This document shows, piece by piece, positions 1 to 64,000 of a stretch of 64,000 nt of DNA. Position numbers and translations under genes: made by a program. Position 1 is the stretch's first letter; each line of letters begins with the position of its first letter. Source of the DNA: an uncultured Fibrobacteria bacterium (GTDB taxonomy: Bacteria > Fibrobacterota > Fibrobacteria > UBA11236); the NCBI GenBank assembly GCA_963716395.1, contig OY970309.1, positions 1,792,001 to 1,856,000 of the forward strand. Reading direction: 5' to 3'. The notes under the pieces are model-generated. The model did not search any database. It had not been told where the DNA came from and saw nothing but the letters and a program-made list of their open reading frames with translations.

Positions 1-2
1 AA

Positions 3-206
3 GGAACCGGCGGGGCCAGAAAAATACGGGCCCGGGCGGGAACCAAAGGAAAAAGCGGCGGGGTGCGGGTGATCTACTACTTCCAGCACGCGGAAACGAT
101 CTGGATGTTGAGCGCCTACCCCAAAAGCAAAAAGGAAAATATATCGGAGAAAGAGAAGAAGCTGATTCGTCTTATCGTGGAAGAGATCAAGGGGGGAGCG
201 GTATGA
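3..206 (+). CDS. RelE/HigB-family type II toxin, 5' truncated by window edge
   Basis: Manual translation GTGGARKIRARAGTKGKSGGVRVIYYF...SAYPKSKKENIS matches the RelE/HigB-2 signature. TGA at 204-206 overlaps the next ATG. Confidence 0.85.
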   Translation, partial: GTGGARKIRARAGTKGKSGGVRVIYYFQHAETIWMLSAYPKSKKENISEKEKKLIRLIVEEIKGGAV

Positions 207-569
207 AAGTGGTGAACAAAAGCTCGACGTGGGCAATTGGAAGAAGCGCTGCGAAGCGTGAAGACCTGGAAAACCGGAAAGACCAAGCTTCGGACTTGGG
301 AGTTAGACGCCGCCGGCCATCGTCGGATGTCTTATCAATCCTACGAAGAGTATCAGCGTGAAAAGCAAAGGGGCAAGAAGCTGAAAACCATCCGCGAACA
401 GATGGGCCTTTCGCAGAACCGATTCGCCCACGCCATGCGGACATCCGTTCGGACGTTGCAAGGGTGGGAGGTTGGTAAAAGCGTTCCAACCCCCGCCGTC
501 GTGCTTGCCGAACTTCTGCGCGACAGCGAAGATGTGAGACGGCGTTTGATGCGCGAGGCGGCAGGCTAA
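203..569 (+). CDS. HigA-like Cro/C1 HTH antitoxin
   Basis: LKTIREQMGLSQNRFA...SVRTLQGWEVG HTH in ORF 237..569. The coupled ATG at 203 joins this frame only if one A of the A-run near 218-221 is removed. Alternative start is TTG 237. Confidence 0.8.
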
Positions 570-619
570 AACCGGAGCCAAAAGCGCGAGTAATCCGCGC
601 CCCGTTGTACTTTTAACCC

Positions 620-823
620 ATGTCCTCCGATTCGAATCGGCTATCCCAAAGCCTGGCCGCAGGTACGGCGCTGTTGCTTTTGTATGCGGCCTGGAAGAGA
701 AGGCGCAATTGGCCCCGCCTCGCGCTGGGTCTATTGGTCGCCGCCGGTGAGCGTTGGCGCGACAGTCGCGATCGCCTCCGCTGGCAAGTTCTGAAGGCCG
801 ATCCCGGGGGAGAAAAAATTTGA
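620..823 (+). CDS. small hypothetical membrane protein
   Basis: 67 aa with a hydrophobic stretch followed by KRRR. Its stop overlaps the TTG start of the next gene. Confidence 0.4.
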   Translation: MSSDSNRLSQSLAAGTALLLLYAAWKRRRNWPRLALGLLVAAGERWRDSRDRLRWQVLKADPGGEKI

Positions 824-2346
824 ACCGTCCACAATCTTCACCGCCTCCGATTTTTGATTCCGCCGACGCGGCGCGGCTGGCTGCAGCCGGAATCACCCCC
901 GACGACGCGTTGCGACAACTGGATTGCCTGCGGCGCGGCGCCGTATTCCAACGGCTCTTGCGCCCCGGCGTGATCGGCGACGGCATCGAAACATCACCCA
1001 AGAAGACCCGGGCCGAAGAAGCCGAAGAAGCCGAAGAAGCCGAAGCATTTCAGCGCGCTTGCGCCGAAGGGCGCGTGCTGCATTTCATTCCCGCTTCCGG
1101 AGCGGCCTCGCGCATGGTGGCCGCCATGCAGCGGACGCTGGAGGCGCTGCACACGGGCTCGGCGGACGAATTGGAAAAACGCGCCGCCGCCGGCGACGTC
1201 GATGCCCGGTCGGCCTGGAAGGTGTGGCGCGAATGGGATCGCCTGCCCTTTGATCGCATTCCCGGCTCTGATTGGAACGCGCTGCGGAGTCAAGGCAACG
1301 CGGCCGCTTTGCTGGCGGCGCTGCTGCATGCGCCCGGACAGGGCGTGGCCGAACTACCCAAAGCCATGGTGCCGTTTCACCGCCACGGCGCGGAGCGGCG
1401 TACGCCGTTGGAAGAGCATTTGCGCGAAGCCTCGGCCCTGGCCGGGCCGGCGGCCGTCGCTCGCGTGCATTTCACCTTTGCGCCCGAGCACGAGGCGCAA
1501 CTCCGCTGCCATCTGGACCAAATGCTCCGGAAGCTGCGGGCCGAAGGGCTCCGCCTCGAAGCCGATTATTCCCTGCAAGCGGCCTCGACCCAAACCCTGG
1601 CGCTGGATGCCGACGGAAATCCGTTTCGCGACGCCGACGGAACCTTGGTGTTACGACCGGGCGGCCACGGGTCTTTGCTGGCCAACCTCGCGGCCTGCGG
1701 CGCCGAGTTCGCCTGGATCCGCAACATCGACAACATCGCGGCCGAACCCCGCCGCTCCCAGGGAAGGCTGCGGCGTCGGGCTCTGGCCGGGCGCCTTATT
1801 CGCCTGGCGGCCGAACGCGATGCGCTGCTGCGTGGCGCCGCGGCGGATGGCGGGGCTTTGTGGCTGCGCCGACTGGGCGCGACTCCGGCCGGCGAATCCG
1901 AAGTGTTGCGCGTGGCCGACCGCCCGCTGCGTGTTTGCGGCATGGTGCCCAATACCGGCGAGCCCGGCGGTGGACCATTCTGGGCGGCCGGTCCGCAGGG
2001 GGCGGCCTTGCGCATCGTCGAGGCCTCCGAAGTCGACGCTTCCGACCCGGCCCAAACCGCTACTTTCCGTTCGGCCACGCATTTCAATCCCGTCGACATG
2101 GTATGCGCGCTGCGCGACGCCCGGGGCCGGCCCTACCACTTACCGGACTTCGCCGATGCCGACGGCTACGGCGTCGCATCCAAGACCTATGCCGGCCGGC
2201 CGTTGCGGGCCCTGGAATGGCCGGGGCTTTGGAACGGCGGCATGGCGGGTTGGAACACGGTGTGCGTCGAAATTCCCCTGGCGCTGTTTTCGCCGGTCAA
2301 AACCGTGCTGGATTTGCTGCGGCCCGATCACCAGGAAACGGCCTGA
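820..2346 (+). CDS. DUF4301 family protein
   Basis: PASGAASRM, RPGGHGSLL, NIDN, RVCGMVPNTGEPGGGPFW, THFNPVD, LEWPGLWNG, PVKTV motifs. Start uncertain (754 or 820). Confidence 0.85.
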   Translation: MNRPQSSPPPIFDSADAARLAAAGITPDDALRQLDCLRRGAVFQRLLRPGVIGDGIETSPKKTRAEEAEEAEEAEAFQRACAEGRVLHFIPASGAASRMVAAMQRTLEALHTGSADELEKRAAAGDVDARSAWKVWREWDRLPFDRIPGSDWNALRSQGNAAALLAALLHAPGQGVAELPKAMVPFHRHGAERRTPLEEHLREASALAGPAAVARVHFTFAPEHEAQLRCHLDQMLRKLRAEGLRLEADYSLQAASTQTLALDADGNPFRDADGTLVLRPGGHGSLLANLAACGAEFAWIRNIDNIAAEPRRSQGRLRRRALAGRLIRLAAERDALLRGAAADGGALWLRRLGATPAGESEVLRVADRPLRVCGMVPNTGEPGGGPFWAAGPQGAALRIVEASEVDASDPAQTATFRSATHFNPVDMVCALRDARGRPYHLPDFADADGYGVASKTYAGRPLRALEWPGLWNGGMAGWNTVCVEIPLALFSPVKTVLDLLRPDHQETA

Positions 2347-2371
2347 ATCCTTCGGCGCTTTCCCCGGTCGG

Positions 2372-2417
2372 GGATTTTTTACCCATCGGATTTTTACCCA
2401 TCGGGTTTTTGTCCACC
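2372..2417. repeat. three degenerate ~15-bp tandem repeats (GGATTTTTACCCATC)
   Basis: ggattttttacccatc / ggatttttacccatc / gggtttttgtccacc between convergent genes. Confidence 0.7.
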
Positions 2418-2421
2418 AGAT

Positions 2422-3495
2422 TTACAATAAGCTGCGGCTCCGCAGACCGGAGGCGTAGGACAGAGGCGGCGCGGGATCGGGATCGTCGGGCAGGCTGAAC
2501 AAAGTGATGGAATTGTTGAAGATGGCCCAGGAGCGGAAGCGCTGCATGGAGTCGCCGTCGCTGTCGAGGCGCCAGTTGGGTTCGCCCGCATAGCGTTTGT
2601 CTTCGTTGAACCAGACGAAAGAGCGCAAATCGGGATCGGCGTTGAAGTGCTGGAGAAAATCCAGAATCCACGCCGCTTTTTGGGGGCCGTCGGCGCAGCC
2701 CACTTCGGTAATCCACAGCGGCTTGCGGGCGAAGTGTTTTTTCATGCCGGCGATGGAGGCGGAGAACACCTGGGAGAAACTTTGCCAGACATGCGGATGG
2801 CGGGCTCCGAAGTTGTAGCCGTCGAGACCCACCACGTCGACATAACGGTCGCCCGGATAATAGGGGAGGATGTCATGGGCAAAGGTGCGGTCACCCCAGA
2901 GCACATTGGCGCTGAACACCCAGCGCACGTTGCGCGCGCCGGCGCGCTGGAAGATGGCATGGACATGGCGCCAGGCGCGGCGGAACAATTCGGGTTGCTC
3001 GCCCCAGGCCGTCCAGTCGCCGTTCATTTCGTAGCCGAAGCGGTAATAGACGATGCCGTGAAAATTCTTGGCCGCGCGTGCAAAGTTGCGGAAGTAGCCG
3101 TCCCAATGGCCTTGCAGGATTTCCGAGAGAATGCGGGGATCCCAGTCCTGACCGTATGCGCACAACTCCTGGGTGACGATGGACTGGATATTCCGCTCGG
3201 CGTTGAAGCGCACCACGTCGCCGGGAAAGCCGCGCTGCAGATCGACGAAGTAGAGGGCATAGGAGGGCGGAGTGCCCAGCGCCATGATCTCGCGGGTCAA
3301 TCCGTCGCCGTAGGACGCGTCTTTATCCCATTGATACATGCCGAAAGATTTTTTGATCCCGAGGTCCGAGGAATCCGCAGGGGGCGGGGTGTCGTCTGCG
3401 GTCGATGTGTTCTGAGGTGCGGGCGCTTGGCAACTCCAACACCACAGGCCCATGGCCGCCGGCAACCACGGAAATCGAAATCGGATTTCAGGCAT
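2422..3495 (-). CDS. glycoside hydrolase family 26 (beta-mannanase-like), probable lipoprotein
   Basis: RFGYEMNGDW (acid/base), YYPGDRYVDVVGLDGYN, KPLWITEVG (nucleophile). N-terminal signal ending WSC. Confidence 0.85.
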   Translation of the reverse strand: MPEIRFRFPWLPAAMGLWCWSCQAPAPQNTSTADDTPPPADSSDLGIKKSFGMYQWDKDASYGDGLTREIMALGTPPSYALYFVDLQRGFPGDVVRFNAERNIQSIVTQELCAYGQDWDPRILSEILQGHWDGYFRNFARAAKNFHGIVYYRFGYEMNGDWTAWGEQPELFRRAWRHVHAIFQRAGARNVRWVFSANVLWGDRTFAHDILPYYPGDRYVDVVGLDGYNFGARHPHVWQSFSQVFSASIAGMKKHFARKPLWITEVGCADGPQKAAWILDFLQHFNADPDLRSFVWFNEDKRYAGEPNWRLDSDGDSMQRFRSWAIFNNSITLFSLPDDPDPAPPLSYASGLRSRSLL

Positions 3496-3615
3496 GGGCG
3501 TAACCCGATATTTATTATACCCGGAAATCGCAGCCGGGTCTTTTGCGCCGGCGCAGACCGGCCGCCCAAGAGACTACCCAAGAGGCTAAATTGGGGGTCC
3601 TAACAAAGGAAGCAC

Positions 3616-4293
3616 ATGCACGGCAAGGAACGCGCGGGTCACTGGGCCGCCGGCCAAGTTCAAGACGGCATGACGGTGGGCCTCGGCACCGGATCCACGG
3701 CGGAATTTTTCGTGCGGGCTTTGGCGGCACGCGTACGCGCCGAAGGGTTGCGCGTGCGGGCGGCGGCGAGTTCTTATGCCTCCGCTTTGCTGGCCGCGGA
3801 GTTGGGGCTTCCAGTGCTGCCTTTGGAACAGCTCGGGGCCTTCGATTTGTATGCCGACGGCGCCGACGAAGTCGATCCGCACAAGCGGCTGCTCAAAGGA
3901 CGGGGCGCGGCCATGGTGCGCGAAAAAGTGCTGGCGCAGGCCGCGGCGCGTTTCCTCGTGTTGATCGATTCCGGCAAGCGGGTCGAACGCCTGGGCACCC
4001 GTCATCCTGTGCCGGTCGAGGTTTTTCCTTTTGCCTACGGCGTCACCCGGCATGCGTTGGAAGCCTTGGGCGCCGCCGTGGTTTTGCGCATCTCCGGGGG
4101 CAAAGACGGGCCGGTGATCACCGATCAGGGCAATCTGGTGCTCGATGCGCGCTTTCCCGCCGACACGGATTGGAGCCGCATGGAAACCGATCTCAACGCC
4201 CTTCCCGGGGTGGCGGGCCATGGTCTTTTCACCCGTTACGCTGATCATATCACTTTGGTTGTGGGCGGCGATGCGGGCGTGGAGTTGCTGTGA
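3616..4293 (+). CDS. rpiA: ribose-5-phosphate isomerase A
   Basis: GLGTGST, DGADEVD, KGRGAAMVREK, VITDQGN motifs. Confidence 0.95.
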   Translation: MHGKERAGHWAAGQVQDGMTVGLGTGSTAEFFVRALAARVRAEGLRVRAAASSYASALLAAELGLPVLPLEQLGAFDLYADGADEVDPHKRLLKGRGAAMVREKVLAQAAARFLVLIDSGKRVERLGTRHPVPVEVFPFAYGVTRHALEALGAAVVLRISGGKDGPVITDQGNLVLDARFPADTDWSRMETDLNALPGVAGHGLFTRYADHITLVVGGDAGVELL

Positions 4294-4910
4294 CAAAGGG
4301 TCCGGCGCAGTGGCTGATCAAAAGCTTTCTCAAGGGCCTGCTGTTAACCGTGCCCTTAGTGGTCACCCTGTGGGTGGTTTATGCGCTTTTCCGCACCATC
4401 GACGGGATTCTTCGGCTGCCGATTCCCGGCGCGGGATTTTTGCTCACGGTTTCGATTCTCATCATCATCGGCGCCATGGGATCCAACATTCTGGTGCGGC
4501 GGGCCGTGCTGGGGCTGGAAAGCCTGTTGAACCGCTTGCCCTTTGTCAAGCTGATCTACTTCTCGCTCAAGGATCTCATCGGCGCCTTCGTGGGCGAAAA
4601 GAAAAGCTTCAAGTTTCCGGTGCTGGTGACGCTGCAGCCGGGCAGCGAGGTCAAGCTGGTGGGATTCGTCACTTCGGAGTCGTTGGATTGGCCCGGCGTC
4701 GAAGGCCAGGTGGCCGTTTATTTGCCGCAGTCTTATAACTACTCGGGTTTTTTGGTGGTGGTGCCGCGGTCCCAGATCGTCCCGCTGCCCCCGGAAGAAA
4801 GCTCGCGCTGGCTGGCGTTCATCGTCTCCGGCGGCGTTTCGGGGGGCCGTCCCGGCGAACAGCATATCGGCGGTGAGGATTTCAGCCTGGCCAAATTCCC
4901 GCAAGCCTGA
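4290..4910 (+). CDS. DUF502 family membrane protein
   Basis: FLKGLLLTVP, RLPFVKLIY, VAVYLPQSYN, FIVSGG. Two N-terminal TM segments. Confidence 0.85.
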   Translation: MTKGPAQWLIKSFLKGLLLTVPLVVTLWVVYALFRTIDGILRLPIPGAGFLLTVSILIIIGAMGSNILVRRAVLGLESLLNRLPFVKLIYFSLKDLIGAFVGEKKSFKFPVLVTLQPGSEVKLVGFVTSESLDWPGVEGQVAVYLPQSYNYSGFLVVVPRSQIVPLPPEESSRWLAFIVSGGVSGGRPGEQHIGGEDFSLAKFPQA

Positions 4911-4963
4911 GTCAGCCGCGCGGCCGGCCCGAATTCGGCGTGCGCTCTTGGTATTTTTTAAGC

Positions 4964-6436
4964 ATGGCCCACCTCTGGAAATATGCCGGAATCGCGGCTG
5001 CCCTGATCTTGGCAACGGGTTGCCATCGCGCCCCCTGGAGCCATGGCGAAGTTCCGCCCCAACTGCTGGGCACGCCGTCCGGGGATACTTCCCCGCCGGT
5101 CGCCGCGGGTAAGTACGACAACTTTCAGGAGATTTTTGCCGACGTGGCCGAAGCGGCCCTGCCCGCCGTGGTCAGCGTCCACAGCGAAAAGCAGGTGGCC
5201 TCGGACGAATCTTCGCCGTCCTTGAACGGATCCCCCTTCGAGTACTTTTTCGGCGCCCCGGGTTCGGGCACGCATGAGGAGGCCGGTTTGGGTTCGGGCG
5301 TGCTCATCGATTCTTCGGGCATCATCCTCACCAACAACCACGTGATCGAGGGGGCGGATCGCATCGAAGTGCAATTGCACGACGACCGCGAATTCGATGC
5401 CGACGTCGTGGGCGCCGACAAGCCCTCGGATCTCGCGGTGATTCGCATCCGGGGCGGCCACGGGCCTTTTCCTTTTCTGCGCCTGGGCGACTCCGACAAG
5501 CTGCGCATCGGCGAATGGGTGTTGGCCGTGGGCAGCCCCTACGGGCTTTCGCAAACCGTGACCACCGGCATCATCTCGGCCAAGGGGCGGCACAACACCG
5601 GCATCAACAGCTATGAAAACTTTCTGCAAACCGACGCGGCCATTAACCCCGGCAATTCGGGAGGCGCGCTGCTGAACCTGCGCGGCGAACTCATCGGCAT
5701 CAACACCGCGATTTTTTCCGAGAGCGGCGGCTATCAGGGCATCGGGTTCGCAATCCCGATCAACATGGCCCGCAAAATCTCCGCCGACCTCATCCGGGAC
5801 GGCGCCGTGACCCGGGGTTGGCTGGGGGTGTCGGTGCAGCCGCTCGACCCGGACTTGGCGCAAGCCTTGGGCGTCAAAGACCGCAAGGGCGCCTTGGTGG
5901 GCGGGGTGGTGCCGGGCAGCCCGGCCGATCATACCGGCATCAAACGGGGAGATGTCATCGAACGTGTGGATCGCACGCCCATCGAAGATCCCAACGACCT
6001 GCTCAACCAAATCGCCCTGGATGCGCCGGGTTCGTGGGCGCACGTGGTGGTGAACCGCGACGGCAAAGAGCTTTCCTTCCAGGTCAAAATCGGGCGGCGC
6101 GACGAAAGCCACCTGGCTTCGTATCAAAAACTGGAGCAGCAGGACGCCTCGGAAACCGAGGCCCTGGGACTCAAGGTCGAGGATTTATCACCGCAGTTGC
6201 GCAGCGATTACCGCATCGATGCCGGCGTGACTCACGGCGCGGTGATTACTTCGGTCGATCCCGGCGGCCGCGCGGCGCGCGCGCGTCTGCGCGAAGGCGA
6301 TGTGATTCAAGAAGTCAACCGCCGGCGGGTGATGACGGCCGAAGACTTCCGCCGCGAGTTCCGCAAAAGCCGCAACGGCAACCGCATTTTGCTGCTGGTC
6401 AACCGCCGCGGCAGCACTTTTTTCTGTGCCCTTTGA
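4964..6436 (+). CDS. Do/DegP/HtrA family serine endoprotease with two PDZ domains
   Basis: TNNHVI, DLAVI, QTDAAINPGNSGG catalytic triad. Lipoprotein-like signal (ATGC). Confidence 0.95.
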   Translation: MAHLWKYAGIAAALILATGCHRAPWSHGEVPPQLLGTPSGDTSPPVAAGKYDNFQEIFADVAEAALPAVVSVHSEKQVASDESSPSLNGSPFEYFFGAPGSGTHEEAGLGSGVLIDSSGIILTNNHVIEGADRIEVQLHDDREFDADVVGADKPSDLAVIRIRGGHGPFPFLRLGDSDKLRIGEWVLAVGSPYGLSQTVTTGIISAKGRHNTGINSYENFLQTDAAINPGNSGGALLNLRGELIGINTAIFSESGGYQGIGFAIPINMARKISADLIRDGAVTRGWLGVSVQPLDPDLAQALGVKDRKGALVGGVVPGSPADHTGIKRGDVIERVDRTPIEDPNDLLNQIALDAPGSWAHVVVNRDGKELSFQVKIGRRDESHLASYQKLEQQDASETEALGLKVEDLSPQLRSDYRIDAGVTHGAVITSVDPGGRAARARLREGDVIQEVNRRRVMTAEDFRREFRKSRNGNRILLLVNRRGSTFFCAL

Positions 6437-6557
6437 TTTCTGAAAAATCGCTTAACGGTTTCCCCCAAGTTTGGTCCCAAGTTTAGGGTTGATTCTTCTG
6501 AACAAGGGTCGGCGTGTGGCTTTTTTGAGGTTCGGCCCGGATTTTTGTCGCGGAGGC

Positions 6558-6585
6558 TCATCTTCGGGGGAAAGCCGGCCGATAT
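6558..6585 (+). promoter_or_regulatory. possible sigma28 (FliA) promoter of fliW-csrA
   Basis: GCCGATAT at 6578-6585 (7/8 match to GCCGATAA). Only a weak -35 (TCAT) 16 nt upstream. Confidence 0.35.
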
Positions 6586-6623
6586 TAAGAACGCGTTGAT
6601 CCCAAACCCAGCAAGGGGATATT

Positions 6624-7121
6624 ATGAAAGCCAGCTTCTATGAATCCGCCGCCGAGCTCACCCTTACCCCCGCGGCCGATGCCGAATTCGAAGGGAGCCT
6701 GGGGTTGGTGCAGGTGAATCCGGGCGAGGTGCAATGGACCGAAGACCAGGTAATCCATTTTCCGGCCGGTATTCCCGGTTTCGAAAACGCGCGCCGCTTC
6801 ATCGTTTTGTCGGTTCCCCAATACGAGCCGTTTCATTGGATGGAATGCGTGGACGGTCTGCCGGTGCGCTTCGCCATCATCAATCCGCTCACCTTCCGCC
6901 CCGATTACCAGCCCAAGATCCGCAAATCCGATTTGGGCACTTTGCAGATCCGCGATCCCAAAGACCTGCTGTTGTACGTGATCGTTACCTTGCGCAGGCC
7001 GCTGGCCGAGTCTACCGCCAACCTCATGGGCCCTTTGTTCATCAACATCCGGGAACGGGTCGGCCGGCAAATTCTGATCGAGAACGACGCCTATTCCCTG
7101 CAGGAGCCCATTCTCCCGTGA
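6624..7121 (+). CDS. fliW: flagellar assembly factor FliW (CsrA antagonist)
   Basis: [37 protein letters not shown]. Directly upstream of csrA. Confidence 0.93.
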
Positions 7122-7128
7122 AGCCGGA

Positions 7129-7359
7129 ATGCTGATTCTGACCCGCAAGCTGGGTGAATCGATCCGCATCAGCGACAACATCTGCATCACCTTGGTCGAA
7201 GTCGACGGCAAAACCGTCAAACTCGGCATCGATGCCCCGCGGGAAATTTCCATCCACCGCGAAGAGGTATATCAGCGGTTGCTCGAGGAAAATCGCGCGG
7301 CCACCGCCGGCGCGGAGAAGGATTTGCAGAGCATCGCCGCGCTGTTCAAGAAAAAGTGA
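7129..7359 (+). CDS. csrA: carbon storage regulator CsrA
   Basis: [14 protein letters not shown]...[19 protein letters not shown] with the C-terminal EN extension of FliW-regulated CsrA. Confidence 0.97.
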
Positions 7360-7521
7360 CCCCGACTCCGGGGAACAAAATACGCCACCCATGTTGCCGC
7401 GCGAATTCCGGCCGGCCGAGACCAAGTCAGGGCGGAACGCGCGTCGGTTTCTCCGCCGGTTTTAATACTTTAGTGGCCCTTGCTCCCTGATTGGGGGCCA
7501 GAACTTACAGGCGACGTCCCC

Positions 7522-10378
7522 ATGATTCTCAACAGTTTGCTGGCCAAAATTTTCGGCACCAGCCATCAGCGCGAAATCAAGCGGATTTTGCCCATGGTCG
7601 AAGCCATCAACGCCGCCGCATCGGCGGTGGAGGGGCTCGACGACGAAGCTCTGGTCGCCAGGACTGCGGCCCTGCGGGCAGAATTGCAGCAGGGCAAAAC
7701 CCTGGACGACATCTTGACGCCGGCGTTTGCCGTGTGCCGCGAAGCCGCCGACCGGCGCCTGGGCATGCTAAACCCGCTGAATCCGGATTTCGTCTTCGAC
7801 CTCTCCCGGCTTTCGCCCGACTCGCGCCGCCGGGTGGAAGAAGCGCGGCAGGCTCTGGCCGACGGCGCCGAACACCACACCTTGCTGTTCCCCGCCGGCT
7901 ACTATGCCGAGATTCGCGCGCTATACCCCGAGAGCCGGTATCCGTTCCGCTACCGTCCTTTCGACGTGCAACTCATCGGCGGCATCGTGCTGCATGAGGG
8001 CAAGGTGGCCGAGATGAAGACGGGCGAAGGCAAAACCGTGGTGGCCACGCTGCCGGTGTATCTCAACGCCCTCGCAGGTAAAGGCGTACACGTGGTCACG
8101 GTGAACGACTACCTGGCCAAGCGCGACGCCGAAACCATGGGCAAAGTGTACCGGTTTCTGGACCTTTCCGTGGGCATCGTCGTGCACGGGCAGGACGAAG
8201 ACCAGAAACGCGCGGGTTACGCCGCCGACGTCACCTACGGCACCAACAACGAGTTTGGCTTCGACTACCTGCGCGACAACATGGCGCATGAACTCGAAGA
8301 CTGCGTGCAGCGCGATCTCAACTTCGCCATCGTCGACGAGGTCGATTCGATTCTCATCGACGAGGCGCGCACCCCGCTCATCATTTCCGGGCCGGCGGAA
8401 GAAAGCACCGACAAATACCGCAAGGCCAACGAGGTGGTGCGCCACCTGCAGAAGGAAACGCATTACACCCTCGACGAGAAGGAAAAACACGTCTCGCTCA
8501 CCGAAGAGGGTGTGAACGTGTGCGAAAAGCAACTCGGGCTCGAGAACCTCTACGGCGATCTCAATGTGGAGTGGGTGCACCATGTGCAGCAGGCGCTCAA
8601 GGCCCACGTGATTTTCAAGCGCGACGTCGACTATATGGTGCGCAACCGCGAAGTGGTGATCGTCGACGAATTCACCGGCCGCCTGATGGAGGGCCGGCGT
8701 TATTCCGAGGGGCTGCACCAGGCCATCGAAGCCAAGGAAAACGTGCCCATCAAGCGCGAAAACCAGACGCTGGCCACCATCACCTTCCAGAATCTGTTTC
8801 GCCTGTACCAGAAGCTTTCGGGCATGACCGGCACCGCCGACACCGAAGCCAGCGAGCTCATGGAGATCTATAAGATCAAGGTGGTGGTCATTCCCACCAA
8901 CAAGCCCATGATCCGCGCCGATCGCGACGACGTGGTGTTCAAAACCCGCGATGAAAAGCTCCGCCACATCGTCGAAGACATCAAGGAACGGTACGAAAAA
9001 GGGCAGCCCATGCTGGTGGGCACGGTTTCGATCGAGAAATCCGAAGAGCTTTCGGCTCAGCTTACGCGCGCCGGCGTGCCCCACAACGTGCTCAACGCCA
9101 AGAATCACGAGAAGGAAGCGGGCATCATCGCCGGGGCGGGCGTGAAGGGCAACGTCACCATCGCCACCAATATGGCGGGCCGCGGCACCGATATACAGTT
9201 GGGCGAGGGCGTGGTGGAACGGGGCGGCCTTTACGTGCTGGGCACCGAGCGCCACGAAAGCCGCCGCATCGACAATCAGTTGCGCGGCCGCTCCGGCCGC
9301 CAGGGCGATCCTGGCGAATCGTTGTTTTACCTGTCGCTCGAAGACGACCTCATGCGCATTTTCGGATCCGACCGCATCAAGAAGTGGATGGACCGCATGG
9401 GCGTGCAGGAAGACGAGGTCATCTCGCATCCCATGGTCAACCGCGCCATCGCCACGGCGCAGACACGGGTGGAAGCGCAGAACTTCGAAATCCGCAAGCA
9501 CCTGCTCGAATACGACGACGTGATGAACAAGCAGCGCACCGTGGTGTACGGACTGCGCCGCCGCATCCTGCAGGGCGAGGAGGTCAAAGACGAAATCACG
9601 GCCCGCCTGGAGAACGCCGCCGAACTGGTGACCGAGCAATACGCCGTCGGTAATTATCCCGAAGCCTGGGATTTGGAAAAATTCTACTCCGAGGTGAAGC
9701 GCGCCTTCGACCTCGACTACCGCATTTCCGAAGACGCCATCCACCACCAGACCACCGACGAAACCATGGATGAGCTCGCCGGCAGGCTGCGCGAGAAATA
9801 CGCCGCCATTGAGCAGTCCATCGGTTCGGAAAGCATGCGCGCCATCGAACGCCAGGTGCTTTTGGGTGTCATCGATCATGCCTGGCGCGAGCATCTGTAC
9901 GCCATGGATCACCTGCGCGACGCCACCCGCTTTCGCGGTTACGCGCAGAAGGATCCGCTGCAGGAGTATAAGCAGGAAGGTTTCGCCCTGTTCGGAGCGA
10001 CGCTGGAGCGGGTGGCCCTCGACACGGCCCAGCGCATCATGCACATCGATCCCAATTTTCTTCAGCGCCAGCAGGAGGCGCAGCGCCGCGCCCGCGAAGT
10101 GGAGCAACGCATGCGTCAGGCGATGCAGTTCAGCGCGCCGGGCGAACCCGGGGGCGGCTTGTCCGTCGAAGGCGCCGCCGAACCCGCCCTGGCGGCCGTA
10201 GGTGCGGGAGCCAGACCCATGGCCGGCCCGCTGCCTGGCACCGTGGTGCAATCGCGTCCGGCGCCGGCCGCGCGCGCAGCGGATCCTGTCTAACGCTTTC
10301 AAAAATGTCGGCCGCAACGATCCCTGTCCGTGCGGCAGCGGCAAGAAATTCAAAAAATGCCACGGGCTGGAGGCGTGA
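7522..10378 (+). CDS. secA: preprotein translocase SecA (frameshift before the SEC-C tail)
   Basis: [43 protein letters not shown]. The ORF stops at 10293, but [21 protein letters not shown] continues in the +1 frame to TGA 10378. Confidence 0.97.
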
Positions 10379-10995
10379 ATCGTTTCTTCGTCATCGACGG
10401 CATCGACGGCGCCGGCAAGTCCACGCAGGCGGCTCTGCTGGCCGAAAGCCTGGAGCGCGAAGGCCGCAGCGTGGCCCGCGTGCGCGATCCCGGCGGCACC
10501 AAATTATCGGATCGCATCCGGGAAATTTTGTTGCAACCCGATCACCTTCCGGCGCCGGCCGCCGAACTGTGCCTGTACGCCGCCGCCCGGGCGCAACTGG
10601 TACGCGAAGTCATAATTCCGGCCCTGGAGGCGGGGGCCGTGGTGGTCGCCGATCGCTTCACCTGGTCGACCTACGCCTATCAGGGGATGGGGCGCGGACT
10701 GCCGCGCCATCACATCGAGCAACTCGAAGCCATTGCCTGCGTGGGCACGAAACCGGGGCATGTCTTCGTGCTCGATCTGCCGGCCGAGTCTCGCGCCGGT
10801 CGGCTGCGGCAAAAAGGCGGCATGCCCGATCGGTTGGAGTCGGAAAGCGACGCGTTTTTCACGCGCGTACGCGAGGCTTTTCTGACTCGGGCGCACGAGC
10901 ATCCGCACAGCAGCAGCGTGATCGACGCGACCCAGACGCCGGCGATCGTGCACGCCGCCATCGCCGCCAAGGTGCGGGAACTGCTGACCGCGTGA
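10375..10995 (+). CDS. tmk: thymidylate kinase
   Basis: [11 protein letters not shown]-loop, [26 protein letters not shown] start overlaps the secA tail stop. Confidence 0.93.
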
Positions 10996-11096
10996 AACGC
11001 CGGGATTCGAGGCCGCGGATTTCGTAATATGCAGGACGGCGGAATTTTCATCCACTCGCAAAGGGGCGGAGACGCAGGTTGGCCGCCGGGGAGCCC

Positions 11097-12806
11097 ATGA
11101 GGAAAAGCAAATTGTATTACGCCACCGTCACCTGCGTGGTGTTGGCGTTCGCCTTCATCGGCAAGCGCGTGCAGGCCGACAGCGACAAGTTCTATTCGAA
11201 CCTGATTCGCCTCGACAAGGTCATCTCCAAGATCAGCGAGAACTATGTCGAAAACGTCTCTTCGGACGAGTTGGTCGACGCCGCCATTACCGGCATCCGC
11301 GGCATACTCGATCCCCACACCGCCTATTTCACGCCCAAGGATTACGAAGAGTTGAAGGTGAGCACCGATGGCGAATTCGGCGGACTCGGCATTCAAATCG
11401 GCATGCGCGATCAGATTTTGACCGTGGTATCGCCGTTGGTGGGCACGCCCGCCTACCGCATGGGGCTTCAGGCTGGCGATGAAATCCTACGCATCGACAC
11501 CCTGAGCACCGAAGGCATGACCATCGACGACGCGGTCGACAAGCTGCGCGGGCGACCCGGCACCTTGGTGAAGCTCACCATCGGCCGCGAAGGCGCGCCC
11601 AAGCCGCTCGAATTCACCATCACGCGCGAAATCATCAAAATCGCCAGCGTGCCCTACGCCGCCCTGTTACCCGACTCGATGGGTTACGTCAAGGTGACCC
11701 AATTCGCCAAGCGCACCAGCGAAGATCTCGAAGCCAAACTCGATCAGCTGAAAAAGCAGCATGCCAAGGGGCTGATCCTCGACTTGCGCTTCAATCCCGG
11801 CGGGCTTCTGAACCAGGCTATCGGCGTGTCGGAATTGTTTCTGCCCAAGAACGATCTCGTAGTGTTCACCAAAGGCCGCGTGGCCTCGCAGAATCAGGAA
11901 TACCGCAGCGACCGTGATCCCGTATGGACCAAGAATATGGTGATTCTGGTGAATGAAAACTCCGCCTCGGCCGCCGAAATCGTGGCCGGCGCCATGCAGG
12001 ATTGGGATCGCGGCGTGGTGATGGGCCAGAATACCTACGGCAAGGGATCGGTGCAGACCATTCTGCCCCTCGACGGCCAAGAGGACATTCTCAAGTTGAC
12101 CACTGCTTACTATTACACGCCTTCGGGCCGCTGCATCAACAAGCCGGAAAACGCGGTGCGGTTCAAGCATGAAGAAGCCGTGCGCGATTCGCTGCGCGAC
12201 GACACCGATTGGTTCAAAACCCATGACGGCCGGCGGGTACTGGCGGGCGGCGGCATCATGCCCGACGTGCTGGTGCCCGATCCCCATTATTCGCGCTACG
12301 ATCAGGAACTGCTGCGCAAAACCATGTTTTTCGACTTCGTCATCCAGAAGCGTCCCGAATTGTCGGCCCAGGGCAAGAAAATCGATTCCAGCTTCCAAGT
12401 CACGCCGCAACTGCTGGACGAGTTCAAGAAATTCGTCTATTCCGATACCACCTTCACGCATTTCAAGAGTGCGGCCCAATTGGCGCTCGAAAACGTGCGC
12501 GAGGCTTGGAAAAAAGATCGCGAAGATCGCGGTGATACCGCCGACGCCAAGGCCTTGGCCGGCTTCGACCAAGCGGCGGCGCCTCTGGCTGCGTTGCTGC
12601 GCGCCGATGTCGACAAAGAATTCGCCCTCAACCTCGATTTCATCAAACAGGAACTCAAGGCCGAATTTTTGGGCACCTTAATCAGCGACGACGCGCGCAC
12701 CGATTTCGAGATTAAGCATGACGGGCAGGTGGCCCAGGCCCTGCGGTATCTCGAAAACGAACCCCTTTACTCCAAGGTTTTACGCAAGGCCAAGAATAAG
12801 GGTTAA
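11097..12806 (+). CDS. S41 family C-terminal processing peptidase (PDZ)
   Basis: LDPHT, FGGLGI, DLRFNPGG, SASAAEI, GKGSVQ. Confidence 0.95.
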   Translation: MRKSKLYYATVTCVVLAFAFIGKRVQADSDKFYSNLIRLDKVISKISENYVENVSSDELVDAAITGIRGILDPHTAYFTPKDYEELKVSTDGEFGGLGIQIGMRDQILTVVSPLVGTPAYRMGLQAGDEILRIDTLSTEGMTIDDAVDKLRGRPGTLVKLTIGREGAPKPLEFTITREIIKIASVPYAALLPDSMGYVKVTQFAKRTSEDLEAKLDQLKKQHAKGLILDLRFNPGGLLNQAIGVSELFLPKNDLVVFTKGRVASQNQEYRSDRDPVWTKNMVILVNENSASAAEIVAGAMQDWDRGVVMGQNTYGKGSVQTILPLDGQEDILKLTTAYYYTPSGRCINKPENAVRFKHEEAVRDSLRDDTDWFKTHDGRRVLAGGGIMPDVLVPDPHYSRYDQELLRKTMFFDFVIQKRPELSAQGKKIDSSFQVTPQLLDEFKKFVYSDTTFTHFKSAAQLALENVREAWKKDREDRGDTADAKALAGFDQAAAPLAALLRADVDKEFALNLDFIKQELKAEFLGTLISDDARTDFEIKHDGQVAQALRYLENEPLYSKVLRKAKNKG

Positions 12807-12867
12807 GGGTACCTCTTATAATCGGTCCGCCTCAGGCGGAGAATGCGATGATGAGAGGTACCCTTAA
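12803..12867. mobile_element. MITE/REP-like inverted-repeat element, copy A
   Basis: Perfect 14-bp IR TTAAGGGTACCTCT / AGAGGTACCCTTAA, internal hairpin TCCGCC-TCA-GGCGGA. Begins at the S41 protease stop codon. Confidence 0.7.
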
Positions 12868-13197
12868 GCCTCCGGGAATTGGTCGCCATAACCTCTGGCG
12901 TCCGGAAGGCTTTGCCCGCGTTAAATTCCGCGGCGCGCCTGATTAAAGACCGACCGCCGCAGGGGCGTCCGGCCGGGATGCGGTCGCCGGCTTTCCAATC
13001 GCAACCTCATTTCCGAATGGGCTGGCAGTTTGAAAACCGCGTGAGACCCCGACCCAAGGTTCCAAAAACAAGTCGGGTTGTCGCGGCGAATGAAAAATAA
13101 GCGGAAATATATCCGGTTGAATCCGTGATACCCAACCCTCTCCTGGTATTACCCTTATATTCCAGGCAGGTTCATACTACCCAGTGGATATCCGTCT

Positions 13198-15405
13198 ATG
13201 CGCTCGCCCCCAACTTGCCCGCGGAGGGTTTTGCAAATTCGGTTCCGGGCCGCTGCGGTGCTGCTGGTTTGCGGAACCCTGACCGCGCAAACCACGCTGC
13301 CGTTAAATGTGAAGCTCTACGATCATAATTACGGGGATTTTGGGGGCGACTTCAGCGCGATATCCGTGACGACATGCAATTACAACGTGTACCAAGCCGC
13401 GCCCGGAATGGTGACCGACTCCCTTTATTTCGACTCCGTCCTGATGAAAAAAAATCTGCGGCAGGGTCCCAATCTGTGCGGATCCGCGAATATCGGCAAA
13501 TGGTTTGATCCCAATTACGCCCGCGTCTACACCTGCGGCAACCTTTTTTTCAACAATGTCGGAACCACCGCGGCGCCGCGCTGGAGGTTTGACGATACCG
13601 TGTTCCATCCCATGGACAGCCTGAGTTTGCAGCCCACCTGGGATTCCGGCGGAGTGTATTTACCGCATGATTTCGCCTTTTGCATGGAGATCAACACCGG
13701 GTTCGTTTACCAGGGTGGGGATTCGATGTGGTTCAAGGCCGATGATGATTTGTGGGCATATCTCGACAACCATCTGGTGGCGGATTTGGGTGGCGTGCAT
13801 TATTACCAGCAAGCCACGGTGAAGTTGGACACCTTGCCGTTCTTGCGGGGGCGCCAAGGTCAAAATCTGGATTTGGATGTTTACTACTGCGGCCGTCAGC
13901 CCGCCACCACGGTGTTCGGCATGGAGACCAATGTGAAACTGACGCCGCTCGCCGTCAAAGATTTGCAAATCGTCGATACCTTGGGGCAACCGGTGATCGC
14001 CAAAAGCATCATCGTCGGGAAAACCCGGGTGTGCGCGCGTCCCGATTTCCTGGTGCCCGGTGATGCGTCTTGCGGCAATTACGAGATGCCCGCGGGGCTC
14101 AGCTTTCTGGACGCCGACTGGGTGTTGAACGGCCAGACGCTTTCCATCAGCGGCGGCCAGCAATGCCTCGATCTCGATCCCTCGCAATTCGCCAACAACC
14201 AGAAAATCAACATCACCGCCACGGCCGAAGACAAGACCGCCGGCATCACCCTGACCTTGGTACGGGTGGCAAAACCGGTGGCGGGATGGCTGCACGGAAA
14301 CGGACGCGCCGAAACCGTGCAATTGAATTTGGATACAGCGGGCGGCCCGGCCCCCAATGGCCTGCAAACCGCCTTCACGTTCGCGGGCCGGGAACATACC
14401 CTCTGGGCCTACCCCGCCGGTAACTCCCCGGATACCCTGGTTTTGACCGGCACACTGGGCACCGATCCCGGCCCGTTGGGACTCACCGGCTTCACCCCCA
14501 TCCCGGCGGCCACGCAGCAAACCATTTACAGCCAAGTCATCGCCGAAAGCTGCTCTTTGAAAGACGGTGTCAGCCCGATTGCCACCTCAGCCCGATTCGA
14601 CTGGGATACTTCGGGATCCGGCTTTCCCGCCGTTCTGAATCTGGGGCTTTCCGAACCCTTGTCCACCCCCGCCAACCTGCTGGTGAACGCGGTGGCGGTG
14701 CAAGGGCCCGATGGGTCGGCCCTGAACCTTTCCGTCGCGGGGTGCCGGGGACTGTATCCGGATGCAGCGCAGATCCGGTTGCTGCTCCCGGAACTCGTAG
14801 CGGAAAATCTAAGGCCGGGAGACAGCTTGACCTTGACCGCGGCGGCGATGGATACGGCGGGTAATCCCGCGCAGCCGTATTTTATCGCGGTTGATTTTCC
14901 CAACGACCTGTCGCCTCAGATCGGGAATGTGCATTTCCAAAACGCCTTCACCATTGGAGCCGAGGTGAATCCCCTCGACGGAGATCCCGTCATGGTTTTG
15001 GTCGACGCCTCGGGAAACCCACTCTGGGACCGCGAACCCGACAGCCGGTTGGCAGCCATGCGCGGCCCGGTGCTGGAAATCTCCACCCAGGTACCGCTGA
15101 GCCGGATTCAACTCCAATTTTTCGACCATCTGGGAAATTTCATCAACGCCTGGGATCAGACTTTAACCGCGGCGGATTGGGAGCGCGTTTTGCGTGCCGG
15201 GGGTTCCGGAGACACCGAAGTGTATTTGATGTGGGTTCCCGTCTCAAGCACCGGGCATCGGGTCGGTACCGGCGTGTATATCGTGCAGGGGCAGGTGTGG
15301 AGCGATTATGGTTCCCCGGTTTCCGGCGCCGACGGGGTATTGATGAAAGCGCGCGCCACGCACATCAACGTGAATCCAATCCGTTTCGGATACGTCCGCC
15401 ACTGA
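13198..15405 (+). CDS. fibro-slime (PA14-like) domain secreted protein
   Basis: HDFAFCMEI..F.Y.GG, ADDDLWAYLDNHLVADLGGVH. C-terminal FDHLGNFI...W...RVGTGVY domain typical of Fibrobacter secreted proteins. Confidence 0.85.
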   Translation: MRSPPTCPRRVLQIRFRAAAVLLVCGTLTAQTTLPLNVKLYDHNYGDFGGDFSAISVTTCNYNVYQAAPGMVTDSLYFDSVLMKKNLRQGPNLCGSANIGKWFDPNYARVYTCGNLFFNNVGTTAAPRWRFDDTVFHPMDSLSLQPTWDSGGVYLPHDFAFCMEINTGFVYQGGDSMWFKADDDLWAYLDNHLVADLGGVHYYQQATVKLDTLPFLRGRQGQNLDLDVYYCGRQPATTVFGMETNVKLTPLAVKDLQIVDTLGQPVIAKSIIVGKTRVCARPDFLVPGDASCGNYEMPAGLSFLDADWVLNGQTLSISGGQQCLDLDPSQFANNQKINITATAEDKTAGITLTLVRVAKPVAGWLHGNGRAETVQLNLDTAGGPAPNGLQTAFTFAGREHTLWAYPAGNSPDTLVLTGTLGTDPGPLGLTGFTPIPAATQQTIYSQVIAESCSLKDGVSPIATSARFDWDTSGSGFPAVLNLGLSEPLSTPANLLVNAVAVQGPDGSALNLSVAGCRGLYPDAAQIRLLLPELVAENLRPGDSLTLTAAAMDTAGNPAQPYFIAVDFPNDLSPQIGNVHFQNAFTIGAEVNPLDGDPVMVLVDASGNPLWDREPDSRLAAMRGPVLEISTQVPLSRIQLQFFDHLGNFINAWDQTLTAADWERVLRAGGSGDTEVYLMWVPVSSTGHRVGTGVYIVQGQVWSDYGSPVSGADGVLMKARATHINVNPIRFGYVRH

Positions 15406-15415
15406 GGTACCCTTA
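15404..15415. repeat. solo right end of the MITE-like element (GAGGTACCCTTA), copy B
   Basis: Identical to 12855-12866. Fills the gap between two convergent stop codons. Confidence 0.55.
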
Positions 15416-16171
15416 GGGCGAAAGCCAAATGATGGCGGCCGGATTCCAACCGGTGGCGGTGAAGCTGGAATCGGTGTTCAGCGAATCCTGGGAAGTATAC
15501 ACGAGGCTGTCCCGCGACAGGGCGTTGAGGGCGTAAATCCCGGGCGGCAGGCTCGGTAACAGGAAGGATCCGTCCGCCTGCACGGCGGCCGCAAACGGCG
15601 AGCCGGAAATGAAAATCGAGTCCAAGCCCAAAGTCTCTCCTACAAGTCCCACCTGGCCGCGCAGGTTCGTGGCCGGCGGACTGAGCGCCAACGATCCCGA
15701 AAGCACGCCGTTGTTGAGAACCCAGGGATGGCCCTGGGTTTTTTGAAACCGGTAGTCGCTGCCCGAACGCGTCAGCAAAAAATCGCTGGCGAAGGCCTGA
15801 CCGCCCGGATTGAGGCCGATCAAATTGAATGCGATGGTGTCGGAGTTGGGCCAGGGAATGCCGCGCGCCTGGGCCTGCGTCATGGCCGACACCAGCGCTG
15901 CGGGCGTGATTTGCACCGTGTTCTGGGCCGAGGGCGTCGATTGTTCCAGGATCGCTTCCGTATCGAAGACCGGGTTTTGGAAGCGCGCGTAAACCCGCAC
16001 CGTACCCGCAGTGTTTCCATCGGGGTTGGTGAGGGAAACCGCCAGGGCCGGATACTCCACGTCATCGGTTCCCCCGCAGGCCGCGAAAAAGAAAATCGCC
16101 AACCCCGGCCAAATCAAGCCCGAAAACAGCCTCCGCCGGAGGAAGGACCTGCCTGCAAACAGAGGGCTCAT
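15413..16171 (-). CDS. hypothetical lipoprotein, translationally coupled to the TIGR02147-like gene
   Basis: Signal with AAC lipobox. C-terminal ADGSFLLPSLPPGIY beta-sandwich motif. ATGA overlap at 16168-16171. Confidence 0.75.
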   Translation of the reverse strand: MSPLFAGRSFLRRRLFSGLIWPGLAIFFFAACGGTDDVEYPALAVSLTNPDGNTAGTVRVYARFQNPVFDTEAILEQSTPSAQNTVQITPAALVSAMTQAQARGIPWPNSDTIAFNLIGLNPGGQAFASDFLLTRSGSDYRFQKTQGHPWVLNNGVLSGSLALSPPATNLRGQVGLVGETLGLDSIFISGSPFAAAVQADGSFLLPSLPPGIYALNALSRDSLVYTSQDSLNTDSSFTATGWNPAAIIWLSP

Positions 16172-17043
16172 GGTTTTTTCTTGGGCACCGCCTCCGGTCC
16201 CCATTCCGGAAGTATGGTGTTGGGAAAGAGTTGGATGTTCACGGTATAAACCCGATCTTCTTCCCGGTCCGACGCCACCAGGGCTTTGAGATCCTCACGA
16301 AAGGAGCGAACCCGCTCCCGCAATTCCTGGAACCCTTGGTGGGAGACATAGACGGTCATAGTGCTGTACTCCAAATCCGAAGTGGGAATGTGGGGCATCA
16401 CTTCTTTGGCGAGGTTGAGCATTTCCACGATGCGGGTTTTATTGCTGAAGTTTTTCTGATCGGGTTCCATGGTGATATGGGGATCCGTAACCGCATAACC
16501 GTTGGCGGTTTTGGTAATCAAGCCCAACTTCAAAAGCAGCCTTACCGCCTCCTCCACTTCTCGGACGGTGAGTTGGGGAAAGATTTCCTGGCCGATGCTT
16601 TCCGCATTTCTTTCCTTCGGGCGGATGCCGAAAAAAGCGCGGATCACCGAGTTTTGCCATTTCGCATAAAACTCGAAGCGATCTTTGGTGATGATGCGCG
16701 TTGGGGATTTTTTGTACTTGGCCAGAGCGGCGTAGAAGTGCTGCTTGCTCTCCTCGTTCTTCGACTGGTTGAATTGCACCAGTAATTCGAAATAACTTAA
16801 TTCGGAGGCCGTTAGTTTCATCGCTTTGGCCAATTTGAAGCGCAAATCTATGGTGAGATTCCGCTTGCCCGCGATAACTTTGGTGAAAAAGCTGGAATAC
16901 GACAATGGCAGTCCCGCATGTTTGGCAAACCCTCGCAGGGAAAAGCGGTAATCTTCCATTTTACGCGTGGAGAAATAATCCTCGAGAAACCGCCGGTAAT
17001 CCAGGTAATTGAAAACAGAGGGAGAGCTTTTGGGGTTCGCCAT
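16168..17043 (-). CDS. TIGR02147 family (Fibrobacter paralogous family, HTH + DUF4423-like) protein
   Basis: VFNYLDYRRFL, FSLRGFAKHAG, GKRNLT, YFELLVQFNQ, VYTVNIQLFP. Confidence 0.88.
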   Translation of the reverse strand: MANPKSSPSVFNYLDYRRFLEDYFSTRKMEDYRFSLRGFAKHAGLPLSYSSFFTKVIAGKRNLTIDLRFKLAKAMKLTASELSYFELLVQFNQSKNEESKQHFYAALAKYKKSPTRIITKDRFEFYAKWQNSVIRAFFGIRPKERNAESIGQEIFPQLTVREVEEAVRLLLKLGLITKTANGYAVTDPHITMEPDQKNFSNKTRIVEMLNLAKEVMPHIPTSDLEYSTMTVYVSHQGFQELRERVRSFREDLKALVASDREEDRVYTVNIQLFPNTILPEWGPEAVPKKKP

Positions 17044-17582
17044 CGAATTTTGCGCTCAAGTTCAAACTAAGAATACCGCCGGGGTGCCACGCAAATGGAT
17101 TGCTGCGGGGGCCGAAATGAGTACAAAACGTCTTCATTATTCGTCGAAATCGGTTCTGGGTGCGTGGAGGCTCACGATACATTCCCCAAAGCAAGGAGAG
17201 GAGTTGTGCACGTTTTGGTTTCCGGAGATGGCGTGATGGTGTCGACTCGGTTATCGTCCATCGCACCGCCGAAAGTGGATAGGGGCGGAATTCCGGACAA
17301 CTTCAAGGAGCGCTTCACAATTCCCCCTCCATTTTCCGTTTTTATCTTTAAATTCTGATGTGGAGAGCGGATTTTTATGGCGCAGCGGAAACGTTTCGGC
17401 AATTCCGAGCGGGGCAAACTGGGGTGTAAATATCAACTCCGGTGCCTTTGAATTTCCGCTTCCTGCGGGGCGGGAAATCAGCAAAAGCAATGGTGCGAAC
17501 GTTCCCAAAGGCGAGAGGATTTTGTCTGCGGGGTTTTAAGGGGATTAAAATGAAAACATGGCGGTCAATACAGGGGAGTGGG

Positions 17583-18920
17583 ATGAAGAAGCAACTTGGA
17601 ATCGGTTTCGGGGTCGCGGCGGCTTTGGCATTGATCGCCGCCCCCAATGCCCATGCGCAGCAGGATTACATGCCCCCGATGAGCGGTTGGCCGACTGGCG
17701 TTCAGACCCAATGGCAGGTGCAGGGCGAATATTACGGTTCGCAAACGCAAGATACCACCAAACATCTCGGCGCCTGGGTGGTAGCCAATGGAGGATCGAG
17801 CTACGGGCTTGTTATTCTGCCGGGAGGCCTGTTGACATTGCCGGGACAGCCATACGGTGGATGGGATACGAAAACTTTGTACCAAGGAACGGGAACGAGT
17901 GGTCCAGTAAATGGAACTCTTAACGGAAAAGTGTTCAACGTGAGCACCGCAACGGGCGGTTTTGTTTCAGATAGTATTACAGGAAATGGTGAAGCCAGAT
18001 CGCTTTATGTTCATAATGGCGGTACGGCATACGTCTTACAAAGGGTAAAACGCCATAGTCCCACCTTAGGGTTGAAGTATTCAGCGATTGCAAATATTCC
18101 AGGTGGAAGTGGAGTTGTTTCTCTCTTTGACTCTGCCACCGGCCAAGCGGATTTGTCGAAATGGGCTACGAACAATAACGACGGTGGTACGGGTACCTCC
18201 GGTCCTATACTCCGCAATAATTATCTCTACCGCGGGGTACATTCCGTGTCAGCCTTTGGTAGAGTTTTCATGCACATAGAATTTTTTTCCTGTTTTAACC
18301 CTACGGCAACGGGTCAAGGTCGGGCCAATAGCGGGGTTTATCAGCAAGGTCGATACGAAACCCAGGTATTGGATAATTTTGGTTTGCCGGCGATTAATGT
18401 GGATACTTATGGTGCGATTTACAGCATCAAAGATCCTCCGTTTGACCCTGAATTACCTCCTCAAGTTACCCTCCAAACCTATGACATATATTTTTCGCCC
18501 AGAACATCAGGCGGGGAAAATGATGTGGCCGGGTCTGCTTATTTCACCGTTTATGCGAACGGAGTATTGGTACAGGATTCAACCTTAGCTACGCATACAA
18601 CTACTTCACCTTATAATCAAATGGGCACCGACAATCAGCCGGTATTTTTACAAAATCATGGCAACGAAGTCGTCTTCAACAATATTTGGGTGGTCCCAAA
18701 CGCAACGGTTACTTCTTTGCCTTATAGTTCAATTTTGGCCGCCGCCTTGCCCCCTACTAGCGTAATGAATCCATTCAGTATTAAGCGCCCGAACAATAAA
18801 AGTGCGCTCAAATTGCTCGGAATCGGAGATGGGTTTGATTTGACGGGTCGGCACATTCATCGTGACGGAGCCGAGCTTTCCATCCTACCTGTTTTCATTC
18901 TTCCGAAGAAATCCAATTAA
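17583..18920 (+). CDS. secreted DUF1080 (3-keto-disaccharide hydrolase-like) protein
   Basis: Signal peptide (AHA-Q), MHIEF, QGRANSGVYQQGRYETQVLD, TYDIYF, LQNHGNEVVFNNIW. Basic tail with FDLTGR. Confidence 0.85.
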   Translation: MKKQLGIGFGVAAALALIAAPNAHAQQDYMPPMSGWPTGVQTQWQVQGEYYGSQTQDTTKHLGAWVVANGGSSYGLVILPGGLLTLPGQPYGGWDTKTLYQGTGTSGPVNGTLNGKVFNVSTATGGFVSDSITGNGEARSLYVHNGGTAYVLQRVKRHSPTLGLKYSAIANIPGGSGVVSLFDSATGQADLSKWATNNNDGGTGTSGPILRNNYLYRGVHSVSAFGRVFMHIEFFSCFNPTATGQGRANSGVYQQGRYETQVLDNFGLPAINVDTYGAIYSIKDPPFDPELPPQVTLQTYDIYFSPRTSGGENDVAGSAYFTVYANGVLVQDSTLATHTTTSPYNQMGTDNQPVFLQNHGNEVVFNNIWVVPNATVTSLPYSSILAAALPPTSVMNPFSIKRPNNKSALKLLGIGDGFDLTGRHIHRDGAELSILPVFILPKKSN

Positions 18921-18924
18921 AAAA

Positions 18925-18980
18925 TCGACTGTGAAGGCAACTGTGATGGGGAGAGTAATTATCCCTATCACAGTCGAATT
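18925..18980 (+). terminator. intergenic hairpin (terminator or mRNA stabiliser)
   Basis: ctgtgatgggga...tccctatcacag stem followed by a short T-rich stretch. Confidence 0.5.
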
Positions 18981-19025
18981 TAACTAAAATTTGGTTTTGA
19001 GTTTTCCCCGTTTCTGAAAGGAGTC

Positions 19026-20378
19026 GTGATGCTAGACTACAAGAAGTATTCCATTCTTGGCGTGTTTGTGATGGGAGCGGCCATGGGAATCAGCGCCGAT
19101 GTATCAACTGTAAAGTTGGATCCTTTAAATGTGCAAGCAAACTGGGAGGCCGGACAAATCGAAAGCTTCGATAACCGGGGAAATCAAACTGCGGCTCAGA
19201 TCAAAGACAAGCAACTCATCAGCCATAGTTCCGTTTGGTTGTTACAACAGGCGCAACTGTCGGATAATGTGAAGGTTTCTTTGGGCGTGGGCGGAATTTA
19301 TTTCTTCATTCCAGCGTCCCCGAGTAACTATTACAGTTTTGGCCAACGTTCCGCTTTTGGCATATCCGATTTGCATCTTGAATGCAATTTCTGGAAAATG
19401 GAGGAAAACGACCATGGCTTATCCCTGAAAGTGGGCGTTTTCCCCTTCAAATACAACGAAGATGCCAAGAATCTGGGTGAATACATGTTTCGAACCTATT
19501 CCTATCCCACGGTTATTTATACCGGTGGTTTGGTGGTGTTAAATACTGCGGGTGTGCAATTGAATGGTGTGGATGCGAATACGAAAATCGCCGGACTCAA
19601 TAATGACCTAATGGTCACCATCAAAACCGATCAAGCTCCCAGCGGCGCTTTGAGCTTGACCGATATCTTTTCCTATTCCATCAAGAATGTTTTCACATTG
19701 GGCGGGGGTTACCAATTCGATAATTTTTATGATGCGACGGGCCTGGTAAACGGGAACTATAATTCGCGGGGAATTGCTAATTACTATGTACTTTCGGATG
19801 GAAGCGTTGTATACGGAACTCTTCCGGCCGCAGATTCTTCGCTGCTTGTCAGTTCCGGTCATTATACCTTCGCCGGTCAAAAAGCCATGGGGAGGGCTTC
19901 GCTGGATCTTGGGAATTTGATTTCCAGTTTCATACCGAACTCATTTCTGACCGATAAGCAATTTCGCCTTTACGGCGAAGTCATCGCGATGGGGATCAAG
20001 GATTATCCCGGATATTATCAGAAGCTCAGCGATCGCATCGCTTATATGTACGGATTGAATATTCCCACGGGAAATTTATTGGATGTGCTGTCCGTGGAAG
20101 CCGAATATTGCCGGAACCCCTATCCGGATAACTCCTTCGAACCCTTACAAGACCTTGCGCCCGTGCCCAATACCAGCGCGGGTATTGATGGCAAATCGGA
20201 TAATTTCAAGTGGACCATTTATGCCCAGAAAAAAATCATCAACGGATTTTCAATTACCGCACAGGCGGCCCGGGATCACATGCGCCTCGTGGATTTCTTC
20301 GGTCATTACTATGATCAAACCATCATGCAGCACCCCCAAAACTGGTATTGGGCCTTCCAGCTCGGGTATTCGATTTAA
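19026..20378 (+). CDS. putative outer-membrane beta-barrel protein
   Basis: Signal peptide, amphipathic aromatic-rich strands, C-terminal WYWAFQLGYSI. AAGGAG RBS. Confidence 0.7.
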   Translation: MMLDYKKYSILGVFVMGAAMGISADVSTVKLDPLNVQANWEAGQIESFDNRGNQTAAQIKDKQLISHSSVWLLQQAQLSDNVKVSLGVGGIYFFIPASPSNYYSFGQRSAFGISDLHLECNFWKMEENDHGLSLKVGVFPFKYNEDAKNLGEYMFRTYSYPTVIYTGGLVVLNTAGVQLNGVDANTKIAGLNNDLMVTIKTDQAPSGALSLTDIFSYSIKNVFTLGGGYQFDNFYDATGLVNGNYNSRGIANYYVLSDGSVVYGTLPAADSSLLVSSGHYTFAGQKAMGRASLDLGNLISSFIPNSFLTDKQFRLYGEVIAMGIKDYPGYYQKLSDRIAYMYGLNIPTGNLLDVLSVEAEYCRNPYPDNSFEPLQDLAPVPNTSAGIDGKSDNFKWTIYAQKKIINGFSITAQAARDHMRLVDFFGHYYDQTIMQHPQNWYWAFQLGYSI

Positions 20379-20688
20379 TCCAGGGAGTACAATCCGAGAT
20401 CCGGTAACTGGATTACTGCGGCGGCAAAAGTCCGGCCGATGGGAATGCCGGTGGGCGCAAATCCGCCGGCTTCATTTTTCCGTTCCGAAATTCCAAACAA
20501 TCGTCCATCGCCCTCTAAACGAAATGAGGGCGGCTGCACTTCACAATTCCCCGTTTTTCTCAGGATTGATTCAAAAAACCGAATAACCCTTTTGAATCTC
20601 TGTGACCGGCGTCACCAGCCGGCGTAACCGAATTTTTAACATTTCCGTCCAAGAGTTTTAATTCCGTTCCGCGGCGGAAGGATGGGGT

Positions 20689-23600
20689 ATGAAAATGTTG
20701 AGTGTGAAAAACCTTTCCCGATTAATCCTTTTGTCTACCCTGGCCTTTTTCGCCTGGACCTGCAACGTGTCGGATTCGGGCGGCGATACCATCTTGACCC
20801 TGACCGTGGGCGATTCCCTCAAAGCCGCGTCGGGGAAATACGACTCCATTCAAATCAAGGCGGCGGTGGTGAACGGCTCCGACACCACCTATCTGAAACT
20901 CGTTTTCCATGGCGCCTACAGCGATTCTTCGCAATTGCAAAACCTGAATCTCGGCCGGTTGCCCTCCAACGACTTCACCATCATTCTCGTCGGTTATAGC
21001 CAGGGCTCCACGGCTTTGGTGCTGGAATTGCCTTTCAGCAACGGCAAGGCCGGTACGCCCAAGCTCGACACCTTGATTGCGCCACCCGATACGACGCATC
21101 CCCAAAGTCAAAAGCTGCTGATGTGGCTGGCCCCGCCCGACAGCGGGACCTCCTTGTTTCATACCGTTGAGGGCAAGACGCTTTCTTTCCGCGTTATGGC
21201 CAAGGATTCCAACACCAAAGACAGCACGACTTTGCTGCAGATTCAGAATCTATTCCCCGCCGATTGCGGAGTCCCAAGCTATGACACAACCAGCGGAGCC
21301 TTCAGCTTCAAACCCGCCTTTGCCTGCGTGGATTCGGGAGGCGGTTCGGTAAGCGCCGCTCTCAAGTTCTTGGCCAAAGACCAAAGCCATCCCCCGGTTT
21401 ACGACACCTTGAGCGTATCGGTTCAAGTGCTCGACTTCAACAGCGCACCCAAGTGGAAAGTGGACACGGTCAGCCTTACCGGCAAACAGGGCAAAAACGT
21501 ATCGCTGGCTCTCGACAGCCTGTATCTCGGCGATGCCGAAGGCGACTCGGTGGCTTTCACCGCCTCGCTGGGGGTCATGACGCAAAACCCGCTTGCCTGG
21601 AGCTTCACCCCCTCGTTCTCGGATTCGGGCATGAAAACCGTATCGCTCACAGCCACCGATAACCATCACCCTCCGGCGTCATCTTCTTTGGCTCTTAAGC
21701 TCACCATCCAAGACTCGGTGCGCCCGTTTAATGTCATTATCACGTCGCCGCAAAACGGCTATGTGACGCGCGACAGTGTCATCGCCGTGCGTTGGAGTGT
21801 GAACGGCGCGGCGCAAACCACCAATACCACCGAGCATTTGCTGGAAGGTCAAAACGGGGTGGTACGCAGCTACCATGACAACCTGACGAACGCGACGTAT
21901 TCGGATTCCATCACGGTGACGCGCGACACGGTGCCGCCGAACAAACCGGTGGTAAGCGCCGTGTCGCCGACCAACAACCCTACGCCCACCTGGGCTTGGA
22001 AAACGGGCGGAGGCGGCGACGGTTATTTTCGCCATCGGCTCGACACGGCTTCCTTCGTGGATACGGTGGGAACGAAAGATTCCTCGTTCACGCCGTCCAC
22101 CAATCTGGTTGCCGGAACCCATGTTCTCTATGTGGAAGAGCGCGATGATGCCGGCAATTGGTCGGCTCTGTCCGCCGACTCGGTGCGTATCATCTTGACC
22201 GGCCCGGTGGTGGTCATCACTTCCCCAGCCAACAATTACGTGACCCGGCAAGCCAGTGTGTCGGTAGCTTGGACGGTGAATGGCATGGCGCAGACGCCAG
22301 TGATTAAGAGCCTGGTGGAAGGGCCGAATGTGCTCAAGGTGACGGGTCAGGATTCGGCCGGGAATCAAGGTTCGGATTCGATTACGGTAACACGGGATAC
22401 GGTCCCGCCCAATAAGCCGGTGGTGACCGGTCCGGGGCTGACCAATAGTTTGAAGCCGACATGGACCTGGCATAGCGGCGGCGGCAACGGCAGCGGGTAT
22501 TACCGGTTCAAGCTGGATGATACCACGGCATTCACCGACACCTTGGGATTAAACGACAGTTCCTATACGCCGACCGCGAATCTTTCCAACGGAACCCACA
22601 CCTTGTATGTGCAGGAACGCGACGCCGTGGGTAACTGGTCGGTGACAGGCAGCGGCGCCGCCAACGTGGATACCACGCATCCGGCCATCGCCATCACCTC
22701 GCCGCCCAACAATTACGTGACCCGGCAAACGAGCGTGACGGTAAGCTGGACTTTGAGCAATGTGGCGCAGACGCCGGTGATTAAGAACCTGGTGGAAGGG
22801 GCGAACACCCTGACCGTGTCGGGAGCGGATTCAGCGGGGAACAGTGTTTCCGCTTCAATTACGGTCACACGGGATACGGTACCACCCAACAAACCCGTAG
22901 TCACGGGTCCGGGGCTGACCAATAATCTGAAGCCGACGTGGACTTGGCATAGCGGCGGGGACAGCGGCAACGGGTATTACCGCTATAGGTTGGACACCGC
23001 GACCTTTACGGACACCACGGGCCTGGCGGACAGTTCCTATACTCCCGGCACCAACCTCAAACAAGGCCGACATGTGCTTTATCGTCGAAGAACGCGACGT
23101 CGCCGGCAATTGGTCGGCCATGGACAGCAGCGGTATCGCGCAGATCGACACCACAAAACCGGTGGTGAAAATCACTTCACCCACGGCGGGTATCCTGACC
23201 AATGCCAATTCCATCGCCGTGGTATGGACGGTAAATAGTGTGGTGCAAACCCAAAACGACTCGGAAAATCTTACGGGTAAATCGGGTTCGGTGAAAATCG
23301 TGCGTTCGTTTTCCGACAGTCTGGGAAATACCGGGGCAGATTCGGTGACTATTACGGTCGACCATTCGGTGCCGAATGCGCCCTCAATGACAGGACCGAC
23401 TACCCCGACCCGAAATACAACGCCAACTTGGTATTGGAGTACCGGAGGCGGCAGCGGCAATTACCAATATCAAATGGATGCCGCGGGGTGGATGCCAACG
23501 ATCTCGCTTAGCTTCACTCCGGCCAGCGCCCTGAGCTACGGAACGCATACACTATACGTGCAGGAGAAGAATGCTGCAGGTACGTGGTCGGCATCGGCTT

Positions 23601-24952
23601 CGGCGGCAGTATTGATTAAAGCCGCACCTTTGGCGCCGAATGTATCGGTTAACGCAACCTTGACCAATGCGCCCCAATGGACATGGGCCGCGGCAGCAAA
23701 CAGCGGGGGCGATGGCACTTTTGCTTATTCACTCGATAACGCAGCCTATTCCACTGCGCAAAATTTGGCGCGGTATGCCCCGACATTAAGCGACGGATCA
23801 CATACGCTCTGTGTTGAGGAACATGATGTATTGGGACTCGGCGCCGCGGGATGCAAAACTTTGCAAGTCGATCTTACCGCGCCCGCTCTTGCCATTACCG
23901 CGCCGACCGGAATGGCCGCCGTTTTTTCGGGAACGCCGGCCACTACGGGAACCGCTTCGGATGCCAACGGGATCAAGACGTCGACTTATAGCTTAAATGG
24001 GGGGTCGGCTCAAACTTTGACCGTCAGCAACGGGACGTGGTCGTTTGCTCCGACATGGATTGAAGGCCAAAATATTCTATCCGTAACAATTACCGATAAC
24101 GCCGGGAACATAAATATTCAGAAGGATACTGTGTATAAACGATCTCATGTAGTATTTGTTCGCAAAGGTGCGATTGGGACCGGAGATGGGACTTCGTGGG
24201 CTAACGCTTATCCAGAAATGAGCACAGCTTTTAACGCCTGGGGAAAAAATCCTCGGGGAACCCAAGTTTGGGTAGCAGCAGGTACTTATATACCGTTAAA
24301 TGGCGGTGGTTTGAATATCGATTCCTCTATCGCAGTATACGGGGGGTTTCCATCGGATGGTAGTGCTAACGCAATAACCATGAGGAACGTTTCGTCATAT
24401 CAGACCGATGTTCAAGATCCTGTCAACGGCGGAAACCTTTTATACTTGGGCGGCAACAATATTACGATAAACGGGTTCATTTTTGAACAAGCCAATAGCG
24501 TTGCAGTTATTAGCGGTTCACAAATTAATATAGTTAACTGCACAATACGTAAATTTACCAAAACCAATAGTATCCCATTAATGATTACTTCAGATGGTTC
24601 TACTTTGGTAGATAGCTGTAACTTCACAAGTAATCAAACCACCGAAATTGGTGCTTTAGTTGGATCGGGGTTTACACTAAGTAACTCTCAGTTCCAAAAT
24701 AACACATCCAATAATATTGGCGGATATAGTGGCGGGGCAATGCAAATTTACGGAGGAACGGTGAAAATGTTTGGCACCGTATTTTCACAAAATTATGGTA
24801 CTGACCCCTCGAATAGCCTGAATAATATTCAGGTATATGTTTATAGCGGAACGTTAAATTATCAGACCGGCACCGTGTATTTTAATGAGGTAAACAATAC
24901 TAATTCCGGTATCTCAACTGCTGGGGGTACGGGAGTGGCCGATTCCTATTAA
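20689..24952 (+). CDS. large surface lipoprotein with cadherin/Ig-like repeats and C-terminal beta-helix-like domain (frameshift ~23080)
   Basis: ORFs 20689..23238 and 23072..24952 join: the repeat motif H.LYV.ERD.AGNWS is broken by one extra base. AWTC lipobox. C-terminal FVRKGAIGTGDGTSWANAY...VWVAAGTY. Confidence 0.8.
21720..23160 (+). repeat. three ~480-bp intragenic tandem modules
   Basis: Recurrent ITSP.N.YVTR...ITVTRDTVPPNKPVV...PTW.W..GGG...ERD..GNWS. Confidence 0.85.
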
Positions 24953-24985
24953 ATTTCCCGTTTGACTGTGAATTTATGACCCTTA

Positions 24986-27640
24986 ATGCCTAATCCCGCC
25001 CCCACCCCCGTTGACACCTTACCCTATCCGGCGCCTTGCTGCCGGGATTGCCAATGGAAACCCTGCCGTTACCTGGGTGGCAGCCCGCGCATACGGGGCT
25101 TTCACTACCTCGGCCCCTGGCCCAGGCTGCCGAAGGATTGCCCGGCCTGGCTGAAAAACCAGACACATCTGGATCTCGAAAAGGTTTTGCAAAGACTGAA
25201 CCGCAACGAGTTGGAAGAGCTTTACCGCACCGGACCTCCCCGCGTCACGGGATATCCGCTCCGCCCCGAAGATTCTCCCCTTCACCTTCTCGCCCACGAA
25301 ATTCCCCATCACCGGGAATCGTGGCTGGTGGTCGCGCCCGGCTCGCATCTCGACCATGCCGTGCATGCCCTGTACTGGGCCTATACGCGCGCCTTGGCCC
25401 GCGCCAACCCTAAAAGGAAAAAGGTCGAGGATGTAGATGCAGCGGCGGCGCAAAGCAAGGAGGCAGAACCGGCGCTTTTGAACCCCGGTTTTGTAAGCAT
25501 CGAGGATGAGAAAAAACCCGGCAGTCCCGAAACCACCATCACCGAGGCTGACATCGGAGAGGTGGTGCATCTCAAAGTGGATACCCAAGGCTTGCAACCC
25601 GCCGATAACATATTGTTCCAGATATTCCTCAAGGGTGAGAACGGGCAGGCGGATGTTTTCATTGAAAACGTATTCGGCAACGCCGGTAAAACCAAATACG
25701 GAAGCGATTGGACCACGCGCGAAGATGACGCCGCCGCGGTGCATTACCATATCGGCGACGGTCATGCGGAAAGAAAATACCGGCCGGGAAAAGACACCCT
25801 CTACTTCATCGCCAAGGTAAAGTCAAAAGGGCTGGAGCAGAGAAGCGGTGCGCTGCAACTGACGAAGACCGAAGAAGCGATTCTGTATTATTGGCCCGGC
25901 GATGCGGATAATGAAGGTGAATATCTCCTGTTGGAAAAAAGCGATGACATCGACGACGTGATGACCGAAGCCGGAACCATGAATTCAACTCGTGAAAAAC
26001 TGATGGAAGCGCGTGCGGCTGCCGGCGTCGATGCCAAGGAAAAAGCCGACAAGGTTTCGGATGCGGCCGAAAAGATGGACTCTTTGTTGAACGAAGCCGC
26101 GCCCGATCCCGAAAAAGCCTTGCTGGAACTTTATCTGGTCAAAAAGGGTGCGCGAAAAGAAAAAAGTCTGAAAAGTCTGATTTATATCCGTTCCCATCTC
26201 CGTAACGGCAAGCAAGCCCGAGGCCATTGGGCCAAAGAGCGCGACGCCACGGTGCGCAAGCAATTGGAGAAAGCCAAAAAAGATGAGGACAAGCGTGTTT
26301 CTCAGGAATTTAAGGTCAAGCTTTGGGATTGGCATAAGGAAGAATCGGGATCCTGGTTACCGCACTGGAAATTTGCGCAGAAAACCTTTTCATCGGAAAA
26401 ACCGGCCCAGCCTGGCGAGCGGTTTTCCGGTGCGGCGGAAGCGCAATTCGCACGGTTTTATGCGGGCGCAAAAAGTTCCGCGGATTTTGATCTGAAAGAC
26501 GCCAAGGTCGATTTCGGCGGTTCCGCCGAAGTTTCGGTGTCTTTGGTGCAAGGCAAGGCCAAAGGCACCTGGCAATTACCCAATGATCACGGCATCAATC
26601 TTTTTCCCAAATTCACCGGAACCGATAAAGCTGAAGCCGCAGCCGTGGGCAAGGAATTGCGACTGCGACTGGCGGTATCTTTGCAGGCCTATGGGTTCGT
26701 GGGAGTCTCGGCTTCAGCGGCCTTGCATTTTCCCAACTTGGATTTGGGTGGCAAAAAAGCCCCGCCTTTGCGTAAGCCTGCTTCCGATCCAAGCGGGAAA
26801 TTCGACGCCAATGTTTCCGGCGACGGCCAAGCCTTTGCGGGGGCCTCAGCCGGCGGCGGCGTAGAACTGGATTTGCAATGGGGCAAAACCGCCCAGTTTT
26901 TCGACAGCCTCGGCGATATGGAATTTACCGCGGATGCCTGTTTTGGAGCGGGCGGTGCAATCGGATTTATGATCGGATTCAAAGACGGCAAATTTCATAT
27001 TGAAATGAAGGCTGGTTTGGTGACGGGGCTTGGTGCCAAGGGATTCGTGAACGTGGCCGTGAGTGCCGAAGAAATGCTGAAGATATTGGGCTATTGTTTT
27101 AAAAACGTAAATCACCATTATCTCGACAATGTGCAACCCGATGCCTTTGATAATTATGTGGCCTATGGGTTCTGGCTGGCGGTGAAATACGTTCCGGAAT
27201 TGCGGGAGTCATTCGAAGTGTTTACCGGAGCCTCGGCCTTCACCAATTGGCTGGAAACCACGGGAAGCAAAATTTTTGGGGATCACGATACGAAAAAGGA
27301 TTTATTGGAATCTCTGCTCCAAAACGACAAGGCGCTGCATCAATGTGCACCGCAAACACTGGGTCAGATTTTGCGGACCATTATGGTGAGCCATGAAGAT
27401 GGGGACGAAGACAAAATCATCCACGTGCTTTCTATTCCAGAATCGGATCATGAATTCAAATGGACGATTCGCTGGGCTTCGGGGTTGGAGGAGTTGGACC
27501 ATGCGGTGCGCATTAACAAACACGTGAGCGATGATTTGAAGAAGCGGACATTAGAAGCGGGAGCAAATCGGATTAAAGGATTTAGCGATAAAGAAAACTA
27601 TCAAAAACAAATCAGTAGGCTGTTTGATGGTTCGAGATAA
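24986..27640 (+). CDS. putative polymorphic toxin/effector, 884 aa
   Basis: Modular: Cys-rich N-terminus, Ig-like/helical middle, Gly/Ala-rich hydrophobic strands, helical tip. Followed by an immunity-like gene, and its 3' part is repeated downstream with a variant tip. Function inferred. Confidence 0.6.
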   Translation: MPNPAPTPVDTLPYPAPCCRDCQWKPCRYLGGSPRIRGFHYLGPWPRLPKDCPAWLKNQTHLDLEKVLQRLNRNELEELYRTGPPRVTGYPLRPEDSPLHLLAHEIPHHRESWLVVAPGSHLDHAVHALYWAYTRALARANPKRKKVEDVDAAAAQSKEAEPALLNPGFVSIEDEKKPGSPETTITEADIGEVVHLKVDTQGLQPADNILFQIFLKGENGQADVFIENVFGNAGKTKYGSDWTTREDDAAAVHYHIGDGHAERKYRPGKDTLYFIAKVKSKGLEQRSGALQLTKTEEAILYYWPGDADNEGEYLLLEKSDDIDDVMTEAGTMNSTREKLMEARAAAGVDAKEKADKVSDAAEKMDSLLNEAAPDPEKALLELYLVKKGARKEKSLKSLIYIRSHLRNGKQARGHWAKERDATVRKQLEKAKKDEDKRVSQEFKVKLWDWHKEESGSWLPHWKFAQKTFSSEKPAQPGERFSGAAEAQFARFYAGAKSSADFDLKDAKVDFGGSAEVSVSLVQGKAKGTWQLPNDHGINLFPKFTGTDKAEAAAVGKELRLRLAVSLQAYGFVGVSASAALHFPNLDLGGKKAPPLRKPASDPSGKFDANVSGDGQAFAGASAGGGVELDLQWGKTAQFFDSLGDMEFTADACFGAGGAIGFMIGFKDGKFHIEMKAGLVTGLGAKGFVNVAVSAEEMLKILGYCFKNVNHHYLDNVQPDAFDNYVAYGFWLAVKYVPELRESFEVFTGASAFTNWLETTGSKIFGDHDTKKDLLESLLQNDKALHQCAPQTLGQILRTIMVSHEDGDEDKIIHVLSIPESDHEFKWTIRWASGLEELDHAVRINKHVSDDLKKRTLEAGANRIKGFSDKENYQKQISRLFDGSR

Positions 27641-27644
27641 TAAA

Positions 27645-28464
27645 ATGACTACAACATATTTAATCTTCTTTACAGCAATTTTTGGTTCAAGCGGTATTCC
27701 GGAAAAGTGCATTGAAAAAAAAATAGGAATTAATATCAGGCAAGAGTGTCTCACATTTTATTCAAATGGAAACAAAAAAGACAGTAGTACTACAATTATT
27801 ATTCCAGGCAAAAAACAAGGCTTTCATGATAGTGAATATGTTGCAGACGGGGAACAAAAAACATGGTATCGATCAGGCCGATTAAAATGGGTTGCCAAGT
27901 ATAAAATGGATTGTTTGGTGGATACAAATCTTCGAATATTATGAAAATGGAAATCCATGGTATATCGAACCCTATAAGGACTGCAAAAGAAACGGCCTTT
28001 CCCAACGCTTCGATTCAACCGGCGGATTGCTTTTTGAGGGCGAATTCAAAAACGGTGATCAAATTGGGTTGCAAAAGGAATTCTGGCGCAAAGGCGTATT
28101 GAAAGATGAATCGTTTTACAACGATTCCCAAACTCGGGTGGATTGGGAAAAATCGTGGTATATCAGCGGAAAATTAAGGCGAGATATGAAAATTAGTGGC
28201 GAGATAAAAGAAATCAAAAATTACGCCCCGAACGGAAAACTGGTTCAGCACACCCACGCCAAAGCGGCAGATGGGAATCTGATTACTGGCGAAAGTTTCG
28301 ATCCCGACGGAAAACCCACGGGCAAGGTGACGCAGGGCAACGGCTCGCTGACCACCATCGGTTTCAACGATTCGACCCTGGTCATGTATTCGAAGTACAG
28401 CTATAACTACAAAGACGGGTGGCCGGGCAAGATGAAACAAATATTCCCGCCGCCGCCGAAATGA
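27645..28464 (+). CDS. MORN-variant (YwqK-like) repeat exported protein, putative immunity 1 (frameshift ~27927)
   Basis: Hydrophobic N-terminus, WYxSG/YxNG repeats. Removing one A joins ORFs 27624..27944 and 27892..28464 (VDTIFEYYENG aligns with IDTSFAFYPNG of copy 2). Confidence 0.75.
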
Positions 28465-29186
28465 ATTCGCCGGATGCCTGTTTTGGAGCGGGCGGTGCAA
28501 TCGGATTTATGATCGGATTCAAAGACGGCAAATTTCATATTGAAATGAAGGCTGGTTTGGTGACGGGGCTTGGTGCCAAGGGATTCGTGAACGTGGCCGC
28601 GAGTGCCGAAGAAATGCTGAAGATATTGGGCTATTGTTTTAAAAACGTAAATCACCATTATCTCGACAATGTGCAACCCGATGCCTTTGATAATTATGTG
28701 GCCTATGGATTCTGGCTGGCGGTGAAATATGTTCCGGAATTGCGGGAGTCGTTCGAAGTGTTTACCGGAGCCTCGGCCTTCACCAATTGGCTGGAAACCA
28801 CGGGAAGCAAAATTTTTGGTAAAAGCATAAATAAAGATCAGCTGCTTGAATCCCTGCTTCAAAACGATGAGGCACTGCATCAATGTGCTCCGCAAACCCT
28901 GGGTCAGATTTTGCGGACCATTATGGTGAGCCATGAAGATGGGGACGAAGACAAAATCATCCACGTGCTTTCTATTCCAGAATCGGATCATGAATTCAAA
29001 TGGACGATTCGCTGGGCTTCGGGGTTGGAGGAGTTGGACCATGCGGTGCGCATTAACAAACACATGAGCGATGATTTAAAGAAGAGAGCGTTGGAGGAAG
29101 GGATTACAGCACTAAAATCGTTCGGCGACTTCCCAAAAAATCCAGAGAATCTATTAGCAATATTCAGCAAATTCGGCTTGCAATGA
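28461..29186 (+). CDS. orphan C-terminal toxin module (variant tip), 241 aa
   Basis: Near-identical to the C-terminal ~236 aa of 24986..27640 except for two patches. In-frame ATG at 28461 overlaps the upstream TGA. Confidence 0.75.
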   Translation: MNSPDACFGAGGAIGFMIGFKDGKFHIEMKAGLVTGLGAKGFVNVAASAEEMLKILGYCFKNVNHHYLDNVQPDAFDNYVAYGFWLAVKYVPELRESFEVFTGASAFTNWLETTGSKIFGKSINKDQLLESLLQNDEALHQCAPQTLGQILRTIMVSHEDGDEDKIIHVLSIPESDHEFKWTIRWASGLEELDHAVRINKHMSDDLKKRALEEGITALKSFGDFPKNPENLLAIFSKFGLQ

Positions 29187-30022
29187 AGTTAACAGTTATT
29201 TTGACAACACTTTCCACTTTAATTGCCCAGGAATCGGAGTTGAAAAAATGTGAGATCAAAAAGGATGGTTCAAAAATCGTTCAAACTTGCGTTTCCTTCT
29301 ATAAAAACGGTGCGCAAAAAGATAGCTCAAATGAGTTAGTACTTCCGGGCCATAAATGGGGTGTTCATGATAGCGAATACTTGCTCGACGGAGAAGCAAA
29401 ACATTGGTATCCGAGTGGAAATTTGAAAAGTCGGTCAATGTTCAGAGCCGATAGAACATTTGAATTTGGTTGTTCTATCGACACGTCGTTCGCTTTTTAT
29501 CCAAATGGGAAAGAAGAAGAAATTATTCCTTATAAAGGCTGTAAGCGAAACGGCCTTTCCCAACGCTTCGATTCAACCGGCGGATTGCTTTTTGAGGGCG
29601 AATTCAAAAACGGGAAAAAAGTCGGCTTGCAAAAAGAATTCTGGCGTAAAGGTGTACCCAAACATGAAATGTTTTATGATAGCTCAACTTTTAAGGCTAA
29701 CGAGGAAAAGTCCTGGTACATCAACGGCAAATTGAGCGAAGAAATAAGCATCGAAAACGGCATCGAAGAAACAAGAGATTACGCCCCAAACGGAAAACTG
29801 GTTCAGCACACCCACGCCAAAGCGGCAGATGGGAATCTGATTACTGGCGAAAGTTTCGATCCCGACGGAAAACCCACGGGCAAGGTGACGCAGGGCAACG
29901 GCTCGCTGACCACCATTGGTTTCAACGATTCGACCCTGGTCATGTATTCGAAGTACAGCTATAACTACAAAGACGGGTGGCCGGGGAAGATGAAACAACT
30001 ATTCCCGCCGCCGCCGAAATGA
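29183..30022 (+). CDS. MORN-variant (YwqK-like) repeat exported protein, putative immunity 2
   Basis: Signal peptide MKLTVILTTLSTLIA, repeats FYKNG/WYPSG/FYPNG/GEFKNG/WYING. ATGA overlap with the orphan tip. Confidence 0.8.
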   Translation: MKLTVILTTLSTLIAQESELKKCEIKKDGSKIVQTCVSFYKNGAQKDSSNELVLPGHKWGVHDSEYLLDGEAKHWYPSGNLKSRSMFRADRTFEFGCSIDTSFAFYPNGKEEEIIPYKGCKRNGLSQRFDSTGGLLFEGEFKNGKKVGLQKEFWRKGVPKHEMFYDSSTFKANEEKSWYINGKLSEEISIENGIEETRDYAPNGKLVQHTHAKAADGNLITGESFDPDGKPTGKVTQGNGSLTTIGFNDSTLVMYSKYSYNYKDGWPGKMKQLFPPPPK

Positions 30023-30149
30023 ATTCGCCGGATGCCGCCTGCAGATCGATCCGTTTTGCCGATCAAAGACAACAACGGCCATACCGCCCTGGTCGAAGCC
30101 GAACGCTGCGGGAAAAAAGCGAACGCCGATTTTTTACTCCGAGCGATGG

Positions 30150-30192
30150 GAAAATAAACCCCGACCCGGCCTTGCGGCCGGCGCCGGGATTG
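30150..30192 (-). terminator. probable intrinsic terminator
   Basis: ccggcc-ttgc-ggccgg hairpin with an A-rich run on its left (U-tract on the minus strand). Confidence 0.45.
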
Positions 30193-30215
30193 GGACCGAA
30201 CCGAAAACGCGACGG

Positions 30216-30404
30216 CTAGGCCGTCACATCCACGCTTCCGCCCACGCCGGGCATATTGGGAGCGCTGCCGGCCGGAGCCAGGGAATTGAGAAGGTCCGAG
30301 TTTTCCTGTTGCGACAAGTCCTGACCCTTTTTGAGCAATGTTGCATCCTTGCTGCTCATGTTCTGGGTGTCGGTGCTTTGGGTGACGGCGGATAATGGTG
30401 ACAT
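30216..30404 (-). CDS. YjfB-like putative motility small protein
   Basis: LLKKGQD...DLLNSL...P..GGSVDVTA pattern. Strong RBS AAGGAGG. Confidence 0.7.
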   Translation of the reverse strand: MSPLSAVTQSTDTQNMSSKDATLLKKGQDLSQQENSDLLNSLAPAGSAPNMPGVGGSVDVTA

Positions 30405-30524
30405 GCTGTTCCTCCTTGTCTTCGCATCTTAGAGCCCGGAAAGCGCGGCGACAAGTCGGAATGCCGGTAATTTCTCCCCGTGGTTTTCGGACTTTGAGGG
30501 GTCCCGTTGAGTAAATTAGGCCAG

Positions 30525-31916
30525 ATGGATCGGAAGTACGTCATCGAAGGCGGCCGCTATCTCAAAGGCGAGATCGCCGTGCGCGGCGCCAAGAATGCGG
30601 TCACCAAGGAAATGGTGGCTGCCTTGCTCGCCGCGGGCAAATCCACCTTGCGCAATGTTCCCGACATCGGCGACGTCGACATCACGCGCCGGCTGCTCGC
30701 GGCCCTGGGATGCCGGGTCGAACACGAGCGTGAAGCCGGAATCTTATGCGTGCACGGCGAAACTTTGGATACTCCCGAAGTTCCGGCCGAGTACTCGGGA
30801 TTAAACCGCATTCCCATTCTGCTGGCCGGCGTGCTCTTGCACCGCTTCGGCCGCGCCGTCATACCCGTGATGGGCGGCTGCGAAATCGGCGCGCGTCCCA
30901 TCGACTTCCATCTGGCGGGATTGCAGGAACTGGGCGCCCGCGTCGAATACCGCGACGGGGCTTACCGCTTCGAAGCCAAGCGGCTGACCGGCAAACGCAT
31001 CGTGCTGCCTTATCCCAGCGTGGGCGCCACCGAGAACCTGCTCATGGCGGCCGTGCTGGCCCAGGGCACCACCGAAATCCGCAATGCGGCCATCGAGCCC
31101 GAGATCGCCGATTTGGCCTTGATGCTGCAGGCCATGGGCGCCATCATTTCCCAGGAAACCGATCGCGCCTGGGTGGTGCAGGGCGTTGACGCCTTGCGGC
31201 CCGTGGACCACCGCGTGATCAACGATCGCATCGAAGCCGCTTCGTTCGCGGCCTCGGCTGTGGCCACACGCGGCGACGTTTTCATCCGCGGCGCCGACCA
31301 ATTGCACCTGCTCACCTTTCTCAACTGGCTGCGCCGCGCCGGCGGGGAATTTGAGGTCAAGGCCGACGGCATCCGCTTTTACGGCCGCGGAAGTAAATTA
31401 CGGCCCATCGCCGTGGAAACCGGCGTGCATCCGGGGCTGATGACCGATTGGCAGCAGCCGCTCGTCATGCTGCTGACCCAGGCCGACGGCATGTCGGTGA
31501 TTCACGAAACCGTGTACGAAAACCGCTTCGGCTATGTCGAAGCGTTGAACCGCATGGGTGCGCGCATCCAGCTTTTTCAGGAATGCCTGGGCGGCAAGGA
31601 GTGCCGCTTTCGCCATCTTGGCCATCTACATTCGGCGGTGATTCTAGGGCCGACACCCCTGCGCGGCGCCGCCATCGAAATTCCGGATTTGCGCGCGGGT
31701 TTTTCCTATTTGGTGGCCGCGGCTTTGGCCCAAGGCCGCACCACGCTGTCGGGCATCCGCTACATCGAGCGCGGCTACGACCGGGTGGTGGAGAAATTCC
31801 GCGCTTTGGGATTGCCGATTGAAGTCGTAGAGCAAGAGACGCGCCGCACGGCGCCCGATCCGGCCGTTGCGGCGGGCGCGCGCAATCCCACGGACAATTC
31901 CTCGGGCTCTTCCTGA
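30525..31916 (+). CDS. murA: UDP-N-acetylglucosamine 1-carboxyvinyltransferase
   Basis: GAKNA, GGCEIGARPIDFH (catalytic Cys), PSVGATEN, DRIEAAS, ETVYENRF, DLRAG, IERGY. Confidence 0.96.
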   Translation: MDRKYVIEGGRYLKGEIAVRGAKNAVTKEMVAALLAAGKSTLRNVPDIGDVDITRRLLAALGCRVEHEREAGILCVHGETLDTPEVPAEYSGLNRIPILLAGVLLHRFGRAVIPVMGGCEIGARPIDFHLAGLQELGARVEYRDGAYRFEAKRLTGKRIVLPYPSVGATENLLMAAVLAQGTTEIRNAAIEPEIADLALMLQAMGAIISQETDRAWVVQGVDALRPVDHRVINDRIEAASFAASAVATRGDVFIRGADQLHLLTFLNWLRRAGGEFEVKADGIRFYGRGSKLRPIAVETGVHPGLMTDWQQPLVMLLTQADGMSVIHETVYENRFGYVEALNRMGARIQLFQECLGGKECRFRHLGHLHSAVILGPTPLRGAAIEIPDLRAGFSYLVAAALAQGRTTLSGIRYIERGYDRVVEKFRALGLPIEVVEQETRRTAPDPAVAAGARNPTDNSSGSS

Positions 31917-31925
31917 CCTTTCGCC

Positions 31926-32756
31926 GTGACGCGAACTTTCTGCTTACTGTCGAAAAAAGGCGGTGTCGGCAAAACCACCTTGGCGCTCAACTGCGCCCAT
32001 GCCCTGGCCTTTTCCGGATACCGGGTTTTGCTGGTGGATCTCGACGCCCAGTCCAATTTGACCCGGCACGTATTCGGCAAGGCCGAAACGCCCCGGCCCG
32101 CGGGACCCGATATTGCCCAGGTGCTGTTGCGCCGCTGTGAGGCCGAAGATGCGCGCTATGAATCCGGCGTCGCGGGCCTGCACCTTCTGGCCGGCAGCCC
32201 GGATCTCGACGATCTGCCCTTGTTCGATCCGCGGCTTTTGCGTGAACCGGTGCGGCTCAAAACTGCCTTGGCTCCGCTGCTGGGCGAATACGACCACGTG
32301 CTGGTCGATTGCCCACCGTCGCTGAATTGGCTGACGCGGCAGGCGCTGTTCGCAGTGCGCGAGGTGATTCTTCCCACCCAGCCCGAGGCCTACGCGCTGC
32401 AAGGCCTGGCCGAATTGGTGCCCTGGCTCGACAAGATGACGGCCTCGGCCCAGTTGTACCGCATCGTCATCAACCTGGTGCGCGCCCAGACACAGTTGCA
32501 TCAAAGCTTGATCGAACAAATCACGGCGGCGTATCCGGGACGGGTGGCGCACAGCCGCGTGCGGCTCACCATCGATTTGGCCGAAGCCGCCCGTGCGGGA
32601 GTAAGCGTGTTCGAATCGGCGCCGGCTTCGGCGGCCGCCCTGGATTTGTACGCCTTGTGTTTCGAACTGTTCGGGTTGTCGGGCGAAGGGGTGCGCGCGA
32701 AAATTCGCGCCCGGGAAAACGCCGTCGCCCTCACGTCGGGGCCCGTCGGCATGTGA
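31926..32756 (+). CDS. ParA/Soj family ATPase
   Basis: KKGGVGKTT, DLDAQSNLT, DCPPSL. No adjacent parB. Confidence 0.9.
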   Translation: MTRTFCLLSKKGGVGKTTLALNCAHALAFSGYRVLLVDLDAQSNLTRHVFGKAETPRPAGPDIAQVLLRRCEAEDARYESGVAGLHLLAGSPDLDDLPLFDPRLLREPVRLKTALAPLLGEYDHVLVDCPPSLNWLTRQALFAVREVILPTQPEAYALQGLAELVPWLDKMTASAQLYRIVINLVRAQTQLHQSLIEQITAAYPGRVAHSRVRLTIDLAEAARAGVSVFESAPASAAALDLYALCFELFGLSGEGVRAKIRARENAVALTSGPVGM

Positions 32757-32812
32757 GATTTCCTCGGATGCGGGACCGCGCGCAACTTCTATGTTTGCCG
32801 GCGGAGGCGACT

Positions 32813-33988
32813 ATGGCCATGAATTCGGTGCCGGCCTTCGGGGCCGTTCTGTTGGGGCTTTTGGGGTGCGTCTGCGCCCAAAGCATTCCCCGCGATCAAA
32901 TCGATTATGACCTGGACCAGGGCGAGGTGCAAAAAGCTGAAACGCTGCTGCGCGCAAGCCTTGCCCATCCGGAAAACCTGAGCGATCAGGACAGCGTCTA
33001 CCTCTTGAAAAATCTGGGTGTGCTGGAGGCGTCGAATCCGAAAACCCAGAAAAATGCCGACAAACTGTTTTACCGCCTGTTGGAATTGGATCCGTTCGCA
33101 TCCTTGTACGACACCTATGCCAGCAACCCGATTCTCGGGCGCTTTCAGAAAATCCGCCGCGACTTCCAACAGGAAAAAGGCGGCAAGGCGCTGATTCCGC
33201 CCGTGGTGGTGTTCGATTTCGAGGGCACGGGTTTTTCACCCGAGGATTTGGCCAGCCTCACCAACCAATTCGTCGGGGAAATGCAGAAGCTGCTGATCTT
33301 CCATACTCTGGATCGGCCCATGGTCGTGGAAACTTTGCGGCGTCTGCACAAGCAACCCGCCGACTGCGCCGATCGCGCCTGCCGCATCGACATCGCGCGT
33401 CGCCTGCTGGCGGAATACCTGGTGCTGCCCCAAATCAGCCGCATCGATTCGGTATACACGTTTCAATTGGAATTGGTTTCGGTGGCCACGGGTGAAAACA
33501 GCACCGTGCTGCGCAAGGTGTATACGGGTCCTCTGGCTCAGGTGCTGGCCAAGGGGTTGCCCGATCTGGCGAACGCGCTGCAAGATGCGGAGGCCGCGTG
33601 GCTGAATCTGAGTGTGCAGCCCAGCAACACCCAGTTGACGCTGGACGGAACGCCTTTGGCCGCATCCGACTCGCGTCTGCCCGTGAATCCCGGCAAACAC
33701 CGGGTATGCGGCAGCAGCCCGGGATACACCACCTTGTGCCGCGACTTCGAAGTGCGCAAGGCCGACGCGGTAACCTATTCGCTCGCGTTGCAGCCATCGG
33801 GCGGGAAAGTTCCGGAGCAACCGGCGACGGGAAAGGTGCGGGAGAACTGGGATGACAATCCGCAAGTACTCGCCCCCGAAGACGCCGACGGCCATTCCAA
33901 GGGACCCTCCACCAAAACCGTGGTTTGGATTGTGGCGGGCATGGCCGTAGCCGTGGGCGGATTGGCCTTGCTTCTCAGCGTTAAATAA
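32813..33988 (+). CDS. secreted protein with helical N-terminus, CsgG-like and PEGA domains
   Basis: Signal peptide, C...C..DIARRL, LSVQPSNTQLTLDG...PGKHRV..S.PGY, C-terminal hydrophobic segment. RBS GGAGG. Confidence 0.7.
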   Translation: MAMNSVPAFGAVLLGLLGCVCAQSIPRDQIDYDLDQGEVQKAETLLRASLAHPENLSDQDSVYLLKNLGVLEASNPKTQKNADKLFYRLLELDPFASLYDTYASNPILGRFQKIRRDFQQEKGGKALIPPVVVFDFEGTGFSPEDLASLTNQFVGEMQKLLIFHTLDRPMVVETLRRLHKQPADCADRACRIDIARRLLAEYLVLPQISRIDSVYTFQLELVSVATGENSTVLRKVYTGPLAQVLAKGLPDLANALQDAEAAWLNLSVQPSNTQLTLDGTPLAASDSRLPVNPGKHRVCGSSPGYTTLCRDFEVRKADAVTYSLALQPSGGKVPEQPATGKVRENWDDNPQVLAPEDADGHSKGPSTKTVVWIVAGMAVAVGGLALLLSVK

Positions 33989-34006
33989 AATCCGAAGTTT
34001 GAATGC

Positions 34007-34041
34007 AAAAGGCGCCGGCAGAAATTCCTGCAGCGCCGTTT
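34007..34041. terminator. probable bidirectional terminator
   Basis: aaaa-ggcgc.gcag...ctgcagcgcc-gttt between convergent genes. Confidence 0.5.
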
Positions 34042-34058
34042 CAGGTCAGGGCGGCCTG

Positions 34059-34622
34059 TCAGGGCAGGGAATCGGCGTTCGTCGGAGGCAACGGCGCGGC
34101 GGAATCGGCCGGCAATGAGGAAGGCGCCGCCTGGGACGAGGAGTCCAACGGGCTGGGCATGGCCGGTGACGAGGATTCCAAGGAGTTCGGGGCTTGCGGC
34201 GAGGTATCCAACGGGTTGGGCATGGCCTGGGTGGAATCGAGGGTCATACCCTTGCCCCCCAGGTAGCGTGAACCCGCCTCTTCACGGGCAATGATGTCGT
34301 AAATGCCCGCCAGATAGCCGCCCTCCACACGCACCCCCGGGGTGCGAATCAGCCGCTGCAAAGAGAGCGCGGTCATCGCCCGTTGTTTGTCTTCGGGAAC
34401 ATGCCCCTGGGCGTCGAGAATTTTGGCCCGATCTTCCGGCACCAGGTATTGCACGGCGCGCTCGAAGTTGCGCCGGGAAACGGATTCTCCGAAGCCGGTC
34501 AGTAAATCCAGAATGTCATTCGATCCCTTGACCTGTAAAGCGGCGGCATCGTTTTTGTCTTTGTTGGAGGCGCATCCCCATAGCAGAAGTACCGTGGTTA
34601 TGAGGGTGGCGCGAAGTTTCAT
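34059..34622 (-). CDS. hypothetical lipoprotein with Pro/Ser-rich repeat tail
   Basis: MKLRATLITTVLLLWGC lipobox. Repeats AMPNPLDTS/APNSLESS/AMPSPLDSS. Confidence 0.75.
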   Translation of the reverse strand: MKLRATLITTVLLLWGCASNKDKNDAAALQVKGSNDILDLLTGFGESVSRRNFERAVQYLVPEDRAKILDAQGHVPEDKQRAMTALSLQRLIRTPGVRVEGGYLAGIYDIIAREEAGSRYLGGKGMTLDSTQAMPNPLDTSPQAPNSLESSSPAMPSPLDSSSQAAPSSLPADSAAPLPPTNADSLP

Positions 34623-34993
34623 TTCGCCCTCCAGGTCCGGCATCCCGTTCCCAGGAAACGGAATACGAGCGTGTTTATTCGACTCGAAAATTTTTGATCC
34701 ATGTTTAGTCGTCCTCGTCGAACCATGCGAATCCCGTTAAAACTAAATAACCTGGACAGGGTCGCTCAACCACCGTAAAAATAGGTGCATCAACGGCGGT
34801 ATTTTTCCCGGTCCGTGGCGGACTTTACGAATGCACCGGCCCAGGGCAGCGCCGGTTTTTCAATAGCCCTTGTTTCCGGGAATCCGATGCTCTTGGGAAG
34901 CGGGCAAAAAAGCCTGCAAATCCGGGATCCCATCCCGGGTCGGTTCGTCTATTTTTTTCTTGCGTCCGCGTCCGGGCGTAAACGCCCGCCGCC

Positions 34994-36202
34994 ATGGAAA
35001 CCAGCGAAGCCTACTCTTTAAGCCGTCGGGATTGCGAAGTTTTGCGCATTGTGGCCAGCGTTCTGGTCGTGGTCGTGCATTGCGTGCATGTAGGGGTGGA
35101 GCAATACTATGTCACCCGCAATTACTGGTCGGCCGGTTTTCTGGCCACCTGCCTGGATCAATTCACCCGCTTCACCGTGCCGCTCTTTTTTTTCCTTTCG
35201 GGATTCGGCTTGGTGCGCCAATACGCACAAAGGCCATGCAAGCTCGGGGATTATTACCGCCATCGGCTCCCGAAAATTTTCCTTCCCTTTCTGTTGTGGT
35301 CGGCACTGACCAGCGGCCGGCACGTCGAAGTCATCGCCGCTTTTCCCTGGCATGCGGCTCCCTTTGCCGCCGCCTTGGGATTTCTCAAATTTCTTTTTCT
35401 CGACGGCTTCGACTACCAGTATTACTTCCTCATCGCCTTGTTCCAGTTTTATCTCGTGTTTCCGATTCTGTACCGCTGGGCCCGGTCGCCGTGGGCGCTG
35501 GGCGCCTGTCTGTTGCTGCACCTGGGACTGCTATCCCCCATCGAAACCTACCTGGAATTGCTGGGATGGCATTTGCCGCCGCTGCACTCCCACCTGGTGA
35601 TCTTTTATCTCTTCTATTGCCTGGCGGGCATGCACGCCGCCTGGAATCCGCGGCTGTTGGCGAACATTCTCGATCGCTGGACGCGTCCGGGCGTGGCTTG
35701 GTTTTGGGTGGGCACGCTATGCCTGCTGATGCTTGAGTATTGCGCCAACCTATACAGCGGCAAACGCCTCTGCGACACCGATCATTTCAACCGCTGGTCG
35801 GTGGTGCTCTACTGCCTTGCCAGCATGATGCTTTTTCTGAAGAACAAGGATTGGGTGTTGCGCCGCATCCATCGCAATCCCCATTGGGCCTTTCTTTTTT
35901 CCGGAGTGGCGCCCTATACCTTTTTCGTTTATCTGGCCCATACCCATTTGCTGCGGCTGGCCGACGCGGTGTCAACCGACTCCACGGTGGTGAACCTGGT
36001 CGGCCGCACCGTGCTGGTCGTGGCCGGAAGTTACGGCCTGGCCTGGGCGGTGCAATGGTTGCTACAAGACGCTCCCTGGCTGCGCTTCGCCCTGGGAATG
36101 CCCAAGGCCCCGTTGGAAAAACGCGACTTGCCCGGTTATTCGTGGTGGAAGTCCCGGCGCTTTGCCGCCTTGGCTACCGAAGGCTCGGCAACCGCCGAGT
36201 GA
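34994..36202 (+). CDS. acyltransferase family 3 membrane protein
   Basis: LRIVASVLVVVVH, RFTVPLFFFLSGF, QYYFL, FFVYLAH. About 10 TM segments. Confidence 0.88.
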   Translation: METSEAYSLSRRDCEVLRIVASVLVVVVHCVHVGVEQYYVTRNYWSAGFLATCLDQFTRFTVPLFFFLSGFGLVRQYAQRPCKLGDYYRHRLPKIFLPFLLWSALTSGRHVEVIAAFPWHAAPFAAALGFLKFLFLDGFDYQYYFLIALFQFYLVFPILYRWARSPWALGACLLLHLGLLSPIETYLELLGWHLPPLHSHLVIFYLFYCLAGMHAAWNPRLLANILDRWTRPGVAWFWVGTLCLLMLEYCANLYSGKRLCDTDHFNRWSVVLYCLASMMLFLKNKDWVLRRIHRNPHWAFLFSGVAPYTFFVYLAHTHLLRLADAVSTDSTVVNLVGRTVLVVAGSYGLAWAVQWLLQDAPWLRFALGMPKAPLEKRDLPGYSWWKSRRFAALATEGSATAE

Positions 36203-36205
36203 ATT

Positions 36206-36586
36206 CTATTCGGATTTGGCCAGCAGGGTACGTACCTGCCGCCACAATACGTTCAGGCGAAAAGGTTTTTGCAAAAAAACGGCGCCGGGCAAATCCAGAC
36301 CGCGTTGCAGCGACGCATTGTTCTCGCCTGCGTAGCCCGACATGAAAATCACCTTGAGCTGGGGATGGGAGCGGCGCAACACGTCCACCAATTCGGGGCC
36401 AGTCATATGCGGCATCATGATGTCGGTGAGCACGAGATCAAAGGGATGGGATTGCCGGGCCCAGTCCAAAGCCTCGCCGCCTCCGGCCGCGCATTGCACG
36501 GCATATCCCTGCGCCTGCAACCCGTCGCGCAGCAGGTTGCGCAACACGTCTTCGTCTTCGACCAAGAGAATGGTGGCGGGGGTCAT
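36206..36586 (-). CDS. single-domain response regulator
   Basis: ILLVEDE, DLVLTDIMMP, FMSGY, FLQKPF. Confidence 0.92.
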   Translation of the reverse strand: MTPATILLVEDEDVLRNLLRDGLQAQGYAVQCAAGGGEALDWARQSHPFDLVLTDIMMPHMTGPELVDVLRRSHPQLKVIFMSGYAGENNASLQRGLDLPGAVFLQKPFRLNVLWRQVRTLLAKSE

Positions 36587-36734
36587 AAAATTGGCGCCTC
36601 CAATCTACCAATCGACGCAGATCGGGGTGTCGGTTTCCGCCTTGAAAACACGCCCTCCCGCGCGGGTTCCGGCGGAATAACCGCTGGATTGGGCCGATGG
36701 ATTTGGCCGCGGGTTTGAACTACCTTCATTGCGC

Positions 36735-37523
36735 ATGCCGAACGCCTCCGTATTACGCATGTGTTCCTGGAATGTGAACGGGTTGCGGGCCGCCCTGAAA
36801 AAGGGATTTCTCGACTTTGTCGAACAGCACCGTTTCGACGTACTGGGCGTGCAGGAAACCAAGGCCGAAGCCTCCCAGGTCGAAGAGGGGCTGCGCGCGC
36901 TCACCGGCTATCATCGCGTTTTTTCCTCGGCCGAACGCAAGGGCTACTCCGGCGTGGCCTTGTTCAGTCGCGAGCAACCCGCCGCGGTGACTTTGACCTT
37001 GGGGCGCAAAGATCTCGACGGCGAAGGCCGTGTGATTCAGGCCGACTTCGGCGACTTCATTCTGTTCAACGTGTATTTCCCCAACGGCAAATCGGGTCCC
37101 GAACGCCTGCGCTATAAAATGGAGTTTTACGACCGCTTTCTCGCAGTGTGCGCCGATCTCCTGCGCCGCGGCCGCGCCGTCATCGTCTGCGGTGACGTCA
37201 ACACGGCGCATCAGCCCATCGATCTGGCCCGGCCCAAAGAAAACGAAACCGTTTCGGGGTTTCTGCCCGAAGAACGCGCGTGGATCGACCGGTTTTTGGC
37301 CGCCGGATTTTTCGACGTGTTCCGCGAACGCCATCCCGAACCCGGGTGCTATTCGTGGTGGGACATGAAGTCGGGCGCCCGGGCGCGCAACGTGGGCTGG
37401 CGCATCGATTATTTCTTTGTCAGCGGGGCCTTGCGCGATCGGGTTGCCGACGCCTATCTCTTGCCGCAGGTCCTGGGATCGGATCATTGTCCCGTGGGGC
37501 TGGATTTGCAGCGCGCGGCCTGA
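36735..37523 (+). CDS. xth: exodeoxyribonuclease III
   Basis: SWNVNGLRA, QETK, GYSGV, GDVNTAH, GWRIDYF, GSDHCP. Confidence 0.95.
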   Translation: MPNASVLRMCSWNVNGLRAALKKGFLDFVEQHRFDVLGVQETKAEASQVEEGLRALTGYHRVFSSAERKGYSGVALFSREQPAAVTLTLGRKDLDGEGRVIQADFGDFILFNVYFPNGKSGPERLRYKMEFYDRFLAVCADLLRRGRAVIVCGDVNTAHQPIDLARPKENETVSGFLPEERAWIDRFLAAGFFDVFRERHPEPGCYSWWDMKSGARARNVGWRIDYFFVSGALRDRVADAYLLPQVLGSDHCPVGLDLQRAA

Positions 37524-37587
37524 TCGCGTTGCCTGGTTTATATTCGTTGTAACGCGTAAATTACGGATTCAAAAATAAGGGGGCGTC

Positions 37588-38235
37588 ATGCGCAGTCAAA
37601 AACCCGGTGTTTTCTGGGCGGGAATGTGTTTGTGGTTATGGGCTGCGGCCGCGGCCACCGAATACCAAATCGATCCCGCGCACAGCCAGGTGTTGTTCAA
37701 AGCGCGGCACATGGGCATCAACACCGTGACCGGCCGGTTCGATTCGCTATCCGGCAGCTTCGACGTCGATCCCAAGAACATCGCGGCCACCAAGGGCAGC
37801 GCCGTGATTCAAACCGCCAGCGTCAATACCGACAATGCGCGCCGCGATCATCATTTGCGCAGCGACGATTTTTTCAACGCCGAAAAGTATCCCCAAATCA
37901 AATTCGTCTCCAAAGCGGTGCGCAACATCAATGTGGCCGACTCGACCTGCGACCTAATCGGCGATCTGACCATCCGCGACGTCACCAAAGAAATTGTGCT
38001 CAAGGTCAAGGGCGGCGGCGTCATCAATGACGGCCACAACGAACGCGCCGCCTTCACCGCCACCGGATCGCTGAACCGCTTCGACTACGGCCTCAAATGG
38101 AACAAGCTGCTGGAAGCCGGCGGTTTCGTGGTGGGTCCCACGATTCAGTTGGAATTGGCTTTCGAAGGCGTACATCCCTTGGCGTCCTCGTCCGCTCCCG
38201 ATCCCCAGCCGGGCAAACCGGCCCGAGATAAGTAG
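37588..38235 (+). CDS. YceI family protein
   Basis: YQIDPAHS, RDHHLRSDDFF, GDLTIRDVTK, RFDYGL. Confidence 0.93.
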   Translation: MRSQKPGVFWAGMCLWLWAAAAATEYQIDPAHSQVLFKARHMGINTVTGRFDSLSGSFDVDPKNIAATKGSAVIQTASVNTDNARRDHHLRSDDFFNAEKYPQIKFVSKAVRNINVADSTCDLIGDLTIRDVTKEIVLKVKGGGVINDGHNERAAFTATGSLNRFDYGLKWNKLLEAGGFVVGPTIQLELAFEGVHPLASSSAPDPQPGKPARDK

Positions 38236-38286
38236 GCGGTTTCGGTCAGGCGACCGCGGAGGGAGGGGAGTTCTACCTTTGCGATC

Positions 38287-39297
38287 ATGCCGGTCTTGAC
38301 CAACGACCAATGCGAGCGCATCGAGAAATACGCCGAAGTCTTCACGGGGTTGGTGAAAAAAGATCTCGTGCTCAAATTGCAGGACCAAATCGGGTACAAA
38401 ATGCCGAGCGAAGTCGACGCGGTGCTCTCCCCGCTGGCCGCGCTCATCGCCTGGTTGAAGAAGCGGAACTCCGGGGGCAAGATCCGCGAAGAGCATGAAG
38501 TGCCGGAAGAATTCACCCCCTTGATCCGCCGCCTGATTCTGCACCAGCGGCGCAGCACGGCTTCGAAGCTCGAAGAGCCGCTGTCGAAAACCTTTCACCC
38601 CGAACTCATCGCCAACCTCGAACGCGAACTGGAACCGGTGCAGGTGCTGATGCAAACCCCCTGGTTTCAGGCCGGACCGGCGCTGCGCGTGCCCCACCTC
38701 ACCGAATTTCTCGCCGTCAAATTCGTCGAAGAGATGTCCAAGCCCGTGCACGGCCTGGAGAAGCGCGAATACGACGAGAAGTTCCACATCTTGCAGACGC
38801 CCTCTTTATTCCTGAAAGACCTGCGTTATTACCGCGAGCAGTGCGAGCTGCGGTTCAACGGCCTCATGGTGGCGTATCTCGACGTCGACAACTTCAAGGC
38901 CTTCAACACGCGCTATGGCGAAACCAAGATCGATCGCGACTTGCTCCCGCGCTTTATGGAGCTGATGGAATCGCATGTGTATACCCACGGGTTCGCCTAC
39001 CGCTATGGCGGCGACGAATACGTGCTCTTGCTCCCCAATCTGAGCCTGCGCATGGGCATCGGTTTCATCCAGGAATTCCAGCACAAGCTGGCCATGATTT
39101 CCTATCGCGGCATCGAAGAAAGAGCCACGGTTTCCATCGGCGCGCTGTTTGTGCCCGCCGATTGTTTTCTCACCGAGCATGAAATCGAAGACCGGGCCAA
39201 CCGCGCCAAGAATTTCGCCAAGAAAAACGGCAAGAACTGCATCGCCACCTACCGGGGAACGTTTTACGAAGACAAGGAATTGCAGGTCGTGAAATGA
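38287..39297 (+). CDS. GGDEF domain protein with unrecognised helical N-terminus
   Basis: YLDVDNFKAFNTRYG, RYGGDEY, TVSIG, AKKNGKN. Confidence 0.88.
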   Translation: MPVLTNDQCERIEKYAEVFTGLVKKDLVLKLQDQIGYKMPSEVDAVLSPLAALIAWLKKRNSGGKIREEHEVPEEFTPLIRRLILHQRRSTASKLEEPLSKTFHPELIANLERELEPVQVLMQTPWFQAGPALRVPHLTEFLAVKFVEEMSKPVHGLEKREYDEKFHILQTPSLFLKDLRYYREQCELRFNGLMVAYLDVDNFKAFNTRYGETKIDRDLLPRFMELMESHVYTHGFAYRYGGDEYVLLLPNLSLRMGIGFIQEFQHKLAMISYRGIEERATVSIGALFVPADCFLTEHEIEDRANRAKNFAKKNGKNCIATYRGTFYEDKELQVVK

Positions 39298-39325
39298 AGG
39301 GTATCTCTAATTCAGCGGTACCCTA
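39298..39325. repeat. collapsed remnant of the MITE-like element, copy C
   Basis: AGGGTATCTCTAA-ttcagc-GGTACCCTA immediately after the GGDEF stop. Confidence 0.55.
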
Positions 39326-39339
39326 TAAAAAGGAGCACC

Positions 39340-39825
39340 ATGTTTACCCTTGAAGACTTCATCGCCGCCTACCGCAAAGAGAGCGCGCTGTGCCTGCGGC
39401 TGTTCGAAAAAATTCCCGACGGGGGGCTGGATTATCGGCCCACGCCGGGCCAGCGATCCACTTTGGAATTGCTGCGGTATGTGAGTTACGGGCCGCACAA
39501 TGTGGTACGCCGCATTCTGGCCGGCGACTGGACCTTGGGCCGCGAGCTCGCCGAAGCAGCGAAAAGCATGCCGGCTTCGGATTTTCCCCGCGTCTTGCAG
39601 GCGCAAACCGACGACGTGGCCCTGAGGCTTCACGGCACCGATCCCGGCCGGCTGGCCGCAGAAACATTCACCTTTCCCTGGGGCGAGATCCTGACCAAGG
39701 GAGCGGCACTGGTGAGCCATCCCCTCAAATGGATGACCGGTTATAAAATGCAACTCTTCCTGTATCTCAAAGCTGCAGGTGCCTCCGAGCTGGGCACGCC
39801 CTATTTGTGGCATCTTCCGAAATAA
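39340..39825 (+). CDS. DinB-like family protein
   Basis: IPDGGLDYRPTPGQRSTLELLRY...YKMQLFLYLK pattern. AAGGAG RBS. Confidence 0.7.
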   Translation: MFTLEDFIAAYRKESALCLRLFEKIPDGGLDYRPTPGQRSTLELLRYVSYGPHNVVRRILAGDWTLGRELAEAAKSMPASDFPRVLQAQTDDVALRLHGTDPGRLAAETFTFPWGEILTKGAALVSHPLKWMTGYKMQLFLYLKAAGASELGTPYLWHLPK

Positions 39826-39830
39826 GCGCC

Positions 39831-40838
39831 ATGGCGGAAGGTTCGGCCCTGGTATTGCGTTCGGTCGGGCAACCGCCGACGCTGGAACCCATCGAGACGC
39901 CCGCACCGCGATCCGGCGAGGCGCTGGTTCGGCTCGAATTCGCGGGCCTCAACCACCGCGATCTCTTTCTGTGCCAAGGGCGTTATGCCGGCATCGAACT
40001 GCCCTGTGTGCTCGGGTCCGACGGCTACGGCCGGGTAGAGGCGGTGGGTTCCGGCGTCGATGCGGCCTGGGTCGGCCGCCCGGCGGTGATCTACCCGGTG
40101 TGGGAATGGGGCGAAGATGACGCTGCGCCCGGGCCGCGCTTCCGCATTTTGGGAATGCCCGATCCCGGCACCTTCGCCCGTTACATCTGTGTTCCCGTCA
40201 CCATGCTGTTTCCCGCCCCCGCAGGCTATGCGCCCGAAGAAGCGGCGATACTGCCGCTGGGCGGCCTCACCGCCCACCGCGCTCTGTTCCGCCGGGGCGG
40301 ATTGCGCGCCGGCGAGAAAGTGCTCGTTACCGGCGTCGGCGGCGGCGTGGCCCAGTTACTGCTTCGCTTCGCCGTCGCGGCGGGCGCCGAAGTCTGGGTG
40401 ACGGCGGGCACTCCGGTCAAGCTTGCCGGCGCCCTGGAACTCGGCGCACAAGGCGGTGTGTTGTATGCGAACCCGGCTTGGCCCCAAGAACTCCTGGCCG
40501 CGGCCGGTCCTTTCGATCTGTGCGTCGACAGCGCCGCCGGGCCGGTTTGGGCCGGGCTATGCGACGTGCTCAAGCCCGCCGGCCGGCTGGTTTTTTTTGG
40601 AGTTACCTTGGGGTTACCTTCGGATTTGCCTCTGCGCAAGGCTTTTTTCAAGCAGCTTTCCTTTTTGGGCACGACCATGGGTTCGCCGCGCGATTTCGCG
40701 GCTATGCTGGCTTTTGTTTTGGCCCATGGCATCAAACCCGCCCTCGACTCGGTGTGGCCGCTGGAAAAATTCGGCGAAGCTTTGGCGCGGCTGGATCAGG
40801 GTCTGCAAACCGGGAAAGTCGCCCTCCGCATTCCCTGA
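39831..40838 (+). CDS. medium-chain dehydrogenase / NADPH:quinone oxidoreductase family
   Basis: LNHRD, GSDG.G, LTAHRAL, TGVGGGVA, GTTMGS, GKV. Confidence 0.9.
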   Translation: MAEGSALVLRSVGQPPTLEPIETPAPRSGEALVRLEFAGLNHRDLFLCQGRYAGIELPCVLGSDGYGRVEAVGSGVDAAWVGRPAVIYPVWEWGEDDAAPGPRFRILGMPDPGTFARYICVPVTMLFPAPAGYAPEEAAILPLGGLTAHRALFRRGGLRAGEKVLVTGVGGGVAQLLLRFAVAAGAEVWVTAGTPVKLAGALELGAQGGVLYANPAWPQELLAAAGPFDLCVDSAAGPVWAGLCDVLKPAGRLVFFGVTLGLPSDLPLRKAFFKQLSFLGTTMGSPRDFAAMLAFVLAHGIKPALDSVWPLEKFGEALARLDQGLQTGKVALRIP

Positions 40839-40853
40839 GGCGCCCGGAGTATT

Positions 40854-41555
40854 TTAAGAGCCGACCAATTGCTGGGTAGCCGGTTCGGGCCGGGACGGCG
40901 GACGGGAGACGGGCCGCGTCGACCAGGATTTTTTGGTGGCGTGGGGATGCGGGGCGGAGATCGCCGTGAGAAAATCGTGCTGCAGGCGGTGCATGAATTC
41001 GCCCACCAATTGGCTTTGTTCAAAAGCGAGATTCTCCAAGCGCTGCGCCGGCTCGACAGCCATGGGCGGGTGTTGATCCAGAAATTGAAATACGGCGTAA
41101 AAATCGCCGTGGATTTGCGTTTGCCGAATCTTTAGTTTGGCCAACTCCCGCTGGAATTTCTGCAGCACGGGGGCATATTCCTCCAAACGATGCGACCACA
41201 GTTGCCCTCGCGGGTCGACATACAAACTGCGCAAGCGATTCAATTCATACCGATCGCGGGCATTTTCCGGCATGAAATGGGGTAAGAAGTCGTTTTTCCA
41301 GACGGAAAATTCCGCCGACACCGCGTGCAGCCATTCCACATAGGCAGCCATGGGGTTGCGAAGTTCGCGCCGAATCTCATCCAGGATTTGCCAGCGGAAA
41401 ATGCGCAGCGAATAAAAATGGGAAGTGGCGGCGAAAACGGCGCCGGCGAGCAAGACGCCGCAAAAGAGGCCGGAAATCAGGCAGATGATATAGGGTAAAG
41501 CGAGGTGATGGATTAAGTCCAAGGCCAAATTTTCAAACCGCACCGAGCCCTCCAA
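40854..41555 (-). CDS. hypothetical protein with N-terminal TM helix
   Basis: 233-aa ORF filling the gap. Hydrophobic N-terminus and helical body. Confidence 0.6.
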   Translation of the reverse strand: MEGSVRFENLALDLIHHLALPYIICLISGLFCGVLLAGAVFAATSHFYSLRIFRWQILDEIRRELRNPMAAYVEWLHAVSAEFSVWKNDFLPHFMPENARDRYELNRLRSLYVDPRGQLWSHRLEEYAPVLQKFQRELAKLKIRQTQIHGDFYAVFQFLDQHPPMAVEPAQRLENLAFEQSQLVGEFMHRLQHDFLTAISAPHPHATKKSWSTRPVSRPPSRPEPATQQLVGS

Positions 41556-41913
41556 ATTGCATCGATTATTGCTTTATCAATGTCTGATCACTTTTTGTTT
41601 ACAAGTCCGTTGATAAATGCTTTATAAAGCGTTCAAATCCATTTTTTGCTCATTTTTCAAATAAATTAAGAGATTTTCCTTTGATTTATCCATTTCGAAG
41701 ATGGGCTATGATAGCACGTGTTTTTGCCAAGATCCAGGATTTTTGTCGCAATTTTTTGGCACCGCACTCCAGCAAATTTGTCCGTCGGAGGCGGATGGTC
41801 TGAGGTCTTGCGGTAGGCGCGGCGGCTACGACGAGTTCCGCAGTCGCTCCGCCTCAGACGAACGACTATCGCCCGAGTTCGTCGCGCTCCTGCTTAGTCC
41901 AACGAAGGACTTT

Positions 41914-41999
41914 TAAGGGTACCTCTAATAATGAGTTTCGTAAGCCCACCGAATTCGGAGAGCCGGTTCGAGTAGAAAGGCATTATTAGAGGTACCGTT
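41914..41999. mobile_element. MITE/REP-like inverted-repeat element, copy D
   Basis: Perfect 16-bp IR GGTACCTCTAATAATG (41918-41933) / CATTATTAGAGGTACC (41981-41996). Confidence 0.7.
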
Positions 42000-42015
42000 T
42001 AGTTGCGCTCAAATG

Positions 42016-42051
42016 AAAAATGGGATTGAACCCTTCGGTTCAATCCCATTT
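42016..42051 (-). terminator. intrinsic terminator of the GH5 gene
   Basis: aatgggattgaacc-cttc-ggttcaatcccatt perfect stem. U-tract on the minus strand. Confidence 0.85.
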
Positions 42052-42076
42052 CCCGTCAGACTGAAAAATACAACGG

Positions 42077-43840
42077 CTAGTGCGCCAAGTAGATCTTTTG
42101 ATTCTCGGAACGGCCGCCGGCCTGGAATTGAACCAAATAAAGACCCGGGCCGACATTCATCTGACGTCGATCCACGGAATACGCTCCCGCCGCTTGCTGT
42201 CGGTCGATGACATTCGCGCGCAAGGTTCCATTGATATCGTAAAGTCGCAACGAAACGAATTCCGCTACCGGCAAGGAATAGGAAATCATTCCGGTGCTTC
42301 CGATATTGAGAGAGTACGTGGTATGCAGGTTCCCATCCACGGCCAGCACCTGCCCGGGGTTGGCCACTTCCTGCGCATCCCAAAGTTTTTTCAAAAGGTC
42401 CATTTTTCGGGTGTCGACGCTGCCCCATGTTCCCCAACCGGAGGTGTTGGAGATGGGATCGTAGGGCGTGGTGTAAACGCCGTAGGTGTCGCCGGATTCC
42501 GGGTTGATGGACCAGTAAAAGGAATCATAGATGCCTTCCCGGATTAAATAGTTGACGAAGTCGTCCTGCCACTGCTCATCGGTGGTATGGTCGGTCAGAT
42601 AGCTGAAAACGTTTTGTTCGTGGGGGACGGCTTTTTCGGGCCAATCCATGTTTCCGCCGAACTCTCCGATGACCACGGCGTAACCCATGGCTTTCAAGTA
42701 ACCGAAGTAGTTATGCCATCCCGCGTCCAGCCGGCTTTGGTTGATGACAATCCGGCACTTCGCCTGCCCGAGGGAGTCCCCTTCCAGGCCGTTGCATTGG
42801 GGTTGGGTTGGATCGGTGAACATCTTTTGCTGATAAACCGACGGACCGTAGGTGTGCGGTGAAAAGACCAGCTTGTTTTTCGGCACGGTCGGCGGATGGG
42901 CGCCCGCTTCGAACAGATTTTCGCCCCAGTTGGGATTGCTGGACGTGTCGCCACTCGGAGAAACGGATACCGTATTGGGCGTACCGTCCTCGGAACCGTT
43001 CGAGTTGCTGATTCCCTCGGCGAAGATGAGGATGTTGGGATTCACGGAACTGATGGCGGTATAAGCCTGATCGACTAAAGAGGTCCACTCGCTCCAGCTA
43101 TAGTCCCACGGTTCATTGAAGATGTCGATGCCCATGATATTGTCTACGCCGATGGTCGTGCCAAGGCCAGCCAGGGTCTGGAGGTCGGCTAACCACTTCG
43201 AGACATTGTAGGCCTGGATGTGCGTGACTGAGCTCGGGTTTCCGCTATCCGCGCAGGAATAATTTTCGCGGGTGAAGTCGTAATCCGGCCGGGTCGCATC
43301 CACATAAGGCGGTCGGGCGTCGATCCGCCCCGCTCTCCAGCCCACGTAATTGGAGCAGGAGTGCAGGTCGAGCAAGACGTAAAGACCGGCATTGGAGCAG
43401 GCCTGAATGGTGGCTTTGAGGGCCGAGAACGCACCTTGAATCCGCACGGACGTGTCGTTTTTCAGGTTGGGATCCCGACCCTGCGGATCGGCGTCGGAAA
43501 GGGTCTGGGGAGTAACGGGAATACGGATGCTGTTGAAACCCAAGCTCTTGATCTCGGCGGCATCCCCCGCCAGGGTTCGGCCGCTCGGATTCCAGAACGT
43601 GTTTCCGATGTACAACTCCATCGGCGCCCCGCCAGGGTTTGTCGGATCGCTGGGCGCCTCTTGCCGGCCTTCCAGTCCAAACCAGGAACCGCCCTTGACC
43701 CTGAAAATCGCCCCATTGAGCGTGATATGGCCCGAAGAGTCCACAGCCCAATCATTCGCGGCTTGGACGCTGGTGGTGATCATAACGGTTGCAAAAGCGG
43801 CCAGCACGGCCAGGCTTTTGCCATTTCTTTTTCTCATCAT
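42077..43840 (-). CDS. glycoside hydrolase family 5 (endoglucanase-like) with T9SS-type C-terminal domain
   Basis: WFGLE, GFNSIRIP, LLDLH, IFNEP, HTYGPSV, GEFGG, YWSINPESGDT. Tail LRLYDING...PGLYLV. Confidence 0.9.
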   Translation of the reverse strand: MMRKRNGKSLAVLAAFATVMITTSVQAANDWAVDSSGHITLNGAIFRVKGGSWFGLEGRQEAPSDPTNPGGAPMELYIGNTFWNPSGRTLAGDAAEIKSLGFNSIRIPVTPQTLSDADPQGRDPNLKNDTSVRIQGAFSALKATIQACSNAGLYVLLDLHSCSNYVGWRAGRIDARPPYVDATRPDYDFTRENYSCADSGNPSSVTHIQAYNVSKWLADLQTLAGLGTTIGVDNIMGIDIFNEPWDYSWSEWTSLVDQAYTAISSVNPNILIFAEGISNSNGSEDGTPNTVSVSPSGDTSSNPNWGENLFEAGAHPPTVPKNKLVFSPHTYGPSVYQQKMFTDPTQPQCNGLEGDSLGQAKCRIVINQSRLDAGWHNYFGYLKAMGYAVVIGEFGGNMDWPEKAVPHEQNVFSYLTDHTTDEQWQDDFVNYLIREGIYDSFYWSINPESGDTYGVYTTPYDPISNTSGWGTWGSVDTRKMDLLKKLWDAQEVANPGQVLAVDGNLHTTYSLNIGSTGMISYSLPVAEFVSLRLYDINGTLRANVIDRQQAAGAYSVDRRQMNVGPGLYLVQFQAGGRSENQKIYLAH

Positions 43841-43984
43841 AGCCGAGGCTCCAGTTTCATGGTGGAATCCGATGTTCTCAGCCGAATCAACGAGACTTCG
43901 GCTCATGCCCCAAGTATGCAGTGGGCGTATTCTTCGTTAGTTGCACACTCAAACTTATAGGTTCACCTTAGAGCAGATAATTCA

Positions 43985-44232
43985 ACGACTTTTATAACCA
44001 TCTCCGGCGATCGGCAACTCCAACCAACCTTTTCTCCCTGCGCATGCCCAGCCGATCCGCTTCATTTCCGACCTAAAGTGGTGTTCCTTCTCCAAATTCT
44101 CCCCTTTTTCAACTTCGGACACACCCGCCCCATCTTGCTGACTGTGATCAACAGGGGCGGATATCTCCCTTACGACGGTGTCGCCCAAGTCCCTGTGGGG
44201 AGGTCTCGGGGGAACGGCCATCCCGAAAACCA
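43985..44232 (-). ncRNA. candidate structured GGA-rich RNA downstream of fliA
   Basis: Several hairpins whose G-U pairs work on the minus strand. 11 GGA in ~220 nt. GCCGATAA at 44240-44233. Confidence 0.3.
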
Positions 44233-44415
44233 TTATCGGCCAAACTATGCCCGGCGGGAAACCCGTGAGGACCGCCTTGTTCCGCGTCGCTTTTTCCTCA
44301 GAGTCCGGATCGGTCCGGTTCAGGCCGTCCGCGGGGATGATGCCCAGTAACCCGATGATTACGGGCGTGGCTCTGCCAGCCCGGGCGGGATCCCAATTGC
44401 GAGCGGTATTTCGGT

Positions 44416-45207
44416 TCAGGCGTTGATTTTCTGGATCAGGCGGGCCTTGAGTTTGAGCATGGCCTTGCTGTGGATTTGCGAGACCCGGGACTCGGTGAGG
44501 TTGAGCACTTCGCCGATTTCCTTCAGCGTCAGTTCTTCATAATGGTACAGCGCGATCACCAGCTTTTCTTTTTCCGGAAGTTGCGCCACGGTTTCGGTCA
44601 GAATGCGCTTCACCTCCTGATAGCCCAGTTCTTTCAGCGGGTTGCTGCCCTGGGGATCTTCGATGGTGTCGATAAGTGAGAGCGATTTGTTGTCGTCGCC
44701 GCGATCGGGCAGCGATTCCTCTAGGCTCAAGATGGTGGCGGGCGCGACTTCGCTGAGCAGTTCTTCGAAGGATTCCTGGCTGAGCTGCAAGTGATCGGCC
44801 ACTTCGTCGTCATAGGGCATGCGCCCCAATTTGGTTTCGAGTTCGGAATACGCCTTTTGCAGCAGACGGTTTTTCTGGCGCACCGAACGTGGCACCCAAT
44901 CCATGGAGCGCAATTCGTCGAGAATGGCTCCGCGAATTTTATGCGTGGCAAAGGTTTCGAATTTCAAACCGCGTTCGGGTTCGAACATTTCCACCGCGCG
45001 AATGAGTCCCATGACCCCGGCGCCGGCCAAATCGCCGACCTCCACCGAAGGGGGGAGGCTCATGGCCATGCGCTGCGCGATGAATTTGACCAAGCCCGCG
45101 TACTCCACGAGCAGCTTGTCTTTCGCGGTTTTGCTTCCGTCGGCCCGGTATTGGGTCCAAAGATCGCTCAAATTTTCCATGGTCAGGATGGCGTTGCCAT
45201 TATCCAC
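44416..45207 (-). CDS. fliA: RNA polymerase sigma28 factor (FliA/WhiG)
   Basis: IRGAILDELRSMDWVPRSVR, EELTLKEIGEVL.LTESRVSQIHSKA. Confidence 0.96.
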   Translation of the reverse strand: MDNGNAILTMENLSDLWTQYRADGSKTAKDKLLVEYAGLVKFIAQRMAMSLPPSVEVGDLAGAGVMGLIRAVEMFEPERGLKFETFATHKIRGAILDELRSMDWVPRSVRQKNRLLQKAYSELETKLGRMPYDDEVADHLQLSQESFEELLSEVAPATILSLEESLPDRGDDNKSLSLIDTIEDPQGSNPLKELGYQEVKRILTETVAQLPEKEKLVIALYHYEELTLKEIGEVLNLTESRVSQIHSKAMLKLKARLIQKINA

Positions 45208-45279
45208 TATTTCCGGGAATCCGGCCAGAACAGCTTTGCCATCGGGGGAATCGGGCCGGTCGAGGGCGACTGCGGCGGC

Positions 45280-45642
45280 TTATTTTTTCTTGTCGGCCGG
45301 CGTTTCCGAAGAGTCTTCGTCGAAAATTTCATCCGGATCCGGCGGGAGAAAATGATAAAGCAATCCGCCGTCGCGCCGCGAGGCCCGGGTGTCGACGGCC
45401 GAGGCGGTGATGGATCGCACCAAGGCGTCGCTGACGATTAAAAAGAAAAGCCATCCCAAGCCCACGGCCAGCAGGGCTTTCAGCAGGCTGGCGAACAGCA
45501 CCGACCCGTTGATTGCGGGGCTGACCAGCACCGCAAGAAAAAACACGGCGAAAAACAAGCACGCCAAAGCCGCACGCGTGATGGCTTTGGCGATGGCATG
45601 CGGGACGGGTGTCGCCGGCGTGGCATTGATATGTCGCTTCAT
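45280..45642 (-). CDS. hypothetical 2-TM protein in the flagellar operon
   Basis: Two hydrophobic helices and an acidic tail. Lies between flhF and fliA, with an RBS. Confidence 0.7.
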   Translation of the reverse strand: MKRHINATPATPVPHAIAKAITRAALACLFFAVFFLAVLVSPAINGSVLFASLLKALLAVGLGWLFFLIVSDALVRSITASAVDTRASRRDGGLLYHFLPPDPDEIFDEDSSETPADKKK

Positions 45643-45657
45643 TCCTGCCTCGCCCGC

Positions 45658-46941
45658 TTAGACGCGTGCCGGTTCCGCCGCGGTTTCCGTCACCAATTGG
45701 CGGGCTACGCCGCGTCGCATCGCCTCGGGCGACGCGACTTCGATATGTTCGGTCGCCGCCGGACCCGAAACGAAATATCCCAAAGCGCCGGGAAAACCCC
45801 GGGCGGCCGCATACAGGCAGCCAAAACCCAAACCTTGATCGAGCCGGGTGAAAGAAAGCCGCGCGGGTCCGAGCGCCGCCGCGGCCTCGATCATGCGGCG
45901 CATTTCGCGTGCGCGCAGGCCTGCGTCGAGAACCAGATGGATTTCATCGGGCCCTGCCGCCCGCACCAGGGCTTCGAGGGTCCGCCGGTTTTCGGTTTCG
46001 GCCGATAACGCCGGCGAGTCGATCAAAATGATTTCACAGCCGCGCAATGCATGCAACGCCGCGGGCATTTCCCGGGCGGCGTAGGCGCAGGCCGCGGGCA
46101 GTCCCAGGGTCTTGGCGAACAGCGCCAGGGCGCTATGGGCGCCGAATCCGCGGCCGTCGGCCGACAAAACGCCCACGCGTTTGCCCGCCCGCAGCCGGCC
46201 CTGCGCGGCCAGTTTCTGGATGAGCGAGGTTTTGCCCGCGCCCGCGGGACCGAGGAACAAGGCGCGCGCGGGCCGGCCGGCTTGGAGCTGCACTCCGCCG
46301 CCGTAGCGCAAATCCTCGGCCATCAATCCCGGCAACGCGCGGCGGATGACCTCGGGGTTGCGCGCGTCGGGGCCGCTGCCCGCGCCGGCGCGGCGCCACA
46401 ATTCTTCGGCCAGGGGCGCGGGCAAATCCAACGCCGCGAGCAGGGCTGATCCCGAGGCGGTGGGAGCCGAAGCGGCTTCGAGCATCGACTGGATTTCTTC
46501 GCGCAGCATGCGCATTTCGCGCGTCGGCATTTTCGCCTCTTCTTTGACTTTTTCGATCTCGGCGCGCAGCCCTTGCAGCGACTCCATCGGGGCGCGAGGA
46601 GGTTCGGCCGGAGCGGCGGCGGGCGCCTGCGTGGAGACGCGCGGCAGCCGTCCCGACCAATCATACTGCCCGGCCGGCGCCGCTTCGGCGGATCCGGCCG
46701 GGCTGGAATCCGGCACCGCGGCCCGGGGCGCGGCGGAAGGCATGGGCGCTGTCGTCGGATTCGCCACCGCGGCCGCACGTTGTTCGTAGGCGGCCATGAC
46801 TTCATAGCAGGGCTTGGATTTGCCCAGATGCTTGCGCACGGTCTGTTTCGTTTTCACGATCACCGCGTCGGGGCCCAATTCCTGGCGCACCTTGGCCAGG
46901 GCCTCGGGCATGCTATCCGCTTGATACGTTTTCAGATTCAT
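45658..46941 (-). CDS. flhF: flagellar SRP-GTPase FlhF (degenerate motifs)
   Basis: MNLKTYQADSMPEALAKVRQELGPDAVI N-terminus, GPAGAGKTS. Follows flhA. Confidence 0.9.
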   Translation of the reverse strand: MNLKTYQADSMPEALAKVRQELGPDAVIVKTKQTVRKHLGKSKPCYEVMAAYEQRAAAVANPTTAPMPSAAPRAAVPDSSPAGSAEAAPAGQYDWSGRLPRVSTQAPAAAPAEPPRAPMESLQGLRAEIEKVKEEAKMPTREMRMLREEIQSMLEAASAPTASGSALLAALDLPAPLAEELWRRAGAGSGPDARNPEVIRRALPGLMAEDLRYGGGVQLQAGRPARALFLGPAGAGKTSLIQKLAAQGRLRAGKRVGVLSADGRGFGAHSALALFAKTLGLPAACAYAAREMPAALHALRGCEIILIDSPALSAETENRRTLEALVRAAGPDEIHLVLDAGLRAREMRRMIEAAAALGPARLSFTRLDQGLGFGCLYAAARGFPGALGYFVSGPAATEHIEVASPEAMRRGVARQLVTETAAEPARV

Positions 46942-49018
46942 GGATCACCACCGTTCCGCTGGCTTTGATGTTGAGACCGCCGGGAATTTCACCATAGGAG
47001 AGAATGGCCAAGTTGGGGAACGAACCCTCCAGCAATTTGCGTATTTGAAACCGGATGCCGGGTGAGCAGAGCAGCACCGGCGGATGGTTCTCGGCCAACA
47101 TTTTCTCCGTCAGGGGCGTCAGGCGCGACACGAGCTTGCCCACCACATCGGGGCGAATGACGAGCCGCGGTCCGCGATCGGTGGTTTGCACCGAGGCTTC
47201 GAGCACCTGCTCGAGGCGCGGGTCGAGGCTGATCACGTGCAGCGCGTTCTTGGCGTCTTTGTAGGCTTTGCAAATCTGACGCCCCAGGGCCTGCCGGCAT
47301 TGCTCGGTCAGGAAAGTCTCGGATTTGGAAATGCGCGCGGCGCTGGCCAGGGATTCGAGGATGGTCCCGAGATCGCGTATGGAGACGCGCTCGGAGAGCA
47401 GGTTCATGAGCACGCGTTGGACTTCTCCCACCGACAAAAGGCTCGGCACCAATTCTTCCACCGCTGTGGCATTCACCGTTTTGAGGTTGTCGATCAGGCT
47501 CTTCACGTCCTGGCGGGTGAGGATGTCCCCGGCGTGACGGCGGATGATTTCGGTGAGGTGGGTGGCCACCACGGCCGGCAGTTCGACCACGGTGTAGCCA
47601 GCGATGTCGGCGGCCTCTTTCTGGGATTGGGTAATCCACATGGCGGGCAAACCGAACGCGGGTTCGACCGTGGGGATGCCTTTGATGCGCTGGCTGGTGC
47701 CGCCCGGGTCCATGGCCAGAAAGCAGCCGGCCATGAGTTCGCCGGTGCCCACTTCGATGCCTTTCACCTTGACCACGTATTGGCTGGGTTTGAGCTGGAT
47801 GTTGTCGCGAATGCGGATGGGCGGCACGATGATCCCGCATTCGGTGGCGCATTGCCGGCGCAGCATGGTGATGCGCTCCAGCAAATCCCCGCCCTGGTTC
47901 ACGTCGACCAGGGGAATGAGGCCGTACCCGATTTCGAGTTCCATTTGATCGACCTGCAGGTACGACTCGATTTTATCGGCGCTGCCGGTCTCTTCTTTCT
48001 CGGTTTTTTTGCGGGCCTCGCCGGCGGCTTCCGTTGAGCGCGCCACTTCGCGTTTGCGCACCACCCAGCCGATGCCGCCCAGGATTGAGCCCAAAAGCAG
48101 GAAGGGGAGATTCGGCATGCCCGGCGTCACCCCCAACAGGGTGAGAAAGCCTGCGGCCGTGAACAGCGCTTTTTGGCTTTGCGACAACTGGGTCAGGAGT
48201 TCCTGCCCCAGATTCTGCTTCGATGCCGCCCGCGCTACGATAATGCCCGAGGCCGTGCTGATCATCAGCGCCGGCACCTGCGTCACCAGCCCGTCGCCGA
48301 TGGTGAGAATGGTGTAGGTCTGCAGCGCGTTCTGAAAGCTGAGCCCGCGCATGGTCATGCCCACCACGAAGCCGCCGATGATGTTGATGACGGTGATGAG
48401 AATTCCCGCCACCGCGTCGCCGCGCACGAATTTGCTGGCCCCGTCCATGGCGCCGTAGAAATCGGCTTCGCGGGAAATGTCCTTGCGCCGGGTCTTGGCC
48501 TCTTCTTCGTTGATGAGCCCAGAATTGAGATCGGCGTCGACCGCCATCTGCTTGCCCGGCATGGCGTCCAAGGTGAAGCGCGCTCCCACTTCGGCGATGC
48601 GGCCCGCGCCTTTGGTGATGACGGTGAACTGGATGATGACCAGGATGATGAAGATGACCGTGCCCACCACCATGTTCCCCGCGGTCACGAAATGTCCGAA
48701 GGTTTCGATGACATGCCCCGGCGAACGGCCCGAAAGAATCAGGCGCGTGGCGGCCACGTTGAGCCCCAGACGGAACAAAGTGATCATGAGCAGCAGGCCC
48801 GGAAACACCGACAAATCGAGCACGTTTTCGATGTACATGGAGATGAGCAGGATGATTACGGCCACCGAAATCATCATGGAGAGCAGTATGTCGAGCACGA
48901 ACGACGGCAGCGGAATCAGCATCAGACAGATGACACCGATGCTGAGCGCCGCGACCGCGACGTCCTTTTGCGACACCAAGGTGGCGCCGAGTTTCCGGGT
49001 TTGCGAGATGGCGCTCAT
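46913..49018 (-). CDS. flhA: flagellar export gate FlhA
   Basis: RFTLDAMPGKQM, FYGAMDGASKFVRGD, LTIGDGLV. Confidence 0.98.
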   Translation of the reverse strand: MSAISQTRKLGATLVSQKDVAVAALSIGVICLMLIPLPSFVLDILLSMMISVAVIILLISMYIENVLDLSVFPGLLLMITLFRLGLNVAATRLILSGRSPGHVIETFGHFVTAGNMVVGTVIFIILVIIQFTVITKGAGRIAEVGARFTLDAMPGKQMAVDADLNSGLINEEEAKTRRKDISREADFYGAMDGASKFVRGDAVAGILITVINIIGGFVVGMTMRGLSFQNALQTYTILTIGDGLVTQVPALMISTASGIIVARAASKQNLGQELLTQLSQSQKALFTAAGFLTLLGVTPGMPNLPFLLLGSILGGIGWVVRKREVARSTEAAGEARKKTEKEETGSADKIESYLQVDQMELEIGYGLIPLVDVNQGGDLLERITMLRRQCATECGIIVPPIRIRDNIQLKPSQYVVKVKGIEVGTGELMAGCFLAMDPGGTSQRIKGIPTVEPAFGLPAMWITQSQKEAADIAGYTVVELPAVVATHLTEIIRRHAGDILTRQDVKSLIDNLKTVNATAVEELVPSLLSVGEVQRVLMNLLSERVSIRDLGTILESLASAARISKSETFLTEQCRQALGRQICKAYKDAKNALHVISLDPRLEQVLEASVQTTDRGPRLVIRPDVVGKLVSRLTPLTEKMLAENHPPVLLCSPGIRFQIRKLLEGSFPNLAILSYGEIPGGLNIKASGTVVIHESENVSSG

Positions 49019-49133
49019 ACCTGCTGCAAAGACCTCTCAAGTTGCGGGCGCCGCCTTCCGATAACGGAAGGGGCGTGGAACGACCGGGGAAAAGCAAACT
49101 CCGGACCGATCCGGGGAGTGCTGAGAACGGCGC

Positions 49134-50213
49134 TTAAGCGGCGGCCTGGGCGCCCGTCGGGCGCTTCAAGCTGAAAATCGCGGCTAGAATTTCCGCCACG
49201 GCGGCAAAGAATTCCTGGGGAATTTCTTCGCCGATCGCGGCCACCTCGTACAAGCCGCGCGCCAGAGGCCGGTCTTCGACGATGGGGATGGCATGGGTTT
49301 TGGCCGTGTCGCGGATGCGCTCGGCCACCAGGCGTTTGCCCTTGGCCACCACGACCGGCGCATGGTCGCGCCCCTGTTCATAGCGCAGGGCCACGGCGAT
49401 GAAGGTGGGGTTGGTGATGACCACGGTGGCCTTGGGCAGTTCCTGCATCATCATGCGTGAATACATCTGGCGGCGCAGGCTTTTGATCTTGCCCCGAATG
49501 CGCGGGTCGCCTTCGGCGGCCTTCGTTTCGTCGCGCACGTCTTGTTTGGTCATCATCAGGCCTTGTTTGTACTTGCGCTTGTTGTAGACGAGATCGGCGA
49601 GGCCGATGAGAAAGAGCAGGAGCGAACATTTGATCAGCAGCTCGCGCGAAGTGAGGAACAAAAAGGCAACAATTTGGCGGGGACTTTGGTCGGCCAGCAG
49701 CAGGTATTCGTGGTAATGCCGGGCCACCACCCAGTAGGCCACCAGCCCCACCACGATCATTTTCGCCAGGTTCTTGGGAATGCCCACCAGCGGCGCGGCG
49801 GAAAAAAATTTCAACAGAGCTGCGGGATTGAAGAGTTGGGAGAGGCTGAAATTGGAGGCGTGGCGGGCCCACAACGGCCCATATTGGGCGATATTGGTGG
49901 CGATAGCGATCAGCGCCAGGGTGACGAGGAAGGGCGCGATCAATACCAGCACGAACAAATAACCTTGCAGGGCCAGGCGCGGCAGATTGTCGAAGAAATG
50001 GTCGTAACGGGGAATGGCCTGGAACGAGATGACCATGAGCTGCGACAGGCGCCGGTGCATGCCGCCGGCGAACAACCACAGCATGAGGGTGCCGAACAAA
50101 AGCAGGACCGAGGAGGATAAATCGGCGCTGCGCGCCACCTTGCCCTTGGAGCGCGCCTCGCTGATTTTTTTACCGGTGGGCTGCTCGGTTCTTCCGTCGT
50201 CGCCTTCGGCCAC
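49134..50213 (-). CDS. flhB: flagellar export protein FlhB
   Basis: RTEQPT, EGDPRIR, VVITNPTF (NPTH variant), PVVVAKG. Confidence 0.96.
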   Translation of the reverse strand: MAEGDDGRTEQPTGKKISEARSKGKVARSADLSSSVLLLFGTLMLWLFAGGMHRRLSQLMVISFQAIPRYDHFFDNLPRLALQGYLFVLVLIAPFLVTLALIAIATNIAQYGPLWARHASNFSLSQLFNPAALLKFFSAAPLVGIPKNLAKMIVVGLVAYWVVARHYHEYLLLADQSPRQIVAFLFLTSRELLIKCSLLLFLIGLADLVYNKRKYKQGLMMTKQDVRDETKAAEGDPRIRGKIKSLRRQMYSRMMMQELPKATVVITNPTFIAVALRYEQGRDHAPVVVAKGKRLVAERIRDTAKTHAIPIVEDRPLARGLYEVAAIGEEIPQEFFAAVAEILAAIFSLKRPTGAQAAA

Positions 50214-50220
50214 GCCCCCG

Positions 50221-51021
50221 TCACCTCCCCATCAGGCGCAACAGCGCCGCGGTGCCCGCTTCGATTTCGGCGAAATTCTTCTGAAAGACCTGCCAGATCA
50301 AAGGTAGGGCGTAAAAAGTCGTCAGACAGCCCAGCATGAGTTTCAGGGGCATGCCCACCAGCCACACATTGGCCTGGGGCATGATGCGGGCGGTGACGGC
50401 CAGACCCAAGGTCGACATGAACAGGGCCGCCAGCACCGGCGCCGCGGCCTTGAGTCCGAACACGAAACTGGCGGCGGTCATCGAGAGGAACACCCGTAAC
50501 ATGCCCGCTCCCTGCCAATGCGCGCCTGCCAACGGCACGACCTGGAACGATTCGGCCAAGGCGCGGATGAAAAACAGGTAGCCGCCGGAAACCAGGAGCA
50601 ACACGGTCACCAAACCGATGAGCAGGTTGCCGATGGCCGTGGAAGGCTCCTGGCTGACGGGGTCGAAAAGCTGGAGCATGGAGAATCCCGTTTCCTGATC
50701 GATCCATTGGCCCGCGATATTGAGCCCGGCCAGGGCCAAGGTGCCGGAAAAGCCCAGGATGAGTCCGACATAAATTTCGCGCAGGGCCAGGGCCAGCAAT
50801 CCAAACACATTGTCGGGCACGGGCACCGCGGTATGCGGCAAGGTGGGAAACAACAACAAGGTCAGGAGCAGGCTCAAACCTGCCTTGATGATGTTGGGGA
50901 TCTGATCGGAGTTGAGAACGGGAAACAGAAACACCGCCGTGCCCACGCGCAGCAGCATGAGCAGCCCCAATTCGATTTGCGCCACCGAGAAGTCGGCGAG
51001 ATTGGGCAGCGGCGCGGCCAT
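50221..51021 (-). CDS. fliR: flagellar export protein FliR
   Basis: Multi-TM, AGQWIDQETGF, ARIMPQANV..VGMPLK. Confidence 0.94.
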   Translation of the reverse strand: MAAPLPNLADFSVAQIELGLLMLLRVGTAVFLFPVLNSDQIPNIIKAGLSLLLTLLLFPTLPHTAVPVPDNVFGLLALALREIYVGLILGFSGTLALAGLNIAGQWIDQETGFSMLQLFDPVSQEPSTAIGNLLIGLVTVLLLVSGGYLFFIRALAESFQVVPLAGAHWQGAGMLRVFLSMTAASFVFGLKAAAPVLAALFMSTLGLAVTARIMPQANVWLVGMPLKLMLGCLTTFYALPLIWQVFQKNFAEIEAGTAALLRLMGR

Positions 51022-51297
51022 TCAGCCTCCGTGCACCATTTGGGGAATGTGGGCCATCATGCTGGCGAAAAAGGCGCGATAGCCTTGCAGCATCCAGGGT
51101 AGAAACAGCACGATGGCCACGCCCATGGCCACCAGTTTGGGGATGAAGGTGAGGGTCATTTCATGGATTTGGGTGGCGGCCTGAAAAATCGAAATGAAAA
51201 GGCCCACCACCAGCGAGACCAGCAGCATCGGGGCCGACAACAGCATGACCGCCACCAAAGTTTCGCGTCCGATATCGATGACGGAAAGATCCGACAT
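51022..51297 (-). CDS. fliQ: flagellar export protein FliQ
   Basis: GLFISIFQAATQIHEMTLTFIPK. Confidence 0.97.
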   Translation of the reverse strand: MSDLSVIDIGRETLVAVMLLSAPMLLVSLVVGLFISIFQAATQIHEMTLTFIPKLVAMGVAIVLFLPWMLQGYRAFFASMMAHIPQMVHGG

Positions 51298-51304
51298 GCG
51301 CGCC

Positions 51305-52129
51305 TCAATGGAAACTGGTTACGAGTTGTTGAATCACCAGACTCCAGCCGTCGACCAGCACGAAGAGAATGAGTTTGAAGGGCGTGGAGATCATCATGGG
51401 CGGCAGCATCATCATGCCCATCGACATCAGCACCGAAGCCACCACCATGTCGATGACGAGAAAGGGCACGTAAATCAAAAACCCGATGATGAAAGCCGCA
51501 CGCAGTTCGCTCAGGCAAAAGGCCGGAATCAAGGTGAGATTGCCGATGTCCGCGGGGCTGCGGGGCGGCGGCGCGTGGCTGATACGCACCATCAGCGCCA
51601 GATCTTTTTCGTCAACCTGGCGCATCATGAATTCGCGCAGGGGCTCCATGCCCTTTTGAAAGGCCTCCTCGGTGGGAATCTGTTTTTTCAGATACGGCTG
51701 CAGCGCCTCGTCGTTGATGCGTTGGAAGGTCGGCGCCATCACGAAGAAGGTGAGGAACAGGGCCAACCCCATCATCAGCTGATTGGGCGGCGTGCCCTGA
51801 TTGCCCATGGCGTTGCGCAGAAATCCCAGCACCACCACGATGCGGGTGAAGCAGGTCATCATCACCAGCAGCGAAGGCGCCAGGCTCAGCACCGTGAGCA
51901 TGGCCACCAATTGCAGCGTTACCGCCACGTCTTGCGGGCTTTGGGCCTTGTCGAATTGCAGGCTCAGTTTGGGCAGGGTCTGGGCCACCGCCGAACCGGC
52001 GATCAGCAGGGGAAGCACGGCGACCCAAAGGGAAATTTTCCGGCGCGCCGTCGGCGGGCGCTCGCCGTCGCGTGACCCGCTCAAGGTGGGACGGCGGGCG
52101 GCCGATAAATCCGAACGGGGGAGTCTCAT
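51305..52129 (-). CDS. fliP: flagellar export protein FliP
   Basis: TCFTRIVVVL, PPNQ, PAFCLSEL, MGMMMLPP, FVLVDGW. Confidence 0.97.
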   Translation of the reverse strand: MRLPRSDLSAARRPTLSGSRDGERPPTARRKISLWVAVLPLLIAGSAVAQTLPKLSLQFDKAQSPQDVAVTLQLVAMLTVLSLAPSLLVMMTCFTRIVVVLGFLRNAMGNQGTPPNQLMMGLALFLTFFVMAPTFQRINDEALQPYLKKQIPTEEAFQKGMEPLREFMMRQVDEKDLALMVRISHAPPPRSPADIGNLTLIPAFCLSELRAAFIIGFLIYVPFLVIDMVVASVLMSMGMMMLPPMMISTPFKLILFVLVDGWSLVIQQLVTSFH

Positions 52130-52653
52130 GCTTCCGGGAATTCCGAAACCTTTTTCGGTTTTTTGAATTTTTCCAGCACGCGGTTGAGGTTCTCGGTGAA
52201 CAGCGCCGGGTTGCCCTTTTCGCGGCGCTCGCGCAGGAGGTCGGCCGCCGGCCGATCCAACAGGGTGAGAAGCGACACGTTTTCACGCGTGACCCCCAAG
52301 ACGCCGATCCGGCCGTCGAGCCGCACGGCCACCAGGCGCTGCCCGGGACCCAGGTGGCTGGTCTCCAGCACTTCGATCAAGTCGCCGTCGACCGCACCGC
52401 GCAGCATGCCCCGTTGCGCCTTCCGCAGCAGGCGCACGGTCACCACCACGGCGCCCAACACGAACAGCAGAGCCGCCGCGACTTCGAGCACCAGCAGGGG
52501 AAGCGGCCGGGCCGCCGCCGCGGGCTCGCCGGCCGCCGCGGCGCCGCTTTGCAAGGCCTGTTGCACGCGCAGGAATTTTTCCGCCGCCGGATCGGAGGCG
52601 CTTTGCGCCCACGCCCAGAGCGGCAGCCAGGCGATTACGGCGGGCGTCTTCAT
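52126..52653 (-). CDS. fliO: flagellar protein FliO/FliZ
   Basis: TM helix then IEVLETSHLGPGQRLVAV...LGVT. Position between fliN/Y and fliP. Confidence 0.85.
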   Translation of the reverse strand: MKTPAVIAWLPLWAWAQSASDPAAEKFLRVQQALQSGAAAAGEPAAAARPLPLLVLEVAAALLFVLGAVVVTVRLLRKAQRGMLRGAVDGDLIEVLETSHLGPGQRLVAVRLDGRIGVLGVTRENVSLLTLLDRPAADLLRERREKGNPALFTENLNRVLEKFKKPKKVSEFPEA

Positions 52654-53618
52654 CGCAGTTGCTGGATGCGCTCCGCCGGGGAGATCAGCGACAGAATGCG
52701 GATGCCGAAGTATTCATCGACCACCACCACTTCGCCGCGCGCCACCACCTTGTCGTTGACCAGCAGATCCACCGGTTCGCCCGCCAGGCGATCCAACTCG
52801 ATAATCGATCCCGGCCCTAATTCCAGAATACGACGGATGGAGAGCCGGGTGCGGCCCAATTCGATGGTGATGTTAAGGGGGACGTCGAGGAGCAGTTCGA
52901 CGTTGGGCGTCGCACCTTCGGGCATGGTCAGCGACGTATCGACCGAGGCCGCGGGCAGCATCGCCGCGCCGAAATGCGGGGCCGCCGGCATGTCGCCTTC
53001 GGTTTCGGTGGGATCGGTGAAGGCCATGACCAGGGGCTGGGAAAACAGCAGGCGGAGCTTGCCCAGGGCCGTACCCTCGACGCGTATTTCGAAATCGGCC
53101 ATGGCCCCGCCGGAGAGATCAAATGGAGGCGCCGAGGGATTGAAATTTTCGGCTTTGGCCGGGGCGCTCGACAGGGTGATCTCGAAGCGCGTCCCCAGCG
53201 CCGTCGCGAACGCGCCCATGATCTGGTTGCCCAATTCATTCATGGCGTCGAGGTGATCGGGTTGAAAGGTCGCGGGACCTGTGGCGCCGGTCATTCCCTG
53301 CGCCAGCTTGGCGGCAAACTCTTTGCGGAGCAGAACCGCCAGTTCTCCCTGGAACCCGTGTTCGAATCCCGAGAGAATCGCCAGCGATTCCGACTCGAAC
53401 CCCTCCATGGCCGCGGCGGCGTCACCGGGCTGCGGCGCGCCGGTTTCGATTTCCACCGACTTGCCCAGTAGCGCTCCCAACACGTGGTTCGCCTGATCGG
53501 CAAAGGTCTCGAAGGAGGCGCGCAACGCTTCGGGGTTGAATCCCGACGCGTCTTTGCTGCCCAGCGAGGCGGTCAGCGCGTCGATTTCCGCTTGGCTCAA
53601 AAGCCCGCCTTCACCCAT
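52650..53618 (-). CDS. fliY: flagellar switch protein FliY/FliN (CheC-like + SpoA domains)
   Basis: LLSQAEIDAL, NELGNQ, C-terminal LLDVPLNITIELG...ARGEVVVV..FGIRI. Confidence 0.88.
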   Translation of the reverse strand: MGEGGLLSQAEIDALTASLGSKDASGFNPEALRASFETFADQANHVLGALLGKSVEIETGAPQPGDAAAAMEGFESESLAILSGFEHGFQGELAVLLRKEFAAKLAQGMTGATGPATFQPDHLDAMNELGNQIMGAFATALGTRFEITLSSAPAKAENFNPSAPPFDLSGGAMADFEIRVEGTALGKLRLLFSQPLVMAFTDPTETEGDMPAAPHFGAAMLPAASVDTSLTMPEGATPNVELLLDVPLNITIELGRTRLSIRRILELGPGSIIELDRLAGEPVDLLVNDKVVARGEVVVVDEYFGIRILSLISPAERIQQLR

Positions 53619-54639
53619 CTTCCCCCACCTCCCGATCGATGATGGCCGTGATTTGGATCGATTTGTTGCGCCCCACCAATCCCACCCGGCCGAGGAATTT
53701 GGAACGGTCGCCCACCCGTACGATCAAATCGGAACCGGCGGGCTTATCGAGCACCACTACGTCACCGGTGTGCAGTTGCAACATATCGCGCACGCTGAGC
53801 TGGGTTTCGCCCACCACCACGTTGGCGTTCAAGTCGGTGGCGCCCAATTCATTTTCGAGGAGGCGGCGCGTTTCCTGGGTGGTGGTGCGCTGGCCGCTGA
53901 TCCACGATTCGCCGCTCAGCTTGTCGATCACCGATTCCAACAGCATGTAGGGAAAACACAGGCTGATCAGGCCCGACCCGTGTTTCATGCGCACTTCGAG
54001 CGAAATGAGAATTACGGTTTCGTTGGGCGGCGCGATTTGGACGAACTGCGCGTTGGTCTCATAGCTTTCGATCTTGGGCGTGAAAATGCCCACGTGTTCC
54101 CACACCTCTTTCAAGTTCTGTAAGGCCCGGTCGGCGATTTTGGTGAGCACGCTTTTTTCGATGTCGGTCAATTCGCGCGTGTGGTCGGTGGATTTTCCCT
54201 GGCCTCCGAAGAGACGGTCGACGATGAGGAACACTAGGTTGGGGTTGATTTCGGCGATGGCCGCGCCTTCCAGCGGCTCCATCTGGAACACGTAGATGCA
54301 AGTGGGGTTCGACACCGACATCATGAACTCGGAATAGGTAAGCTGATCCACCGACACGATTTCGATTTCCACCAAAGTCCGCAGGTATGACGAAAGCGTG
54401 GTGGAAAGCAGTCGTGCATAGCCGTCGTGCAGATTCTGCAAAGCCCGCATCTGATCTTTCGAAACGCGGTCGGGCCGGCGGAAATCATACAGCGAGATCT
54501 GTTTTTCGCCGCGCTCGGGCCCCGCTTCGGATTTGGATGATTCGGCGGGCGGCGTGGCCAGGTCTTCGGGGGGCACGCTGCCGCTTGACACCGCGCTCAG
54601 CAGGGCGTCGACTTCGGCTTGCGAGAGGACTTCGCCCAT
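53611..54639 (-). CDS. fliM: flagellar switch protein FliM
   Basis: VLSQAEVDALL, YDFRRPDRVSK, DRLFGG. Confidence 0.97.
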   Translation of the reverse strand: MGEVLSQAEVDALLSAVSSGSVPPEDLATPPAESSKSEAGPERGEKQISLYDFRRPDRVSKDQMRALQNLHDGYARLLSTTLSSYLRTLVEIEIVSVDQLTYSEFMMSVSNPTCIYVFQMEPLEGAAIAEINPNLVFLIVDRLFGGQGKSTDHTRELTDIEKSVLTKIADRALQNLKEVWEHVGIFTPKIESYETNAQFVQIAPPNETVILISLEVRMKHGSGLISLCFPYMLLESVIDKLSGESWISGQRTTTQETRRLLENELGATDLNANVVVGETQLSVRDMLQLHTGDVVVLDKPAGSDLIVRVGDRSKFLGRVGLVGRNKSIQITAIIDREVGEDG

Positions 54640-54641
54640 GG

Positions 54642-55256
54642 CTATTGCACCAGGAAGTCGGTGAAGAAGGCGTTGCGCAAATGGCCGTGATCGTCGGGGA
54701 GAATGGCATTCACCTCGCTGACGATCGACTCTTTCATCTTCTGTTTGCCCGCAGGCCGCAGCAGCTCTTCATACGGCTCGCTGGAAAGAATGTTGATGAT
54801 GATGTCGGAAATTTTCGGCATGCGTTCTTCAATCTCTTTGCCCACGGGATCGGTCAGGCCGCCTCCTCCGCCTTCGCCGCCCTTTTCACCTTTGCCGGCT
54901 ACCGGCGGGGCGTCGGTTTCCCACTCCAACTGGATCGAGCATTTCAAATAATGATCGCCGTTGGGTCCGATGTTCACCGTGAAGGTGAGGGGCTTGGGGA
55001 GGGTCATCCCGATGCGCGTGCGCTCTTCGCGGGCTTTGCGCTCCGCCTCTTCCTGGGTTTTCTGCGCCTCGGCCGCGGGATTGGGGGCGCGCAGACGCGC
55101 GGCGATGAAGAATGCCACGGCGCCCATGATGAGAATGTCGGCCACCAGAATGCCCGCAATGATCGCGGTTTTCTTCTTGGAACCGCCCGCGGTTTTGGCA
55201 CCCGTCTCCTCGGCGCCTTTCACCGGCGCTTCGGACTTTTCTTTTCCCTCAGCCAT
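54642..55256 (-). CDS. fliL: flagellar basal body protein FliL
   Basis: N-terminal TM, FTVNI, ISDIII.IL, FFTDFLVQ. Confidence 0.92.
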   Translation of the reverse strand: MAEGKEKSEAPVKGAEETGAKTAGGSKKKTAIIAGILVADILIMGAVAFFIAARLRAPNPAAEAQKTQEEAERKAREERTRIGMTLPKPLTFTVNIGPNGDHYLKCSIQLEWETDAPPVAGKGEKGGEGGGGGLTDPVGKEIEERMPKISDIIINILSSEPYEELLRPAGKQKMKESIVSEVNAILPDDHGHLRNAFFTDFLVQ

Positions 55257-55275
55257 GCCTTCCTCCGGGCTGCGC

Positions 55276-55479
55276 TCAGGCGCCCTCTGTCGCGACGGTC
55301 GGGGTGATGCGGCGTTTGTAAGCGACCGTCTTTTCCACCACCTCGGCCGGGGTTTCGCGCACTACGAACCGCCGCCCGCTTTGCAGCACCAACGACGTAT
55401 CGGGCTGGGCCTCGACGCATTCGATGTGCTCGGCGTTGACCACGAAGCGCTCGCCGTTCAGCTTGGTGAGTTCGATCAT
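55276..55479 (-). CDS. flbD: flagellar FlbD/SwrD family protein
   Basis: MIELTKLNGERFVVNAEHIECVEAQPDT...VRET. Confidence 0.92.
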   Translation of the reverse strand: MIELTKLNGERFVVNAEHIECVEAQPDTSLVLQSGRRFVVRETPAEVVEKTVAYKRRITPTVATEGA

Positions 55480-55612
55480 GGCTTCGCGTTCCTTCCGCCT
55501 GCGACGGGTGCCCGGGAACCTCGCGTTCCCATTGTATTCCTTTCGCTTCCCGCGTTGCAATCGGTGCGGCGGTCCGCCGGAGGCCCAGGCCGGCACCGCC
55601 GTCATCCCGCGC

Positions 55613-57766
55613 TTACTGTTTGAGCGACACCAGTTCCTGCAACAGCTGATCGCTGGTGGTGATCACGCGGGCGTTGGCTTGAAAACCGCGCTGTGTGGTG
55701 ATCATGTCGGTGAATTGCTGGGCCAGATCGACGTTCGACAATTCCAGGGCCCCGGGCGCGATCACGCTGCTGCTTTGCGAATCCGGAGCGCCCAAGATCG
55801 GGTCGCCGCTGTCGGCGCTGGTGGTGTAGAGCGAGTCCTTAGTGGCCTGCAAACCGCCGGGGTTGTTGAAGTCGGCCACCAGCACCTGGGCCAGGGGCTT
55901 GGTGGTACCATTGGTGAATGCACCGGTGATCACGCCGTTGGGGCCCACCGAAATCGAGCTTAACTGCCCCGTGCTGTAGCCGTTTTGGCTCACGGCCGCG
56001 GCCGTCGTGGCCGAGGCAAACTGGGTGAGGCCGGTGAAATCGCCGGGTCCGCCTACGTTGAGGTTCAGGCTGATGTTGGCGGATCCGTTTTCGGGATTGA
56101 TGACGGTGCTCGACGATCCGTCGTCGAAGCTGAACGAAGCCACCGAACCATCCGGCCCGAAAGTCAGTTTGCCCTGTCCGCCCTGCACGACCTGCTCCTG
56201 CCCGCCCATCTTCATTTTCCACAGCCATTGATTGGGCGTATCGGTGGGGGTGAGTTCCATGGTCGCGGTATGCTGGCCGCCGTTGGCGTCGTACACGGTA
56301 ATGGCGGCGTCGGCCACCTGGGTGTCGGTCGCGGCCTGGATTTGGGTCGTGTTGGTGTTGGTATTGAAATTGTCGGGCGCGGGCGCCTGACCATTGCTAT
56401 TGGTGGCCTGAATCTGCAGATTGCTCAGGGCAAAGGCGGTTTCGGGCATGCCGCGAATCACGATGGATCCGTCGGGAATATTGTCGTCGGTGCCGCTCCC
56501 GTCGATGGAGACCGAAGGGTTGTTCTGCAAAGTGCCGTCGGTGCTCGGCAGCTTGAAGTTGTTGCGAATGTTCGTCAGCAAGTCGAACATGGTGGTGCCG
56601 CCGGCGCCCGAGGCATAGGTGAGGCCGGGCACATTGTTGGCGGCGACACCGCCGACCGAACCGGTTACACTGATCACATCGCCGTTTTCCAGCCCCAGGG
56701 AATTGCCGTTTTGATCGAAGAGCTGGCTCAGGGGATCCGAAGTGGCGACCGAGGTGCCGGCCCGGGCGGGGCCGCGCAACGTGTCGGTGACCACGCTCAA
56801 GGCCGTGGTGCCGGCGGGAATGGTGGTGGGCACGGCCAGGGCTTGCGTCACTTCGGGTGCGGGGCTGCTATCGGTGACTTGCAGGTTTTGGATGTCCGCA
56901 GTGTTGCCAAAGATGGTGACGCCGCCGCGTAACGTGGCGGAGGTGGCGGCGTCGATGGTCTGCACCGTGGTGCCGTTGCCCGCGCCGTTGGCCCGTAAAA
57001 AGGCTTGCATGGCGCCGGTCAAATCGCCCAGGGTGCTGTTCGCGGTGACGGAGAAATTTTGCGTCACCGTATTGCCCGCGGCATTGGTCATCGAAAACGT
57101 CAGCACGTCGTTGGGCTGAATGCCGAGGGAGGTCCCGGTGCTGCTGGTGAGGCCTTGCAGGTTGTCGTCGGTGCGCGCGCTGTTGAGAAAGCGCTGCGTC
57201 GTCAGCACGCTGCCTTGCGCGATGGAATTGGGGTCGAGGTTGCGGGCGTAATTGACCTGGGTGGTCGCTTGCGCCGGCGACTGGACGTTGAAGGGAATTT
57301 GGATGTTCTCGGGCTGCGAGGCTGTCGAGATATTCCCCTGCGCATCGGCCAAGCGACCTTGCACCACCATGCCGGTCGACGGCATGACGAGATTGCCATT
57401 GGCGTCGAGTTGGAAATTGCCGTTACGGGTGTAATACGTTCCCTTTCCGTCCGACACGGCGAAATAGGCTTGTCCTTCGATGGCGAGATCGGTGACCTGG
57501 CCGGTCGATTGCAGGTTGCCCTGTGTCAGCATGGTGTCGATGGAGCCCACGCTCATACCCAGCCCCACCTGCATGGGATCGGTTCCGCCCGATCCGTCCG
57601 CAGGCCGGGTGGCGCCTTGCAGCAATTGCGAGAGGGAATTCTCGAAGGTGACGCGTTGCGATTTGTAGCCGGTGGTGTTGACGTTGGCGATGTTGTTGCC
57701 GATGACATCCATTTCGGTCTGGTTGTTTTCCAGACCCGAGACGGCGGCGTAGAGTGAACGGAGCAT
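55613..57766 (-). CDS. flgE: flagellar hook protein FlgE (717 aa)
   Basis: MLRSLYAAVSGL...GNNIANVNTTGYK, YTRNGNF, LELSNVDLA..FTDMI..QRGFQAN. Confidence 0.96.
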   Translation of the reverse strand: MLRSLYAAVSGLENNQTEMDVIGNNIANVNTTGYKSQRVTFENSLSQLLQGATRPADGSGGTDPMQVGLGMSVGSIDTMLTQGNLQSTGQVTDLAIEGQAYFAVSDGKGTYYTRNGNFQLDANGNLVMPSTGMVVQGRLADAQGNISTASQPENIQIPFNVQSPAQATTQVNYARNLDPNSIAQGSVLTTQRFLNSARTDDNLQGLTSSTGTSLGIQPNDVLTFSMTNAAGNTVTQNFSVTANSTLGDLTGAMQAFLRANGAGNGTTVQTIDAATSATLRGGVTIFGNTADIQNLQVTDSSPAPEVTQALAVPTTIPAGTTALSVVTDTLRGPARAGTSVATSDPLSQLFDQNGNSLGLENGDVISVTGSVGGVAANNVPGLTYASGAGGTTMFDLLTNIRNNFKLPSTDGTLQNNPSVSIDGSGTDDNIPDGSIVIRGMPETAFALSNLQIQATNSNGQAPAPDNFNTNTNTTQIQAATDTQVADAAITVYDANGGQHTATMELTPTDTPNQWLWKMKMGGQEQVVQGGQGKLTFGPDGSVASFSFDDGSSSTVINPENGSANISLNLNVGGPGDFTGLTQFASATTAAAVSQNGYSTGQLSSISVGPNGVITGAFTNGTTKPLAQVLVADFNNPGGLQATKDSLYTTSADSGDPILGAPDSQSSSVIAPGALELSNVDLAQQFTDMITTQRGFQANARVITTSDQLLQELVSLKQ

Positions 57767-57780
57767 GGAACGACCTCCTC

Positions 57781-58587
57781 CTAGGGATTGGTGGTAGCGT
57801 TGGTGATTTCGGTGACTTGATCCATGGGAACCTGCTGTCCCCCGACTTCGAGTTGCAGTCCGCTGGTCGCGAAATTCAATCCGGTGACCGGGCCCTGGGT
57901 ATAGGCGTAGCCCGTATCGGTGGTGCCGTCGGCCGAGGTCACCATGATTTGATACGTGCCGGCCGGCGCCACCGAACCGTTCTGGGTCTGACCGATCCAA
58001 TTGATGGTGCCTTGTCCGCTGGTCGGCAGCGCGAAGGCGTCCATCACGTTCTGGTTGGCATCGACGATGGAAACCACCGATTGCGTGCCCGGCGTGGCGG
58101 ACGCCTGAAAGGTGATGGGGGTGTTTTGGCTGGGATCCCAGTTGATGGAGTCGAGCTTGACGCTCACCTGCTTGCCGATGAGGTTGGTGGCCGACGCCTG
58201 CGAAATCGCCTGGGAAGTTTGCTGGTTATCCGTGACCAGAGTATTGAGTTGCGTGCCCAAATTGTCGACCGAGGTTTCCAGGTTTTGCGTGCCTTCCAGC
58301 GCCGAAAACTGGGCCAATTGCGAAATGAATTGGGTGTCATCGGAGGGTTGCAGGGGATCCTGGTATTTCAACTGCGTCACGAGCAGGTTGAGAAAATCCT
58401 GTTTGCCCAGGGTTTGCGTCGCGTTGCTGAAAACGCTTTGATCGCCGGCCTGCGTCACGGTCGACCCGGAAACCTGACCATTGGTGATGGTGCCCGAAAC
58501 CGTGCGGTCGGCCGGGGTGGCGGGGTTCGTAATCGACGATACGTCGAGCGGCGTCGGCGTCGAAGTGGTGGTGACGGCAGTAGTCAT
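57781..58587 (-). CDS. flgD: hook capping protein FlgD
   Basis: LGKQDFLNLLVTQLKYQDPLQP...QLAQFSALE. Confidence 0.95.
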   Translation of the reverse strand: MTTAVTTTSTPTPLDVSSITNPATPADRTVSGTITNGQVSGSTVTQAGDQSVFSNATQTLGKQDFLNLLVTQLKYQDPLQPSDDTQFISQLAQFSALEGTQNLETSVDNLGTQLNTLVTDNQQTSQAISQASATNLIGKQVSVKLDSINWDPSQNTPITFQASATPGTQSVVSIVDANQNVMDAFALPTSGQGTINWIGQTQNGSVAPAGTYQIMVTSADGTTDTGYAYTQGPVTGLNFATSGLQLEVGGQQVPMDQVTEITNATTNP

Positions 58588-58618
58588 AGTCGGCTCCCGA
58601 GTTCGCATCCGGCGGTGT

Positions 58619-60457
58619 TCATCCGAAGTATTCCACGGTGTTGGTTCCCCAGCGCCGGCCCGTTTCCAGGCCCGCCGTGGTTTCGGGTGCGGAATCGCCC
58701 GCGTTGCCGGCAGCGCTTCCGCTCGATCCCGAACGCTGGTTGAAGAATGACGCGGAGTTTTGTCCGTCAGGGTTGAGCAAAGACGGCTGGCGGTCTTGCA
58801 CCGAGACTTCAATGGCGTCCATATGTACGCCCTGCTGCTCCAACGATTGCCGCAGCGATTGCATTTGGGTGTGCAACAGTTCGCGCACATGTTCGTTTTC
58901 GACCCCCACATGCGCCGAGACAACGCCATGGTGCATTTCCAGCGAGACCTGTACGCGCCCGAGATTGGCGGGCTCGACTTGCACCGTCAACTCGTCGCGG
59001 CCCGAAGTCATGCTGGTGGCGCGCTGCAGCATTTGCTGCAACAGCGCGCTGGGAAGCTGGGGCAAGGTGACCGAGGTCGGCACGGGCGCCTCCGGCGTCA
59101 CAGAGAAGGGCATGTTGGCGGAGGAAAACGGGTTCGAGGCGGGATCGGATCCCGCGGCCATGGCCCATTGGGTTGGGTCGCCCGCGCCTGGATCCGCCGT
59201 GTCCTGGCCGTCGGGAGAGGAATTGCCGGTCGCGGGATCGGCGGCTTCTGCCGTGGCCACCGGGGCGTCTTGCATCCAGTCCGCCGTCAAGGATTTGGAG
59301 TCGGTCTCCGGGGTGGATTCGGGCGCGGCCAAGGGATTGCTGGGCGCGGCCGCATCGGCAGGCAGTGATTTATTCACCGCTTCCAGGGCGTTGACAAAGG
59401 GGTTGGTCGTTTTGCCGGCGTCGGTAGGCGACGTATTCGCCGGTGCCGAGATTGCGTTCGGTGCGGCGGGGGCCAACAAATCGCGTGACGTATTCATGGC
59501 CTGCGGCGCGGGCGCAGTGGATTTTCCGTTCCACCCATTCGCGGAGGGCGCTGGTTGCGTTGCCGGCGATGCCGCCGCTGCCGCCGCCTTGTCCGGCGCG
59601 ATGGGAAGTTTGGAAAGCGTCGCCGGATTCACATTGGCCGGCACGGTCGCCACCACCAGCGATTGCGTCGCGGCAGCCGCCGGGGCGGCCGGGGTGTTTG
59701 CCGACCCGGCGGTCTTGGATGCCGCCGCTGCCTCTTGCAGCAAGGTCATTTGCAGCTTCTGGATTTCCTGGGGCGTCAATGACGGCTGAGTCATCGTGGC
59801 GATGTTGGCCGTCGGCGGCGCCGAAGTTCCGGGCGACGTGAACGACGAGTGTGCGTTTTCCGAATCTTCGGCCCATTCCGGGATCGGGTCGGGCGCATTC
59901 GCACCGGCCAATGCCGCTTGCCATTGCGCGCCGTTTTCCAAAGAGATGGCCGGACTTCCCGGCGACGCCGAATGTTTCGAATCGGAGTTCGCCACCGGGT
60001 TGGATTTCTTGGCATTCTCCGCTTCTCGGGACGGATTCTTCACCGCCGCGTTGAATTTGGACTGCGGTCCGCGGGCTTGCGTCGAGACGGAAGGGTCCGT
60101 CGCCGGCTGCGTCTGGGTTTGGGTTTTTGATTGGGACTGTGTCTGTGCCGTCGGTTGCGCCGTGCTCGGTGTCGGCTGCGAGGCGTCCGCCTGGGCGGAA
60201 GGATTGGAGCTTGTCGCCGCGGGATCGGTGGTCGGCGCCGGGTTGTCTCGATCGTCCGAAGATGTGGCCGGTTTGGGTGTCGAGGAATCGGATGCTTGTT
60301 GGCGGGAACGCGCCTGATCCAACGAGCGATGAAATTCGGCGGTTTTTAAGGTGGTTTCGCGGTTGGCGACGATTTCGTTTTCCACCGCGGCAAAAAAGTG
60401 ATCGGCCGCGGCAGCGGCGGAGTCGGGGAGCGCAGGCGGGCGTATGGCGGTCGTCAT
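58619..60457 (-). CDS. fliK: hook-length control protein FliK
   Basis: Low-complexity P/A/S/T body. C-terminal VEPANLGRV...LRQSLEQQG. Upstream of flgD. Confidence 0.9.
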   Translation of the reverse strand: MTTAIRPPALPDSAAAAADHFFAAVENEIVANRETTLKTAEFHRSLDQARSRQQASDSSTPKPATSSDDRDNPAPTTDPAATSSNPSAQADASQPTPSTAQPTAQTQSQSKTQTQTQPATDPSVSTQARGPQSKFNAAVKNPSREAENAKKSNPVANSDSKHSASPGSPAISLENGAQWQAALAGANAPDPIPEWAEDSENAHSSFTSPGTSAPPTANIATMTQPSLTPQEIQKLQMTLLQEAAAASKTAGSANTPAAPAAAATQSLVVATVPANVNPATLSKLPIAPDKAAAAAASPATQPAPSANGWNGKSTAPAPQAMNTSRDLLAPAAPNAISAPANTSPTDAGKTTNPFVNALEAVNKSLPADAAAPSNPLAAPESTPETDSKSLTADWMQDAPVATAEAADPATGNSSPDGQDTADPGAGDPTQWAMAAGSDPASNPFSSANMPFSVTPEAPVPTSVTLPQLPSALLQQMLQRATSMTSGRDELTVQVEPANLGRVQVSLEMHHGVVSAHVGVENEHVRELLHTQMQSLRQSLEQQGVHMDAIEVSVQDRQPSLLNPDGQNSASFFNQRSGSSGSAAGNAGDSAPETTAGLETGRRWGTNTVEYFG

Positions 60458-60463
60458 CTGGCT

Positions 60464-61144
60464 TCAGGCTTTGGTTTTTGGCGCGGAGGCCGGGTTTGGA
60501 TTCGGCGCCGCAGCCGGAATTTTATTCGCGGCGGGTTTGGCCGCGGTGGGCGCGGGTTGCGGCAGCGGGCTTTTGCCCATCAGTTCGGTGATATGCGCGG
60601 CGCGATGCACGTCGAGGGCACCCACGGCGGCCAGCAATTTCGAAGCGGCGTCGGCGTCGGTGATTTTCCTCAGAATTTTCACCACCAAAGGATCCTGCAA
60701 CGACAAGAGAATGGGCGCGGCTTCTTCGGGTCGCATCGATCCGTATACGTCGGCCAGCGATTGGATTTGCTTGTCCTGCAAGACGCCGTTTTGGGCCACC
60801 AGGGTTTCGATGCGCTGGCGCTCCGCCAGAATTTGATCTTTTTCCCGGCTGGTTTCCTGCTTCAGGTTTTCCAGGTGATCCAGTTCGCGTTGGACGGCCG
60901 CTTCCTGATCCGCCACCTCTTTGCTTTTGGCTTCCAAGGCCTTGTAGGTTTTGAGTTGCTCGGCTTCGGCCGAATCCTGCTTGGCCGTTTCGGCGGTGCG
61001 GAAGGCGTCGTGCAATTCCAGACGCTCCTTGGCGCTGCCCATTTCGAGATGCACCACGCCCGTGGCCAGCAACACGCCGAGCACCACCACGGGAAAGAGC
61101 GCCAGCGAGATGAACGAAACTCCGAGTAATTCTTTGAGCGACAT
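60464..61144 (-). CDS. MotE/FlbB-like (MgtE N-terminal domain) flagellar protein
   Basis: TM + coiled coil + LADVYGSMRPEEAAPIL. Typical position upstream of fliK. Confidence 0.8.
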   Translation of the reverse strand: MSLKELLGVSFISLALFPVVVLGVLLATGVVHLEMGSAKERLELHDAFRTAETAKQDSAEAEQLKTYKALEAKSKEVADQEAAVQRELDHLENLKQETSREKDQILAERQRIETLVAQNGVLQDKQIQSLADVYGSMRPEEAAPILLSLQDPLVVKILRKITDADAASKLLAAVGALDVHRAAHITELMGKSPLPQPAPTAAKPAANKIPAAAPNPNPASAPKTKA

Positions 61145-61168
61145 GCTATCCCCAAAGACGACCTCCAG

Positions 61169-61185
61169 CGCAACCTCTGTGCCAA
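61169..61185 (-). promoter_or_regulatory. sigma54 (-24/-12) promoter of the flagellar operon
   Basis: Minus strand TTGGCACAGAGGTTGCG = TGGCAC-N5-TTGC with exact GG-N10-GC spacing, ~25 nt before the ATG. Confidence 0.8.
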
Positions 61186-61285
61186 AGCGCACAGGGGAAT
61201 TCCCGTGAAAAATTTGACGAGGGTAACCTGTAAAATACGCCCGAAATTTCCGCAGCAGGCAAGAGTTGCCCGCTTCACGCAATGT

Positions 61286-62455
61286 TTAAAGGGCGATGTC
61301 GGATTTCAATTGATGCTTGTACAACATGAGGCCGGAAAGAATTTTGGGCGCAAAGAAGGTCGATTTCTCGGGCATGACGACCTGGGAATTTTTGAGACCG
61401 GCGTCGGCCACGTCCATGAGCTCGCGCAGCGATACGGGATGCAAGGCCACGGCCAAATCGTAGGTGCCGTTGTCGACCAGGCTTTGCATGCTGGCCAAAT
61501 CCCACTCCGGGTAATAATCGAAATGTTTTTTCTGCAGCATCATGGAGTGAGCGACGCCCAGATGCGGATACAATTCGCGCTCGAGAATCGAGCAGTCGAG
61601 CCGGCCCACCACGTCCTCGGGAATGTGTTTCGCCCGCAGCGTAAAGCACCCCGCGCGACTGTAAAGACAGAACGCATGCGCCCCCGGGGTTGCGAAAGCC
61701 GGCGCGGGGATCAGTTCGAGTTCGCCCTTTGCCTGCGCAAACGGAACGGCCCCGCGGATGACCCGGTTGTAGGCGAGAATGCGGGCTTCTCCGACGATGT
61801 AGGCCATGGCATGGGTTTGCCCGCCGAGCAGGGCGGCGTGATACCGATGATGCCCGTCGGCGATATAGAGGCGTTGTGCGCCCACGGCTTGCCGCAAGGC
61901 CCGCCCTTCGGCCGAAGTCTCGGGCACGCGGAAGACGCGCGTGTGAATGCCGTGCAAGTCGTTGTAGCCTCCGAAGTCGCTGGTGAAATCGTACAGCGGT
62001 TTTTCACGGCTGCGCACGGCTTCCAGGGTCGGACCGATGGACGCGGGCGTCAATAGAAAAATCGGCTCCAGGGTATAACCGGTGGCGGCCGTGACGGCGA
62101 GGCGACCTTTCACTTTTTCGTCAAAGGTTTTTTCGTGGCGAATGACCTTGCCTTCGGTGTAAGGCGCGACTTCGACCGCAGCGAAAAACCCGAGACGCTT
62201 TCCGCCGCTCCAAACCTGTTCATACACGTACACACAGGGTTCAGGGTCGGATATAAGGTCTCCTTGCCTTTGCAGGCTCGCCAGCGCCTCGGTAGGGTTT
62301 GGGCCCAGGGTCACGTGGTAAAACGAGCCGGGCCGGCTTTGCAGCAGCTTTTCCAGCGGAGAGCCTTCTTTGATCACATCGTAAGGCGGTGTGGCCAATT
62401 GTTCCGCAACCGCAGTGGTGGGTCGCAAGCCGTGCAACCCGCGAATGTCCGTCAT
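61286..62455 (-). CDS. DUF1015 family protein
   Basis: PPYDVI, IRHEKT, YIADGHHRY, MPEKSTFFAPKILSGL. Confidence 0.9.
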   Translation of the reverse strand: MTDIRGLHGLRPTTAVAEQLATPPYDVIKEGSPLEKLLQSRPGSFYHVTLGPNPTEALASLQRQGDLISDPEPCVYVYEQVWSGGKRLGFFAAVEVAPYTEGKVIRHEKTFDEKVKGRLAVTAATGYTLEPIFLLTPASIGPTLEAVRSREKPLYDFTSDFGGYNDLHGIHTRVFRVPETSAEGRALRQAVGAQRLYIADGHHRYHAALLGGQTHAMAYIVGEARILAYNRVIRGAVPFAQAKGELELIPAPAFATPGAHAFCLYSRAGCFTLRAKHIPEDVVGRLDCSILERELYPHLGVAHSMMLQKKHFDYYPEWDLASMQSLVDNGTYDLAVALHPVSLRELMDVADAGLKNSQVVMPEKSTFFAPKILSGLMLYKHQLKSDIAL

Positions 62456-62530
62456 GCTGAATCCTTCGTGAAAACAGAAATATTAAAAGCACGGAGCCCA
62501 ACCGCGCAGGGTGGGGTATAATCAAAGTGG

Positions 62531-62833
62531 ATGGAACTGCTGAAACTGGGCGCCGGACTTTTGGCCGTTGCCGTCTATGCGTACGGGTTGTTCCACTGGA
62601 TCTACCGGGGCCGACTGTGGCCGGCCTTAGTCGTGATTTTGGCGCTTTATCCGCTATTGCTCCGTCTGACCTTGGGCACACCCTGGCTGTTTCTTCGCGC
62701 CGCACCGCTCCTCGGGGTGGGCATGTTTTTCCATCGCTACCGCGGGCGAACCTTGCATCAGATTCGGTTGCTCTGGTTTACGACCTTATGCGTGATCGTG
62801 GTGCAGGTTTATTATCTCGTCCTGCGCATTTAA
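62531..62833 (+). CDS. small hypothetical multi-TM protein
   Basis: 100 aa, largely hydrophobic, fills the gap. Confidence 0.6.
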   Translation: MELLKLGAGLLAVAVYAYGLFHWIYRGRLWPALVVILALYPLLLRLTLGTPWLFLRAAPLLGVGMFFHRYRGRTLHQIRLLWFTTLCVIVVQVYYLVLRI

Positions 62834-63003
62834 CCCATTTCCAAGCGCACCAGTTAAAAGCCATTTGTACGGATGCAGGCGGCTAATGATTTGCTCCAAT
62901 CAACGCCGGTACCGACACATTCATATGCATTCCGATCAATGTGAACCCGCTGGGTCTGCCTATGACCATCGGGACTCTTTCGATTAAATTAGAAGCCCTT
63001 CAC

Positions 63004-63076
63004 GCCACTTTAGCTCAGTTGGTAGAGCAACGCTTTCGTAAAGCGTGGGTCCTCGGTTCGAGTCCGGGAAGTGGCT
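63004..63076 (+). tRNA. tRNA-Thr(CGT)
   Basis: Acceptor GCCACTT/AAGTGGC, D-arm GCTC-AGTTGGTA-GAGC, anticodon stem ACGCT-TTCGTAA-AGCGT, T-loop TTCGAGT. CCA not encoded. Confidence 0.97.
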
Positions 63077-63143
63077 GAATGACCGCATGTTTTTCTCGTA
63101 TCGCATCGATTCGCGCAACCCGGATTTATATATTCGGTTCCTT

Positions 63144-64000
63144 ATGAAAAAAATTTTACTCCAATGCGCTCCGATATTGGTTTTGGCTTCGCTTGCATGC
63201 GGGGCGGGAAATTCGAGCAGTTCTTCGTTTTTCGATCTGGAAAATTCAAATCCCTCTTCCAATGGATATGAAAGCGGGGGGGGGAGTGGAATTCAAACCG
63301 GGATTCAAAACGAATCCGGAATGGCGGACTTTCCTATCCGTAATCCTGGCGAAAATAATATGTCCATGCGTAACAACCCGCAAAACGAGGCTACGAGCTA
63401 TGTGGGGGATTTCCCCTTAGACGACACCTTGTACCGCATCGGCCCCGGCGACGTGTTTCAAATCTTCACCGAAGGAATGACTTCGGATAAACCCGTTGAT
63501 CCCGAAGGCAACCTCATTTTGAACCGCATCGGCGTGCTGCATCTCAACGGGCTTACATTGAAAGATGCCGAGAAGTTGATTCTGCAAAAACTCCGGACCA
63601 GTTTCAAACCGTCGGAGTGCTTCGTCAGCCTGGCCCGCCCCAAAATCATGCGCGTTTTTATCACCGGTGCCGTGCAGGAACCGGGCTCGTACAAAGTTCC
63701 GGGAAACATGCGCTTAACGAATCTGATCGAAGCCGCCGAAAGTTTTGCCTCCATGGCACAAATGGGCTATATCTACATTACGGCGGCGGACGGAACAATC
63801 GACTCGGTGGATATCGGCAAATTTTATATGCAGGGCGATTTGAATTCCAATCCCTACCTGACGCAAGGCTGCGTAGTCGAGGTCCCGTATGTCGATTATT
63901 CAAAACCATGGGTGACGATACGATGCGACACTTCGTCCGTCCCCACACAGTTGGAGCCCGATGAGAACATCCGGCATCTTCTTATGCGGAACTATGTATA
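63144..64000 (+). CDS. polysaccharide export / SLBB-domain protein (Wza/KpsD-like), 3' truncated
   Basis: Not in the ORF track because it has no stop. Manual translation MKKILLQ...SLAC, YRIGPGD, VDPEGN, GLTLKDA, VFITGAVQEPGSY, GDLNSNPYL. Confidence 0.88.
   Translation, partial: MKKILLQCAPILVLASLACGAGNSSSSSFFDLENSNPSSNGYESGGGSGIQTGIQNESGMADFPIRNPGENNMSMRNNPQNEATSYVGDFPLDDTLYRIGPGDVFQIFTEGMTSDKPVDPEGNLILNRIGVLHLNGLTLKDAEKLILQKLRTSFKPSECFVSLARPKIMRVFITGAVQEPGSYKVPGNMRLTNLIEAAESFASMAQMGYIYITAADGTIDSVDIGKFYMQGDLNSNPYLTQGCVVEVPYVDYSKPWVTIRCDTSSVPTQLEPDENIRHLLMRNYV

Follow-up and report, generated by a model that had tools for sequence, protein, structure and literature searches.

A probable type VI secretion effector locus with exported MORN_2 partners and a tandemly duplicated spare cassette in an uncultured Fibrobacteria bacterium

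Four forward-strand genes or gene copies follow one another in a 64,000-nucleotide stretch of DNA (the window) from an uncultured Fibrobacteria bacterium (contig OY970309.1). The ORF list gives a full-length candidate effector gene of 884 aa at 24986..27640, with no Pfam or NCBIfam family. Next come a first MORN_2 partner gene split by a frameshift (27645..28464, from ORFs and alignment to the intact copy), an orphan repeat of the final ~238 effector codons with an altered tail (28471..29186, from the repeat alignment), and an intact gene for an exported 279-aa MORN_2 protein (29183..30022, from the ORF and Pfam). This protein is the candidate for immunity in the orphan cassette, and the start of its gene overlaps the stop of the orphan copy. 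ORF and repeat evidence uphold the order toxin, immunity, orphan toxin end, orphan immunity that a sequence-only reading of the window had proposed. They also agree with that reading that the 884-aa protein has no signal peptide (its N-terminus is not hydrophobic) and, by Pfam, no Rhs, FHA, LXG, VgrG or PAAR domain. Large genes for Ig-like surface proteins lie just 5′ of the effector, both here and at a twin locus; the Ig-like gene 5′ of the effector is, like the first MORN gene, split.

The two MORN genes differ in their state. The N-terminus of the intact protein resembles a signal peptide, and the protein matches Pfam MORN_2 (PF07661; E 9e-17, 59.6 bits against a gathering cut-off of 29.6). 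The first gene is spread over two reading frames, as ORFs 27624/27645-27944 and 27892-28464, which on alignment correspond to residues 21-103 and 103-279 of the intact protein; a 1-nt frameshift, with the frame switching at ~27928-27931 and outside any homopolymer run, separates them, and the second piece still matches MORN_2 (E 2.6e-12). The earlier description of two exported MORN proteins therefore holds for the second copy and for the signal-peptide-like N-termini of the partners, but not for the first copy as a single intact gene.

The repeat is a 1.54-kb tandem duplication with units of 1540 and 1558 nt, similar far above chance and bounded by the 8-mer CGGATGCC, which marks the left boundary of unit 1 (26931..26938) and recurs at 28471-28478 and 30029-30036. 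Duplication at this 8-bp microhomology added a promoterless spare cassette made up of the effector's C-terminal end and an immunity gene. The units form a mosaic in which blocks of 98-100% identity sit beside blocks of 48-73% identity. The main variable block (27536..27988, 48% identical to 29076-29546 by block-wise alignment) spans the effector tail and the first ~115 MORN codons; in the blocks on either side of it identity is 99-100%. The orphan C-terminal end lacks its own start codon; the GTG from which the ORF finder reads it lies within the 3′ end of the first MORN gene. As the sequence-only reading had it, this is a second toxin end with a different tip: it is 92% identical to its parent over 219 aa before the tails diverge, the differences falling in a ~10-aa patch and the last ~30 aa.

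Arrays of such cassettes accompany four paralogous loci in this genome, and orphan cassettes are present in two other genomes. The four paralogues share 89% nucleotide identity over 567 nt at the N-terminus, and their modules are ~44-46% identical as proteins (~44% by tblastn, 46% in the genome search). These cassettes resemble the Vibrio cholerae T6SS immunity arrays and the orphan cassettes known from CDI, Rhs and MafB loci in that each is a promoterless duplicate of the C-terminal end of a toxin, paired with an immunity gene and placed 3′ of a full-length gene; their flanks are identical to the expressed copy, so they could be swapped in by homologous recombination. In contrast to CDI, Rhs and MafB, the locus lacks a boundary of Rhs, FHA, LXG or PT-VENN type, and the toxin domains of the cassettes are 91-99% identical to the expressed one; only the ~30-aa tail, the ~10-aa patch and the immunity protein's N-terminal half change. 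The label of polymorphic toxin system, applied earlier to this locus, fits as to downstream orphan cassettes but fails as to unrelated alternative toxin domains, and we rejected it in its CDI/Rhs sense. Cassette variation confined to the tail looks new.

The effector itself has two parts. Module alignment and AF2 models place a Cys-rich motif (C-x2-C-x4-C...CP) and an Ig-like beta-sandwich in residues 1-~295. This N-terminal module, which looks new, occurs alone, ahead of the toxin module or ahead of other C-termini. Residues ~300-884 form a conserved toxin module of ~580 aa, predicted by AF2 to run from helices through Gly/Ala-rich long beta-hairpins (~514-692) to an 11-helix C-domain (694-880), at the end of which lies the variable tail. 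The toxin module matched nothing in Pfam, NCBIfam or the PDB, and had 299 relatives at E<=1e-3 among 1.84 billion representatives. The suggestion that the toxin family may be new for this lineage stands only insofar as these databases have no match for it. The module is widespread, including in proteobacterial vgrG-linked effectors with FGE-like lipoprotein partners, and the Tse3-Tsi3 locus type has already been published.

The sequence-only reading saw no secretion genes in the window, and in this genome TssC, Hcp, VgrG and PAAR were matched only outside it. A genome-wide search for T6SS genes other than clpV and tssJ recovered a cluster encoding TssK, L, M, A, B, C, Hcp, TssE, F and G at C1:3309537-3323283, its ORFs open and matching their families end to end, as well as one VgrG and two PAAR proteins. 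Relatives of the toxin module carry the same association. Among 50 relatives scanned, two are fused to VgrG (Phage_GPD), two to Hcp, and one each to PAAR, DUF2345 and VasX_N/MIX. The module profile matches an Aliivibrio salmonicida protein encoded 3′ of hcp-vgrG-DUF4123 (hhalign probability 100%, E 5e-43, 450 columns) and a Cronobacter protein whose gene lies 3′ of vgrG within a T6SS cluster (99.9%, E 3.5e-33). V. campbellii and Citrobacter relatives are likewise 3′ of vgrG, a position found, with or without DUF4123, in 4/4 annotated proteobacterial loci (two further loci are unannotated); vgrG-linked relatives also include Klebsiella.

Within Fibrobacterota, vgrG adjoins the effector in 2 of 20 loci (E 1e-72 and 6e-70), one of which also has a PAAR gene nearby. 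The module family is present in 49 and TssC in 115 of 296 genomes. All 49 family-positive genomes are TssC-positive and none of the 181 TssC-negative genomes has the family, a co-occurrence (cross-tabulated by hand, one unpublished genome, G254, included) that overstates the link to T6SS because kin genomes are not independent. Counting against a T6SS reading, none of this genome's four loci has a vgrG or adaptor gene beside it. Even so, the cluster, the VgrG, Hcp and PAAR fusions, the vgrG-adjacent relatives and the restriction of the family to TssC-positive genomes of the phylum contradict the earlier suggestion of a new delivery route. The literature we searched held no description of Fibrobacterota T6SS effectors.

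The pairing of effector and MORN-like protein recurs: a neighbourhood survey found a ~250-aa signal-peptide ORF 3′ of the effector, often overlapping its stop, in 12/20 Fibrobacterota neighbourhoods (MORN-like ORFs were found with an HMM built in this analysis), and 13 of 14 Fibrobacterota partners match Pfam MORN_2. In Bacillus subtilis YwqJ-YwqK, a secreted toxin has a protein of MORN_2 repeat fold as its antitoxin or immunity partner. The present proteins share with YwqK the fold and the place beside a toxin, but they have signal peptides and their toxin is a probable T6SS effector of a Gram-negative phylum, whereas YwqK is the cytoplasmic partner of an LXG toxin. MORN_2 proteins bear the annotation "YwqK family antitoxin" in the available portions of PMC11005410 and bioRxiv 10.1101/534297.

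In the proteobacterial relatives, and only there, the partners are FGE-like (FGE-sulfatase) lipoproteins, members of a family that Lopez et al. (bioRxiv 10.1101/2021.05.21.445229) showed by experiment to be T6SS immunity. That study treats Tse3-Tsi3 of Acinetobacter baumannii, and Tse3AB also appears in PMC6833914. Tse3 is a large (~800-1000 aa) T6SS cargo effector without a recognised domain. Its gene lies 3′ of vgrG, in some loci along with one for a DUF4123 adaptor; an exported partner, whose genes are often arrayed as divergent copies, binds and neutralises it. The Aliivibrio, V. campbellii, Cronobacter and Citrobacter members have this locus type with FGE-like lipoprotein partners, and in two proteobacterial members the partner lies on the opposite strand, as the Tse3-Tsi3 paper also describes. 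By analogy with the locus type common to these relatives, the toxin module is probably of the Acinetobacter Tse3 type. Our locus departs from that type in several respects: its partner is MORN_2 and not FGE-like, its effector begins with the Cys-rich and Ig-like module, its effector genes lie away from vgrG, and each unit of its arrays carries the C-terminal end of the effector as well as an immunity gene. MORN_2 in place of an FGE-like protein as the exported partner looks new.

Taken together, we consider it likely that the T6SS of this genome delivers the effector as cargo and that the MORN_2 (YwqK-like) proteins are its periplasmic immunity partners. The N-terminal ~295 aa would serve to load the effector on the spike or tube of the T6SS, and the ~580-aa C-terminal module, once injected into a neighbour's periplasm, would act non-catalytically, its Gly/Ala-rich long beta-hairpins most likely damaging the membrane. 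In the producer's periplasm, the exported MORN_2 protein would bind and block the effector's C-terminal helical domain or its tail, and the tail and the MORN N-terminal half may co-vary as a specificity pair. We infer toxicity, binding and the membrane-damaging mechanism alike, the last in line with the sequence-only reading. The hydropathy of the 884-aa protein speaks against this picture, none of its 19-aa stretches attaining the level usual for a transmembrane helix (maximum 1.46). A non-enzymatic action is suggested by conservation over 149 relatives, where conserved positions are nearly all G, P, W, F, A or L, and by the absence, in Vibrio and Cronobacter members, of the candidate His, Ser and Asp common to close relatives.

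The effector may instead belong to the proposed family but no longer be made or fired, the cassettes being leftovers kept at most for the intact immunity genes as a defence against neighbours. We regard such decay as possible though doubtful. The first MORN gene is broken both here and at the twin locus, where the effector tail is also truncated and the second orphan broken, and at loci 3 and 4 the full-length gene appears to be frameshifted, so the locus may be decaying; the split Ig-like gene and the scarcity of the system in same-genus genomes (family in 0/11, TssC in 1/11) point the same way. Against this, the 884-aa frame is fully open, its DNA is 98.6% identical to the twin over 2.6 kb, the ORFs of the T6SS cluster are open and match their families over the full length, and three MORN genes of this type are intact.

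Alternatively, within the same T6SS effector-immunity locus, the module could be a periplasmic enzyme such as a lipase or cell-wall hydrolase and not a membrane permeabiliser. Immunity to pore-formers is usually small and hydrophobic (the available part of the Tke5 paper, PMC13133200), so soluble, exported partners, like those of Tle/Tli and Tae/Tai pairs, better suit an enzyme-type effector. Relatives are fused to OmpA, PG_binding_1, LysM, Amidase_2 and M23 domains, although the accessible portion of PMC10673891 indicates that LysM and PG_binding_1 fusions may be VgrG-loading domains and not signs of a periplasmic target. Close relatives also retain a G-x-S stretch (F571-G573-S575), and a table in PMC6833914 gives a GXSXG motif for Acinetobacter Tse3. 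We nevertheless judge an enzyme unlikely: R490 is the sole polar residue conserved at >=0.9 from position 400 onward in the 149 relatives, the candidate catalytic residues are not kept in Vibrio and Cronobacter, and neither Pfam and NCBIfam nor the structural matches yielded an enzyme.

Least probable by far is that the 884-aa protein and its MORN partners function in the cell envelope or in adhesion, with repeats that serve surface variation, as silent pilin cassettes do: Fusobacterium MORN2 proteins are linked to adhesins (in the available parts of PMC11005410 and bioRxiv 10.1101/534297), Ig-like surface protein genes adjoin both this and the twin locus, and the mosaic of identical and divergent blocks would suit antigenic-variation cassettes, but the 884-aa protein has no signal peptide, its relatives are VgrG-, Hcp- or PAAR-fused or lie in vgrG loci, and the family is confined to T6SS-encoding genomes of the phylum.

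Returning to the T6SS effector with MORN_2 immunity, we tentatively advance a more specific proposal of two linked parts, less likely as a whole to be right than wrong. Residues 1-~295 would be an undescribed Fibrobacterota T6SS loading or marker domain comparable to MIX, FIX, RIX or PIX. Immunity specificity, in turn, would be set by the ~30-aa C-terminal tail co-varying with the immunity protein's N-terminal half, spare cassettes swapping that determinant only and leaving the toxin unchanged, and one and the same toxin module would have acquired exported immunity partners of two unrelated folds, MORN_2 in Fibrobacterota and an FGE-like one in Proteobacteria. Though widespread, the toxin module has neither a family model nor a solved structure. 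If it is of Tse3 type, the locus adds a second, unrelated immunity fold to that effector, and its near-identical toxins with different tails would be a natural set for mapping immunity binding and toxin action. The conserved N-terminal module could mark further effectors in Fibrobacterota.

We also considered the BTH_I2691/VasX/Tke5 family, which resembles the 884-aa protein in size, in its proposed non-enzymatic membrane action and, in the accessible part of PMC13133200, in N-terminal accessories seen among our relatives (MIX/VasX_N, LysM, PAAR, VgrG, DUF2345). We rejected it: the family model NF041559 did not match the 884-aa protein at E<=0.1, and among nine relatives it matched only the MIX stretch of P0065 (E 0.071). 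Hydrophobic helices are absent here; 19-aa Kyte-Doolittle windows of the 884-aa protein gave no transmembrane helix (highest mean 1.46), and the AF2 models place beta-hairpins in the toxin region. The predicted order is beta-rich then helical, whereas Tke5 is helical then beta-rich (in the portion of PMC13133200 available), and the partners here are soluble, exported proteins and not membrane proteins.

The locus built around the 884-aa protein (24986–27640, + strand) probably encodes a type VI secretion system (T6SS) effector and immunity proteins, and carries a spare cassette that arose by duplication. An earlier, sequence-only reading had found no secretion genes in the window, and indeed all the relevant genes lie outside it. 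A search of the host genome for T6SS components, as that reading suggested, recovered TssK, TssL, TssM, TssA, TssB, TssC, Hcp, TssE, TssF and TssG in a single cluster, one VgrG away from this cluster, and two PAAR proteins. Across 296 Fibrobacterota genomes, the profile of the effector family matched 49 and TssC matched 115; by hand cross-tabulation, each of the 49 family-bearing genomes has TssC, and the family is absent from all 181 genomes without TssC, although kin genomes in these tallies are not independent, some matches are partial, and one unpublished genome (G254) is counted in. Among the 11 other genomes of the window's own genus, the family was found in none and TssC in one. A vgrG gene adjoins the effector in two of 20 Fibrobacterota neighborhoods, one of which also has a PAAR gene.

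Plasmids provided further linkage. Searching plasmid records by tblastn with P0065, a relative with a MIX stretch, returned 17 records. In Aliivibrio salmonicida pVSAL840, hcp, vgrG and DUF4123 genes precede a family member annotated as a 'LysM domain-containing protein', and an FGE-sulfatase gene comes next, encoded on the other strand; Vibrio campbellii shares this layout from vgrG on, with hcp not annotated in the stretch shown. In Cronobacter and Citrobacter, the homolog follows vgrG within the main T6SS cluster, with a PAAR gene and either one or two FGE-sulfatase genes behind it (two further plasmid records with a family member carry no annotation). A profile of the conserved toxin module matched the Aliivibrio protein with 100% probability (E 5e-43, 450 columns, reaching into the C-terminal tail) and the Cronobacter protein with 99.9% (E 3.5e-33). 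The proposal that both toxin family and delivery route may be new for this lineage therefore fails for the route and is at most partly right for the family: the module extends to Aliivibrio, Vibrio, Cronobacter and Citrobacter, and the genome's own T6SS, the vgrG-linked relatives, and fusions of the module to VgrG, Hcp and PAAR domains point to a known route.

A word-based protein search with the effector retrieved own-genome paralogs alone, and a related-locus search with the effector as a single protein returned no match; exhaustive HMMER searching found 299 proteins at E<=1e-3, 135 at E<=1e-10, and 33 at E<=1e-30. The part they have in common spans residues ~295–870, and their N-termini otherwise differ. 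Pfam scanning of 50 relatives identified OmpA (13), PG_binding_1 (9), Phage_GPD (VgrG), T6SS_HCP and SH3_3 (2 each), and PAAR, DUF2345, VasX_N, LysM, Amidase_2 and Peptidase_M23 (1 each); the only name among cluster members was 'Rhs element Vgr protein', for a VgrG fusion. The effector's own residues 1–~295 make up a distinct module, in which an Ig-like sandwich accompanies a conserved C-x2-C-x4-C and an invariant Cys-Pro; this module also stands alone or precedes OmpA/PG_binding and other C-termini. A MIX-like motif was considered for this N-terminus and dropped, since the sequence does not fit it and matched no model.

Elsewhere in the genome, behind its only VgrG gene, come a 491-aa ORF, in which we spotted a peptidoglycan-binding-like motif by eye, and two similar exported ~300-aa ORFs (C1:2676661–2684566, on the genome's own contig); this may be another effector-immunity set. 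The two near-identical PAAR proteins (C1:54800–55069 and C1:1181011–1181280; 578 and 615 aa) have C-terminal extensions and are probably specialized PAAR effectors.

To survey the candidate immunity partners, we built an HMM from three own-genome MORN proteins. In 12 of 20 Fibrobacterota neighborhoods it matched an ORF of ~250 aa that begins with a signal-peptide-like stretch, in 11 of them directly 3' of the effector gene and often overlapping its stop; in the twelfth (L048), the matching ORF sits in a downstream orphan cassette. Of the remaining eight, two have a similar but shortened ORF and six have none. Pfam MORN_2 was detected in 13 of 14 aligned Fibrobacterota partners, and an orphan C-terminal fragment with a MORN gene behind it recurs in two other genomes (L035 and L048), so the recurrence of immunity-like genes beside homologs, as expected by the earlier reading, is borne out. 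MORN_2 proteins carry the annotation 'YwqK family antitoxin' in two reports (PMC11005410; bioRxiv 10.1101/534297). A complex prediction of the orphan C-terminal tip with the mature intact MORN protein scored 0.00, which is uninformative either way.

Proteobacterial partners are instead FGE-sulfatase-domain proteins with lipoprotein signal peptides. On a Cronobacter dublinensis plasmid (L098, 7743–9685), the effector homolog precedes a tandem pair of FGE-like lipoprotein genes whose stops and starts overlap, an immunity array resembling those reported for Tsi3. According to a preprint (bioRxiv 10.1101/2021.05.21.445229), Tsi3 binds and neutralizes Tse3, an Acinetobacter T6SS effector of unknown function, and Tsi3 homologs usually occur in arrays of divergent copies, often on the strand opposite the tse3 homolog and near vgrG, hcp, PAAR and DUF4123 genes; Tse3AB is described as a 1001-aa protein without a conserved domain (PMC6833914). 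The proteobacterial members thus have the locus type published for Tse3-Tsi3, and from this shared locus type we infer that the two families are probably the same. Three features look new: the MORN_2 partner in place of an FGE-like one, the effector's N-terminal module, and cassettes that differ only in a short tail and a small patch of the toxin and in the corresponding half of the immunity protein. The literature listings and passages searched yielded no description of MORN immunity with T6SS or of Fibrobacteres T6SS effectors.

The export of both MORN_2 and FGE-like partners is the clearest pointer to a periplasmic or envelope site of action for the effector. LysM and PG_binding_1 fusions may mark VgrG loading rather than the target (PMC10673891). 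Membership of the VasX/Tke5 (BTH_I2691) family was rejected, as NF041559 matched neither the effector nor nine relatives, except for the MIX stretch of one relative. An AlphaFold2 model of the whole effector (103 sequences, pLDDT 71.6) contains a confident Ig-like sandwich (residues 163–316), helices (319–447), a Gly/Ala-rich region of long beta-hairpins with low-confidence loops (514–692), and a confident 11-helix domain (694–880); a second model of residues 500–884 agrees with it (pLDDT 74.5, pTM 0.76). Against the PDB, Foldseek gave no match at E<=1e-3 for either model, the whole-protein one drawing only immunoglobulin-like matches to its sandwich, and protein and profile sequence searches gave no meaningful match; the ESM Atlas returned only unnamed clusters at 0.84, under the useful range. 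Nearly every position conserved over 149 relatives holds Gly, Pro, Trp, Phe, Ala or Leu, and the few polar residues common to close relatives are lost in the Vibrio member, which disfavors an enzyme and argues for a structural or membrane-inserting action. Non-enzymatic membrane damage is accordingly our preferred guess, but a tentative one: the effector's highest 19-aa hydropathy (1.46) is too low for a classical transmembrane helix, and soluble exported partners are more usual with enzyme effectors.

The overall gene layout is as first described, with one difference: a frameshift splits the first MORN gene into two + strand ORFs in different frames (27624–27944, 106 aa; 27892–28464, 190 aa, MORN_2 (PF07661) E 2.6e-12). 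Downstream lie the 255-aa orphan C-terminal ORF (28419–29186, +), whose GTG start, as called by the ORF finder, falls inside the preceding gene, and the intact 279-aa MORN protein (29183–30022, +; PF07661 E 9e-17); Pfam found no domain in the 884-aa or the 255-aa protein. Because the 106-aa and 190-aa ORFs align to consecutive parts of the intact protein (residues 21–103, 47% identity; residues 103–279, 79%), they belong to one broken gene. The frame switches at ~27928–27931, within ACAAATCTTCG, where there is no homopolymer run. Public reads from three soil-metagenome runs of one study, which matched at most 0.20 of the words, gave short low-depth contigs lying outside the frameshift site and spanning no joints. 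One such contig matches 29900–30023 exactly and then continues into unrelated sequence, which weakly suggests that a related strain may differ in the junction downstream of the MORN gene. Across 24500–30600, predicted promoters (8 versus 6.3±2.3 expected) and terminators (9 versus 9.8±3.0) occurred at chance level and carry no information on orphan expression.

The cassettes are tandem copies (26931–28470, 1540 nt; 28471–30028, 1558 nt), and the 8-mer CGGATGCC at 26931, 28471 and 30029 marks a duplication at short microhomology. Identity between copies alternates: in the effector's C-terminal region, 99% (26936–27265), 73% (27266–27355, containing a ~10-aa effector patch) and 99% (27356–27535); 48% over the effector's last ~30 aa and the MORN protein's first ~115 aa (27536–27988); and, within the MORN gene, 100% (27989–28048), 65% (28049–28228) and 98% (28229–28468). 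Such alternation is not simple divergence after duplication; it fits gene conversion, or the swapping of a variable core that is flanked by identical sequence. A low-G+C island at 24000–30000 (42–57% versus about 60% in the flanks) takes in the end of an Ig-like gene and all of the toxin-immunity locus; the nearby sequence has no tRNA gene, the window's only one being at 63004–63076.

The window is part of one contig of 3.75 Mb, and its MurA shares 75–84% identity with MurA from metagenome-assembled genomes labeled Fibrobacteria or Fibrobacterota. The genome encodes four full-length paralogs of the effector, including the window copy: a twin at C1:3236202–3238847 (98.6% DNA identity over 2.6 kb) and two diverged copies at C1:1126853–1128997 and C1:387419–389557 (about 44–46% protein identity; tblastn ~44%). 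Their first ~190 codons share 89% DNA identity while the remainder has diverged, and all four are trailed by arrays of C-terminal-fragment and MORN-like cassettes, many of them broken. At the twin locus, the MORN gene directly after the full-length gene is degraded and those of the orphan cassettes are intact. The intact copies may cross-protect, which is conceivable because toxin cores are 91–99% identical, or the effectors may be out of use. The two diverged loci (C1:1121000–1129000; C1:381500–389600, minus strand) each have at least four cassettes after the effector, comprising a ~117-aa C-terminal fragment and a ~250-aa exported MORN-like ORF, with many degraded, and their full-length genes seem frameshifted ahead of the C-terminal domain. 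Upstream of the window's effector, a large lipoprotein-like gene with Ig-like (Big_13) domains (20689–24952) is probably also split by a frameshift into overlapping ORFs (20689–23238 and 23072–24952). The stretch at 20601–23461 is 96% identical to that upstream of the twin locus, and weaker copies of this Ig-like region adjoin the fourth locus and lie near the PAAR gene at ~C1:1.18 Mb.
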